Source: Verrucomicrobiota bacterium (GTDB lineage: Bacteria; Verrucomicrobiota; Verrucomicrobiia; Limisphaerales; UBA8199). From it: 42,443 nt of DNA. A program made the position numbers and the translations under genes. Positions 1-42,443 of this stretch are shown here, in pieces. Where the stretch lies: the NCBI GenBank assembly GCA_037130375.1, contig JBAXTC010000003.1, positions 1 through 42,443 of the forward strand. The letters run 5' to 3'. How positions within the stretch are numbered: position 1 is the stretch's first letter; every line of letters starts with the position of its first letter. The notes beneath the pieces are model-generated. The model saw only the letters and a list, made by a program, of their open reading frames with translations. It did not search any database and was not told the DNA's origin.

Positions 1-67
1 GTCGCGATGGTCCCGGGAATCGCCATCAAGAGCATGATCCTATTCGCCCAGTCCCACCCCCCCCCTT

Positions 68-113
68 TCACGCATCACGCATCACCCATCACCCATCAGG
101 CATCACCCATCAC
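68..113. repeat. Heptamer tandem repeat (TCACGCA/TCACCCA)n, about 6.5 units, next to a C9 tract at 57-65
   Basis: tcacgca tcacgca tcaccca tcaccca tcaggca tcaccca tcac read directly. Confidence 0.85.
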
Positions 114-211
114 ATCCCACGTATGTTTTCTGTTCCACGCCCAATAAATAGATGGTGGAGCTTCGCATTTTCTGGTAAGGCATTAACTGTGACGATTGAA
201 GTCTTGTTGCG

Positions 212-655
212 ATGAAGATTACGGAAGCACTATTGGCGGAACACATGGTGTTTCACAACCTATTCGACCACATCGATGCGAAGGCCCCGCGGTTGAAGAC
301 GTTGGCAGAGGTCAAATTGTTGGCTGCGTTGATGGAGTCGATGTTGAAGGCGCACTCTGACACGGAGGACGAACTGTTCATCGGCCCGCTGGAGCATTGC
401 TTCGAGCAAATCGGCCAGCGCGACGCCTTTATTCGGGAGCACGAGGAGATTGACGAGAATTTGAAGCAGGTCCAGGAAGCGAAGCAGGTGCGGTTGGCGT
501 GCCAATTATTGCTCGCCGCAGTAGCTTACTCGCGCAAACATTTCGATAAAGAAGAGCGCGTCGTTTTTCCCATGGCCGAACGCATTCTGAAGGGCAAGAC
601 GCTGGCGGCGCTGGGACAAACGTGGTTGGAGCAGAGGATTCGAAAGGCGGTTTGA
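212..655 (+). CDS. Hemerythrin (HHE) domain protein
   Basis: LLAEH, H-x3-EDELF, EHEEI and HFDKEERVVFP metal-binding pattern; 147 aa. Confidence 0.85.
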   Translation: MKITEALLAEHMVFHNLFDHIDAKAPRLKTLAEVKLLAALMESMLKAHSDTEDELFIGPLEHCFEQIGQRDAFIREHEEIDENLKQVQEAKQVRLACQLLLAAVAYSRKHFDKEERVVFPMAERILKGKTLAALGQTWLEQRIRKAV

Positions 656-683
656 TTTGGCGCGATCAGCCATTAGCACTCCG

Positions 684-1775
684 TCAGGCTGTTCCCTCAG
701 CTAAACGGGATGCCGGTTGCGGTTCGATCTGGTCGGAGAAACCGTGCTTGTCCCAGCTTGGGTCCAGGCCCAGGTCCTTGAGCATTTGGAGATCCTTCTC
801 CACCGACTGATTGAGTGTGGTCAGGTAATTCCCAACCATCAGGGCACTGGCGCCGGCCATGAACATGAGGCTTTGGGCGTCCCGCAGGTTCACAGTTCGT
901 CCACCGGCAACCATGATTTCCTGCGTCGGCAGGATAAACCGGAAGCAGGCAATGGACTTAAGAATTTCCAGCGGGGCCAACGGTGCCTGCTCCCCAAAGG
1001 GCGTGCCGGCGATGGGGTTCAGAATGTTGATGGGAACGATGTGCGCGCCGAGTTCCTTCAGGTCGAAGGCCAGGTCGCAGCGGTCCTTTCGGGTTTCTCC
1101 CATACCGAGGATGCCGCCCGAACAGAGCTTAATCCCGGCTTGCTTCAAGTGGTTGATGGTCTGAACCCGCTCCTGATAGGTATGCGAAGTGCAAACCTGC
1201 GGGAAAAATCGCTCCGAGCTTTCGAGATTGTGATTGTAACACTCCAGGCCGGACTCCTTGAGGCGGTCCGCAACCCGCTGATTGCTGATTATGCCAAGGG
1301 ATGCATCTGGCCGTGCGTTGCCGCTTTGTTTCAATTCCTCCAACTGCCGGCAAATCTCTTCCAGCACCGGTCCCTCCTCGAGCCCGCGCCAGGCGGCCAC
1401 CAGGCCAAGCGCGGTGACGCCATTGGTTTTGACTTCGGCGGCCGCGGCGAGGATTGGCTCCCGGTCAACCAGGCCATACCGGGGCGACTCGGTCTGATAG
1501 CCGGCGGATTGAGAGCAGAACCGGCAGTTCTCCGAGCACCCGCCCGCTTTGATATTCACGATCGAGCACAGGTGAATTTTGTTCCCTTTGAAGTGCTCCC
1601 GAATGCGATTGGACCATGACAGCAAATCGACGGTGTCAGCGCCGCATTCCAGGTTGAACAGCCAAAGACCTTCCTCCCTCGTGATGTCGCCGCCGTCCAG
1701 CACTCGCCGGCCAAGTGCCGCAATCCGGTCATGAGGGCCGGCGTCAAATGAATTCGATCTCATGGTTGACAGCAT
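684..1775 (-). CDS. bioB: Biotin synthase (radical SAM); start probably 1775 or 1763 rather than 1856
   Basis: CSENCRFC radical SAM motif, YNHNLE, CSGGILGMGE, VPINIL, GNYLTT. Confidence 0.92.
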   Translation of the reverse strand: MLSTMRSNSFDAGPHDRIAALGRRVLDGGDITREEGLWLFNLECGADTVDLLSWSNRIREHFKGNKIHLCSIVNIKAGGCSENCRFCSQSAGYQTESPRYGLVDREPILAAAAEVKTNGVTALGLVAAWRGLEEGPVLEEICRQLEELKQSGNARPDASLGIISNQRVADRLKESGLECYNHNLESSERFFPQVCTSHTYQERVQTINHLKQAGIKLCSGGILGMGETRKDRCDLAFDLKELGAHIVPINILNPIAGTPFGEQAPLAPLEILKSIACFRFILPTQEIMVAGGRTVNLRDAQSLMFMAGASALMVGNYLTTLNQSVEKDLQMLKDLGLDPSWDKHGFSDQIEPQPASRLAEGTA

Positions 1776-1889
1776 AAGCCCTGGCACGGTTTGTGCAAGC
1801 CGCCAGGGATCAACCGCGCAAATTACACCGGCAGGAATAATCCCACCCTTCCCCAAAGCCGACGACGCGCCGGCAGTGTCCGGGTTCGC

Positions 1890-2471
1890 TCAACGAATGA
1901 GAGGGCCCAGGATATTGCGGCGCGGAACCGGCCCGTAAGTGCGGCTGTCAATCGAGTTCAGTCGATTGTCGCCCATCAGGAAGTATTGGTCTTTCCCGCA
2001 CAGAACCAACTGATCTTTGAATTTTGAATCGGTGAAGGTGGGGGTGTGGGGCGCGAGATATGGCTCGTCCAACTTGCACCCGTTCAGGTACACGTTGCCA
2101 TCTTTCAGGTAGATCGAATCTCCCGGGGCAGCAACCACACGTTTGACCGAAAAACCGTTGTCGCTGGGGTCGCGCAGCACCACGACGTCGCTGCGCTGAG
2201 GAGCGTGGACGTGATAAATCCAACGATTCAAGAGATAATGTTGCGAGTCATAAAGCGTTGGCATCATGCTTCGACCGACAACGTTCACCGATTGCAAGAC
2301 GAAGTGGCTGATGACGAAGTAGCTGACCACTGCCATCGCGGTCACCGCCAGAAACTGAGAAATCTGGCGGAGGACGGACGGACTATGCTTTCGGGTTGGC
2401 CGCGGCGGTGAGCGCAAGGCTGGCCCGGCTGCAATCGACTTTGGATTCGTCATTTGCTTTGACGCCATCAA
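1890..2471 (-). CDS. lepB: Signal peptidase I
   Basis: TM helix, GRSMMPTL (catalytic Ser), VKRV (catalytic Lys), GDNRLNSIDSR. Confidence 0.93.
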   Translation of the reverse strand: MMASKQMTNPKSIAAGPALRSPPRPTRKHSPSVLRQISQFLAVTAMAVVSYFVISHFVLQSVNVVGRSMMPTLYDSQHYLLNRWIYHVHAPQRSDVVVLRDPSDNGFSVKRVVAAPGDSIYLKDGNVYLNGCKLDEPYLAPHTPTFTDSKFKDQLVLCGKDQYFLMGDNRLNSIDSRTYGPVPRRNILGPLIR

Positions 2472-2486
2472 TAAAGCGCTTGGCGC

Positions 2487-5132
2487 TTATTCACCAACGG
2501 CGGCATTTTCCTGCTGTTCGCTGATCACCGGCGCGATAGCCTGCAATTTATCGCCTTCGGCGAGATTGATTAGCTTTACCCCTTGCGTATTGCGGCCGGC
2601 TTCACGAATGTCTTTCACGAACGTCCGAACCATTTGCCCGCCCGCGGTGATCAGCATGATCTCGTCTGCGTCTCGCACGGTCAGGGCTCCAACGACTGCC
2701 CCGGTCCTTTCATTGGCCTTCATGGTAATGATGCCTTTGCCGCCTCGTGATTGCAGGCGATAGACTGGCTCGACCGTTCCATCCGGCAGCATCATATCGA
2801 AGGGGGTCCGCTTGCCAATGCCGTTTTGTCCCGCCACCAGCAATGTCGCGTCCCGCACTACGACCGCGAGGGCAACCACCGCGTCGCCTTGGTCCAGGCT
2901 AATGCCGCGCACGCCTGCGGCTGGCCGGCCCACGGAGCGCACGTCATCTTCCGAAAATCGGATACTCATCCCGTCGCGCGTGATCAGAACCACCTGGTCC
3001 TGGCCGGAAGTCAATTTGACCTCGATCAGCGTGTCATCGGAGTCGATACCGATGGCAATAATTCCGTCTTTGCGGACATTGGCAAAGTCCTCGAGGGGGG
3101 TTTTCTTCACGGTTCCCTGTTGTGTGGCGAAGAAAAGGCAGCCCGACTGCTGCCAGGTCGTGTCTTCCTTATTCGGCCCCGCTTTTGCCTCGATCCGAAT
3201 CAGAGCGGCGATCGTTTCGCCCTGCTTCAATTCGAGCAGGTTGGCGATGCTCCGGCCTTTGGCCGCGCGGGCCATGTCGGGAACCTCATGCACGCGTTCG
3301 GCATAGACCCGGCCGGTGTTGGTGAAGAACATCAAGTGATCATGGGTTCCGGCGGTGAACAGGTGTTCGATAAAGTCGCGGTCCTCTTCCGCGTCGGCTT
3401 CGCGGGTCACCATGCCGATGACACCTTTGCCGCCGCGGCGCTGGGCGCAGTATGAGCTGACGTTGGTCCGTTTGATCAGCCCGGCATGGGTGATGGTGAT
3501 GATGACGCCCTCATTGGCAATCAGGTCTTCAATGGCGATTTCGCCTTCGTCGGGGACGAGATCGGTCATGCGTGGCGTGGCGTATTTTTCTTTAATCGCC
3601 AGCAACTCGGACTTGATGATGTCGAGCACGCGCGTCTCTTTGGCCAGGATGTCGAGCAGGTCTTTGATGCGCTCGAGCAAGCCGCCATACTCCGCCCTGA
3701 CTTTATCCATCTCCATGCCGGTCAACTGATAGAGGCGCAGCTCGAGAATGGCGTTGGCCTGCATCTCGCTGAAGGAATAGCGTCCGCTGGTCAGGCGCGC
3801 CTCGCTGCGGATGAGGATGCCGATGTTCTCGACCTGGGCTCGCGTGAAGTCGAACGCGAGCAGCTTGATTTTGGCTTCCTCGCGATTGGCCGAATGGCGG
3901 ATGATGCGAATGAATTCATCCAGGTTGGACAGCGCGATCAGGTAGCCCTCGAGCAATTCGGCGCGTTCCTCGGCTTTTCGCAGCTCGAACTTCGTGCGTC
4001 GAATGATCACTTCGCGGCGGTGCTCGATATAGCAGTTGATCAGTTCCTTCAAGCCGAGCGTCTTCGGTCGGCCATGATCAATCGCCAGCGCGTTCACCGC
4101 AAAGCTCGATTCGAGCGCGGTGCGCTGGTAGAGATTGTTGATGACAACTTTCGGAATCGCATCGCGTTTGATTTCGATGACGACCCGGGTATTTTCGTCC
4201 GATTCGTCCCGCACGGCGGTGATATCGGTGATGATCTTTTCGTTGACCAGATCGGCAATCCGCTCGACGAGCACCGCACGGTTCACATTATAGGGAATTT
4301 CGGTGATGATGATGTGCTCGCGGCCGCCTTTGTGCGGCTCGAGGCTCACTTTGCCGCGCACCTTTACGCTGCCGCGCCCGGTAGCGAAATACTGTTTGAT
4401 CCCCTCCAGGCCGCACACCATGCAACCGGTTGGAAAGTCCGGTCCTTTGACGAACTGCATCAGCTCTTTAAGCGAAATGGCCGGATTATCAATCTGGGCG
4501 CAAACGCCGTCGATGACTTCGCCGAGGTTGTGAGGGGGAATGTTGGTCGCCATGCCGACGGCGATGCCTGTGCCGCCATTGACCAGCAGGTTCGGGAACG
4601 CGGCGGGAAAGACGGTCGGCTCGGTGCGGGTTTCGTCGTAATTGGGGACGAAGTCCACCGTGTCCCGGTCCATGTCCTCCATAATCACCGCGCCGAGGGG
4701 GGCCAGGCGGGCTTCGGTGTACCGCATGGAGGCCGGCGGGTCTCCTTCGACGGAGCCGAAGTTCCCCTGCCCGTCCACTAATCGCTCCCGCATGGCCCAG
4801 GGCTGAGCCATGTGAACCAGGGTGGGGTAAATCGCCATATCGCCGTGCGGGTGGTAATTGCCCATTGTTTCGCCGACGATTTTCGCGCACTTGATGTGTT
4901 TGCGGTTGGGCATCACGCCGAGGTCATTCATGGCGTAGAGGATGCGTCGTTGCGACGGTTTGAGACCATCGCGCACATCGGGCAGCGCGCGGGAAATGAT
5001 CACCGACATCGAGTAGTCCAGGAAGGAATTCTTGATCTCGTCGGCGACGTTGATTTTGGAGATCTTCTCGTTGGGGGCGAACAATGGCGTGCTGCTCGGC
5101 GGCAAATTTGTGGGAGGGTTTTCGTCAGGCAT
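2487..5132 (-). CDS. gyrA: DNA gyrase subunit A
   Basis: [24 protein letters not shown] active-site Tyr, GyrA-box QRRGGKG, beta-pinwheel CTD repeats. Confidence 0.98.
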
Positions 5133-5237
5133 AAGGGAAAATCGGGGTGATCGGGCAGTGGAGAGATGGAGTGGTGAGAGCTGCCATAGGCCGACTATTT
5201 GCTTGGGTGTTGAGGCATCTGTGAGGTCGTTTCTTCT

Positions 5238-7763
<2,526 letters not shown>

Positions 7764-7852
7764 TCAATTAAGCCATCCGTTTCCAATCAAAAGATGTTAC
7801 GGAAAATGACCAAAAAACACAACCGCTAATTGCGGCGTTTCTTGGATGAAAA

Positions 7853-7900
7853 ACACCATTAGTTGTGGAGTTTGCGTTTGCAACCGCCAATATATTGGGT
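7853..7900. promoter_or_regulatory. Tandem NrdR-like boxes upstream of gyrB
   Basis: Core caatatattg (7888-7897) matches CWATATATWG exactly; weaker acaccattagttgtg (core 7856-7865) lies 32 bp away, a spacing typical of NrdR pairs. Confidence 0.6.
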
Positions 7901-7902
7901 GT

Positions 7903-7997
7903 TTCGGAGCATCCCCGCTGACTGATTCAACCTACGATTATCGGGCCTTAAAAGCAAGCGGCTTTCGATCATTTGGACAGCCCACGGCGCGCAGCGG
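7903..7997. repeat. 95-bp direct repeat, copy 1; contains a candidate gyrB sigma70 promoter on the minus strand (TTGCTT-17-TAGGTT, 7957-7929)
   Basis: Ungapped match to 9929-10023, 80/95 identical by manual alignment. Confidence 0.85.
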
Positions 7998-7998
7998 G

Positions 7999-8124
7999 TT
8001 CATTGGCGCCATCAATGATGCCAACTACCAGGGGAGCAATTCGGCTGACAGCCAAATCACGCGCAAAGCGCTGACGGTGTCGGTCTCCTTCTCGGGCACG
8101 CCGAATGGTGTCTTCGACGATGGA
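7999..8124 (+). pseudogene. Short fragment resembling an MBG/YDG-type adhesin repeat
   Basis: Reads INDANYQGSNSADSQITRKALTV; no credible start codon; motif resemblance only. Confidence 0.35.
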
Positions 8125-8135
8125 TTCAGGGAGGT

Positions 8136-9440
8136 TCATTTTGGAGGGATTGACAGCCGGTGGCTCATTCCAATTTTCTTCCGCCACTCGTTGCCGACTC
8201 GAGCCTCCGCCGCAAATTCCGGCCACCGTGCCACTGCCGCCCGCACTTCCTCGATGATCGTTCTGGCCCGGCCCCGTTTCATCAGGGCGGATTTTGCGCA
8301 AGCCTCGAAGTCATCCCTCGTAAAGCCATCCCTTCTGCCATTGAGTGTCATTTGGTGGGTGGCGGTCCACGAACCCGAAGGATTGTAGCTGTAGATCACA
8401 TCAAACGCCGGCGCGAGGGACCAATGGCTCTGTTTGTCCATCAAGAAGGCAATGTTCTTGACGTGATCATCCTGATTTCGGGCGATGATGTTGAAGACCG
8501 TCCGCCGAAACTGTTCTTCGACTGCTGACATCGGCAGTTTGAGTTGGCGGATCGTGAGCATCGCTTGTTCGTAGGCATAGGCGCCGGCTTGGTTGAAATC
8601 AAAATGCGCCATCGCCCCCAGCGACTGCATGTGCAGCTTTTCGCCGCCGTCGAGCCGGTCGAACCGCCGGGTCATGAAATGTCGCCGCCCGTTTTCTTCC
8701 AGAAGCCGGCATTCGTTCATCCTGATTCCCCCCGCCACTGCCATCAGATGATAGGCATACTCAATCGCACCATAGCCCTTCGGGTCTTCCAACTCCTTGT
8801 CCTTGTTGGCGGCGACGCCATCGAACTTCAGCAGCCAGTAATCGAATCCGTCTCCAGCCGTGATCTGGCCGGATCGAACTTCGTTCGTTTCGCGGTTCCA
8901 CGCGATCACGGCCTTGGCCCGTGCTCCCCCGGCGGACGTTCCCACCCGCAGTATATCGTTCAACGCCTTCTCGCGCCCTGCCCCGCCAAAATTGGCTTTC
9001 AATTCGTTGCGGTGAGTTAAGACATCTGACGCGAGCCGGACCAGCGCATCAATCTCGATCTTTGTCGCCTTGCCTGGTTTGGGGCCAAGCACGGGGGCAA
9101 ACTCCAGCGCGCCCATTCCGCGCGTGCCCGTGTAGCACAGGCGCTCGACGGCGCCAAAGCTCTCCGGCGCCCGGCCCTGTGTTGCGAGCCATGCATCGAC
9201 CAGGGCGTTGCCAAACTTGTCCGGCAGCGAATCCGCCAGCAAACCAGGCAGGCCGTGAAAGGTTTTTTGCGGCAGTTCCGGGAATTCATAAACACGATCG
9301 CTCAACGGCATGCTCAGAGGGGCAATCTCGATGCCGCTTCGGGCAAACTCAGGGTCGTATTGGAAAGCGGCATGGTCCCGGCCTTCCTCCATCATAACAG
9401 CCCCGATGGTCCGCCCCCAGAGCTGGACCTTGGCGATCAT
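8136..9440 (-). CDS. hipA: HipA-family kinase toxin
   Basis: N-terminal Couple_hipA region (LADSLPDKFG), SAGGARAK P-loop, WLLKF, RNQDDHVKN, LAPAFD. Confidence 0.92.
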   Translation of the reverse strand: MIAKVQLWGRTIGAVMMEEGRDHAAFQYDPEFARSGIEIAPLSMPLSDRVYEFPELPQKTFHGLPGLLADSLPDKFGNALVDAWLATQGRAPESFGAVERLCYTGTRGMGALEFAPVLGPKPGKATKIEIDALVRLASDVLTHRNELKANFGGAGREKALNDILRVGTSAGGARAKAVIAWNRETNEVRSGQITAGDGFDYWLLKFDGVAANKDKELEDPKGYGAIEYAYHLMAVAGGIRMNECRLLEENGRRHFMTRRFDRLDGGEKLHMQSLGAMAHFDFNQAGAYAYEQAMLTIRQLKLPMSAVEEQFRRTVFNIIARNQDDHVKNIAFLMDKQSHWSLAPAFDVIYSYNPSGSWTATHQMTLNGRRDGFTRDDFEACAKSALMKRGRARTIIEEVRAAVARWPEFAAEARVGNEWRKKIGMSHRLSIPPK

Positions 9441-9790
9441 GACGGCTCACCCCATGTCCATTTCGGAGCCGCGATTGTCGCAGCCTTTTGGCCCGAGGCC
9501 CGCTGACGTTTCTTGCCTTGCAGTTTCAACTGCGCGATGGGACTGGCCGCCGGTTCGGGAATGAGCGTATCGAACCGCTCCACCAAGCCGAGAACCCGAC
9601 AGACCCTGACAAAACCAGACAACTGAGTTGCCGCCGCTCCCGATTCCAAACGTTGCAACGTCCGAATGCCAAGTCCTGCCTGTTCCGCCAGCCCCTCTTG
9701 AGTGAGGTTTTTCACCAAACGAAGCCGGGCCAATCGCTCCCCAATCAGCTTGAGAAGGCTTTCGTCGGTCATTTGTGATTCAATCTTCAT
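9437..9790 (-). CDS. XRE-family HTH antitoxin (HipB-like)
   Basis: LRLVKNLTQEGLAEQAGLGIRTLQRLESG HTH; ATGA overlap with hipA. Confidence 0.88.
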   Translation of the reverse strand: MKIESQMTDESLLKLIGERLARLRLVKNLTQEGLAEQAGLGIRTLQRLESGAAATQLSGFVRVCRVLGLVERFDTLIPEPAASPIAQLKLQGKKRQRASGQKAATIAAPKWTWGEPS

Positions 9791-9792
9791 AC

Positions 9793-9847
9793 ACGCCTAA
9801 CATGGCGTATTGTTTCAATAATACAATATAAACCGCCAATAATGGCG
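9793..9847. promoter_or_regulatory. Two palindromic operators CGCC-N6-GGCG flanking an AT-rich promoter region of hipBA
   Basis: acgcctaacatggcgt (9793-9808) and cgccaataatggcg (9834-9847), 40 bp apart, directly upstream of the antitoxin ATG. Confidence 0.6.
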
Positions 9848-9928
9848 TGTAACAACTCTCCCGTGTTTGCCGTTTAGGTGCGACATCAGTTCCGACTGCC
9901 TGCTGCGCGGTGCCAAGGAAGCCCGCAA

Positions 9929-10023
9929 TTCGGAGTATCCCCGCTGACTAATTCAACCAGCGATTATCGGGATATAACAACAAGCGTCTTTTGGTTATAT
10001 GGACAGCCCACGGCGCGAAGCGG
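9929..10023. repeat. 95-bp direct repeat, copy 2
   Basis: Matches 7903-7997 (about 84%); the -10-like TAGGTT is changed to CTGGTT in this copy. Confidence 0.85.
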
Positions 10024-10054
10024 ATGCTGGGCAGGAATCTGATAGTCTTTGGGC

Positions 10055-10891
10055 TTACGACTTGATGTCGCGGGCTTGAAAAGCCGCCGCGCCGACGAGG
10101 AATGTGGTGAGGTTTATCGCCAGCAAGATACAGAGCGTCTGAACCACCGAATCCCACGGGGTCGGCTGGGAATAGATCCGAATCCATGTGTGGAAATGGT
10201 AGGTCGGGAACCACTCCTTATAGTGTTCAAAGAACGGGATGTTCTCCATCACCATGCTGACAAACAGAACCGAAAGCGCGAGGATGGTCGCGGCCGCAGG
10301 TTTCATGTTGAAGCAGGAGAACATGAAGGCCAGGCCCACCGCGACGCTCGCGTTAACCGCCATGAAGACCAGAGACCAAAGGAACAGCTTAAACCCGGCA
10401 GCGGCGCTCAAGACGTTGAAGCCAATGCCGGGCCAGGACACGAACATCCCCTTCCACGGGAACCAGATCCGAGCCAGGCAGAGAGCGGTTCCGCCCAGGA
10501 CGAGCACCAGCAAGGCCGCAAAAACGCCCCCGGCCAGCCATTTCATCAGCAGCAACCTGAACCGCGAGATCGGCCGCGACAAAATCATGCGCAAGGTGCC
10601 CTCCTCCGCTTCCTTGGCCACCATGTCTCCTCCGACCAAGGCAGTGTACAAAGGCATTAACAAGGCGACCTGAGGAATAAGCATGATGACGGCCACCGTG
10701 AGCGCGGACATGTATTCCTGCGCCAGATACCCGTTTCCGGCGAGCGTGCGCTCCATATCGGCGCGCACGTGTCCAAAGCGAAACATCAGCAGCATCCCCG
10801 TCTGCACCAGCAGGAACGCGCCAAAGCCAATATAAGTGCGCTTCTTCCCAAACAGCTTCCAGAGTTCGTTGCGGAAATGAAGATAGAACAT
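10055..10891 (-). CDS. ABC-2 type transporter permease
   Basis: Multiple TM helices; GGDMVAKEAEEGTLRMILSRPISR motif. Confidence 0.88.
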   Translation of the reverse strand: MFYLHFRNELWKLFGKKRTYIGFGAFLLVQTGMLLMFRFGHVRADMERTLAGNGYLAQEYMSALTVAVIMLIPQVALLMPLYTALVGGDMVAKEAEEGTLRMILSRPISRFRLLLMKWLAGGVFAALLVLVLGGTALCLARIWFPWKGMFVSWPGIGFNVLSAAAGFKLFLWSLVFMAVNASVAVGLAFMFSCFNMKPAAATILALSVLFVSMVMENIPFFEHYKEWFPTYHFHTWIRIYSQPTPWDSVVQTLCILLAINLTTFLVGAAAFQARDIKS

Positions 10892-10902
10892 GGCGCCTCA
10901 GC

Positions 10903-11805
10903 TCATTTAACGTCCCGTTGATTATTCATCAGGCTGAGGTAAAAACCCTCCAGCGTTTCCTTCTCCAACGCGATTTCGTAAACTGGCATTCCATGCTCGA
11001 CCAGCAGCTTTACGATCTGATCGCTGCCGATGCCGGGCTTCAAAGCGATGAACTGTCCGTCGCGTTCCTCTTTGATGAGTTGCGCCTCGCGCAGTTGGCG
11101 GGTTGCTGAGGGGAAATCACCAACCTCGAGCCGGACCCATTTCTCGCGCTGTTTGGTCGCAGCCAGCGGACCTTCAAAGACCATGCGACCCTGGTTCAAC
11201 ACGGCGATGCGCGTGCAGAGTTGTTCCACCTCGTTGAGCAAATGGGACGAAAGCAGAATCGTGAGGCCCAGCTCACGCTGGAGCCGCAGAATCGTCTGGC
11301 GCATCTCGTGGATGCCTTCCGGGTCCAGTCCGTCGCTTGGCTCATCGAGGATCAGCAGCTCCGGGTGGGGCAGCAAAGCCTGGGCCAGCGCGAGCCGCGC
11401 CCTCATGCCGTGGGAATAGGTTCTGACCTTGGAATCCTCCCGTCCGGTCAAACCGACCCACTCGATCACCTCCTGAATTCGCTGGCGGGGCGTCGGCGCG
11501 GTGTAGGAACTCAGGATTTCGAGGTTCCGCCGGCCGCTCAGGTAGTCATAAAACGCCGGGCTTTCAAAGATCGCACCGACCTTTTGCAACGCTTTCCGGC
11601 GGTGCGCCGTTACGTCGTGACCGCAGATTCTCACCTCGCCACTAGTCGGCCAAACCTGACCGAGCATCATGCCGATGGCCGTGCTCTTGCCCGCACCGTT
11701 ATGGCCGAGCAACCCGTAAATCTCCCCGGCCGGAACCTGCAAGGACAAGTCGTCAACTGCCAACTGCTTGCCGAACTTCTTAAATAGGTTTTTGAGTTGA
11801 ATCAT
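10903..11805 (-). CDS. ABC transporter ATP-binding protein
   Basis: GHNGAGKS Walker A, YSHGM signature, LILDEP Walker B, SSHLL. Confidence 0.93.
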
Positions 11806-12518
11806 TGGGTTGGCTTGATGGTTCCCTCGATCACGAGCAGGTTCTTGATATGGCCGTCGGCGTACAAGAAGTTCTTCGCCTTCGCGTCGCCGCGGGCGAT
11901 ATGGAACTTCTCTTTGTCAAACATCAACGGTATTTCATGTGGCTCGAATTTCAGGTCGATTCCTATTAAACTCACGACTAACTGCTCGGCGTCCTTCCCG
12001 TTAAGGAAATCGTTCCACGCGTAGCTCGAGCCGGTTTGTTCAAAAAAGGTTGGTCCTTTTTCCGGCAGGCTAGACTTGTTGGGCGGCCACTTGTCGGATG
12101 GACACCGCAGCACGTTCAGGTTGCCGAGCGAACTGACAAGCACCTGGTCCGGGCCAGCATACTTGTTGGTAACCCCCGGGTAGATGTCGGACATGCAGGG
12201 CAACCGATTCCGGTTGTCCCCGACGTAGAGCTGAAGCGCGATGCCGATTTGGTGCAAATTGCTGAGGCAGCCGGTGGCCTTTGCGCTTTCTTTCGCCCGG
12301 CTGAGCACGGGCAGAAGGAGCGCGGCCAACATGGCAATAATGGCAATGACCACCAGCAGTTCGATCAAGGTGAAGGCGACGCCTGGAGCGACCTTGTCAG
12401 GCTCGGGAGCCACCTCAGCGGGGTCGCCGTGACAACCTCCGCCCTCGGCCTTCTCCCTTCCCGCCTCGCAACTCTCGCCGCGCACCTCGGATTTCGGATT
12501 TCGGGCTTTCCGCTTCAT
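11802..12518 (-). CDS. Prepilin-type N-methylation domain protein (PVC DUF1559 / H-X9-DG-like family)
   Basis: [30 protein letters not shown]...CLSNLHQIG; C-terminal FH...NFLYADGH. Confidence 0.88.
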
Positions 12519-13141
12519 CTTCCGCGAAACGGTCTTCCGCTTTCCATGACGCGTTGCAACTCCTCGAGGACCGGAGCCAGCTCGGCTTTGGTCTGCGCGG
12601 AGCTTTGGCTGTAAAAGGTCTTCAGGCCAATGGTCCGCATTTTCGCCTGAAGTTCGTTACTCAAAACCGGCGGCCCATTTGTGCCAGTCCGATTCCCACC
12701 GCGCGGGCCGGTTGGAGATTGGCCGCTGGCTTCCCTAAGCCGCCGCAGCGCGTCATCGATGGTCCGGCGTCGTTGTTCGTCCGGTAACTGTTCAAAGGAG
12801 GACAGCATTTGTTTGAAACCGGTGGGCATGGTAGCTTCGAGGAACGCGGACTTTTCGTCCTCTGTCATCTGATCGAACCAGCCCCAGGCCAGGCGGTCCA
12901 TTCGCGCCTTGCGGCGCTCTTCGAGTGACAACGCGTTGATTTTGTCTGCCAGTTCTTTAAGGGCCTGGGCTCGCGCATCTCCGGACAACTTGCTCAAATC
13001 GACTGACGCCGCGTAGGCCCTCACCTTCTCGGCTGTCAGCTTGGTGTTCTTGGCAATCTTGTACCCAGCCAAAGCGACCAGCCAGATCGCCAGTATCGCA
13101 ACCACGCATAGGAACACCGGCCGCCATCGTTGACTTACCAT
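12515..13141 (-). CDS. Hypothetical membrane-anchored helical protein
   Basis: 208-aa ORF, single N-terminal TM, ATGA-coupled to the pilin-like gene. Confidence 0.8.
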
Positions 13142-13153
13142 GCCGCGAGTTTA

Positions 13154-13561
13154 TCACGGCGCATTGGGTTCGCCACGAGAATTCGCAAGGCGCTCCTCAT
13201 TGAGAATTGGGATCATGGCATCGAGTTTGGCTCCCACTTCAGGATGGATTTCTTCGGGTTTCATCTGAGCGGCAATTTGAAAGAAGTCTTTCTTGGAGAG
13301 CTGGGCTTCGGTCTTTTCCAGGAAGTCAGGCAGGATGGATTTGCTGGCGGCGGTGGAAACGAGGTAATCGCTCTCCTTGAGTGGATTCTTCAGAGCGGGC
13401 GGCGGGAAGTTATCTTTGAGAAAATCCTCGCCGTTCTTGCGCCGGACGGTGGAGAGAAGGTCAGGGTCTGGACCTGCGACAAAACGCATGAGCGCCTGGG
13501 GATGGAGGAGGTAGTTTTCAATTTCAAGCTGAACGAGGAAAGTGGTGTCCGCCCCGATCAT
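13154..13561 (-). pseudogene. Chimeric ORF: VapC/PIN N-terminus (MIGADTTFLVQLEI) fused in frame to the C-terminal part of an OLD/AAA-type ATPase (EIENYLLHP...PEEIHPEV)
   Basis: xxxDTTFL PIN start motif; EIENYLL motif typical of OLD/DUF4435-type nuclease tails; junction at the shared E-I codons 13520-13525. Confidence 0.5.
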
Positions 13562-13571
13562 AGCCGCGCAG

Positions 13572-13661
13572 TGAGAGAATGAACCGCTCGATTCCAGGAT
13601 CAATGAAGAAACCCGCTTCGGAGCGAAGCCGATCGAGTTCGGTTCGCAGGCTGGGGAGGCG
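13572..13661 (-). pseudogene. DUF3368-like (PIN-associated) C-terminal fragment
   Basis: Manual translation RLPSLRTELDRLRSEAGFFIDPGIERFILS; not in ORF track. Confidence 0.5.
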
Positions 13662-13718
13662 GTGGAATCCAATTCGAGCCATCCGGCCACCATCCAACCC
13701 CACGGCAGCGCAATAATG

Positions 13719-13874
13719 TCAGAGTCGAGCAGGCGGCCCCGGCCGGCCTATTTCGCTGAAGGTGAGGACACTGACAGCCACCGGTTCCGGGGGCCGCGCA
13801 TGAAGCGAGGCCGACAGGTCAAAGCCTTCGCGTTCTTCCGCGATCAGCAATGAACTATCGAGGATCAGCCCCAC
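13719..13874 (-). pseudogene. Truncated VapC/PIN toxin (about 41 homologous aa)
   Basis: GTG start overlapping the antitoxin end; MGLILDSSLLIAEERE...PVAVSVLTFSE then unrelated sequence and TGA after 51 aa. Confidence 0.75.
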
Positions 13875-14131
13875 GGATTCTTGAGGGACTTGAGCGCCTT
13901 GCGGCCCTTGCGCACGGCCGCCGCGAGATCGCGTCGGTCTTCAGCAGGCAAATCAGCATGGGCGAGGTCGTCCGCCAGTTCATGGCTGTTGCACCCCTCA
14001 GTCGAGGCCGGGACGAGGAGGGCGTAGGGGACGCCGAGCTTGACGATGGCAAAGGTTTCCTTCCGGGAATAGACCCGGTTGACACAGTCGCTGAAGCTTT
14101 TCGACGCTTCCGTCACACTCAATGTTTTCAT
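13865..14131 (-). CDS. Phd/YefM-family antitoxin
   Basis: MKTLSVTEASKSFSDCVNRV...FAIVKLGVPYALLVP; candidate promoter TTGACT-16-TAGAGT ending 6 nt before the ATG. Confidence 0.85.
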   Translation of the reverse strand: MKTLSVTEASKSFSDCVNRVYSRKETFAIVKLGVPYALLVPASTEGCNSHELADDLAHADLPAEDRRDLAAAVRKGRKALKSLKNPWG

Positions 14132-14178
14132 GCGGACACTCTATCGCACGCTTCCACCAAGTCAAGGAAGGGGGCTGG

Positions 14179-14252
14179 CGCCCTGCGCGGCCCAGCCAAC
14201 AGCGAAAAATTCGATGACGAGGGAACCTTCGTTGGCGGCCTGCCGCAGGGCG
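14179..14252. repeat. Imperfect GC-rich inverted repeat (REP-like hairpin)
   Basis: cgccctgcg...gccaac pairs with gttggc...cgcagggcg. Confidence 0.4.
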
Positions 14253-14455
14253 GCGACGGAGGGGCCGGAATGCTGCGGGTCGTTCAGCAGCATGCAAGTG
14301 TCAGTACTCACTATTTACACTCCCCAAGTGAAAGGGGCAACCCATAGGCTGGTTCTGTGAATGAGAATGAACGCAAGTCGCCATAATCAAGCACTCTCGA
14401 GAATCCGGGCGGTTATGCCCTTGGGGTCTTTGCGTTTATTCGCAACAACGGCCTT

Positions 14456-14527
14456 ATCGCGGGTGAGTTCCGCGTAGCCCTTGAGCAGGGCGTCCCAGGA
14501 TTCCCCATCGGCAAGTTGGCCGAGAAT
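14456..14527 (-). pseudogene. DUF433-family antitoxin internal fragment (followed by a weak HicA-like tail to 14387)
   Basis: ILGQLADGESWDALLKGYAELTRD resembles the DUF433 core IL..LA.G.S...IL..YP.LT.ED. Confidence 0.6.
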
Positions 14528-14573
14528 GGCCGGGTGATGCCAAGCTGTGCGATGCAGTTCAGCAACACGGTGC

Positions 14574-14792
14574 CGCGCCGAGCTCGACCTCCCCCAGAAA
14601 ATGGGCCGCCTCAAATAATGGTGCGCCGACGCCACCGCCGCCGAAGAGAACGGTCAGCAATACGATTTCGTCTTCGTTGACCAGAACCCCTTCGAAAAGT
14701 GGTTCCAGAACCAGGGACCCAAGAGTTTCGCCTCCCTTGCCGCCGCCTTCACGGATTACCAACCCTGCAAGGCTGACTTTGATACATCTTAG
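14574..14792 (+). pseudogene. C-terminal fragment of a type III restriction endonuclease (Res) with an internal stop
   Basis: Manual translation RAELDLPQKMGRLK*WCADATAAEENGQQYDFVFVDQNPFEK...FASLAAAFTDY; TAA at 14616-14618. Confidence 0.65.
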
Positions 14793-14857
14793 CAGGTTTA
14801 CAAAAACGTTGTAACTTGGCTAACTTTAGTATAAATACCCCCGCATGTCTCCTGTAA

Positions 14858-15232
14858 CTCCAGGAGTGGGGTAAGCATTCCTGGGATACCGCGGTCGCCT
14901 CTCCCATCACCCTGCACGATGTCCAACTGGCCTCCCAGTCCGCTGTCGCTGCCCTCGACGAAAGTTTCTTCCGTGTGCGCTTTGACCGCCTGACCCCGCT
15001 GGAAAAACGTTACCTCCGTGCGATGTCCGAGCTGGGCGCTGGCCCTCATCGCTCCGGCGACATCGCCGACCAACTCCGCCGCGAGGTCACCAACCTCGCC
15101 CCAACGCGCGGCCAGTTGATTTCCAAAGGCATGGTTTGGAGCCCGAGCCACGGCGACACCGCCTTTACCGTCCCGCTCTTCAACGAGTTCATGCGCCGCA
15201 TCATGCCCGGCGATGAATGGAAACAGACGTAA
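14858..15232 (+). pseudogene. 5'-truncated AAA+ ATPase with C-terminal winged helix
   Basis: Homology-like frame starts LQEWGKHSWD right after an in-frame TAA (14855-57), continues FFRVRFDRLTPLEKRYLRAM...FTVPLF; no Walker motifs present. Confidence 0.75.
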
Positions 15233-15233
15233 C

Positions 15234-15655
15234 TTTGACGAGGTGTTCACGGACCGGCTGACAGGGGTGGGCGGGCTGCTGGAAATGCGATTAACGGAGT
15301 CGATCACGTTTTCGGGGATGCGCTGGATCAGGCAGCCGATCCCAGGGACAGCAAAGGCAAAGGGGGAGTGACGATCATGCAGGACGGCGGGATGCAGGAG
15401 GGCAACCGGGCGGTGCGGGGGAGCGTGACGTGCGCGACGCGGGTGGTGGGGGAGAGCTGGGCGCGGCAACAGCGGGCGCTGCTGACGGGGGACGACGACG
15501 GGAATCACCATCCGATGCCGGAACAACTGGATTGCGAGTTTGAATTCGTGCCGCGCCGGGATGGGGTGGCGACGGGGGATGGGCAGAACGTGCGGCTGTT
15601 TCGGGTGGGGTTTGCGTTTGGGGAAACGCTGCCGAACTATCTGCCGAAGTCCTGA
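15234..15655 (+). pseudogene. 5'-truncated, frameshifted gene fragment of unknown function
   Basis: FDEVFTDRLTG...MRWIRQPIPG frame switches near the G run at 15345-47 into DSKGKGGVTIMQDG...LPNYLPKS*; distinctly G-rich composition. Confidence 0.4.
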
Positions 15656-15667
15656 GTACTGGCGTTA

Positions 15668-15695
15668 ACGCGTCCGCTGCACCAAAGGGTTGCGC
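15668..15695 (-). mobile_element. Truncated attC (R''/L'' half only) after cassette 4
   Basis: Minus strand GCGCAAC-cctttggtgcagcggacgcg immediately after the cassette stop codon; no matching L'/R' arm. Confidence 0.5.
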
Positions 15696-15697
15696 CC

Positions 15698-16003
15698 TCA
15701 TATATATAGCCGAATGCCAAAGTATAGCAGGCGCAGGGCGACGGCAGCAAAGACAACTGCAGCCAGCCACAGCACAACCGCGATGATCGGACGCCTTCCG
15801 AATGGTTCAGCAGCAGCCTTGGAGCGCGAGACAAAATAAAAAGGAACTCCGAAGAGAGCAACGAAGATCCCGGCGAAGAACGCAATTGGGCTGTCATACC
15901 GGTGGAGAGCGACGTCCACAAAAGGCATGGCCATGTAAACGAGGCCGCAGGCGACAAAAAGGCAGCAAACCATCCGCAGTGTTTTCGAGAGGTCCAGTGC
16001 CAT
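15698..16003 (-). CDS. Integron cassette 4: small membrane protein (101 aa, about 3 TM)
   Basis: ATG 14 nt after the GTTAAGC core; three hydrophobic segments. Confidence 0.7.
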   Translation of the reverse strand: MALDLSKTLRMVCCLFVACGLVYMAMPFVDVALHRYDSPIAFFAGIFVALFGVPFYFVSRSKAAAEPFGRRPIIAVVLWLAAVVFAAVALRLLYFGIRLYI

Positions 16004-16017
16004 GGGCAAAGTGCGAC

Positions 16018-16069
16018 GCTTAACGACGCGCATCATCGACCCCGCGCCACTGATGCTTGGCATGCAAAC
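16018..16069 (-). mobile_element. Truncated attC (L'/R' half only)
   Basis: Minus strand ...cgcggggtcgatgatgcgcgtc-GTTAAGC; the upstream arm is missing and replaced by the PEP-CTERM coding tail. Confidence 0.6.
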
Positions 16070-16784
16070 AAACAAAAGCTGCGCCAATACAGAGCAATTC
16101 TAACGAGCTAGGCTCTGGAACTGATTGCGGAGAAAACTGAATGCTGTCCAAGGTGAATATGTTCTCGTTAGCTGGAAAGCTGCCGGGTGTGGCTTGGCAC
16201 AAAATCGTGAGGTCAACCGCCGTGCCTGCGTAAGCGCTAATGTCGCCCGCCATCGTCATGACTCCACCGGATGTCGAAATCGGGGAAAGGCCAATGGGTG
16301 TGCCGTTAATAGTGACGATAGGACTCGCCTGTATAACGCCACCTGCAACCGGCGGACTCATCATCAAAAATTGGATGGAATGTGACCCGAGAGGGATCTG
16401 GCCGGTCTGCGAAATAGATGCCGTGTGAAAACAACTGGATGGAGCATCTGCGTATACGTAAAACTGGATGCTGTAACTACCCTGGAGCGGGACATAGCCA
16501 GAATAATATCCGTTGTTCGCGGTGAGCAAGGCAACCGATGTCTCATCAAGTGCGACAGGCGCTCCCCATACCGCTGTGCATACAGTGCCGTCCTCGCGCA
16601 CCGTCCAATACGGTAAAGCACTCGATGCCAAGAGTGCGTCATAAGCATCCCACGGCGTGTAGCCGCTGGGGGCAGAGACTATGGTGGCCTGCTCAAAATT
16701 TAGATTGGCAAATCCCTGACCAAATGCGCTCTGCAACAGAACGCACGAAACAATAACCGACCAAATGATATGCGTATGTTTCAT
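16020..16784 (-). CDS. Integron cassette 3: secreted PEP-CTERM sorting-domain protein
   Basis: Signal peptide, FANLNFE start, C-terminal VPEPSSL plus a hydrophobic stretch; lower GC than the backbone. Confidence 0.85.
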   Translation of the reverse strand: MKHTHIIWSVIVSCVLLQSAFGQGFANLNFEQATIVSAPSGYTPWDAYDALLASSALPYWTVREDGTVCTAVWGAPVALDETSVALLTANNGYYSGYVPLQGSYSIQFYVYADAPSSCFHTASISQTGQIPLGSHSIQFLMMSPPVAGGVIQASPIVTINGTPIGLSPISTSGGVMTMAGDISAYAGTAVDLTILCQATPGSFPANENIFTLDSIQFSPQSVPEPSSLELLCIGAAFVCLHAKHQWRGVDDARR

Positions 16785-16799
16785 AAGACGTGGCCAAGG

Positions 16800-16899
16800 G
16801 TCTAACGGCTAGAGCTCAGGCACGAGGGACCAAAAGGCGTGAACCGCGAAGCGGAACTGAAAGCGCCATCCCGCGTTGCCTGCAGCGATTTTGTTAGGC
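16800..16899 (-). mobile_element. attC site (100 bp)
   Basis: R'' GCCTAAC ... ctgcaggca / tgcctgag ... R' GTTAGAC; imperfect palindrome right after the cassette 2 stop. Confidence 0.88.
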
Positions 16900-16906
16900 T
16901 GCGTTG

Positions 16907-17188
16907 TCATGAGTAAGTGATAACCAAAGACACGACGCCGTAGAGCGCGAAGGCGGGAAGCCAGATGAGCACAAAGGCAATCGGCGATTGCCAAGGCTGG
17001 CCGCGCCAGAAAAGAGGAATGACGGAAACCAATGCAGCAGCGGCAACGGCAGCAGTCAAAATCGCAAGGTGGGCCTCTCGGTCGTAGCTGCTCCATTTTG
17101 ACAGAACCTGCGTGAGTGTCCACAACACCGCGTTCAAGACGACACCCGTGCCGAGTCTCAGCCATCCTTCTGTCTTCGAGCGAGTCAT
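16907..17188 (-). CDS. Integron cassette 2: small membrane protein (93 aa, about 3 TM)
   Basis: ORF fills the space between two attC sites. Confidence 0.75.
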   Translation of the reverse strand: MTRSKTEGWLRLGTGVVLNAVLWTLTQVLSKWSSYDREAHLAILTAAVAAAALVSVIPLFWRGQPWQSPIAFVLIWLPAFALYGVVSLVITYS

Positions 17189-17201
17189 GGCGTGTGAAGC
17201 G

Positions 17202-17297
17202 GCCTAACGCTCCGCCTGAGCTACAGCCGCCACTCCAGAACCTCTGGAGCACCAACGACTGACGTGGCGGCTGTTAGCTCCAGGCGGCTTGTTCGGC
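17202..17297 (-). mobile_element. attC site (96 bp)
   Basis: R'' GCCGAAC, L'' cctggagc, L' gctcagg (extra-helical G), R' GTTAGGC; inner stem acagccgccac/gtggcggctgt. Confidence 0.92.
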
Positions 17298-17304
17298 TGT
17301 GCCT

Positions 17305-17553
17305 TCAAGACTCTTCTGGCCGTTTCCCAAAGAACTCAAGATGGCTGCACTGGCAGCACTGTAGAGCATAACCCTCGATGAACAGGGCTTTGTATCTTGT
17401 GCCAAACGAGCCATGTCCATGCCACTGGAAGCCGCCACTGCTACATTGCGAGCAAATGACCGGCTTGCCACCAGCCTGAAACTGACGTGGGCGGAGGGTC
17501 TCTTTCACTGCTGCTTTTACTCCGCGTTTAATTGCTGTGATGGTCTTGTTCAT
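17305..17553 (-). CDS. Integron cassette 1: small zinc-ribbon protein (82 aa)
   Basis: CSQC...CCQC pair; ATG 15 nt after the attI core; followed by attC. Confidence 0.75.
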   Translation of the reverse strand: MNKTITAIKRGVKAAVKETLRPRQFQAGGKPVICSQCSSGGFQWHGHGSFGTRYKALFIEGYALQCCQCSHLEFFGKRPEES

Positions 17554-17568
17554 AATTGTGTCGAAGTC

Positions 17569-17610
17569 GCCGAACGTTGAATATACGATGACCCGTTCGT
17601 ATATCGAACG
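17569..17610 (-). mobile_element. Putative attI site
   Basis: Core GTTCGGC (17575-17569) preceded by cgtatattcaac with no attC palindrome upstream; 14-bp inverted repeat (12/14); lies between intI remnant and first cassette. Confidence 0.7.
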
Positions 17611-17645
17611 ACGCAGATCCGGCCGGCAAACCCTTTCATGCAATG

Positions 17646-17675
17646 AGGTTACGCTCGTTTAGCTCTCCAAGTCAA
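17646..17675 (-). promoter_or_regulatory. Candidate cassette promoter Pc (TTGACT-18-TAACCT)
   Basis: Sigma70-like hexamers pointing towards attI and the array. Confidence 0.45.
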
Positions 17676-17706
17676 TCCCCCTTTTTAAGCTACCCTACCC
17701 TCCATT

Positions 17707-17853
17707 GGTCGCTACGGCGCCTTTCTGAAGGAGCCGAGGTTCAAAAACCTGACCACCGAAAAGAAGTTAGCCGGCTTCCTCACCCGGTTGGCTCTCTCGG
17801 GCGTCTCAGCCTCCACGCAAAACCAGGCCTTCAATGCCTTGCTTTGCTTTTAA
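17707..17853 (+). pseudogene. intI: Integron integrase remnant (N-terminal SAM-like domain only)
   Basis: Manual translation GRYGAFLKEPRFKNLTTEKKLAGFLTRLALSGVSASTQNQAFNALLCF*; VSASTQNQA(F/L)NAL is the IntI N-terminal signature; divergent from the cassettes; start and catalytic domain missing. Confidence 0.85.
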
Positions 17854-18330
17854 TTAGTCGCTTTTCCCGACGGTGGAAAAGGCGCGGCTCTGGGCCTCGC
17901 GGAAGTTGGTGAGGAAGAGGGTGTTGTCCGCGACGGCTTTTTCGATGAGCTGCTTGAGCAGGAACAGTTCGGAACTGTTGATGACAGCATGGACGCTCTG
18001 CTGAAAGGCCTGCATCGGGGTGAAGGTCTGGAACGTTTCGCCGAAGAGAATGATCGTGGCATGGCGGCGCTCGTTCATGGGCATCTGCTGGAGCGCTTGC
18101 AAGGTCAGGTTTTCGCTCGGGTTGTTGGCCGCAAACAGCTCCTCCAGGATCGCAACCTGGTAGCGGACCTGGCTGAACCGAATCAGGAAGTCCGAGTGGG
18201 TTGCCGCGGTGTGGACTTTATAGCCCAGCTCATTGAGCGCCGCCCGGGCAGCTTCCAGCCAATCCGGCGTCGAGAAAGCGATCAGGGCGGGCTTGTCGTT
18301 GGCGCTGACGAATTCAAATTGCGTCGTCAT
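17854..18330 (-). CDS. Hypothetical protein with atypical receiver-like fold, coupled to pilT/pilU
   Basis: 158 aa ORF 6 nt downstream of pilU; alpha/beta pattern LNELGYKVHTA...YQVAILEE. Confidence 0.7.
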   Translation of the reverse strand: MTTQFEFVSANDKPALIAFSTPDWLEAARAALNELGYKVHTAATHSDFLIRFSQVRYQVAILEELFAANNPSENLTLQALQQMPMNERRHATIILFGETFQTFTPMQAFQQSVHAVINSSELFLLKQLIEKAVADNTLFLTNFREAQSRAFSTVGKSD

Positions 18331-18336
18331 GGGTGA

Positions 18337-19542
18337 TCACTTGAGTTTGAGCATCGGGGGCGCCGCCGGCGCGCCTGTTCGCGCGGCGTTCTGCATGGCC
18401 TTCATGCGCAGCGAGTGCATGCTGTGGGTGGATTCGCCGCGCGTTTTCTTGATGTTGTCAATGCCGCGCGTGACCGGCCCGCGTTTGGTGCAGTAGAGTG
18501 TCGCGGTGTCCTCGGTGATCTTCCCTTGTTCGTAGGCTTCCAGCGCCGAGAAATCGAAGGTCCGCCATCCGAATGACTGGCTGGACTCGATGATTTCGTA
18601 AAAGCTTTTGCCTTCGGTTTCGCCAAGGCGGATGCTTTCCTGGGTCCGGAGATTCGAGCCCATGATTTCGAGCAGCGCGTAGCGGCCGCCACCAACCCTC
18701 GGGACGAGCCGCTGGCTGACGACCCATCGCAAGGTGTCGGCCAGCCGAGCGCGAACTTGTTCCTGTTCCTCGGTTTCAAACATGCCGAGGATACGATTGA
18801 TGGTCTGGCCGGCGTCTATGGTGTGCAGCGTGCTGAGCACTAGATGGCCGGTTTCCGCCGCGCTCAGGGCAATCTTGATGGTTTCACGGTCGCGCATTTC
18901 GCCGACGAGAATGACCTTGGGCGCCTGGCGCAGGGCGGCGCGCAAACCGTTGGAGAAGGTGTCGAAATCCGTGCCCAGTTCCCGCTGGTTGAACGTGGCC
19001 ACATCATGATGATGAACAAACTCAACCGGATCCTCGAGCGTGATGATGTGAACCGGCTTGGTGCGCCCGATCTCATTGAGCACAGCGGCCAGGGTGGTCG
19101 ATTTGCCGGAACCGGTGGCGCCGGTGACGAGCACCAAACCGGTTTTTTCCAGGGGTGTCTGCTTGATAATCTCCGGGAAGTGGAGCGATTCGAGGGTCGG
19201 GATGACCGTGTTGAGCTTGCGTAGAACGATCGAAAAATTGCCGCGCTGGGCGAAGATGCTGATACGAAAACGCGCCTTATCGGCCAGCGTGTAAGCGGTG
19301 TCGCAGGAACCGCGGCGAAGCAAATCCCCGATGTGCCAGAGGTTGTCGCCGATCAGATTGAGCGCGATCATCTCGGTCTGGAACGGAGTGAGTTTCTCGA
19401 TGGGCGGCTCGCAGACAACCGGTTTCAGCTCGCCAAAGGATTCGACCTGCAACGATTTATCAACGGTGAACAGCAGGTCGGATACCTCCGGCTGCGAGTC
19501 CAGCATCGTCGTCAGAATGTAGTCAAGCTCGGGTCGGCGCAT
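18337..19542 (-). CDS. pilU: PilT/PilU-family type IV pilus ATPase (PilU-like)
   Basis: GATGSGKS, ITLEDPVE, ILVGEMRD, GHLVLSTLH; lacks AIRNLIRE. Confidence 0.8.
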   Translation of the reverse strand: MRRPELDYILTTMLDSQPEVSDLLFTVDKSLQVESFGELKPVVCEPPIEKLTPFQTEMIALNLIGDNLWHIGDLLRRGSCDTAYTLADKARFRISIFAQRGNFSIVLRKLNTVIPTLESLHFPEIIKQTPLEKTGLVLVTGATGSGKSTTLAAVLNEIGRTKPVHIITLEDPVEFVHHHDVATFNQRELGTDFDTFSNGLRAALRQAPKVILVGEMRDRETIKIALSAAETGHLVLSTLHTIDAGQTINRILGMFETEEQEQVRARLADTLRWVVSQRLVPRVGGGRYALLEIMGSNLRTQESIRLGETEGKSFYEIIESSQSFGWRTFDFSALEAYEQGKITEDTATLYCTKRGPVTRGIDNIKKTRGESTHSMHSLRMKAMQNAARTGAPAAPPMLKLK

Positions 19543-19545
19543 AAA

Positions 19546-20640
19546 TCAAACGTCATCATCTTCCGGCGGGTGCGGCAGAAAGGCGCGGAATTTTCGTTTG
19601 TCCAGCGCTTTGTCGTAAGCCTCTTCCGGAGAAATTCGTTTCATTCGGAGATGCTCCATAATGGCATCGTCCAGGGGTTGGTTGCCCATCTTCTTGCCGA
19701 CCTGGATCATACCCGGGATTTGGTGGGTCTTGCCTTCGCGCACCAGGTTCGCAATGGCGGTGGTAAAAACCAGAATCTCCAGCGCGGCCACTCGGCCTTT
19801 CTTGTCGATGCGCTTGAACAGGTTCTGCGCCACAACCCCTCTGAGGGCCTCCGAGAGTGTGGCGCGAATTTTATTCTGCTGTTCGGCTGGGAAAACGTCA
19901 ATTATGCGGTCCACGGTCTTGGCGGCGCTGGGTGTGTGGAGGGTGCCGAAAACCAAGTGGCCCGTGCTGGCCGCCACGAGCGCCAACTCAATGGTCTCGA
20001 GGTCGCGCAATTCGCCGACGAGCACCACATCGGGATCCTCGCGCAATGCGCCGCGGAGGGCGGCAGCGAACGACTTGGTGTGAACGCCCACCTCGCGGTG
20101 GTTGATCAGGCAATTCTTGCTCTCATGCACGAACTCGATGGGGTCTTCAACGGTGATGATGTGGTCGCGCCGGTTCTTGTTCGCATAATCAACCATCGCG
20201 GCCAGCGTGGTGGATTTGCCCGAGCCGGTCGGACCCGTAACGACGACCAGGCCGCGGTGCAACATCGCAAACTTCTTCAACACGGCCGGCAGCGGCGCGT
20301 CAAATTTCTCGAAATCCTCGAACGAGAGCACCTTGGTCGGGATTTGGCGGAAGACGGCGGCGATGCCGTATTTCTGGTTGAAGAAATTGGCGCGGAACCG
20401 CGAGATGTTCGGGATTTCGTAGCCGAAATCGACGTCGCCAGTTTCCTCGAAGGTCTTGACCTTGTACTCGGGCGCGATTTCGTAGAGCATCTTCTTGAGC
20501 TCGTCGTTGTCGAGCGGGGGGTGGTCCACGCGATGCAGTTCGCCGTTCACCCGGAGCATGGGATTGTTGCCCGAGGACAGGTGGAGGTCCGAGGCCTTTT
20601 GCTCGAACATCAGGTTAAAGAAAGCATCGATCTTTGCCAT
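19546..20640 (-). CDS. pilT: Type IV pilus retraction ATPase
   Basis: GPTGSGKS, EDPIEF, ALREDPD, GHLVFGTLH, AIANLVRE. Confidence 0.93.
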   Translation of the reverse strand: MAKIDAFFNLMFEQKASDLHLSSGNNPMLRVNGELHRVDHPPLDNDELKKMLYEIAPEYKVKTFEETGDVDFGYEIPNISRFRANFFNQKYGIAAVFRQIPTKVLSFEDFEKFDAPLPAVLKKFAMLHRGLVVVTGPTGSGKSTTLAAMVDYANKNRRDHIITVEDPIEFVHESKNCLINHREVGVHTKSFAAALRGALREDPDVVLVGELRDLETIELALVAASTGHLVFGTLHTPSAAKTVDRIIDVFPAEQQNKIRATLSEALRGVVAQNLFKRIDKKGRVAALEILVFTTAIANLVREGKTHQIPGMIQVGKKMGNQPLDDAIMEHLRMKRISPEEAYDKALDKRKFRAFLPHPPEDDDV

Positions 20641-20696
20641 AAATTTCCGTACGGTCTGACTGACTGATAGCTAAATCCGCACCATACTACCTCCAA

Positions 20697-21875
20697 GTGA
20701 GCCACGCCGCCAAAATAATCGCCAATGAGATAACGAAGGATGGGGCCATCCCGTTCGCGCGGTTCATGCAGCTCGCACTGTATTGTCCTGTTTGTGGATA
20801 TTATGAAAAAGAAGAGGACACCATCGGGAGGGTGGGAGATTACTATACCAGCGTAAGTGTCGGCCCCCTTTTTGGTGATCTGCTGGCTTTTCAATTTGCG
20901 GAATGGCTCGAGGAGGAGCGATGGCCGATGGGCGGGAACCAACAACCCGAGGTGAAGCAGGAAGTTGCAGCGCTGCAAATTCTGGAAGCAGGGGCTCACA
21001 ACGCGCAGTTGGCCCGGGACATCCTGGCGTGGCTGGGTGAACGTCGTCCAGGGTTGTTCCAGAGGCTGCAATACTGGATTGTGGAGCCCTCACCGCGAAG
21101 GCAACAATGGCAGAAACGAACTCTGGGCGAGCTTGCGGACAAGGTCCGTTGGGTCAGAACCCTTGCCGATCTCCGCGCCTCGCCCCCGGGTCACGCGTCA
21201 TCCGCCACCCCTCACACCGGAGGCATTCGCCAAATCATTTTCGCCAACGAACTGCTGGATGCCATGCCTGTGCATCGGCTGGGATGGGACGCGAACAGCC
21301 GGGTTTGGTTCGAATGGGGCGTTGCTCTGCAAGAAGATCGGTTCGTCTGGACGCGTCTCCCGAACCACCCGTCAACCGGGTTGCCTGATGCGCTGCTGCC
21401 AACCCTCGACCCGCAACTTTCGGCCGTTCTGCCGGATGGATTTGTCGTCGAACTCTGTCCGGCGGCGGCCGCATGGTGGCGATCGGCTGCCAGCGTCATG
21501 CGCTGCGGCAAGCTGCTCACATTCGATTACGGTCAGACCGCCGATCAATTCCTGACGCCCGAAAGGAAGGCAGGGACGTTGCGGTCGTATCGTTGTCATC
21601 GGCCAAGCCATGACGTGCTCGCCCAACCGAGCGAGCAGGACATCACGGCCGACGTGGATTTCACTGCCATTCAGGCCGCGGGAGAAGCCGGTGGCCTGGA
21701 AACGGAGGATTTCCTGACGCAGTCACAATTCCTGACCCGCATCGCAGCGCAAACCTGGAAGAGTGAAGGCTCGTTCGGAAAATGGACTGCAGAACGCGCG
21801 CGGCAGTTTCAAACGCTGACGCACCCGGAGCTTATGGGGAGGTCATTTCGAGTGCTGGTTCAGGGGCGATACTGA
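20697..21875 (+). CDS. MidA/NDUFAF7-family SAM-dependent methyltransferase
   Basis: IPFARFMQLALY...GYY, GDYYTS, ANELLDAMPVH, DYG, QDITADVDF, LTQSQFL. Confidence 0.88.
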   Translation: MSHAAKIIANEITKDGAIPFARFMQLALYCPVCGYYEKEEDTIGRVGDYYTSVSVGPLFGDLLAFQFAEWLEEERWPMGGNQQPEVKQEVAALQILEAGAHNAQLARDILAWLGERRPGLFQRLQYWIVEPSPRRQQWQKRTLGELADKVRWVRTLADLRASPPGHASSATPHTGGIRQIIFANELLDAMPVHRLGWDANSRVWFEWGVALQEDRFVWTRLPNHPSTGLPDALLPTLDPQLSAVLPDGFVVELCPAAAAWWRSAASVMRCGKLLTFDYGQTADQFLTPERKAGTLRSYRCHRPSHDVLAQPSEQDITADVDFTAIQAAGEAGGLETEDFLTQSQFLTRIAAQTWKSEGSFGKWTAERARQFQTLTHPELMGRSFRVLVQGRY

Positions 21876-21915
21876 TACTCTCGTGGGTGTGGCGATGCTG
21901 CATGTCTCCAAGCGT
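21874..21915 (+). repeat. 42-bp copy of an internal piece of the DUF2283 gene
   Basis: 40/42 identical to 23640-23681. Confidence 0.9.
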
Positions 21916-21919
21916 CACT

Positions 21920-22348
21920 TCAGGGGCCAGCGTCAGGTAATAGTCGATCCTGACGGCTCCGAAAGTTGGCTTCCGCAGGTGAGAACGAAGTGGGGCGGAT
22001 AGCCGCACCCTTGGCGTTAGTGCGCCTAAAAACGTCGGCGGGCAAATTGTTCTGTTCAGCTTGAAAGCTGCCGGGCAGGTAAGCCGCGGCGCTTTGGTTG
22101 CTCAGGATCATGGCGACCATCGGGCCGGAAACCGGCGCACCCACGAGGTTAGCGCCATAACGCTGGTTGAACAATACGCAGATCAGCAGCAGGGCAACCG
22201 TCGCGGGTGCCAGCCAGCTCAGCCGGAAGGCCGGCAGCGGTTCCGCCCGATCCGAATCGGCGCCAAATAGGCGCGCCTCAAGCCCCTTCGAGGGGTGGCG
22301 CGGCGTCCACGAAAGCAATTGCTTCTCCAATTCGTTCATCTCGTTCAT
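21920..22348 (-). CDS. Putative anti-sigma factor (single TM)
   Basis: Overlaps the 3' end of the ECF sigma gene; ELEKQLLSWTPRHPS then a TM helix. Confidence 0.65.
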   Translation of the reverse strand: MNEMNELEKQLLSWTPRHPSKGLEARLFGADSDRAEPLPAFRLSWLAPATVALLLICVLFNQRYGANLVGAPVSGPMVAMILSNQSAAAYLPGSFQAEQNNLPADVFRRTNAKGAAIRPTSFSPAEANFRSRQDRLLPDAGP

Positions 22349-22829
22349 ACGATGGTCCTTTCAAGTGCATTCTCAGTTTCTGCAGGCCATAGCGGTATCG
22401 ACCTGCGGCGGTGTTGGGAGAAATGTCCAGCAACTCGCCAATTTCATCAAAAGTGTGTTCATGCCAGATCTTCAGCACGATGACCTCACGCTGCTCCTGC
22501 GGCAAATTGGCCAGTCCCTGCATCGCTGCTCGCTCGGCCGGGCTTTCCGTGGTTGACCGCTCGAACCAGCTCCGCGACTCCAGTTCACGCGTCAACCGAC
22601 GCCAGAAGCTGCGGCGGTAATTCAGTGCCCGGTTGCGAAAACTCCTCAGGCAATAATGCTCCGGCAATTCCGGCGGCTCAGGACGATTCATCAACGCGAC
22701 AAATGTCTCCTGCACCACGTCTTCCGCCTCTGCATGGCTCAAGCCCAACGCCCGCCCGTAAAGGACGAGTTCAGACGCCTTCGCTCGATACAAGCGTTCG
22801 CACCACCCGGCTGGCTCAGCAATGTTCAC
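22278..22829 (-). CDS. ECF RNA polymerase sigma factor
   Basis: AEDVVQETF region 2; LPQEQREVIVLKIWHEHTFDEIG...TAAGRYRYG region 4. Confidence 0.9.
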   Translation of the reverse strand: MNIAEPAGWCERLYRAKASELVLYGRALGLSHAEAEDVVQETFVALMNRPEPPELPEHYCLRSFRNRALNYRRSFWRRLTRELESRSWFERSTTESPAERAAMQGLANLPQEQREVIVLKIWHEHTFDEIGELLDISPNTAAGRYRYGLQKLRMHLKGPSYERDERIGEAIAFVDAAPPLEGA

Positions 22830-22889
22830 AAGTTCACCCCAATAGACACCTCGAAGCTTGGATTTGTATAAACTTCTTCAGACCACTTG

Positions 22890-23062
22890 TACCCCCAAGT
22901 GAGCCACACCGCCAAAATAATCTCTGGGCGAACTTGCGGACAAGGTCCGTTGGGTCGAAACCCTTGCCGATCTCTGCACCTCGCCCCCGGGTCACGCGTC
23001 ACCCTCCCCCCCCCACCTCACACCGAAGGCATTCGCCAAATCATTTTCGCCAACGAACTGCT
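22890..23062 (+). pseudogene. Internally deleted, truncated duplicate of the midA-family gene
   Basis: 22890-22922 matches 20688-20720 (31/33); 22922-23062 matches 21121-21256; about 400 bp deleted at the join. Confidence 0.9.
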
Positions 23063-23277
23063 TGGTTTTTGGCACACCCGCTTGTACTTGACGCTACGCT
23101 GGAAAAAACGGAGCTTGAAATGTGCCAGGGGCGAGCTATGCTCGCGCCAATGGATGCCTTCGCAGTCACAAGAGCATCAAAAGTTCTCTCGGCCAGTACG
23201 CCAGATATATTGATGCGAAAACCCGATGGAGTGTCGCCACTCTCCTGCGACACGAGCACCACGGCGGAGGTGAAAGT

Positions 23278-23529
23278 GTGAAATACGAGTTGAGCGAGCA
23301 CGCCTTGATTCGTATGCGAGAACGAAAGATCGAATCGGCCTGGCTGGAACAGGCAATTACCCAGCCACAGCGAACCGAGCCGGATGAGGATGATCCGGGC
23401 ATGGAACACCGGCTGGCGGCAATTGCCGAGCGAGACTATCGTGTGCTGCGCGTCGTGTGCGATCCGCGAGCGAATCCGCTGAAGATCGCCACGGTGTATT
23501 TTGATCGAAGCATGAAAGGCAAATTGTGA
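23278..23529 (+). CDS. DUF4258-family protein (putative RelE-like toxin)
   Basis: GGAGGTG RBS then GTG; YELSEHALIRMRERKI...VLRVV...IATVYFDR. Confidence 0.8.
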   Translation: MKYELSEHALIRMRERKIESAWLEQAITQPQRTEPDEDDPGMEHRLAAIAERDYRVLRVVCDPRANPLKIATVYFDRSMKGKL

Positions 23530-23792
23530 AACTGACGATTGATCCGAAAGCCGACGCGCTCTATCTGCGCCTCAACGACGCCGAAATTGTGGATTCCCAG
23601 CAGGTAGCCCCCGGCGTGGTGCTGGACTATGACACGGAGGATACTGTCGTGGGTGTGGAGATGCTGCATGTCTCCAAGCGTGCCGGCAAAGCGGACTTGC
23701 ATCGCCTGCTTTTTGAAACGCTCGGAGCTTCCAGTCCAGAAGCAATGACTGTGCGCGAAACGCCGCCCCCTTACGGCCAGACAGTGCCGTGA
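23526..23792 (+). CDS. DUF2283-family protein (putative antitoxin)
   Basis: KLTIDPKADALYLRL...GVVLDYD...VVGVEML; GTGA overlap with the DUF4258 gene. Confidence 0.85.
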   Translation: MKLTIDPKADALYLRLNDAEIVDSQQVAPGVVLDYDTEDTVVGVEMLHVSKRAGKADLHRLLFETLGASSPEAMTVRETPPPYGQTVP

Positions 23793-23836
23793 GCGACCGG
23801 CCGGAACCCGTCGTCAATAGTGCCGCGCTCGACTGA

Positions 23837-24592
23837 TCAAGATGAAGGCGACTGCAGTTCGTAATTGAGTATCGAGAGGCAATAGACGGTCGCAGTTTCG
23901 GTCCGCAGCACGAGGCGGCCAAGGGTGATGGGCAAGGCGCCGTGAGATTCAATGGCCTCCGTTTCCGCCGGAGTGAAATCGCCCTCGGGACCAATCCAGA
24001 TTGAAGCGGATACCGGGCTGCGCCCGTGCTGCGCCTGGAAGGCGCGAAAGTACTCGCGCGGCGAGCGGCTGCCGCTTTGAAGGGAGGCTATCAGGGGCAA
24101 CTCGAACGCCTCGTTGCGGGCAAGAAATTGGTTCGGGGTCAATGGCGGCTCGACTCGTGGAAGCCAGGGGGAACCGCATTGTTTGATGGCTTCGATGGCG
24201 ACTGATTGCAACCTCGCGGTTTTCCGCGCGACGTCTTCGTCATCAAGTTGCGTAATCACCCGTTCGGAGAGCAAAGGCACAATGCGAGAGGCCCCCAGTT
24301 CGGTGGCTTTCTGGATGATGGATTCGATGAGCCTGCCTTTGGGCACAGCCTGGACCAAGGTGACCCGGCACGGCGGGGGCGGATGAGAACGTTTTTCGCC
24401 AACCGTCAGCCTGACTTTGTCACGGTCATAATCCTGCACGTCGCAAAGGAACTCGTGGCCCGCGCCGTCCAGCACCAAAACACGCTCGCCGCGCCGCAGC
24501 CGTAGAACATGGCGGGCATGGTGCGCCTCACGGCCCGCCAAAAAGAGCGTCGCATCCTCGCATTGGGCGGTGGGAAGATAGAAACGGTGCAT
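23837..24592 (-). CDS. rsmE: 16S rRNA m3U1498 methyltransferase
   Basis: MHRFY start, HHARHVLR, IQKATELG, EAIKQC, IGPEGDF, LGRLVLRTETA. Confidence 0.93.
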   Translation of the reverse strand: MHRFYLPTAQCEDATLFLAGREAHHARHVLRLRRGERVLVLDGAGHEFLCDVQDYDRDKVRLTVGEKRSHPPPPCRVTLVQAVPKGRLIESIIQKATELGASRIVPLLSERVITQLDDEDVARKTARLQSVAIEAIKQCGSPWLPRVEPPLTPNQFLARNEAFELPLIASLQSGSRSPREYFRAFQAQHGRSPVSASIWIGPEGDFTPAETEAIESHGALPITLGRLVLRTETATVYCLSILNYELQSPSS

Positions 24593-24614
24593 GGCATGAG
24601 TGCCCCATCCTTGC

Positions 24615-25745
24615 TCACTGAAAAAGATTCTTTGCTCTTTCGAGGAAGCTTTGGCTGATGGGGCTTTCTTTGCCGCTGCAAAGATCGGCGAATTCCTGCA
24701 GTTTGGACTTTTGGGCGGATGAAAGCTGAGTTGGCACCTCGACGTTGATGCGGACGTGCAGATCGCCGTGCCCATAGCCCTGAACATTCTTAACACCCCT
24801 GCCCTTCAGACGGAACATGGTGCCGGGCTGGGTGCCGGGGGGGACTTTGATGGCGGTTTTCCCATCAAGAGCCGGCACCTCGATTTCCGCGCCGAGCGCG
24901 GCATGCACGAAACTGACCGGCACCTCGCACAACAAATCATCACCGTCGCGTTGGAAAATCGCATGGGATTTGACGTGAAGCACGACATACAGATCGCCCG
25001 GCGGCCCGCCACGAAAACCAGCCTCGCCATTGCCCGAAGACCTCAGTCGTGAGCCGGTGTCCACACCGGCGGGAATGCGCAATTTGATCGGGATGGCACG
25101 CTCGCGGCGGCCGGCGCCACGGCAGCTTGCGCACGGTTTATCGATGACGCGGCCGGCCCCCTGGCAATGGGGACACGTCTGGGCAATGCTGAAGATACCG
25201 CGAGAATTGATAATCTGACCGCGACCGCCACAGGCCGGGCAGGCTTTGGCGCGGGAACCAGGTTCGGCACCCGAACCCTGGCACGCCTCGCAGCGTTCCG
25301 GCTTGGTGACGGTGATCTCTTTCTCGCAGCCGTGGGCCGCTTCCTCGAAGGTGATCTCCATATCATACCGGAGATCGTCACCCCGCCGCGGCTGCGTCGG
25401 ATCGGACCGGCCGCCGCCAAAAAGATCGTCGAAAATGTTGCCGCCGCCGCCGAAGACTTCCCGAAATATCTCGAACGGATCGTGAAAGCCGCCGCCGTGA
25501 GCAAAGGGGCCGGCGCGACGATCAAAGGCCGCGTGGCCGTATTGGTCGTAAGCGGCGCGCTTTTGCGGGTCGCTCAAGGCTTCGTAGGCCTCGCCCAGCT
25601 CCTTGAACTTCTCTTCCGCAGTTTTGTCGCCCGGATTCTTGTCCGGATGGTGCTTCGCCGCGAGCTTGCGGTATGCCTTCTTGATTTCCTCCGGCACGAC
25701 ACTCTTCTCTACGCCGAGGACTTCGTAATAATCACGTTTGGCCAT
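24615..25745 (-). CDS. dnaJ: Chaperone DnaJ
   Basis: J domain with HPD, G/F region, four CxxCxGxG repeats. Confidence 0.97.
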
Positions 25746-25748
25746 TGG

Positions 25749-26306
25749 TCAGGCGGCGGGTTGTTTGGCCACGATGACGCTGGCCGGACGCAGAAGACGC
25801 TCCCGTAATTTGTAACCTTTCCGCAGTTGCTGAATGACCTGCCCTTCCGGGGCTTCGACCGTTTCCCGTTGGGAGACGGCTTCGTGAAAGTTCGGATCGA
25901 AGGGTTTGCCGGCGGCGTCCACCTCTTCCAGACCCGCTTCCGCGAGGGCAGTCTTGAGTTGTTGGCAGACCATGTTGATGCCTGCTTGCAGCGATTGGCC
26001 GGCTTCGGGTTCGGCGGCTTGCACGGCCGTCAAGGCCGTCTCAAGGTTATCCAGCACGGGAACCAACTTCTGGAGCAGACTCTCGTTGGCAAACTTAATT
26101 GCCTCCTGCTTTTCGCGGGCGGCGCGCTTCTTGAAGTTATCGAAATCGGCGGAGGTCCGCAGCAGACGTTCCCAGTTATCGTCCGCCTTCGCAGCCCGTT
26201 CCTTCAATTCCGCCAGTTGCTCCGGGGTCACCGTGGCCGGCTCAACCGGCACCAGCGGCTCGGCACTGGCCGGTGCTTTCTCTTTATGCGCGTCAGTTTT
26301 TTTCAT
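25749..26306 (-). CDS. grpE: Nucleotide exchange factor GrpE
   Basis: ADFDNFKKR, LVPVLDNLE, FDPNFHEAV, KGYKLRERLLRPASV. Confidence 0.95.
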   Translation of the reverse strand: MKKTDAHKEKAPASAEPLVPVEPATVTPEQLAELKERAAKADDNWERLLRTSADFDNFKKRAAREKQEAIKFANESLLQKLVPVLDNLETALTAVQAAEPEAGQSLQAGINMVCQQLKTALAEAGLEEVDAAGKPFDPNFHEAVSQRETVEAPEGQVIQQLRKGYKLRERLLRPASVIVAKQPAA

Positions 26307-26442
26307 CAAATACAGCTTGCTTATCTATGGTTACAACGCGGAGAGAATACGCGATTGTTGCCAGTCCGGCAACCTGTTAACCAAGCCCCCAGCAATTCTT
26401 GACGGAGCGTGGAGCAGGTCTCCGAAGGAGAAAAGGCCAAAG

Positions 26443-26609
26443 ATTATGGAGTGCGCCGGCAGAGCGTAGCGGCGACGGCGCTTTCCCCCTGCGCGGAGCG
26501 CCTGCAGTCTCTAACCAAGCAAGCTGACGAAATCATTTATGATACGGAATCGGCTACGCCGGGAGCCAAAGCGCCGTCGCCACTACGCTCTGCCGGCGCA
26601 CTCCATAAT
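26443..26609. repeat. REP/REPIN-like element: 42-bp inverted repeats (TGGAGTGC type) around an 83-bp spacer
   Basis: 26443-26484 and 26568-26609 are reverse complements at 41/42. Confidence 0.9.
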
Positions 26610-26709
26610 GAGTTTCCTGTTCCGTTTAAACCTGCTCACGAACCTTGAATTTACATCCCCGCCTTCCAAGTTCATGGAGAACTGCTGGTTCCTTGATGTC
26701 AGCTCTCCA

Positions 26710-28341
26710 TTAATCCATCGCAACATTGCCGCAAAGGTGGACCTCGAGACCGAGTTCGGCGAGCATCGCGGCCTTGATGCGGCAGGCACGATGGGCTTGT
26801 TTTGCGTTTGGCGCATAAACCACCTGGATGTGGTTGGCCTTGTGCCGCGCCATCATCTGGTCGCGCGTCACCCCGTCAAGCACCGCATGCATGATCGGCC
26901 ATTGCGGCGTGGTCTCGCGCCATCGGCGTTCGGTTTCCTTCTCGGGCAGCTTGACCACCTCGGACACGCCAAGATCGCAATGCAATGTGCCGTCCATGAT
27001 GAACACGCGGCTCCAGACGATGTGCCCGGGTTTCGAGATGCCTTTTATCGTGCCGCCACCCAGGCGGAAATACATCGGCGGCTGGCGCTCGCTGGTGGCG
27101 CCCCCATAGCCGCCGATCAAATGCGCCGGCGGGACCGCTCCCGAGATCAGGAACACCCAAACATAATCGTCCACTCCATCGCCATTGTAGTGCTGGCCCC
27201 AGCGGAGATCGTGGAGGGTGTTCTCCGGCGCAAATCCGAGCTGCCGCCACAGGCGATTGGTCACCAGGCCGTCCAAGCCCGCGCACTCGTCCACTTCGTT
27301 GAAATGTGGAACGGCTTCGCCAGCGAACAACACGCCACCCGATTTCCGGCACTTCACCGGCGGCCGATCCACGTTATTCAGCAGACCTTCCGCCAGATCG
27401 CTCGCCGGGGTGAGGTCTTTCAGCCCCTGCTGATACTGAATGCCAATGGTCGCGCAACCGAATTCGTCCGCAAGACGTACCGCAGCAATATACATTTTGC
27501 ACTGCTGCAAGGTCTGGGCTTCTGTCAACTCCGTCTCCTCGTTCTTGCCCCAGCAGAATGTCATGCCTTTCTTCAGCAGCCAATTCAGGACTTCGCGGGC
27601 TTCGCCGTCTGTGACCTGCTGCATGGCGGCGTAAAGGGCGGACTGGCTGAGGCGCTCCTTGAAGACGCCGGTCGGATGCAGCAGTTCATCCGGAATGATA
27701 GCGTTGAACATGCCCATGCAGCCTTCGTCAAAAACTCCCATGATGGCCTTCTGCCGCCGCAACTCTCGGGCGGCGCCCTTGCCGAGTTGCTCGTCGGCAA
27801 GCGGCAGCTTCAACAATCGCAAATCTCTTACGTGGCTCTGATCGTGCGTAACCGCCCCCTCGTCCAGCCACTGGCGGAGGCCATTCTTGAAAAACTCATC
27901 CGTGAAATCCGCGCTCCACAGCGTGCTATACCGGATTCCTGCTTTCGTTAGAGAACCATTCAAATTCAACATGCCCACCAGGCCAGGCCATGTGCCGCTC
28001 CAATTGGCCACGGTCAGAATCGGACCCCGATGCGTGCAAAGACCAGCCAAAACGTGATGGCTATACTGCCAGACACCTTCGGCAACGATCAGCGGCGCAC
28101 TCGAGTCAAGATTGCGAAAAACCTCGATCCCCATCTTCTGCGAATCAATAAAACCGTGCTCCTTTTGTTTGTCGAAGGGGTGCGCGCGGACAACCGTCCA
28201 GCCTTCGGCTTTCAGGGCCTTGCCGAGCACAGTCTCCATCTTTAACTGTTCGGGCCAGCACTTCTGGTTGGCCGAGAGCCGCAGGTCGCCGCTGGACATC
28301 AGGTAAGTGTGCTTGGGCTTTAGTGAAGGTATCGTTTTCAT
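26710..28341 (-). CDS. L-fucose/L-arabinose isomerase-family protein
   Basis: [40 protein letters not shown]; substrate not determinable. Confidence 0.75.
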
Positions 28342-28447
28342 AATCTGGTCAATGTGTAAGAATTCTGGTGCTCTTTTTAACACGGCAGACGGCGGGCGTC
28401 ACTGAATTATTTTTGGGGAATTGGGTCACGGGCTGCGCCTCCAGACG

Positions 28448-29317
28448 TCAAGACCCAGGCTCCTTATGCACTCGCGCGTAATGGAAAAGATACTGCTGCG
28501 CATATCCCGCATTGGGACCGAAATGCGCCCCGGCAAAACGGTGCAACCGTTGCACGGAGACTCGCCGGCGTGGAAAGTAAAGCTCGCGCAGCGCCTTCAT
28601 AACCCATACGTCCAGCGGAAATGCGGGCTGAAATCCGTATGCGAACAACAGGACGCAATCGGCGATCTTCCGCCCCACACCCGGCAGTTTCATCAACTCG
28701 GACCGCGCCGCCTCCACTGACAACGGCTGCAGGCGGGTCAGATCGAGATGCCCGCTCGCAATCGTGCGCGCGGTCCCCAGCAAATACGGAGCGCGGAATC
28801 CCATTTTGCAGGCCCGCAACTCCGCCTCCGTCGCCCTCGCCAGTCGGGCCGGGGATGGGAACGCGTGCGCCGGGGCATGGGTGGGGAGCACGGGCAGCGG
28901 ATCGCCGTAACGTTCACACAACAACGAGACGATCTGCCGGATTTGGCATATCTGCTTGGTTGATGACAGGATGAACGAGGCCACACACTCCCAAGGGTCC
29001 TGGCGCAACAAACGCAAACCGCGGCAGGCGGCGACCGCCGCGCGCATGGGAGCTTCGTCGGGAAAGGTCCGCAATACCGCGCTCAAATCAAGCTCCAGTT
29101 GCAAGTAATCCGCCAGCCAGCCCCAGTCTGCAACCGGCTCCGCCGTTTCCGCTGTAATCGAGAATTGGTCTGCGTGGAGCCAGACCCAGCGCCGGCCGAT
29201 CACGCCGGTCCAGCCCCCCTCGCAGCGTTCCCAGCGAAACGCCTGACCACAGGTGAGCGTGGTGGTCAGGTCATAGTCTCGCACCGGAAATACGCCCGTG
29301 GTTGTCCCCGCAATCAT
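28448..29317 (-). CDS. 8-oxoguanine DNA glycosylase (OGG, HhH-GPD)
   Basis: TLTCGQAFRW N-domain, GLRLLRQDPWE, LPGVGRKIADCV, FPLDVW. Confidence 0.88.
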   Translation of the reverse strand: MIAGTTTGVFPVRDYDLTTTLTCGQAFRWERCEGGWTGVIGRRWVWLHADQFSITAETAEPVADWGWLADYLQLELDLSAVLRTFPDEAPMRAAVAACRGLRLLRQDPWECVASFILSSTKQICQIRQIVSLLCERYGDPLPVLPTHAPAHAFPSPARLARATEAELRACKMGFRAPYLLGTARTIASGHLDLTRLQPLSVEAARSELMKLPGVGRKIADCVLLFAYGFQPAFPLDVWVMKALRELYFPRRRVSVQRLHRFAGAHFGPNAGYAQQYLFHYARVHKEPGS

Positions 29318-29445
29318 TGGCCGGCAGAAAGTAAATCGCGCAGCCCTGCGAGCCTCGGGGTGCCAGACAGATTCGCCGCTCGCCTCGCGAATGCCAAAAC
29401 AGCTCCGGACCGCGGTGCTTGGGACATTTGCGCCTGGACGGCAAC

Positions 29446-29982
29446 TCAATACACGACTAACGAACGCACCGGGTAGTTCTCCAGCTTTTGCCGGCCTCCC
29501 AGGAAACTGAGTTCGATAAGAAAAGCGATTTCCAGAATCCGTGCGCCGAGGCGATGCACCAGCGCCGCCGCCGCCGCGGCGGTGCCGCCCGTCGCCAGCA
29601 AATCATCGATGAGCAGCACTCGAGCTCCGGGCTTGAGCGCATCGACATGGATGGCAATCGTGGCCGTGCCATATTCGAGAGCGTATTCCTTTTCGTGAGT
29701 TTGGTAGGGCAGTTTGCCCTTCTTGCGAACCGGCACAAAGCCGGCCTGAAGCTTGACTGCGGCGGCCGCGGCGAAAATAAAACCGCGCGCATCAATGCCC
29801 ACCACAGCATCGACCGTGCCGGGCTTGAAGCTCTCTGTTAACAAGTCAATGCTGCCAGAAAAAAGCCGGGCGTCAGCAAGCACGGGCGTGATGTCCTTGA
29901 ATTGAATGCCGGGTTTCGGAAAATCCGGGATGTTGCGAATGGCGCATTCGATCTCTGAAATCGGCGGATGGGTTTGGCTCAT
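29446..29982 (-). CDS. apt: Adenine phosphoribosyltransferase
   Basis: IPDFPKPGIQFKDITP, DARGF, RKKGKLP, LIDDLLATGGT. Confidence 0.96.
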   Translation of the reverse strand: MSQTHPPISEIECAIRNIPDFPKPGIQFKDITPVLADARLFSGSIDLLTESFKPGTVDAVVGIDARGFIFAAAAAVKLQAGFVPVRKKGKLPYQTHEKEYALEYGTATIAIHVDALKPGARVLLIDDLLATGGTAAAAAALVHRLGARILEIAFLIELSFLGGRQKLENYPVRSLVVY

Positions 29983-30008
29983 GAGGGTCAGGATTTGTTG
30001 TTTCCAGG

Positions 30009-31103
30009 CTAGGCCTTGGTTATCTCCATTTTTTCAATCATTCTGCGCAGCTTCTTCAATGCGATGTTTTGAATCTGGCGCACCCGCTCGCGGGTCACCC
30101 CAAACTTATCACCCACCTCTTCCAGCGTCTTTTCGGGGCCCCCGTCGAGGCCAAATCGGGCGCGCAGAATCGTGCCCTCCCGGTTGTCGAGCGTCTTGAC
30201 CATTTCGTGCAACATCTGCGTCACCGTCTTCTCCTCGAGCTGCTCATACGGAGTGTTCGCGTTCTCGTCCTCGACAACTTCGGCAAAACTGTTGGAATCT
30301 TCATCGCCAATCGGCGCATCGAGCGAAGCCGGCCGAACCGCCGCCATGCGCATCTGGGTGACACGGGCTGGGCTGATGCCCATCTCTTCCGCGAGCTCCT
30401 CGTCCGTTGGTTCACGGCCAATCTCCTCCTGCAGTCGCATCGCCGTCCGTCGCATCTTGGAAATCTTATCTACCAAATGCACGGGCAGCCGGATGGTCTT
30501 GGATTGATTGGCGAGCGCCCGCTTGATGGATTGCTTTATCCACCACGAGCCGTAAGTCGAAAGCTTGCCTCCCTTGGCGGGATCGAAACGCTCAACGGCC
30601 TTCATCAAACCGATGTTCCCCTCGCTGATGAGATCGAGCAACGGAAGACCGATGCCTTCGTAATCGCGGGCGATTTTCACGACCAGACGCAAATTCGCCT
30701 TGATCATTAGCTCGCGGGCTTTCCTATCCCCCTTCTTGATCCGCGCCGCCAACTCAATTTCCTCCTGCGGTGTCAGAAGTTTGACCTGGCCGATCTCGCG
30801 CAAGTATAGCTTGATCGCCGTGTCACCGTCATAGCTCGTCCGCTCTCGCTCGGGCGGTGCAAGCGGTTCTTCGGTCGCTGGAACAGCGGTCGTTGCTTCC
30901 AATTCCGCTGGCTTCAAAACCTCTTCTTTCTCTGCCGCTTCGGCCTTCGGCTCCCGATCGTCCTCGGAAACCTCACGCTTTCCACCCCGGGTGCGCGCCG
31001 CCGGCAACTTCGACGGTGCGTGTGCCTTGTGCGCCCGCAGCTTGCGCGCTCGATCCGGTTTCCTTCCCCGGTCTGCCTCGTGGCTTTTATTGTGAGCAAC
31101 CAT
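30009..31103 (-). CDS. RpoD/SigA-family sigma factor
   Basis: YLREIG, ANLRLVVKIA, EGNIGLMKAVERFD, TIRLPVH, VTRERVRQI. Confidence 0.93.
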   Translation of the reverse strand: MVAHNKSHEADRGRKPDRARKLRAHKAHAPSKLPAARTRGGKREVSEDDREPKAEAAEKEEVLKPAELEATTAVPATEEPLAPPERERTSYDGDTAIKLYLREIGQVKLLTPQEEIELAARIKKGDRKARELMIKANLRLVVKIARDYEGIGLPLLDLISEGNIGLMKAVERFDPAKGGKLSTYGSWWIKQSIKRALANQSKTIRLPVHLVDKISKMRRTAMRLQEEIGREPTDEELAEEMGISPARVTQMRMAAVRPASLDAPIGDEDSNSFAEVVEDENANTPYEQLEEKTVTQMLHEMVKTLDNREGTILRARFGLDGGPEKTLEEVGDKFGVTRERVRQIQNIALKKLRRMIEKMEITKA

Positions 31104-31154
31104 AATGAAGCCTTGAGAATCTAGGTTCCGGCCAATGGTTGGCAATCAAATAAA

Positions 31155-32291
31155 TCACCTTACTTCAAGAGTTTTGTCAAACCGCGTCAGGTTTCGGGGA
31201 CGACTGCTCGTCACCAGCGCCACATCCTCAAGGCGAACACCCCCAAGCTCCGGGTAATATAACCCGGGCTCGACCGTCACCACCTGGCCGGCCTTCAATA
31301 CCCCAGCAGAATTCGGCCCCAAACGTGGCGTTTCGTGGATTTCCAGCCCAAGCCCATGACCCGTCCCGTGGAAAAAACCTTGCATCCGACCGTGGTGCTT
31401 CCCGGTTTTGTAACCTTCCCGCTCGAAGAATTCCTGGACTGTCCGATGCACCTCAGCGGTCTCCACCCCGGGTCGCACTTGGTTAAACGCCAGCTTCTGG
31501 CCCTCCAGAACAGTATGATACAACTTCCGAATCGCTTCGCTGGCGTGTCCGCGAACTACCGTGCGCGTGATGTCGCCAAAATAACCCGTCGATTGCGACC
31601 GGGGAAAGATATCCAAAATGATGGGTTCGTTGGCGCGTAATGGCCCGTAGCCAGGCTCGTGCGGATCGCAACCCTGTTTGCCGCCCGCGACAATGGTGTG
31701 GCTGGCAAGCCCATTTGCCTGGATAATCGCCGTGTCGATCACCGCACGGAGTTTTTCCGACGTCAACGGCGCATCGCGGTACATCAACCGCCCGCCCTGC
31801 CCAACCTTTGCGACGTGAAGAACCTGGATGGCCTCGGCCATGCCCACCTCCGCCATCAAAAGCGCCGCGCTGATCTTCTTCACCTCGATGGCGGTTTTTT
31901 GCTCGCGCTGCGGGAAAAAATTGCCCGTCCGGGGTCGAACCGTGATGCGGCGCTTCTGCAAACTTGCCGCCAGGCCGCACGGAAAACTGTGCGGCACCAC
32001 CACGCTCCGAATGCGCCTCTCCCTCAAAATCTCGATGAGGACTTCGACAATGCCCGGACGCTTGATTCCCTCGCCACGAAGCTTGTTTTGATAGAGGCTG
32101 AGCGACAGCACGCAACAATGGCGCGCCTGCCGGCGCGCGCGGTCGATCTCCAAGTCGCTCACCACAATGTAATTTCGCCCGCGATTGCGCAGGTAGATGA
32201 ATGGGTCCGGCACAAACATCCCGACGGCGTAAAGCATGTCCGCATCACGCTCGCTGTCGGCCACGATCAACAGATTCTCAGATTTTGTCAT
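31155..32291 (-). CDS. Xaa-Pro aminopeptidase (M24B)
   Basis: LDIFP, GDITRT, HGTGHGLGLEIHE, TVEPGLY, GVRLED. Confidence 0.9.
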   Translation of the reverse strand: MTKSENLLIVADSERDADMLYAVGMFVPDPFIYLRNRGRNYIVVSDLEIDRARRQARHCCVLSLSLYQNKLRGEGIKRPGIVEVLIEILRERRIRSVVVPHSFPCGLAASLQKRRITVRPRTGNFFPQREQKTAIEVKKISAALLMAEVGMAEAIQVLHVAKVGQGGRLMYRDAPLTSEKLRAVIDTAIIQANGLASHTIVAGGKQGCDPHEPGYGPLRANEPIILDIFPRSQSTGYFGDITRTVVRGHASEAIRKLYHTVLEGQKLAFNQVRPGVETAEVHRTVQEFFEREGYKTGKHHGRMQGFFHGTGHGLGLEIHETPRLGPNSAGVLKAGQVVTVEPGLYYPELGGVRLEDVALVTSSRPRNLTRFDKTLEVR

Positions 32292-32292
32292 T

Positions 32293-32916
32293 TCAAACAC
32301 CGAATAAACGGTCGCCGGCATCACCCAAACCAGGGAGGATGTAACCCTTCTCATTGAGTTTCCGATCCACCGCCGCCGTGAAAATCGGCAAATTCGGATA
32401 GTGCGACCGCACGCGGCGAATGCCCTCGGGCGCAGCGACCAGGTTCACCATCCGCACCCGCTTTGCCCCCAGCTCCGTCAGCAAGTCCATGGCCGCCACC
32501 GCGCTGCCACCAGTAGCCAGCATCGGATCAATCAGAATCACCTCGAATTGGCTCAAATCCGGCGGCAAACTCTTGTGATAAGAAGTGGCCCGCAATGTCG
32601 TTTCCTCACGTTTCAACCCGATGAAACCGACCCGGGCATGAGGAATCAGTTGCAGGATGGAATCAAGCATGCCCAATCCGGCCCGCAACACCGGAACCAG
32701 CACCACCTCGCGCTGCAGTCGAACGCCCCGCGTGGCCGCCAAGGGAGTCGTCACGCCAACCGGCGACACCGCAAACGAGCGCGTCGCCTCGTATAACATC
32801 AGCGCGGCCACCTCGCTCAATACCCGGCGAAATTCCTGCGGACCGGTGCGCTTATCCCGCAGCCGCGTCAGATTATGCCGCACCAGCGGGTGCGTTATGA
32901 CAGTCACCAGTTTCAC
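32293..32916 (-). CDS. upp: Uracil phosphoribosyltransferase
   Basis: VPVLRAGLGM, DPMLATGGS, PGLGDAGDRLFG. Confidence 0.96.
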   Translation of the reverse strand: MKLVTVITHPLVRHNLTRLRDKRTGPQEFRRVLSEVAALMLYEATRSFAVSPVGVTTPLAATRGVRLQREVVLVPVLRAGLGMLDSILQLIPHARVGFIGLKREETTLRATSYHKSLPPDLSQFEVILIDPMLATGGSAVAAMDLLTELGAKRVRMVNLVAAPEGIRRVRSHYPNLPIFTAAVDRKLNEKGYILPGLGDAGDRLFGV

Positions 32917-32918
32917 AG

Positions 32919-34091
32919 CTAATGCAGAAATGTGGGCGAGAGGAAGTATAGCCGGCCCGCCTGTAGCTTGGGCCCTTCCAGACCCAAATCCACTTTGACA
33001 ACCTTGCTCTCGGTCTGCCCGAACAGCCGAAAGAGATCGGACAAATCAAACCGCTGCTGGTACTCGACCAGATTGGCTTTGCCAACTCCGGCGATGCTCT
33101 TTGCCCGCTTTACTGCGTCATCAAACGTCCCAAGCTCATCCACGAAACCCAGCTTATACGCCTCCGTCCCCGAAAGAATCCGGCCGTCGGCGTATTCCGC
33201 CCAGTCCGGGTTCAGCGCGCGCCCGCTCTCCTGATTCTTCTCATGGGCACGGCCCCGGCCTTTTGCCACGACGTTCGTGAATTTCCCGTAAGTCTCGTTA
33301 ATCAACCCCTGAACCATGTCCCGTTCTTCCGACGTTATGCTGTCGGGCTCCCTCGAACCGCTGAGCATGTCCTTATACTTCCCGCTCTTAAACGTCTCCG
33401 GCCGCACCCCAACCTTGTCCATCAAACCGCGATAATTCCATGTGCTCATAATGACGCCGATGCTGCCGGTGATTGTCATGTCATTGGCCACAATCCAGCG
33501 GCACGGCGCCGATACATAGTAACCGCCCGAAGCCGCCAGACTGCCCATCGTGCATACCACCGGCGTGCCGTGCCGTTTCTCTTGGAAATCCGCAATCGCA
33601 CGGCTGATGTCGTCCGAAGCCAGCACCTCGCCCCCAGGAGAATCCACTTTCAAAATCACCGCTCTGACTTTGCTGTCCTCCTCGGCCCGCTTCAACTGCG
33701 CTTTGACCACATCAACCATATTGTAGCCGCTCTGGTCAATGGATCGGCTGGTGATAATCCCATCAATATTCAGAATGAGGATTTTGCTCGCCGCATCGTT
33801 GTCCTCCGTCACGACTTCTTCCAGCCGCGGGCCGGCGGCGCGCGCGCTGACGCCTTTCATGGACGTGAAGTTCCCCAGGAAATGTCCCATGTTGAACAGC
33901 AAACTGATCCCCAGCAACACCAGCAGCAGCACCGCGAAAATCATCCAGCCTCGACGACGCCGGGGCGGCGGCGGCGAAGGCGGTACCATGATCGGCGGCG
34001 GCCGCAACGGCGGTGGCGGCGGCGGCGCAGCCAGTTGCGGCGGCGGGTCGGGCGGCAGCGTGAAAGATGTCGGCGGTGCGGTTTCGTCCAT
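32919..34091 (-). CDS. sppA: Signal peptide peptidase SppA (S49) with Pro-rich N-terminus
   Basis: VDSPGG, AASGGYY, TGSIGV, GKYKD, DGRILSG. Confidence 0.92.
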   Translation of the reverse strand: MDETAPPTSFTLPPDPPPQLAAPPPPPPLRPPPIMVPPSPPPPRRRRGWMIFAVLLLVLLGISLLFNMGHFLGNFTSMKGVSARAAGPRLEEVVTEDNDAASKILILNIDGIITSRSIDQSGYNMVDVVKAQLKRAEEDSKVRAVILKVDSPGGEVLASDDISRAIADFQEKRHGTPVVCTMGSLAASGGYYVSAPCRWIVANDMTITGSIGVIMSTWNYRGLMDKVGVRPETFKSGKYKDMLSGSREPDSITSEERDMVQGLINETYGKFTNVVAKGRGRAHEKNQESGRALNPDWAEYADGRILSGTEAYKLGFVDELGTFDDAVKRAKSIAGVGKANLVEYQQRFDLSDLFRLFGQTESKVVKVDLGLEGPKLQAGRLYFLSPTFLH

Positions 34092-34251
34092 ATCAAACGC
34101 AAACTAGCCTAACCCGCAGGACTGGGCAAGCGGTTTGCACGATACTGTTCCCCTGGGCTGGACGATCGTTTTGTCTTGGTTCTATAAACATGCCCCACAC
34201 TGCTTCCCAGAATTGCTCGCCGCTACCGGTCTCATCCGCTACTCTGCGGCG

Positions 34252-34665
34252 ATGAACGCGTTCCCCGTCGGCCCCGACAAAGAGGCCCAACTCGCCCAAC
34301 GCATGGCCGCACTGGGCGTCCGCGATGCCGACATCGAAGAAACCTTTGTCCGCTCTGGCGGACACGGCGGCCAGAACGTTAACAAGACCGCCACCTGCGT
34401 CATGCTGCTCCATCGCCCGACCGGCCTGCAGGTCAAATGCCAGGCCACCCGCCAGCAGGGTCTCAACCGCTTCCTGGCCCGCCGATTGTTGCTCGATAAA
34501 ATTGAAATGCAGCAAAAGGGCTTCGTCGCCGCCAAGCGCGCCGAGACTGAGAAAATCCGACGCCAGAAACGCCGCCGCAGCCGCCGCGCCAAAGCCCGAA
34601 TGCTCGCCGATAAATCCCATCACGCCGCAAAAAAAACCGCTCGCCGCCCGGTCGCAGGCGATTAA
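34252..34665 (+). CDS. Peptide chain release factor-like protein (ArfB/YaeJ-like ribosome rescue)
   Basis: [17 protein letters not shown] motif and a highly basic C-terminal tail. Confidence 0.85.
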
Positions 34666-34672
34666 GCCGCTT

Positions 34673-34956
34673 ATGCATCTCTAAACCCGCAGACGACCAC
34701 CAGACAACGCCCCTAGCCCCGTCAGGGGCGGCATGTCTATAGCGCAGGCGCAAGGTGGATGTTCAAGCCCCGTCGGGGCGGCATGGTCACCTGCCGGGGT
34801 TTGGTCCGATGATATGCCACCCCTGACGATCGTTTTGTCTTGGTTCTATAAACATACCGTCCCTGTCGGGACTCATGCACCTCTAAACTCGCAGACGCCC
34901 ACCAGACAACGCCCCTAGCCCCGTCAGGGGCGGCATGTCTATAGCGCAGGCGCAAG
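34673..34956. repeat. REP-like cluster: 82-bp direct repeat (34673-34754, 34875-34956) with nested palindromes; a 31-bp piece is also at 34161-34191
   Basis: 79/82 identity; core agccccgtcaggggcggcatgtctatag with an inverted copy ctataaacataccgtccctgtcgggact; 34825-34855 identical to 34161-34191. Confidence 0.88.
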
Positions 34957-35087
34957 TGTTTGTCCCCCTTCGCGGCAGTCAATTCCACACTTGAGAATGC
35001 CTCCCAGATAGTGGTGCAATTCCTTCCGTAGCGCGGTGTCGCGCAGCGAGGGACGGCGGTCTCTGGGCTGAGAGTCCGCGACTGATT

Positions 35088-35144
35088 CACGCTTGCCCGA
35101 TAGTTCGCATCCAGTTTTAACCAGAAAGCGGCCGGGGTGCCGAG
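35088..35144 (-). pseudogene. HigA-like antitoxin C-terminal fragment
   Basis: Manual translation LGTPAAFWLKLDANYR matches the HigA G...FWL.LQ..Y pattern. Confidence 0.55.
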
Positions 35145-35293
35145 TCAGGGACAAACACCGCCACGGACGGGCGCACTTCCAGCAGCACCAAGTCGGTCGT
35201 GTGCGTTTCGATGCCGAGGCGGAAATACGCCTCCAACAAGCCGGCCTTGTGGAGGTCGATCAGAATGTTCGCATCCTGAATCGCGAGAATCAT
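35117..35293 (-). pseudogene. Truncated PIN-domain protein (58 aa)
   Basis: MILAIQDANILIDLHKAGLLEAYFRL...TTDLVLLEV; ATGA overlap with the ImmA/IrrE gene; ends early. Confidence 0.72.
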
Positions 35294-35922
35294 GGAACGA
35301 GCTGGAGGGATTCCCGGAAAGCCGCCAGCGGTTTGCCGGCAAGGCTCGCGGCTTTCGAGAGACTGACCAGCTCGCTGGACGCCGCCCGATACAACAGTTG
35401 TTCAAACCGGTTGGATTGTTCCTGGCCGGCGAACTCCACTGGCTCGAGGTTGCGCCACCCCTTGGTGTTCAACGCGACGTTGAAACGGATGTAATAATTC
35501 TCGGTGATGAGCCCCAAATTCCGCGCTCGCGCCATGATGGCAGCGATAGAGATGCCAAAATCGCGCTTCACCTCGAACAGTTCGTTCCATATCACAGCAT
35601 CGCGCTTGCCGCCGAACTCCGCCAGAAATACTTCCTTGGGCATCAGCGCTGCGCCGGCAAAGCAATGGCACAGACGTTCAATCTCCTTCGGGGTGAAACG
35701 ATCCTTGGCAAACTCCAGGATCAAGTGGGCCAACTCGTGCAGGGCGGTGAGTCGTTTCCGATCGGCGGGGAAACGGCGGTTCACCACCACCACGGGAATC
35801 TTCCCCGCCCAGCCCGACAAGCCGTCGAACTTGTCCGGCGCTTCGAGATCGTAAACTTTTACCTGATGCTCTTCGAGCAACTCCAGGACATTAGGCAGGG
35901 CGCTGACGCCCAAAAGCCATTC
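35290..35922 (-). pseudogene. ImmA/IrrE-family metallopeptidase lacking its N-terminal HTH
   Basis: FDGLSGW, RKRLTALHELAH (HExxH), CHCFAGAALMP; begins abruptly near WLLGVSALPN. Confidence 0.78.
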
Positions 35923-36289
35923 CGCTGGCCAGGATCACTGGGATGCCGGGCGCCAGCTTGCGCAGCGCCTCCAGGGTTTCCCAGCCCCCCATGCGCGGCA
36001 TGGTCAAATCGCACAGCACAAGACGAATCTCCTTCGGTTGCGGCCGGAACACTTCCACCGCCTCCAGACCATCCCGCGCGGTAAGGATTGTAAACCCTTC
36101 GCGCCTGAGCGCGCTGGCGACCGTGTTGCACACCATCGGATCATCATCCACCACCAGCACCGTGCCGCTGCGCGCCTTTTTCGGAAGCTGCGCCACTGGG
36201 ATCGGCTTCGGGAGCACGGCTTTTGCCGACATCGGCAAAAAGACCCGGAAAACGCTTCCCGCTCCGGGCTTGCTTTCGACAGTGACGGC
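35920..36289 (-). pseudogene. Hybrid histidine-kinase tail fragment (end of HATPase plus truncated receiver)
   Basis: AVTVESKPGAGSVFRVFLP...VLVVDDD...LCDLTMP...VILASG then fused to the ImmA fragment; receiver lacks the K-P loop. Confidence 0.75.
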
Positions 36290-38238
36290 TAGAACAAATG
36301 GTTTGATGCCGGCGAGTCTTTCGGATGCAGCACGCGCTGCAACGCCTCCAACAGGGTGGCGGCGCCGAATGGTTTGGACAGGTGGGTCTCCTCCGGCAAC
36401 CCCAAGTCGGCAGGCCACAGCGCTTTAGATTGATGCCCGGTGGTCGTGATGATGCGGACCTGCGGGTGCAATTGCCGCAACGCCCGGATGAGCGCCACGC
36501 CGTCCATAATCGGCATCGCGAGGTCCGTCACCACCACTTGGACATCTGAAGGGTGAGACACAAACTGAGTCAAGCCCTCGGCTCCATTTGCCGCATCGAG
36601 GGTGCGATAGCCATTGCGCTCCAGTATTTTGCGCGTCACTTGCCGCATGGTTGCCTCGTCGTCCACCACCAGCACCAGTTCCCCGCGGCCCTGCGGGAGA
36701 GGCTGGTTCGCCTGTTTGGCGGATGCGGCTTCCGCGGCGTTGTTTGCAGGCAGGAAGATCTGGAAATGCGTGCCGCGCCCAAGTTCGCTCTGGACGTTGA
36801 TGAAGCCGCCGTGACTCTTGACAATGCCCATCACCGTGGACAAGCCCAGCCCCGTTCCCTTGCCTATTTCCTTGGTGGTGAAATACGGATCGTAGATCTT
36901 ATCCAGGTATTCTGGCGCGATGCCCTGGCCGGTGTCCGCGACGCTCAAGCACACGTAGCGCCCCGGCCGGGCACCGGGTGTGAGCCCGGCGAACAACTCG
37001 TCCAGTTCCCGATTCTCCAATTTGATCGTGAGGGTGCCGCCTTCGGACATGGCGTCGCGGGCGTTGATGCACAGGTTCAGAAGGATCTGGTGCAGTTGGG
37101 TGGAGTCACCGATTGCGAGCCAGGGATCCCGAGGTAATTCTTGTTTGGCTTGGATGTTCTTGGGGAAAGTTTCGGCGATGATGGCAGCCATGTCCAGGAC
37201 CAGGACTCGGAGCTGCACCGGGACGCGCTGGGCGTCTGTGCCGCGAGCGAAGATGAGGAGTTGTCTGATGATGTCGGCGCCGCGCTGGGCGTTGGTTTCG
37301 ACCATGTCCACCAGCTTTAGGGCGTCGGGATCCTGAATCAGCTCGTGGAGCACTGACGGCGCCATGAGCATCGGCGCGAGGATGTTGTTGAGGTCATGGG
37401 CGATGCCGCTGGCCAGCCGGCCCACGCTGTCCAGCCGCTGCGAGCGGAGCAGCAGGCTTTCGGTTTTCTTCTTCTCGGTGATGTCGCGGAAGATGCCTAC
37501 CATCAACTTGCGGCCCTGCACCTCGCGCATGTTGGCCATGATTTCGGCCGTCCGAACCTCGCCGGCCTTGGTGAGGATGGGCACTTCGAGGACCTGCCCG
37601 GCCTTCTCGTGGTGGTGCTGCTCGAAGCTGTGCGTCACTTCCCCGACCGCCTCGCTCGGCGGATGCAGGAGGCGTTGGGACTGGCCGACCAGTTCATGCT
37701 TTTCCCGGCCCACCAGCTTCGAGAGGGCTGGATTGATGTCGAGGATTATCCCGGTCTGCGCATCGGCCAGGCAAACCCCGTCCAAGGACTCATCGAAAAG
37801 CCGGCGGTAGCGTTCCTCGCTGTGCCTCAACTCCTCCTCCATCCGCTTGCGCTCACGCCGCTCGGCCGCATCCCGCAAACCGCGCTCGATCGCGGGCACC
37901 AGGCGGGTCAGACGGTCCTTGAGCACGAAATCCCAGACCCCCAGCTTGAGCAGTTCGACCGCCTTTTCCTCGCCGACACTGCCGGAAACCAGGATCAACG
38001 GCAGGTCAGGATGTCCCGTTTTAAAGAAGCCCAGCGTGTGCTGGAAATCCAGCTTCGGCACGTTGTAGTCGGACAGCACGGTATCCCAGCCGCCCTGCGC
38101 AACCGCCGCTTCCAACTCCTCGATACTCGCCACGCAATGGCACCGCGCCGCCAGGCCGTGCTTCTCCAAGTGGCGCACGATGAGCTGGAAATCGGCCGGC
38201 TTGTCTTCGATGATCAGAACCTTGAGTTGAGTGCTCAT
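36289..38238 (-). CDS. Hybrid sensor kinase REC-PAS-HisKA-HATPase-REC
   Basis: VLIIED/LSDY receiver, PAS, GIAHDLNN, NLCINARDA, GKGTGLGL, C-terminal receiver. Confidence 0.93.
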   Translation of the reverse strand: MSTQLKVLIIEDKPADFQLIVRHLEKHGLAARCHCVASIEELEAAVAQGGWDTVLSDYNVPKLDFQHTLGFFKTGHPDLPLILVSGSVGEEKAVELLKLGVWDFVLKDRLTRLVPAIERGLRDAAERRERKRMEEELRHSEERYRRLFDESLDGVCLADAQTGIILDINPALSKLVGREKHELVGQSQRLLHPPSEAVGEVTHSFEQHHHEKAGQVLEVPILTKAGEVRTAEIMANMREVQGRKLMVGIFRDITEKKKTESLLLRSQRLDSVGRLASGIAHDLNNILAPMLMAPSVLHELIQDPDALKLVDMVETNAQRGADIIRQLLIFARGTDAQRVPVQLRVLVLDMAAIIAETFPKNIQAKQELPRDPWLAIGDSTQLHQILLNLCINARDAMSEGGTLTIKLENRELDELFAGLTPGARPGRYVCLSVADTGQGIAPEYLDKIYDPYFTTKEIGKGTGLGLSTVMGIVKSHGGFINVQSELGRGTHFQIFLPANNAAEAASAKQANQPLPQGRGELVLVVDDEATMRQVTRKILERNGYRTLDAANGAEGLTQFVSHPSDVQVVVTDLAMPIMDGVALIRALRQLHPQVRIITTTGHQSKALWPADLGLPEETHLSKPFGAATLLEALQRVLHPKDSPASNHLF

Positions 38239-38242
38239 ATAC

Positions 38243-38680
38243 TTATCCTTGCGGCGATTCGTTCGTGGCCAGCCAATAAATACCCAGCCGTGCCACCGTC
38301 TCCGCTAATTCGGCGAAATCCAGCGGCTTGCGCACAAAGCTGTTGGCCCCGTTCTCATAGCTGCGCAACCGGTCCTGTTCTTCATCGGAAGAAGTGAGGA
38401 TGACGATGGGCAGCAGGCGCGTGCGCGGGTCAGCGCGCAGACGCTCCAGCACCTCCAGGCCGCTGACCCGTGGCAGGTTGACGTCGAGCAACACCACCGT
38501 GGGCAAATCCGTCCCGGCGCGTCCGGCGAATTCGCCTTCCCGGAACACGTAATCGAGGGCTTGCTGGCCGTCGCGCACCACATCCAACCCGTTGCCCAGG
38601 TTGATCTTGTTGAGCGTGCGCAGGATCAGCAGTTCATCCTGTTGCGTGTCCTCCACCAGAAGGATGGTCTTTTTTTTCAT
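38243..38680 (-). CDS. Single-domain response regulator (Rcp-like)
   Basis: ILLVED, LLDVNLP, LTSS, GANSFVRKP. Confidence 0.93.
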   Translation of the reverse strand: MKKKTILLVEDTQQDELLILRTLNKINLGNGLDVVRDGQQALDYVFREGEFAGRAGTDLPTVVLLDVNLPRVSGLEVLERLRADPRTRLLPIVILTSSDEEQDRLRSYENGANSFVRKPLDFAELAETVARLGIYWLATNESPQG

Positions 38681-41600
38681 AGTTGTTGTTCCTTATTTTT
38701 ATCGTCGGAAGCCGACAGACTAAAGCTAAATGTGGCCCCCTGCCCAGGCGCGGCGGTGGCCCGGATCGTGCCACCGTGGCGATACACGATGCGCTGCACG
38801 GTGGCCAGACCGATGCCGATGCCCGGGAACTCGTCCTCCCGATGCAGGCGCTGGAAGGGTTGGAAGAGCTTGGCGGCATGCTTCATGTCGAAACCAGCGC
38901 CATTGTCGCGAACGAAGAAGACCGGGGTGTTGGAGTGATGGAGTATTGGAGTATTGGCATTTTGGGCGGGAGCCGCGACTCCATCACAACACTGGTCCAT
39001 TACTCCAACCTCAATCTTCGCCACCGGTTGCCTGGCCGTGTATTTCCAGGCGTTGCCCAGCAGGTTGGCCAGCACCACTTCAATCATGTGCTCGTCGCCC
39101 CGGGCCGTCAGGCCCGACGCCACGGTCCAAGCCACGCGGCGCTCCGGCTCCGCCGCCGTGAGTTCGCCCAGGAGGCGCGCGGCCAGGGTCGAGATATCCA
39201 CCGCGTCGCGCCGCAGCTCGCCCCGCGTGCTGCGCGAGAGCCGCAACAGGCCATCAATCAACTCGCCCATGCGCTGGCTGGCCTGGATGATATGGTTCAG
39301 GAACTCGTGGGCGGCGCCCGGCAGCGCCGCGCCGAAGTCCTCCACCAGGGCCTGGCTGAAACCGTTCATGGCGCGCAGCGGCTGCCGCAAATCGTGCGAG
39401 ACGGCGTAGGCAAAGGCGTCCAATTCCTGATTGGCGGCCTGCAGTTCGGCGGTGCGCTCGACCACGCGCTGCTCCAGGCTGCGATTCAACTCGCGAATCT
39501 CCGACTCCGCCTGCTTGTGCTGCTCCAGCAACCTTGCCAGGGCAAGGTTGCTGTGGCTGAGCGAGGTCATCATACTGGAAAGCGCAAGGTAGAAATCGAA
39601 TGCGACATTGATGGTCTCTCGATCCCAAACCGGGATCCGCCTGACCGCCGCCATGTACTCTTCCTCGTCAAACCCGTATTTCGCGGCTTGGGCGCGAAAG
39701 ACGCTGTCATCGGGCTTCTCGCCTTCGAAGAAGAACTGGCCGGTGAAGAGATTCCCGACATGCTGCCCCCCAATCAGCAGGGGGGTTACGCAGTCCCACA
39801 GATTATTCTTGCACAGATAGGTCTTGAAGGCTCCGGGCGGCACCCCTTTGCTCATCAGGGTGTCGCATTCGAGGCAGTTCTTCAGGGTTTCGGGATGGAC
39901 CCGATGAAACTTCGTGCAAATGTCCTGCCAACCGGTGCCAACCAGAACCTTGCCCTTCAAATCGATGATCGAGTTTGGCACGCGAGTGAGTATGTAAAAC
40001 TTCTCCATCAGGAGTTGGATGGCGTCGGCATCAATTATGTCCGAAAGCTCCAACGAACCCAAGTTGTCCTCCGGGGACAGGATGCTCTGGAGTTTACGCT
40101 GAACGCGCATCTCGCTCTCCCGCAACGTCTCTTCTGCCTGCTTGCGCTCGGTGATGTCGCGATCCATGCCGCGATAGCCGAGCAGAGTCCCCTCGGGTGA
40201 CAGGATGGGCGTGCCACTCGTTTCAACCACAACCAGCCGGCCATCACGGTGCCGGTTGGTGTTCTCCAACCCGGCGAACGGCTCGCGCCGGGCCGCAATC
40301 TGCGCGAAAAGGGCCTGCACGCGCCGGGCCTCGTCTTCCGGCATCAAGTCAAACGGCGTTCGCCCGAGCACTTCCTCCGGCCGGTAGCCGAGCATATCCC
40401 ACACCCGGGGGCTGACGTAGGTGTAGCGGTCTTGCGCGTCCACCTCCCACACCCAGTCAAAGGTCGTCTCCACGAGGGTGTGATAGCGCTCCTCGCTCTC
40501 CCGCAACGACTGGCTCATCTGCTCCGACCGGTTGCGCGCCGCGACGGCATCCTTCATCAGGTTGAGCGCCGCCTGGCGGGATTGGCGCAGGGCATCCTCC
40601 GCCTGCCTGCGCTCGGTGATGTCGCGGCTGACGGTGGCCCAGCCGACGATCTCGCCGCTGGCGTCGCGGACACTGAACAGATAGTAGAACATCCAAATTG
40701 GCTCGCCGGTCTGGAAGTGGCGCAAGCGGATCTCCACGTCGCCGTGGCCCTCCCGCAGCACGCGCGGGAAGAACTCCTCCGCGATGAGCCGCTGGTCCTC
40801 GGGGAAAAAGTAATCCGGCACCTTGACCTGGCAGGCGGCGGCCAGGTCAGGCAGTCCGACCATGCGCAGGCCCGCCGGGTTCACATAGAGCGGCTGCAAG
40901 TCGAGGTCGCACATGCCGATGAATTCGCTGCTGCTGTCGGCCAGCATGACAAACTTCTGCCGCTCCGCCTCCGCCCGCTTGCGCGCGGTGATGTCCGCGA
41001 TGACACCGGTGATCCGCACCGGACGGCCATCCTGGTCCCGCGTAGCGACCTTGCCGTGATCAGAAACCCATTTCCATCCGCCAGACTTGGTGCGCATCCG
41101 GTGCTCGGAATCATAGACCGGCAGGCGCCCTTCGACATGCCCGGTCAAGCGTTCGAGCACGGCCGGCATATCCTCGGGATGGATGTGCTGCTTGAAGAAA
41201 TCCACGGTGGGCTCAACCTCGCCGGGCTGATACTCCAGCAGTTGGGCCCAGCGCTCGCTGTAAACGACCGCGCCGGTTTGGAGACACCAATCCCAACTGC
41301 CCAATTCCCCGCCCTCCAGCGCAAATTCGAGCCGCTGACGGTTCTCCCGCAGCGCCGCCTCCGCCTGTTTGCGCTCGGTGATGTCCTGGATCAAGCCGTC
41401 ATAGCTCAGCAGAGTGCCGTGCTCATCGCGATGGGGGACGAAGGCGTTTCGCACCCAGCGCACCGTTCCGTTTTTTCTGACGATCCGATGTTCGAGGAAC
41501 GGCGGGCTTTCGCCGGCCAGAATCTGCCGCGCCTGTTCCTCCACCTTGGGGCGGTCCTCAGCCAACACCATGCGAAACCACAGGAAGGGGTCGTTGACGA

Positions 41601-42443
41601 ACTCCTGCGCCTGATAGCCGGTGACGGGCAGGCAGCCCGGGCCATGCGTCGTTTCCGCGGCGCGCCCGGCGGCCACGCGCACGGTGTAGATGTAGTCGGT
41701 GATCGTCTCCGCGATCCGTTGGTATCGTTCTTCACTCTCCCGCAGCTCCGCCTCCGCCCGCTTGCGCTCGGTGATGTCCTGGTGGTAGGCCATATAGAAC
41801 GATTGGCCGCCGAGGTGGATCAGGCTGGTGGTGACGCCGAGCGGGAAGCGATGCCCATCCTTGTGGCAATGCTCGACCTCAAACCGGACGACTTCCCCGG
41901 CGTGGATGCGAGGCAGGAGGTCAGCGCGGTCTGTCAGCGTCCGCTCGTTGAGTACATCCAGATGTCGGATATTCCCGCTCTTAAGTTCATCCACCGTATA
42001 ACCGTGCATCTCGGCAAAGGCCCGGTTGATCTCGGATAATTGCCCCTCCAGCGACATGATGATGAGGCCTTCGTTCCCCTGGTCGAACAGGCTGCGGTGG
42101 CGTTGTTCGCTCTCCCGCAGCATCTCCGCCGACTGCGCCTCTTTCTGATAGAACCGGACCCGCTGTTGCCGCCAGACGATACCCACCCCAGCCCCCGCAC
42201 CGAAGAGCAGGAGGCTGACCATGACGATCACCTGCCAGAGTTGCGCGCGTAACGGCGCATCCACTTCCGCGACGTCCCGGCGTGCCACCAGGAACCACGG
42301 CGAATCCGGGACCGCGCGCAACGCGGCCAACACCGGCACGCCCCGGTAGTCGCTGTCGGCCACGATGCCTTCGTGCCCCACCGCGGCCTTCACCGCCAGC
42401 ACGATGGTGTTGGCGAGCGAACTGCGCAGATTCAGCGCGGGCT
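38677..42443 (-). CDS. Multi-sensor histidine kinase: Cache-like/TM, five PAS, PocR, HisKA, HATPase; 5' end lies beyond the window
   Basis: Frame open to the window edge; five DIT(E/A)R PAS ends; PocR GWQDICTKFHR...CKNNLWD; SHDLRQPL; NAWKYT; DNGAGF. Confidence 0.93.
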   Translation of the reverse strand, partial: PALNLRSSLANTIVLAVKAAVGHEGIVADSDYRGVPVLAALRAVPDSPWFLVARRDVAEVDAPLRAQLWQVIVMVSLLLFGAGAGVGIVWRQQRVRFYQKEAQSAEMLRESEQRHRSLFDQGNEGLIIMSLEGQLSEINRAFAEMHGYTVDELKSGNIRHLDVLNERTLTDRADLLPRIHAGEVVRFEVEHCHKDGHRFPLGVTTSLIHLGGQSFYMAYHQDITERKRAEAELRESEERYQRIAETITDYIYTVRVAAGRAAETTHGPGCLPVTGYQAQEFVNDPFLWFRMVLAEDRPKVEEQARQILAGESPPFLEHRIVRKNGTVRWVRNAFVPHRDEHGTLLSYDGLIQDITERKQAEAALRENRQRLEFALEGGELGSWDWCLQTGAVVYSERWAQLLEYQPGEVEPTVDFFKQHIHPEDMPAVLERLTGHVEGRLPVYDSEHRMRTKSGGWKWVSDHGKVATRDQDGRPVRITGVIADITARKRAEAERQKFVMLADSSSEFIGMCDLDLQPLYVNPAGLRMVGLPDLAAACQVKVPDYFFPEDQRLIAEEFFPRVLREGHGDVEIRLRHFQTGEPIWMFYYLFSVRDASGEIVGWATVSRDITERRQAEDALRQSRQAALNLMKDAVAARNRSEQMSQSLRESEERYHTLVETTFDWVWEVDAQDRYTYVSPRVWDMLGYRPEEVLGRTPFDLMPEDEARRVQALFAQIAARREPFAGLENTNRHRDGRLVVVETSGTPILSPEGTLLGYRGMDRDITERKQAEETLRESEMRVQRKLQSILSPEDNLGSLELSDIIDADAIQLLMEKFYILTRVPNSIIDLKGKVLVGTGWQDICTKFHRVHPETLKNCLECDTLMSKGVPPGAFKTYLCKNNLWDCVTPLLIGGQHVGNLFTGQFFFEGEKPDDSVFRAQAAKYGFDEEEYMAAVRRIPVWDRETINVAFDFYLALSSMMTSLSHSNLALARLLEQHKQAESEIRELNRSLEQRVVERTAELQAANQELDAFAYAVSHDLRQPLRAMNGFSQALVEDFGAALPGAAHEFLNHIIQASQRMGELIDGLLRLSRSTRGELRRDAVDISTLAARLLGELTAAEPERRVAWTVASGLTARGDEHMIEVVLANLLGNAWKYTARQPVAKIEVGVMDQCCDGVAAPAQNANTPILHHSNTPVFFVRDNGAGFDMKHAAKLFQPFQRLHREDEFPGIGIGLATVQRIVYRHGGTIRATAAPGQGATFSFSLSASDDKNKEQQL
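38924..39009. repeat. Inverted octamer-repeat element inside the kinase coding sequence
   Basis: ggggtgtt ggagtgat ggagtatt ggagtatt ... actccatc acaacact ggtccatt actccaac. Confidence 0.7.

Follow-up and report, generated by a model that had tools for sequence, protein, structure and literature searches.

Results

A mosaic of toxin-antitoxin and defense gene pieces

We analyzed a window of 42,443 nucleotides, in which positions 13154 to 15655 contain one intact gene, encoding a Phd antitoxin, together with the remains of six or more unrelated genes (Table 1). The identified pieces cover approximately 1,657 of these 2,502 nucleotides and are 39 to 405 nucleotides long, with at least seven break junctions in approximately 1.7 kb. 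A previous reading of the sequence alone had described about eight unrelated fragments with a bias toward toxin-antitoxin (TA) and defense functions. After checking each piece individually against its homologues, we confirmed the mosaic, the functional bias and the derivation from at least six unrelated genes, but neither a second VapC head nor a 'frameshifted unknown'.

Table 1. Coordinates of the gene pieces and of the integron features in the window
Feature	Position	Strand	Extent and evidence
3' tail of AAA-ATPase/Toprim-like nuclease gene	13154-13558	-	about 121 codons and stop; homologue alignments
DUF3368 (PIN-like) remnant, two frames	13572-13693	-	P0141 and P0140, 97% and 85% identity
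55-nt filler	13694-13748		one frame reads PIN-head-like 'LLDSDIIAL'
VapC/PIN toxin head	13749-13874	-	codons 1-42 of 133; 5' end overlaps the 3' end of Phd
Phd/YefM-type antitoxin gene, intact	13865-14131	-	88 aa; protein relatives
49/50-codon ORF, no known family	14162-14314	-	stop 30 nt ahead of the Phd start
DUF433 gene without first 26 codons	14387-14530	-	residues 27-73 of 73 and stop; P0267, 98% identity
Type III Res-like (ResIII/DEAD) helicase C-terminal tail	14565-14792	+	in-frame TAA at 14616-14618
AT-rich spacer, 65 nt	14793-14857		between two plus-strand tails; fold not significant
AAA_16/AAA_22 ATPase 3' tail	14858-15232	+	codons 274-397 of 397 and stop; C-terminal DNA-binding-like part
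GC-rich stretch	15233-15697		coding-like third-position GC in plus frame 15239-15655
Weaker attC-like site	16800-16899	-	cores GTCTAAC/GTTAGGC; starts 8 nt past the stop of ORF 16907-17188
Strong attC-like site	17202-17297	-	imperfect palindrome with single-base bulges; starts 8 nt past the stop of ORF 17305-17643
Integron-integrase remnant	17704-17850	+	approximately 49 codons, limited to the N-terminal SAM-like domain; broken off at 17853

Thirty stop-to-stop frames were scanned against Pfam, NCBIfam and PADLOC, which returned three sub-threshold matches, one sub-threshold match and one match that is probably due to chance, respectively. HMM libraries, part of the check that had been proposed, are nearly blind to these pieces, whose identities are confirmed by direct comparison with very large sets of proteins. 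No transposase family was detected with Pfam among the 30 frames. Our scans of 13154-15655 for regular repeats, tRNA genes and attC-like sites found none, in agreement with the earlier statement that the mosaic lacks attC sites and regular repeats. The base composition is even over the region, and the minus-strand read-through had no match in a tblastn search of plasmids. Elsewhere in the window, a HipBA pair is inserted without an integron.

Identity of the minus-strand pieces

Reading along the minus strand, the VapC head gives way to a DUF3368 mid-piece; after an internal deletion come the DUF3368 tail and then the nuclease tail, whose stop lies 12 nucleotides from the start of a conserved gene of 208 amino acids (12515-13141). 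Among the 120 matches listed in one protein search, 13 align to the nuclease tail, with 59-85% identity (residues 124-247 of P0009, for example, align to 13558-13196). These homologues end at contig ends (267 amino acids at most) and reach upstream into an ATPase-like part. In P0035, the same tail is broken at a different point and joined to a 2Fe-2S gene. The tail is of the AAA/Toprim-like nuclease kind, and the OLD label first proposed is, like the label DUF4435, a lead that comes from language-model look-alikes (DUF4435 and OLD-like_TOPRIM clusters, scores 0.91-0.95). The corresponding frame has no match in Pfam, NCBIfam or PADLOC, the homologues P0103, P0009 and P0088 have none in Pfam, and the profile-defined combination of ATPase and OLD-type Toprim domain that marks the OLD family was not found in the tail.

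The DUF3368 tail was correctly recognized: 13572-13658 corresponds to residues 129-157 of DUF3368 proteins of 161 amino acids (97% identity). In addition, 13655-13693 corresponds to residues 55-67 in a different frame, and the two pieces are a single gene remnant with an internal deletion and a frameshift. The Pfam DUF3368 profile matches the window frame with an E-value of 0.04 and P0141 with an E-value of 4.6e-5.

Two different VapC N-termini had been claimed, and only the head that overlaps the Phd gene is confirmed. It corresponds to the first 42 residues of PIN proteins of 133 amino acids with 81-88% identity. It has 18 PIN-type relatives, 17 of them with PF01850, at 67-88% identity, including P0126, which is a PIN protein with a Pfam E-value of 1.5e-14. 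As for the second, the candidate 'MIGADTTFLVQL' (about 13525-13570) aligns with two homologues of the nuclease tail, and 'LLDSDIIAL' (13694-13747) has no relative in large protein searches and resembles PIN at the motif level only.

The antitoxin is indeed the only intact gene of the mosaic. Among the same 120 listed matches, 102 are Phd relatives, most of them 88 amino acids long, with 63-99% identity and named antitoxins in their sources. Its profile matches are below the cut-offs both in Pfam (PhdYeFM, E-value 6.4e-4, 19.9 bits against 29.8) and in NCBIfam (15.2 against 20.8). Downstream of Phd there is no intact PIN toxin, and upstream of it lies a promoter-like site (14165-14138), of a kind whose count is at chance level. 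The ORF ahead of Phd has a sole match, P0266, which is the same ORF at 98% identity, and 14165-14314 has no plasmid match by tblastn.

The piece described as a DUF433 core is truly DUF433, but it is the 3' two-thirds of a 5'-truncated gene and not a core. P0267 (73 amino acids), from another assembly, is the same gene with an intact N-terminus, and the DUF433 profile of Pfam matches the window frame with an E-value of 0.015. The N-terminus of the ORF in the window runs antisense to the Res tail, a junction that is shared by P0109. The possibility that the C-terminus is a frameshifted canonical one was not supported by BLASTP.

Identity of the plus-strand pieces

The plus strand carries two tails in succession. 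The first (14565-14762) aligns to the last 62 or so residues of a ResIII helicase of 895 amino acids (42% identity, E-value 3e-9), whose gene adjoins a DNA methyltransferase gene. The match spans the in-frame TAA, in line with the type III Res tail with an internal stop of the sequence-only reading. The frame has no match in a PDB sequence search. A type III restriction-modification system combines Res and Mod, and the window contains a Res-like tail of approximately 66 codons with a stop, and no Mod. The divergent Res and DUF433 genes both lack their 5' ends, which are 34 nucleotides apart.

The second tail (14858-15229) is identical (100%) to residues 274-397 of P0146, a protein of 397 amino acids, in accordance with the AAA-wHTH tail of the sequence-only reading. 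Longer 5'-truncated tails of the same gene are found in other assemblies (P0145, 157 amino acids; P0148, 171 amino acids). A homologue with 61% identity lies in a Vibrio cassette array, where it is flanked by repeats of 129 nucleotides and occupies the strand opposite to most cassettes, the same arrangement as in the window. In the GC-rich stretch, 15239-15652, reported as a frameshifted unknown, has no relatives by plasmid tblastn or Atlas look-up.

An eroded integron next to the mosaic

The integron setting previously described holds and comprises an integrase remnant and two attC-like sites. The remnant matches Phage_int_SAM_4 in Pfam (E-value 1.8e-5) and, as its only NCBIfam match, the integron integrase TIGR02249 (E-value 1.2e-4, profile positions 26-74 of 315). 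Both matches are below the curated cut-offs (25.5 against 27 bits and 21.5 against 265 bits). No Phage_integrase domain was detected in the 43 ORFs of the window, nor did any frame scanned near 17.6-18.4 kb contain one, so the window holds no full-length integrase with a catalytic domain, as a complete integron would. Plasmid tblastn and a PDB sequence search with the remnant returned no match.

We judged attC-like sites by core pairs, termini and fold relative to shuffled sequences. The strong site folds far better than expected (z -6.2 and -6.3, with 0 of 200 shuffles folding equally well), whereas the weaker one folds no better than shuffles (z -0.6). Both share common termini that occur nowhere else in the window at zero mismatches. 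Rfam, searched over 12.5-18.5 kb, returned one chance-level miRNA match, over the 17.2-kb hairpin. Two further candidates (15518-15604 and 14366-14440) were rejected because they fold no better than shuffles, and a relaxed core-plus-fold scan was discarded as evidence because of its many matches within ordinary genes. The integron setting is real but eroded.

Neither paired attC-like cores nor a significant hairpin turned up between 13.1 and 16.0 kb, and the pieces of the mosaic do not carry the attC at the 3' end that marks a cassette. The cassette origin of any single piece is conjectural. An ordinary TA and defense island may have decayed here, with the integron remnant 2-4 kb away being a coincidence or a common rearrangement breakpoint. 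The lack of an attC-like site in or beside any piece favors such an island, as does the HipBA pair, and the plus-strand pieces and large genes suit it as well as they suit an array. However, the minus-strand pieces point in the same direction as the cassette-like ORFs of 15.7-17.6 kb, a member of the AAA_16 family is a repeat-flanked cassette in the Vibrio array, and TA cassettes are typical of chromosomal integrons (PMC13108822). We consider an island unrelated to the integron rather unlikely.

The same position in related genomes

We compared the locus with 73 related loci, all from metagenome-derived records, and surveyed the upstream region in 56 related species. In each of the 73 loci, the shared gene order is interrupted exactly at 13141, and none of them holds any piece of the mosaic. 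A relative with the same genes intact in this order, which had been set as a refutation, was not found among the 73. The search for full-length donors in these loci returned a single gene, of DUF3368 type and unrelated, in L052. In the closest relative (L003), the position is occupied by a pair of AAA_15/AAA_21 ATPase genes, which is unrelated; we rejected this pair as a relative of the nuclease tail. TA or defense-like genes occur within approximately 3 kb upstream of the 208-aa gene in 2 of the 56 surveyed loci, and gcvP in 15. The chromosomal position is no general defense hotspot among the 56 species.

The sequence-only reading had preferred an active hotspot, where TA and defense modules insert repeatedly, every new one overwriting some of the one before it, so that a layered record builds up. 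The invariable break at 13141, the different gene pair in L003 and the finding of the same families at other places as 5'-truncated tails that are broken at different points (P0035, P0145 and P0148) agree with this idea, and a preprint describes integrase-driven cassette insertion outside att sites (10.1101/2022.09.11.507474). On the other hand, only about 49 codons of the integrase are left, the mosaic is devoid of attC-like sites, IS-like repeats and tRNA genes, no whole module is nested between two halves of one older gene, and the 2 loci with TA or defense-like genes are outnumbered by the 15 with gcvP. With every junction also having the form of a deletion, capture and overwriting is unsupported, and we regard it as improbable. 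It is also quite improbable that the far end of the integron joins incoming TA and defense modules independently of att, at secondary sites inside genes, to give a stack of acquisitions. The integrase or other recombination at secondary sites would be one such route, and every newcomer would cut into the gene before it. This would account for the truncated tails with different breakpoints.

A chimeric contig, assembled from conserved TA and defense genes of co-occurring strains, would also produce a mosaic. The source is apparently uncultured, all 73 related loci being metagenome-derived records, and the families are abundant and highly conserved (8,000 candidates in the protein search with the AAA tail). 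Nevertheless, ORFs that span the junctions (P0002, P0011 and P0266) recur at 98-99% identity in other assemblies, although these assemblies are possibly not independent samples. Together with the Res/DUF433 junction of P0109 and the even base composition, this makes an assembly artifact very improbable.

Probable serial deletion of a decaying island

The identities and boundaries of the pieces are observed, as are the integrase remnant, the attC-like sites and the loss of gene order at 13141. We infer that the pieces started out as cassettes, how events followed one another and why certain parts were retained. The locus is probably what erosion has left of the distal end of a chromosomal integron in decay, or at least of a cassette-like island next to one, whose TA and defense genes underwent serial deletion. 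The island would once have held Phd-VapC, a DUF3368 PIN-like gene, DUF433, an AAA/Toprim-like nuclease, a type III Res-like helicase and an AAA_16 ATPase. The integrase would have been lost first, followed by at least seven illegitimate deletions that took the greater part of every gene, along with whatever recombination sites lay between the genes, and joined the heads to the tails that were left. Phd may have been kept whole because the cell tolerates loss of the toxin before the antitoxin and not the reverse order. Retention of the nuclease tail may be due to its place 12 nucleotides upstream of the conserved operon, whose expression signals it probably carries.

Serial deletion, which had been mentioned as the conservative alternative, is the better reading because of the geometry of the junctions, all of which have the form of deletions, the dead integrase, the toxin-first loss and the less-truncated forms of the same genes in other assemblies (P0267, P0145 and P0148). 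P0035, with its differently broken nuclease tail, also counts among the intermediates. Published work describes an enrichment of TA cassettes among chromosomal integrons (PMC13108822) and reports that truncated intI genes and integrase-less arrays are common (PMC4889954, PMC12444791).

Some observations pull the other way. The DUF433 remnant exists in three allelic states, which need recombination or repeated change rather than deletion alone. The reading is also weakened by the site-free 13.1-16.0 kb, by the poor fold of the second site, by the sub-cut-off scores of the integrase remnant and by the lack of an intact ordered relative among the 73 loci. Moreover, large genes such as Res (895 amino acids) are unusual as cassettes.

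Relation to known systems

The example is new, but its kind is already known. Decaying chromosomal integrons and CALIN (attC clusters without an integrase), as described by IntegronFinder (PMC4889954) and in Xanthomonas (PMC12444791), likewise have a truncated intI, a few attC-like sites that are left, TA genes and small ORFs on one strand. CALIN are marked by two or more attC sites within 4 kb, each after an ORF. Unlike those, this locus has one strongly folding site and one weaker site, and beyond approximately 16.0 kb gene pieces only, with no sites left. The Phd-VapC module with its promoter-like site within an array, and the further TA-type families DUF433 and DUF3368/PIN-like, resemble the TA cassettes of sedentary chromosomal integrons (PMC13108822). 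In contrast to these cassettes, the antitoxin alone is whole, and the toxin ends after 42 codons, so that the module can serve neither for addiction nor as a guard against excision.

Defense islands, pseudogene debris and the deletional bias of bacterial genomes have reportedly been treated by Makarova et al. in 2011 and by Mira, Ochman and Moran in 2001. Here too, defense and TA genes are clustered and would have been lost by many small deletions, although the density of the junctions is unusual for such debris. The locus offers a compact and well-resolved case of the death of TA and defense cassettes, in which the toxin would be lost first, the antitoxin kept and the tails beside useful neighbors retained. 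It also adds an integron remnant in Verrucomicrobiota, a phylum with few integron studies.

Such debris escapes profile libraries almost wholly and is recovered when very large sets of proteins are searched directly. Gene callers turn ORFs that span its junctions into 'hypothetical proteins' that spread through databases, as with P0011, P0266 and P0002, the last of which has nine member sequences on two contigs.

Composition of the mosaic

The fragments at 13154-15655 belong to the chromosome of an uncultured Verrucomicrobiota bacterium. They form a real mosaic, which the sequence-only reading had described with good accuracy: most pieces were confirmed by direct searches of large protein sets, and their limits were set by tblastn of relatives onto the window. 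Profile libraries alone would not have recovered this finding. We listed the stop-to-stop frames of at least 30 codons in 13142-15700 and scanned 30 frames. Pfam returned three relevant matches, all under the curated cut-offs (DUF3368, E 0.04; PhdYeFM, E 6.4e-4; DUF433, E 0.015), and five more weak matches that were taken as chance, while the mosaic frames gave phd_fam (E 0.0098) in NCBIfam and a single weak CARF match in PADLOC.

Features of the window and the basis of their assignment
Feature	Position	Strand	Basis
gyrA and gyrB	2.5-7.7 kb
HipA/HipB toxin-antitoxin pair	8136-9790
208-aa gene	12515-13141	minus
Nuclease tail	from 13558 downward	minus	tblastn
DUF3368, residues 129-157	13658-13572	minus	tblastn
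DUF3368, residues 55-67	13693-13655	minus, other frame	tblastn
VapC, residues 1-42	13874-13749	minus	tblastn
AAA_16, residues 274-397	14858-15229	plus	tblastn, 100% identity
Integron-type integrase remnant, 49 codons	17704-17850	plus	Pfam and NCBIfam, under curated cut-offs

For the minus strand we searched the frame 13157-14653 (P0001, seven stops read as X) against proteins shorter than 274 aa and obtained 167 matches among 3496 candidates. When the best 120 of the 167 were aligned by BLASTP, 102 fell on the Phd ORF and two more were Phd variants; 13 fell on the nuclease tail, two on the DUF433 ORF, and one was the 179-aa ORF 13154-13693 itself (99%). The Phd antitoxin is indeed the sole intact gene, and its toxin is cut. 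Directly upstream of the Phd start lies a sigma-70-like site (TTGACT-16-TAGAGT, 14138-14165, minus strand), the only one between 13 and 16 kb. Such a site would be expected for a self-expressed toxin-antitoxin module; the count is at chance level.

The frame 13527-13940 (P0122) gave 21 matches among 100 candidates: 18 were of PIN/VapC type, most of them 133 aa long and 17 carrying PF01850, and three were 161-aa DUF3368 proteins. The DUF3368 piece, previously taken for a tail, resolves by tblastn into two parts of a single gene that has suffered an internal deletion. One of the two proposed VapC N-termini stands. The other, MIGADTTFLVQL, aligns across a short gap with 2 of the 13 nuclease-tail homologues (BLASTP) and would more simply be part of the nuclease tail. 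The 55-nt filler reads a PIN-like 'LLDSDIIAL', for which a search returned no relatives. The proposed OLD/AAA tail is a gene tail, as its 13 homologues among the 120 listed matches attest, but its OLD name is recognised by no profile: no Pfam, NCBIfam or PADLOC profile recognises the window frame, and the homologues scanned have no Pfam match. The label leans on sequence motifs; its other basis is resemblance to DUF4435, AAA_15/21 and OLD-like_TOPRIM clusters, with look-alike scores of 0.91-0.95.

On the plus strand, the frame 14858-15652 (P0123) had 8000 scored candidates. For all of the 120 best listed, the alignment falls on residues 1-124 of the frame, and most are AAA_16/AAA_22 proteins of 396-397 aa at 80-100% identity. 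The rest of the frame (15239-15652) has coding-like third-position GC, zero relatives in our searches and a poor predicted structure; as a frameshifted gene it is not borne out, neither gene status nor frameshift being demonstrable. The type III Res tail and its internal stop are supported, since the frame with TAA at 14616-14618 (plus strand) matches across this stop the C-terminal ~62 residues of a ResIII-domain helicase of 895 aa (42% identity, E 3e-9), whose gene directly follows that of a DNA methyltransferase on a plasmid of Aminobacter.

An exhaustive phmmer search of 14165-14653 against 1.84 billion representatives returned three proteins only: the 82-aa ORF itself, the 49-aa ORF 14162-14311 itself, and P0267, a DUF433 protein of 73 aa that agrees with the window at 98% over residues 27-73. 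Because P0267 has a normal DUF433 start at its N-terminus and matches from residue 27, the window DUF433 lacks its first 26 codons. The assignment to DUF433 thus holds, and what had been called a core is a 5'-truncated gene; the ORF's seeming N-terminus is the Res tail read antisense. Three minus-strand ORFs that span such debris are found in public protein sets (P0002, 13154-13693, 179 aa; P0011, 14387-14635, 82 aa; P0266, 14162-14311, 49 aa), which means that gene callers annotate junction artefacts as genes.

Junctions and origin of the mosaic

Each junction in the mosaic has the form given by deletion. On the minus strand, VapC residues 1-42 are followed by DUF3368 residues 55-67, an internal deletion, DUF3368 residues 129-157 and the nuclease-gene tail. 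DUF433 and Res are divergent genes, each now without its 5' end, and their remaining ends are 34 nt apart; the plus strand carries two gene tails in succession. Less-eroded states are found elsewhere: P0267 keeps the whole DUF433 N-terminus, and P0145 and P0148 in other assemblies are longer 5'-truncated AAA_16 tails (157 and 171 aa). A further protein, P0035, carries the nuclease tail with another breakpoint, fused to a 2Fe-2S ferredoxin-like head. Loss of the toxin before the antitoxin is the only order that a cell survives in type II modules, and the whole antitoxin beside a cut toxin therefore reflects the only survivable order of loss. We consider decay by serial deletion, formerly the conservative alternative, to be the best explanation and a fairly probable one: deletions would have stripped genes one after another at the distal end of a defunct integron-like array, leaving the mosaic. 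Between the end of the nuclease tail and the conserved operon of the 208-aa gene lie 12 nt, so the tail probably holds the operon's signals; a promoter scan found no consensus site in the tail ahead of the operon.

A hotspot at which modules were repeatedly inserted, overwriting older ones, had been the favoured origin. It has no support of its own: the junctions are deletion-like, and nowhere in the mosaic is a whole module nested between two halves of one gene, the signature of insertion. We regard it as improbable. Against the deletion reading, a simple linear history is insufficient for DUF433, which occurs across assemblies in three states that require recombination or repeated change: a whole N-terminus with the window's C-terminus (P0267), a truncated form with the canonical C-terminus (P0109, which shares the Res/DUF433 junction), and a truncated form with the window's C-terminus (P0011). 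Other assemblies, which may not be independent, contain the junction-spanning ORFs at 98-99%, and this makes misassembly of the mosaic unlikely.

The locus in related genomes

A search with the 208-aa protein identified 73 related loci with Verrucomicrobia/Limisphaerales or similar labels (50-82% identity), a set from which the window's own species is absent. The order of the 208-aa gene, the prepilin-like gene and the ABC transporter is kept across all 73, and gyrB follows the permease in 20. None of 13 fragment queries is present in any of these loci, and 8 of 10 queried window genes of 15.7-22.8 kb are absent from all of them; the two pilus-type (T2SSE) ATPases of the window matched one locus only (L034). 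Gene order thus breaks exactly at 13141. No relative with intact genes in the mosaic order was found, a point against the deletion reading.

In 56 loci we scanned the ORFs that lie upstream of the 208-aa gene (70 ORFs in 8 loci and 136 of 139 in 48, with three ORFs >1100 aa left out); 32 small ORFs rescanned at E 0.01 gave zero matches. The commonest neighbour is gcvP (15 loci), with tyrA in 3. Toxin-antitoxin- or defence-like domains occur in 2 of the 56, which again speaks against repeated capture. One locus, L073, has Phd, PIN and DUF4143; the other, L003, the closest relative, carries at 1-1855 an AAA_15/AAA_21 ATPase and a 313-aa protein that belongs to no family, both encoded on the strand of the 208-aa gene. 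This ATPase weakly matches the retron Eco8 effector (NCBIfam, E 0.0011). On comparison, both L003 proteins are unrelated to the nuclease tail of the window. Given these varied neighbours, the position is variable and not a general defence hotspot.

A worn integron next to the mosaic

The frame 17689-17850 (plus strand) encodes a tyrosine-recombinase N-terminal domain (Pfam Phage_int_SAM_4, E 1.8e-5). NCBIfam matches it to one family only, the integron integrase TIGR02249, over profile positions 26-74 of 315 (E 1.2e-4). The frame ends at 17853, where the next gene belongs to the pilus-type ATPase cluster. From the 5' end of the remnant to 15.7 kb every ORF is on the minus strand, as cassettes would be.

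A strict attC core search (RYYYAAC ... GTTRRRY, 50-150 nt) returned a single site, 16800-16899, which is counted on both strands because it is palindromic (2 versus 1.8 in shuffles, that is, no excess) and folds with z -0.6. Allowing one core mismatch revealed a second, far better site, 17202-17297, whose single strand folds into a hairpin that is imperfect owing to single-base bulges (z -6.2 and -6.3); none of 200 shuffles equals this fold. The termini common to both sites, CAGCCKAACAA and CGTTAGRCC, have no other zero-mismatch copies in the window. The sites start 8 nt past the stops of the minus-strand ORFs 17305-17643 and 16907-17188, and the following ORF begins 14-16 nt beyond each. The integron array is real, albeit worn, with one weak site and an integrase cut short. 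Core, terminus and fold scans found no further attC-like site in 13.1-16.0 kb, no mosaic piece has one, and repeat and tRNA scans of the mosaic found nothing regular. The absence of a site from every piece, the weakness of one site and the low score of the integrase remnant count against our reading. A GCGCAAC 7-mer with one mismatch lies at 15689-15695 (minus strand), 3 nt past the stop of ORF 15698-16087. Since it is placed like the first core of both sites, it may be a leftover half-site at the edge of the eroded zone, although this is a weak lead.

It is plausible that the mosaic genes were once cassettes. A 61%-identical homologue of the AAA_16 ATPase is flanked on both sides by a 129-nt repeat on a Vibrio replicon (L075 3764-5384, Vibrio sp. 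HDW18), in an array with ten heads of this repeat; like its counterpart in the window, it is on the strand opposite to most cassettes. The family occurs on 108 plasmids, and the sources of the close matches among those listed (83-85% identity) include Verrucomicrobia, Hyphomicrobiales and Acidobacteria, a distribution suggestive of broad horizontal transfer. In published reports, toxin-antitoxin cassettes are described as enriched in chromosomal integrons (PMC13108822), integrons as present in Verrucomicrobia, with integrase-less arrays, intI pseudogenes and isolated sites attributed to cassette degradation (PMC4889954), and intI as truncated or absent in most Xanthomonas strains (PMC12444791).

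A second toxin-antitoxin insertion

Besides the ABC transporter, the prepilin-like gene, and housekeeping and signalling genes after the 208-aa gene, the window contains a HipBA pair. Together with ORF 7846-8388, which has no assigned family, the pair occupies a 2.3-kb gap from the ABC permease to gyrB. In the 20 related loci with gyrB after the permease HipA is always absent, and the gap is <700 nt in 19. HipA/HipB is a second toxin-antitoxin insertion in the same window, and it is intact.

Follow-up and report, generated by a model that had tools for sequence, protein, structure and literature searches.

Gene cassettes and attC sites

The window, that is, the whole 42,443-base stretch of DNA analysed, carries at positions 15668-17853 a short minus-strand gene array, divergent from the remnant of an integron integrase gene (intI) on the plus strand. 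The source genome, that of a freshwater Verrucomicrobiota, is GC-rich and was available as a bin of 1,244 contigs, 93% complete with 5% contamination. Nearest to the remnant lies cassette 1 (17208-17574, minus strand), which joins an ORF for a Cys-rich protein of 82 aa and of no known family (17305-17553) to the site attC1; queried with one extra N-terminal residue, this protein had 21 homologues in 5.8 billion clusters, none with a Pfam domain. Cassette 2 (16806-17207, minus strand) consists of an ORF for 93 aa with three hydrophobic stretches (16907-17188), which matched no family model at a significant E value, and attC2. Beyond attC2, beginning with TTAGAC, follows a terminal segment of 1,137 nt ('cassette 3'; 15669-16805, minus strand) with two tightly packed ORFs, one of 254 aa with a PEP-CTERM-like C-terminus (16020-16784; E = 0.0013 against PF07589, below the cut-off) and one of 101 aa that is membrane-like (15698-16003). 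Homology between the latter and the ORF of cassette 2 was considered and rejected (E = 0.06).

The attC sites were located with a covariance model, R1, built from 29 attC sites on nine other contigs of the same genome (94 positions; 19 pairs, 14 of them with compensatory changes). Exactly two sites scored over the 42,443-base window, both on the minus strand, and the rest of the window yielded nothing below E 0.6 save the opposite strand of attC1. The first, attC1 (17202-17297; R'' GCCGAAC, R' GTTAGGC), reached 63.2 bits (E = 2.9e-14) vs. 18.3 bits on the plus strand, and the second, attC2 (16800-16899; R'' GCCTAAC, R' GTTAGAC), 57.8 bits (E = 7.4e-13), with an additional genome-wide nhmmer match at E = 6.7e-7; these are precisely the coordinates proposed in the preliminary description. 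Each site matches all 94 model positions and has the imperfect R''-L''...L'-R' palindrome, AAC/GTT cores, unpaired spacer and one-arm bulges typical of attC, with covariation in the model to support it; the bulges fall on the 5' arm when the minus strand is read, a placement shared by all 29 training sites. Folded as single-stranded DNA, attC1 was more stable than any of 200 shuffles (z = -4.75), and attC2 on its own did no better than shuffled sequence (z = -0.3). The genome holds approximately 45 attC sites, among them one on contig C412 that is 80% identical to attC1. When R1 was applied to loci of relatives outside its training, it placed attC beside intact intI in 7/7, with scores of 52-69 bits that bracket both sites in the window, and gave no match in 80 pilT-syntenic loci (1,078,056 bases).

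The box GTTCGGC at the start of cassette 1 (17575->17569, minus strand) is the complement of GCCGAAC, the R'' of attC1, and GTTAGGC, the R' of attC1, is that of GCCTAAC, the R'' of attC2. Both complementarities had been noted from the sequence; across the arrays of this genome, exact complementarity is seen in 13 of 23 pairs of neighbouring boxes vs. 120 of 841 (14%) for all combinations, and the complementarity of neighbouring cores thus exceeds chance. Rfam 15 gave no family at the gathering threshold and no attC-type match over the window; under permissive settings only miRNA-type matches to the attC1 hairpin appeared, which we attribute to chance. A genome-wide scan for boxes plus fold returned 1,321 places, mostly false, and was set aside for the profile and covariance models.

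R1 found no scoring attC between or after the two ORFs of the terminal segment, and the expected boxes are absent. A third, internal attC at 16172->16096 (AGCTAAC...GTTAGAA) was rejected, as it lies within the PEP-CTERM coding part and has no R1 score, and so was a candidate R' (GTTAAGC) at 16024->16018, which comes without an attC body. Abutting the terminal junction is a possible half attC (15670-15695, minus strand), an R''-L'' arm that starts with GCGCAAC and lacks the 3' half; its R1 match is weak and partial (12 bits and E = 0.0028 over positions 1-27 of 94, when 231 nt were searched specifically) and was not recovered by the search of the whole window. Because it has no proper attC, the segment is a putative cassette by virtue of its position, and the four cassettes first counted here come down to two attC-bounded cassettes and a two-gene terminal segment of 1.1 kb.

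Cassette 1 recurs alone in another context. A contig from an activated-sludge RNA library (X19) matches the window at 17206-17577 only, with 16 differences (~96% identity) and unlike flanks on both sides, which shows that this cassette is mobile as a unit. It alone was met as a discrete ORF-plus-attC unit in differing contexts, broken off at the recombination points; neither cassette 2 nor the terminal segment was seen in other contexts. An RNA-library contig covers 17209-17426; such contigs are not proof of transcription.

Attachment site and integrase remnant

In integrons, IntI recombines the folded bottom strand of the attC of a circular cassette with attI, and cutting between G and TT sets the new cassette beside attI, where a promoter directed into the array lies upstream of it. 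The attI of the window (17575 to ~17681), which adjoins the intI remnant, has its crossover at G(17575)|T(17574) and is one of four copies in the genome, being 94, 89 and 91% identical to those on contigs C946, C195 and C688, respectively. The identity begins at 17573-17592 and ends at the cassette side; for C946 and C195 it ends at the G of GTT (17575), after which the three platforms go on with TTCGGC, TTAGCC and TTAAGC. The proposed presence of attI is borne out by this divergence of the C946 copy precisely at G|TT. An imperfect inverted repeat within attI (17575-17588/17597-17610) likely represents a pair of integrase-binding boxes. The suggested Pc-like promoter is a candidate at the level of a consensus match: TCGATA-16-TATATT at 17607->17580 (minus strand) matches 9/12 hexamer positions and is kept in C946, and the region contains two such sites vs. 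1.2 expected in shuffles, no better than chance.

The intI remnant (17689-17853, plus strand) is a start-less run of 54 open codons and IntI-like over about 50 of them (17701-17850); it was previously put at 48 codons, a figure that is approximately right. The frame 17689-17850 reads ...GVSASTQNQAFNALLCF and closes with TAA at 17851-17853, which, as described before, directly adjoins the TAA (17854-17856) of a conserved core gene on the minus strand (17854-18330). The peptide matches Pfam PF13495 (E = 1.8e-5, positions 26-74 of 85) and the integron integrase model TIGR02249 (E = 1.2e-4, positions 26-74 of 315), so that its identification as an N-terminal fragment of IntI passed the profile check. 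It therefore has the SAM-like N-terminal domain of IntI and not the IntI-specific extra segment, and scores 17.7 bits on TIGR02249 vs. a cut-off of 265. Because the catalytic domain is wholly absent from the window, the integrase lineage of the remnant is read from the N-terminus alone. The remnant is 96% identical at the nucleotide level to the C946 copy and 65% identical in amino acids to P0041, a full-length integrase above the TIGR02249 cut-off (271.3 bits). The longer intI allele of C946 scored 52.1 bits on TIGR02249 vs. 21.9 on XerD, and a public protein 98% identical to it has the same internal loss. Aligned with C946, the window has a deletion scar at 17682-17704, where ~140 nt of C946 are missing; in all, its intI has lost the start codon, the first ~25-29 codons, the upstream region and everything past codon ~74.

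The preliminary description had called for a search of the genome for an intact intI. The genome, 93% complete, gave 28 matches to TIGR02249, none of which reached the cut-off, and the four intI relics present are each broken differently. Above-cut-off integron integrases occurred in 18 of 40 relatives, and the closest intact counterparts of the remnant's lineage were at most 48% identical in five chosen genomes of the family, its nearest N-termini at most 54% identical in 400 sampled genomes of the order.

Paralogous platforms and competing explanations

The C946 contig matches the window at 15497-15667, 17573-17681 and 17705-17852 with 94-96% identity, and diverges from it at the G|TT of attI and again at 15667/8, where the terminal segment ends. 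Between the matched blocks it carries 882 nt of unrelated sequence, a different cassette with an attC of its own (39.5 bits on R1) whose R'', GGCTAAC, complements the C946 junction GTTAGCC. The distal block (15497-15667, plus strand; 94% identical to C946:2096-1926) is the 3' remnant of a larger gene, its last ~46 codons and stop; the encoded 46 aa align with the C-terminal end of an open frame of 955 aa in G002, a genome of the same genus (41%, E = 1e-4). Because both copies share this gene remnant of 171 nt, we infer that they descend from one ancestral locus; after duplication they would have gained different cassettes and then lost intI by different deletions. Elsewhere in the genus, the platform appeared as a single match of 35 nt in one of three genomes. 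One contig of X17 with a joint 15667->17573 (side 30) was considered as an empty attI and rejected, since it fits a C946-type locus.

Cumulatively, these findings identify 15668-17853, very probably, as a degraded chromosomal integron of the sedentary type, with an integrase gene reduced to a stump. The integron reading originally proposed is sustained by the IntI-like peptide, the attI junction revealed by a paralogous platform, the attC sites recognised by the covariance model and the recurrence of cassette 1 elsewhere. The functional full-length integrase of a complete integron, with IntI-specific insertion and catalytic residues, is missing; in current terms the locus is a CALIN, with two attC sites on the minus strand 303 nt apart and no intact intI in the window, in which attI and the intI stump can still be recognised. 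Accordingly, 'hidden' is apt for the stump and not for the rest, which the published definition would list as a CALIN. The locus itself would no longer shuffle cassettes. Cassettes 1 and 2 would still be excisable by a compatible IntI given in trans, since two attC sites are structurally intact, and the terminal two-gene segment, with half an attC or none, would be fixed. Any expression of the cassette genes would start from the candidate promoter inside attI.

That the hairpins are ordinary palindromes or terminators and the peptide a chance frame, with no integron at all, would agree with the missing Rfam match and with another, unrelated palindromic repeat family in the genome, but this is already refuted by the strand-specific R1 scores, covariation in 14 of 19 model pairs, the R1 sites beside intact intI in 7/7 loci, breakpoints exactly at G|TT in C946 and X19, and the matches of the peptide to integrase models and P0041. 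It is also very unlikely that the apparent multiple copies of the platform are an artefact of assembly or binning, coming from different strains or species, with chimeric junctions in the window. The 5% contamination and 1,244 contigs leave room for it, and the summed depth in X1 over attI, three to four times that over the array (97 vs. 27), would also fit several organisms; yet the sequence on either side of the module is single-copy in the bin (neither 15000-15496 nor 17853-18700 occurs a second time), an intact p158 in synteny with pilT was found in 79 of 80 loci, and independent contigs span 15640-17294 and 17265-17674 (both X1) as well as 17717-18600 (X17). Assigning the copies to separate strains would, moreover, leave the interpretation of the window as an integron intact.

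The alternative that the locus is not frozen, being one of several attI serviced in trans by an intact integrase, unassembled or on mobile elements, appears unlikely, if less so than the artefact. It draws on four attI copies that are 89-94% identical and adjoin wholly different cassettes in the window, C946 and C195, on a bin that is incomplete and breaks at repeats, on attC scores within the range found beside intact integrases, and on the integrases of relatives. Against it, the genome itself gave no above-cut-off match, its intI copies are broken in different ways, the loss in the C946 allele recurs in a public protein, and the nearest N-termini in the order are distant. Moreover, DNA contigs from X1 and from X17 contain this array, no alternative cassette joints being seen in either, and at least 75% of its sampled words are present in 17 public runs dated 2018-2020 with the same word content. 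The earlier view of an array frozen in the absence of a trans-acting IntI agrees with both this constancy and the result for the 28 matches. An intact intI may nevertheless have escaped assembly, and co-binned strains are a conceivable source of the four platform copies. More doubtful still is a distributed integron, in which scattered attI-promoter docking sites without a cis integrase would be kept by one trans IntI, unassembled or periodically imported, that goes on inserting and removing cassettes at each of them; if true, it would uncouple cassette capture from the location of the integrase.

Relation to known integrons

The degraded integron of the window belongs to an element type already known; it is a clear additional example and leaves the mechanism of integrons unchanged. 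It offers a coordinate-level example of a CALIN arising from a complete integron, with attI, stump and deletion scar still readable, in a phylum, Verrucomicrobiota, where integrons are listed but scarcely described. It is also direct evidence, from nature, that a lake Verrucomicrobiota chromosome and an array in an activated-sludge community share a cassette of unknown function that travels between them as one unit.

The term CALIN was defined by Cury et al. 2016 (PMC4889954) for attC clusters that have no integron integrase. As in the CALIN described in that paper, the two attC sites of the window share a strand and are separated by less than 4 kb, no functional intI is nearby, and the cassettes are non-resistance genes of unknown function. 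Unlike in a typical CALIN of that account, the origin of this one is visible, for attI and the N-terminal stump of intI remain. Recognisable intI pseudogenes were reported near only 15 of 279 CALIN (Cury et al. 2016, PMC4889954), and the stump would escape the screen described there because its profiles are C-terminal; such relics are missed by screens for the integrase C-terminus.

The complete integrons of Limisphaerales L016-L021 and L023 share the divergent layout, with intI on one strand and same-family attC on the other, upstream. They differ from the window in having full-length IntI (431-471 bits), and because their N-termini are only 41-58% identical to the relic, the latter appears to represent another integrase lineage, closest to P0041. 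Chromosomal integrons that are sedentary and have inactivated integrases are known from Xanthomonas. As there, the array of the window is chromosomal and beside core genes, its cassettes are strain-specific and of unknown function, and deletions have destroyed the integrase; unlike Xanthomonas, with its one conserved locus, the present case is from Verrucomicrobiota and comprises several paralogous platforms in one genome and a much shorter array.

attC sites and cassettes

The genome bin analysed comprises 8.34 Mb on 1,244 contigs (93% complete, 5% contaminated), the window being contig C468, and the attC test was built from the genome itself with the window left out. A profile derived from 12 hairpins on C412 and C275, searched genome-wide at E≤1, identified 47 places, of which just two lie inside the window, 17297-17202 (E 9.6e-10) and 16899-16801 (E 6.7e-7). 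An alignment of 29 sites from nine other contigs has the classical attC shape, with paired AAC and GTT cores, an unpaired spacer, a bulged A in the second helix and compensatory changes in 14 of 19 pairs. When the covariance model built from it was applied, unfiltered, to the two strands of the window, it scored both of the sites proposed in the preliminary description, attC1 at 17202-17297 (minus strand; 63.2 bits, E 2.9e-14) and attC2 at 16800-16899 (minus strand; 57.8 bits, E 7.4e-13); the third match was the plus strand of attC1 (18.3 bits) and the remaining 22 all had E≥0.69. As controls, the model found sites in all seven relatives' loci with an intact intI, none of them used in building it, on the strand opposite to intI and upstream of it, and at E≤0.001 it found none in 80 pilT-syntenic loci totalling 1.08 Mb. 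Moreover, attC1 is an exceptional single-strand hairpin (z -4.75); the fold of attC2 is unexceptional (z -0.3), and this site rests on its model score. On contig C462 (locus L033), the same attC sequence is present twice, 281 nt apart (contig coordinates 8110-8202 and 8391-8483), through a recent tandem duplication of a very short cassette.

Cassette 1 (minus strand, 17574 to 17208) encodes an 82-aa Cys-rich ORF (17553 to 17305), for which a query with one extra leading residue matched 21 homologues in a set of 5.8 billion protein clusters, none with a Pfam domain, and cassette 2 (minus strand, 17207 to 16806) encodes a 93-aa membrane-like ORF. The minus-strand segment from 16805 to 15669 contains a 254-aa ORF whose end matches PEP-CTERM below the threshold (E 0.0013) and, beginning 14 nt past it, a 101-aa membrane-like ORF. 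Because the model detected no attC between or after these ORFs on either strand of the window, and the boxes predicted by the chain rule were not found in this segment, we arrive at two cassettes plus a fixed terminal segment instead of the four cassettes first claimed. A targeted search of 231 nt at the terminal junction matched 26 nt to model positions 1-27 alone (12 bits, E 0.0028), which weakly suggests an attC without its 3' half.

attI copies and the integrase remnant

BLAST of 15000-19000 against the bin revealed blocks common with contig C946 at 15497-15667 (94%), 17573-17681 (94%) and 17705-17852 (96%), the first two separated by 882 nt of unrelated sequence in C946 vs. 1,905 in the window. 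Read along the cassette strand, the window and C946 agree through ...TATATTCA(A/T)C-G and then differ, with TTCGGC following the shared G in the window, TTAGCC in C946 and TTAAGC in a third copy on C195; this breakpoint is the G|TT point at which attI and attC cross over. In each copy the four bases that vary are complementary to R'' of the first attC (window, GCCGAAC; C946, GGCTAAC), in agreement with the complementarity originally noted between the junction core and its own R'', and exact end-to-end complementarity was found in 13 of 23 neighbouring pairs genome-wide vs. 14% of all box combinations. An imperfect inverted repeat in attI (17575-17588 / 17597-17610), which ends at the crossover, is a putative pair of integrase-binding boxes.

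A fourth attI copy, on C688, retains only 17592-17671 and has the same sequence as C195 on the integrase side. The C195 copy (L011, 413-1243) lacks intI and lies downstream of another cassette array, the minus-strand order being cassette, attC (1243 to 1142), AbiEi-like ORF (1025 to 618), attI (520 to 413) and a further cassette; this position inside an array suggests that platforms have recombined with each other. Palindromic repeats of 75-130 nt that end in TATAAACATG...CATGTTTATA and belong to an unrelated family are found on many contigs of the bin, including C410, C442, C701, C768 and C817, and in L011 at ~1085-1100.

The intI remnant occupies 17689-17850 on the plus strand, with no ATG, GTG or TTG start in its frame, and its TAA stop (17851-17853) directly adjoins that of the gene at 17854-18330 on the minus strand. 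The stump is thus flush against its neighbour's stop, as had been described, and its length is 54 open codons, the 48 first given being approximate. The peptide of this frame is indeed IntI-like, matching the N-terminal SAM-like domain PF13495 (E 1.8e-5) and the 'integron integrase' model TIGR02249 (E 1.2e-4), both at profile positions 26-74. A longer copy on C946, 96% identical in DNA to the remnant, still has its start codon, covers model positions 3-89 and scores 52.1 bits on TIGR02249 vs. 21.9 on XerD. Public metagenomes contain full-length proteins 71-77% identical to the N-terminus of this copy, among them P0041, which is above the TIGR02249 cut-off (271.3 vs. 265 bits) and to which the window peptide is 65% identical over the aligned part. 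Compared with C946, the window lacks ~140 nt comprising the upstream region, the start codon and the first ~29 codons; everything past codon ~74 is missing as well. In C946 (L010, 117-578), HicB- and HicA-like ORFs, named by eye from translations, lie directly past the truncated intI.

Locus history and genome setting

An intact intI elsewhere, raised in the preliminary description as a possible source of activity in trans, did not emerge from the whole-genome search, with 0 of 28 matches in this 93%-complete bin reaching the TIGR02249 cut-off. Apart from the window, integrase pieces are present on C106 (positions 76-291, frameshifted, tyrosine region replaced), C275 (positions 3-144, with a TGA) and C946 (positions 3-89, perhaps with a dozen C-terminal codons), giving four in the bin. 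The C106 locus (L001, 1-1600) consists of an attC, a 186-aa cassette ORF, a G|TTAGAC junction and an intI without codons 1-75 that is frameshifted and then fused to unrelated sequence ahead of the catalytic tyrosine; the C275 locus (L015, contig coordinates 11347-13333) has intI codons 3-144, the TGA and, on the other strand, three attC sites. Both loci are additional integron relics and belong to other lineages. Integrons are common in the family, since 18 of 40 relatives have an integrase above the cut-off. The 171 nt that the window and C946 have in common at the array's distal end are what remains of the C-terminus of a large gene, and because both platforms carry this block they descend from one locus. 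Their cassettes are completely different and their intI lesions differ, from which we infer that platform duplication was followed by cassette turnover and then by independent intI decay.

The window is chromosomal, with gyrA and gyrB occupying 2.5-7.7 kb, two ATPases of the pilT type 18.3-20.6 kb, and dnaJ and a sigma-70 gene lying beyond these. Among named genomes, the pilT loci closest to this one are all titled as Verrucomicrobiota, mostly Limisphaerales, Pedosphaera or 'subdivision 3'. The gene adjoining the remnant (17854-18330, minus strand) is intact, encodes 158 aa and comes after pilT in 79 of 80 related loci, and the sequence beyond its stop is unlike in each of 10 relatives inspected, which places the intI relic exactly at a synteny break. 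The ~10 kb from gyrB to the integron contain a HipA-type kinase, a sub-threshold Phd/YefM-like antitoxin and an ABC transporter (8136-9440, 13865-14131), none of which is found near the pilT cluster in the 80 related loci; this entire interval resembles a variable island.

Public sequencing runs and known integrons

In 17 runs (2018-2020, listed as lake-water or freshwater metagenomes), 75-95% of sampled words of 15400-18100 were present, and one of these may be the source sample. Contigs from run X1 span 15640-17294 and 17265-17674 and one from run X17 spans 17717-18600, each with at most one difference from the window, and no cassette-removing joint was seen among them. In X1 the summed depth was 97 over attI vs. 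27 over the array, which fits several attI copies. Short contigs in both runs match only 17853-17928, the 75-nt end of the 158-aa gene, with unlike sequence on both sides; these loose ends probably stem from a related population in which the gene is flanked by other neighbours. In X19, an RNA library from activated sludge, a 1,481-nt contig matches the window at 17206-17577 only, with 16 differences and unlike sequence on both sides; cassette 1 therefore exists as a separate unit in a different setting. In X18, a freshwater RNA library, a 223-nt contig identical to 17209-17426 hints at, and does not prove, transcription.

Cury et al. 2016 (PMC4889954) and Ghaly et al. 2021 include Verrucomicrobia(ota) among the phyla that bear integrons. 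Under the definitions of Cury et al., the locus is a CALIN, a cluster of attC sites lacking an integron integrase. The same paper reports intI pseudogenes near only 15 of 279 CALIN, detected with C-terminal profiles, which would miss an N-terminal intI stump such as this one. Set against these known systems, the locus is a real, well-delimited and ordinary element.
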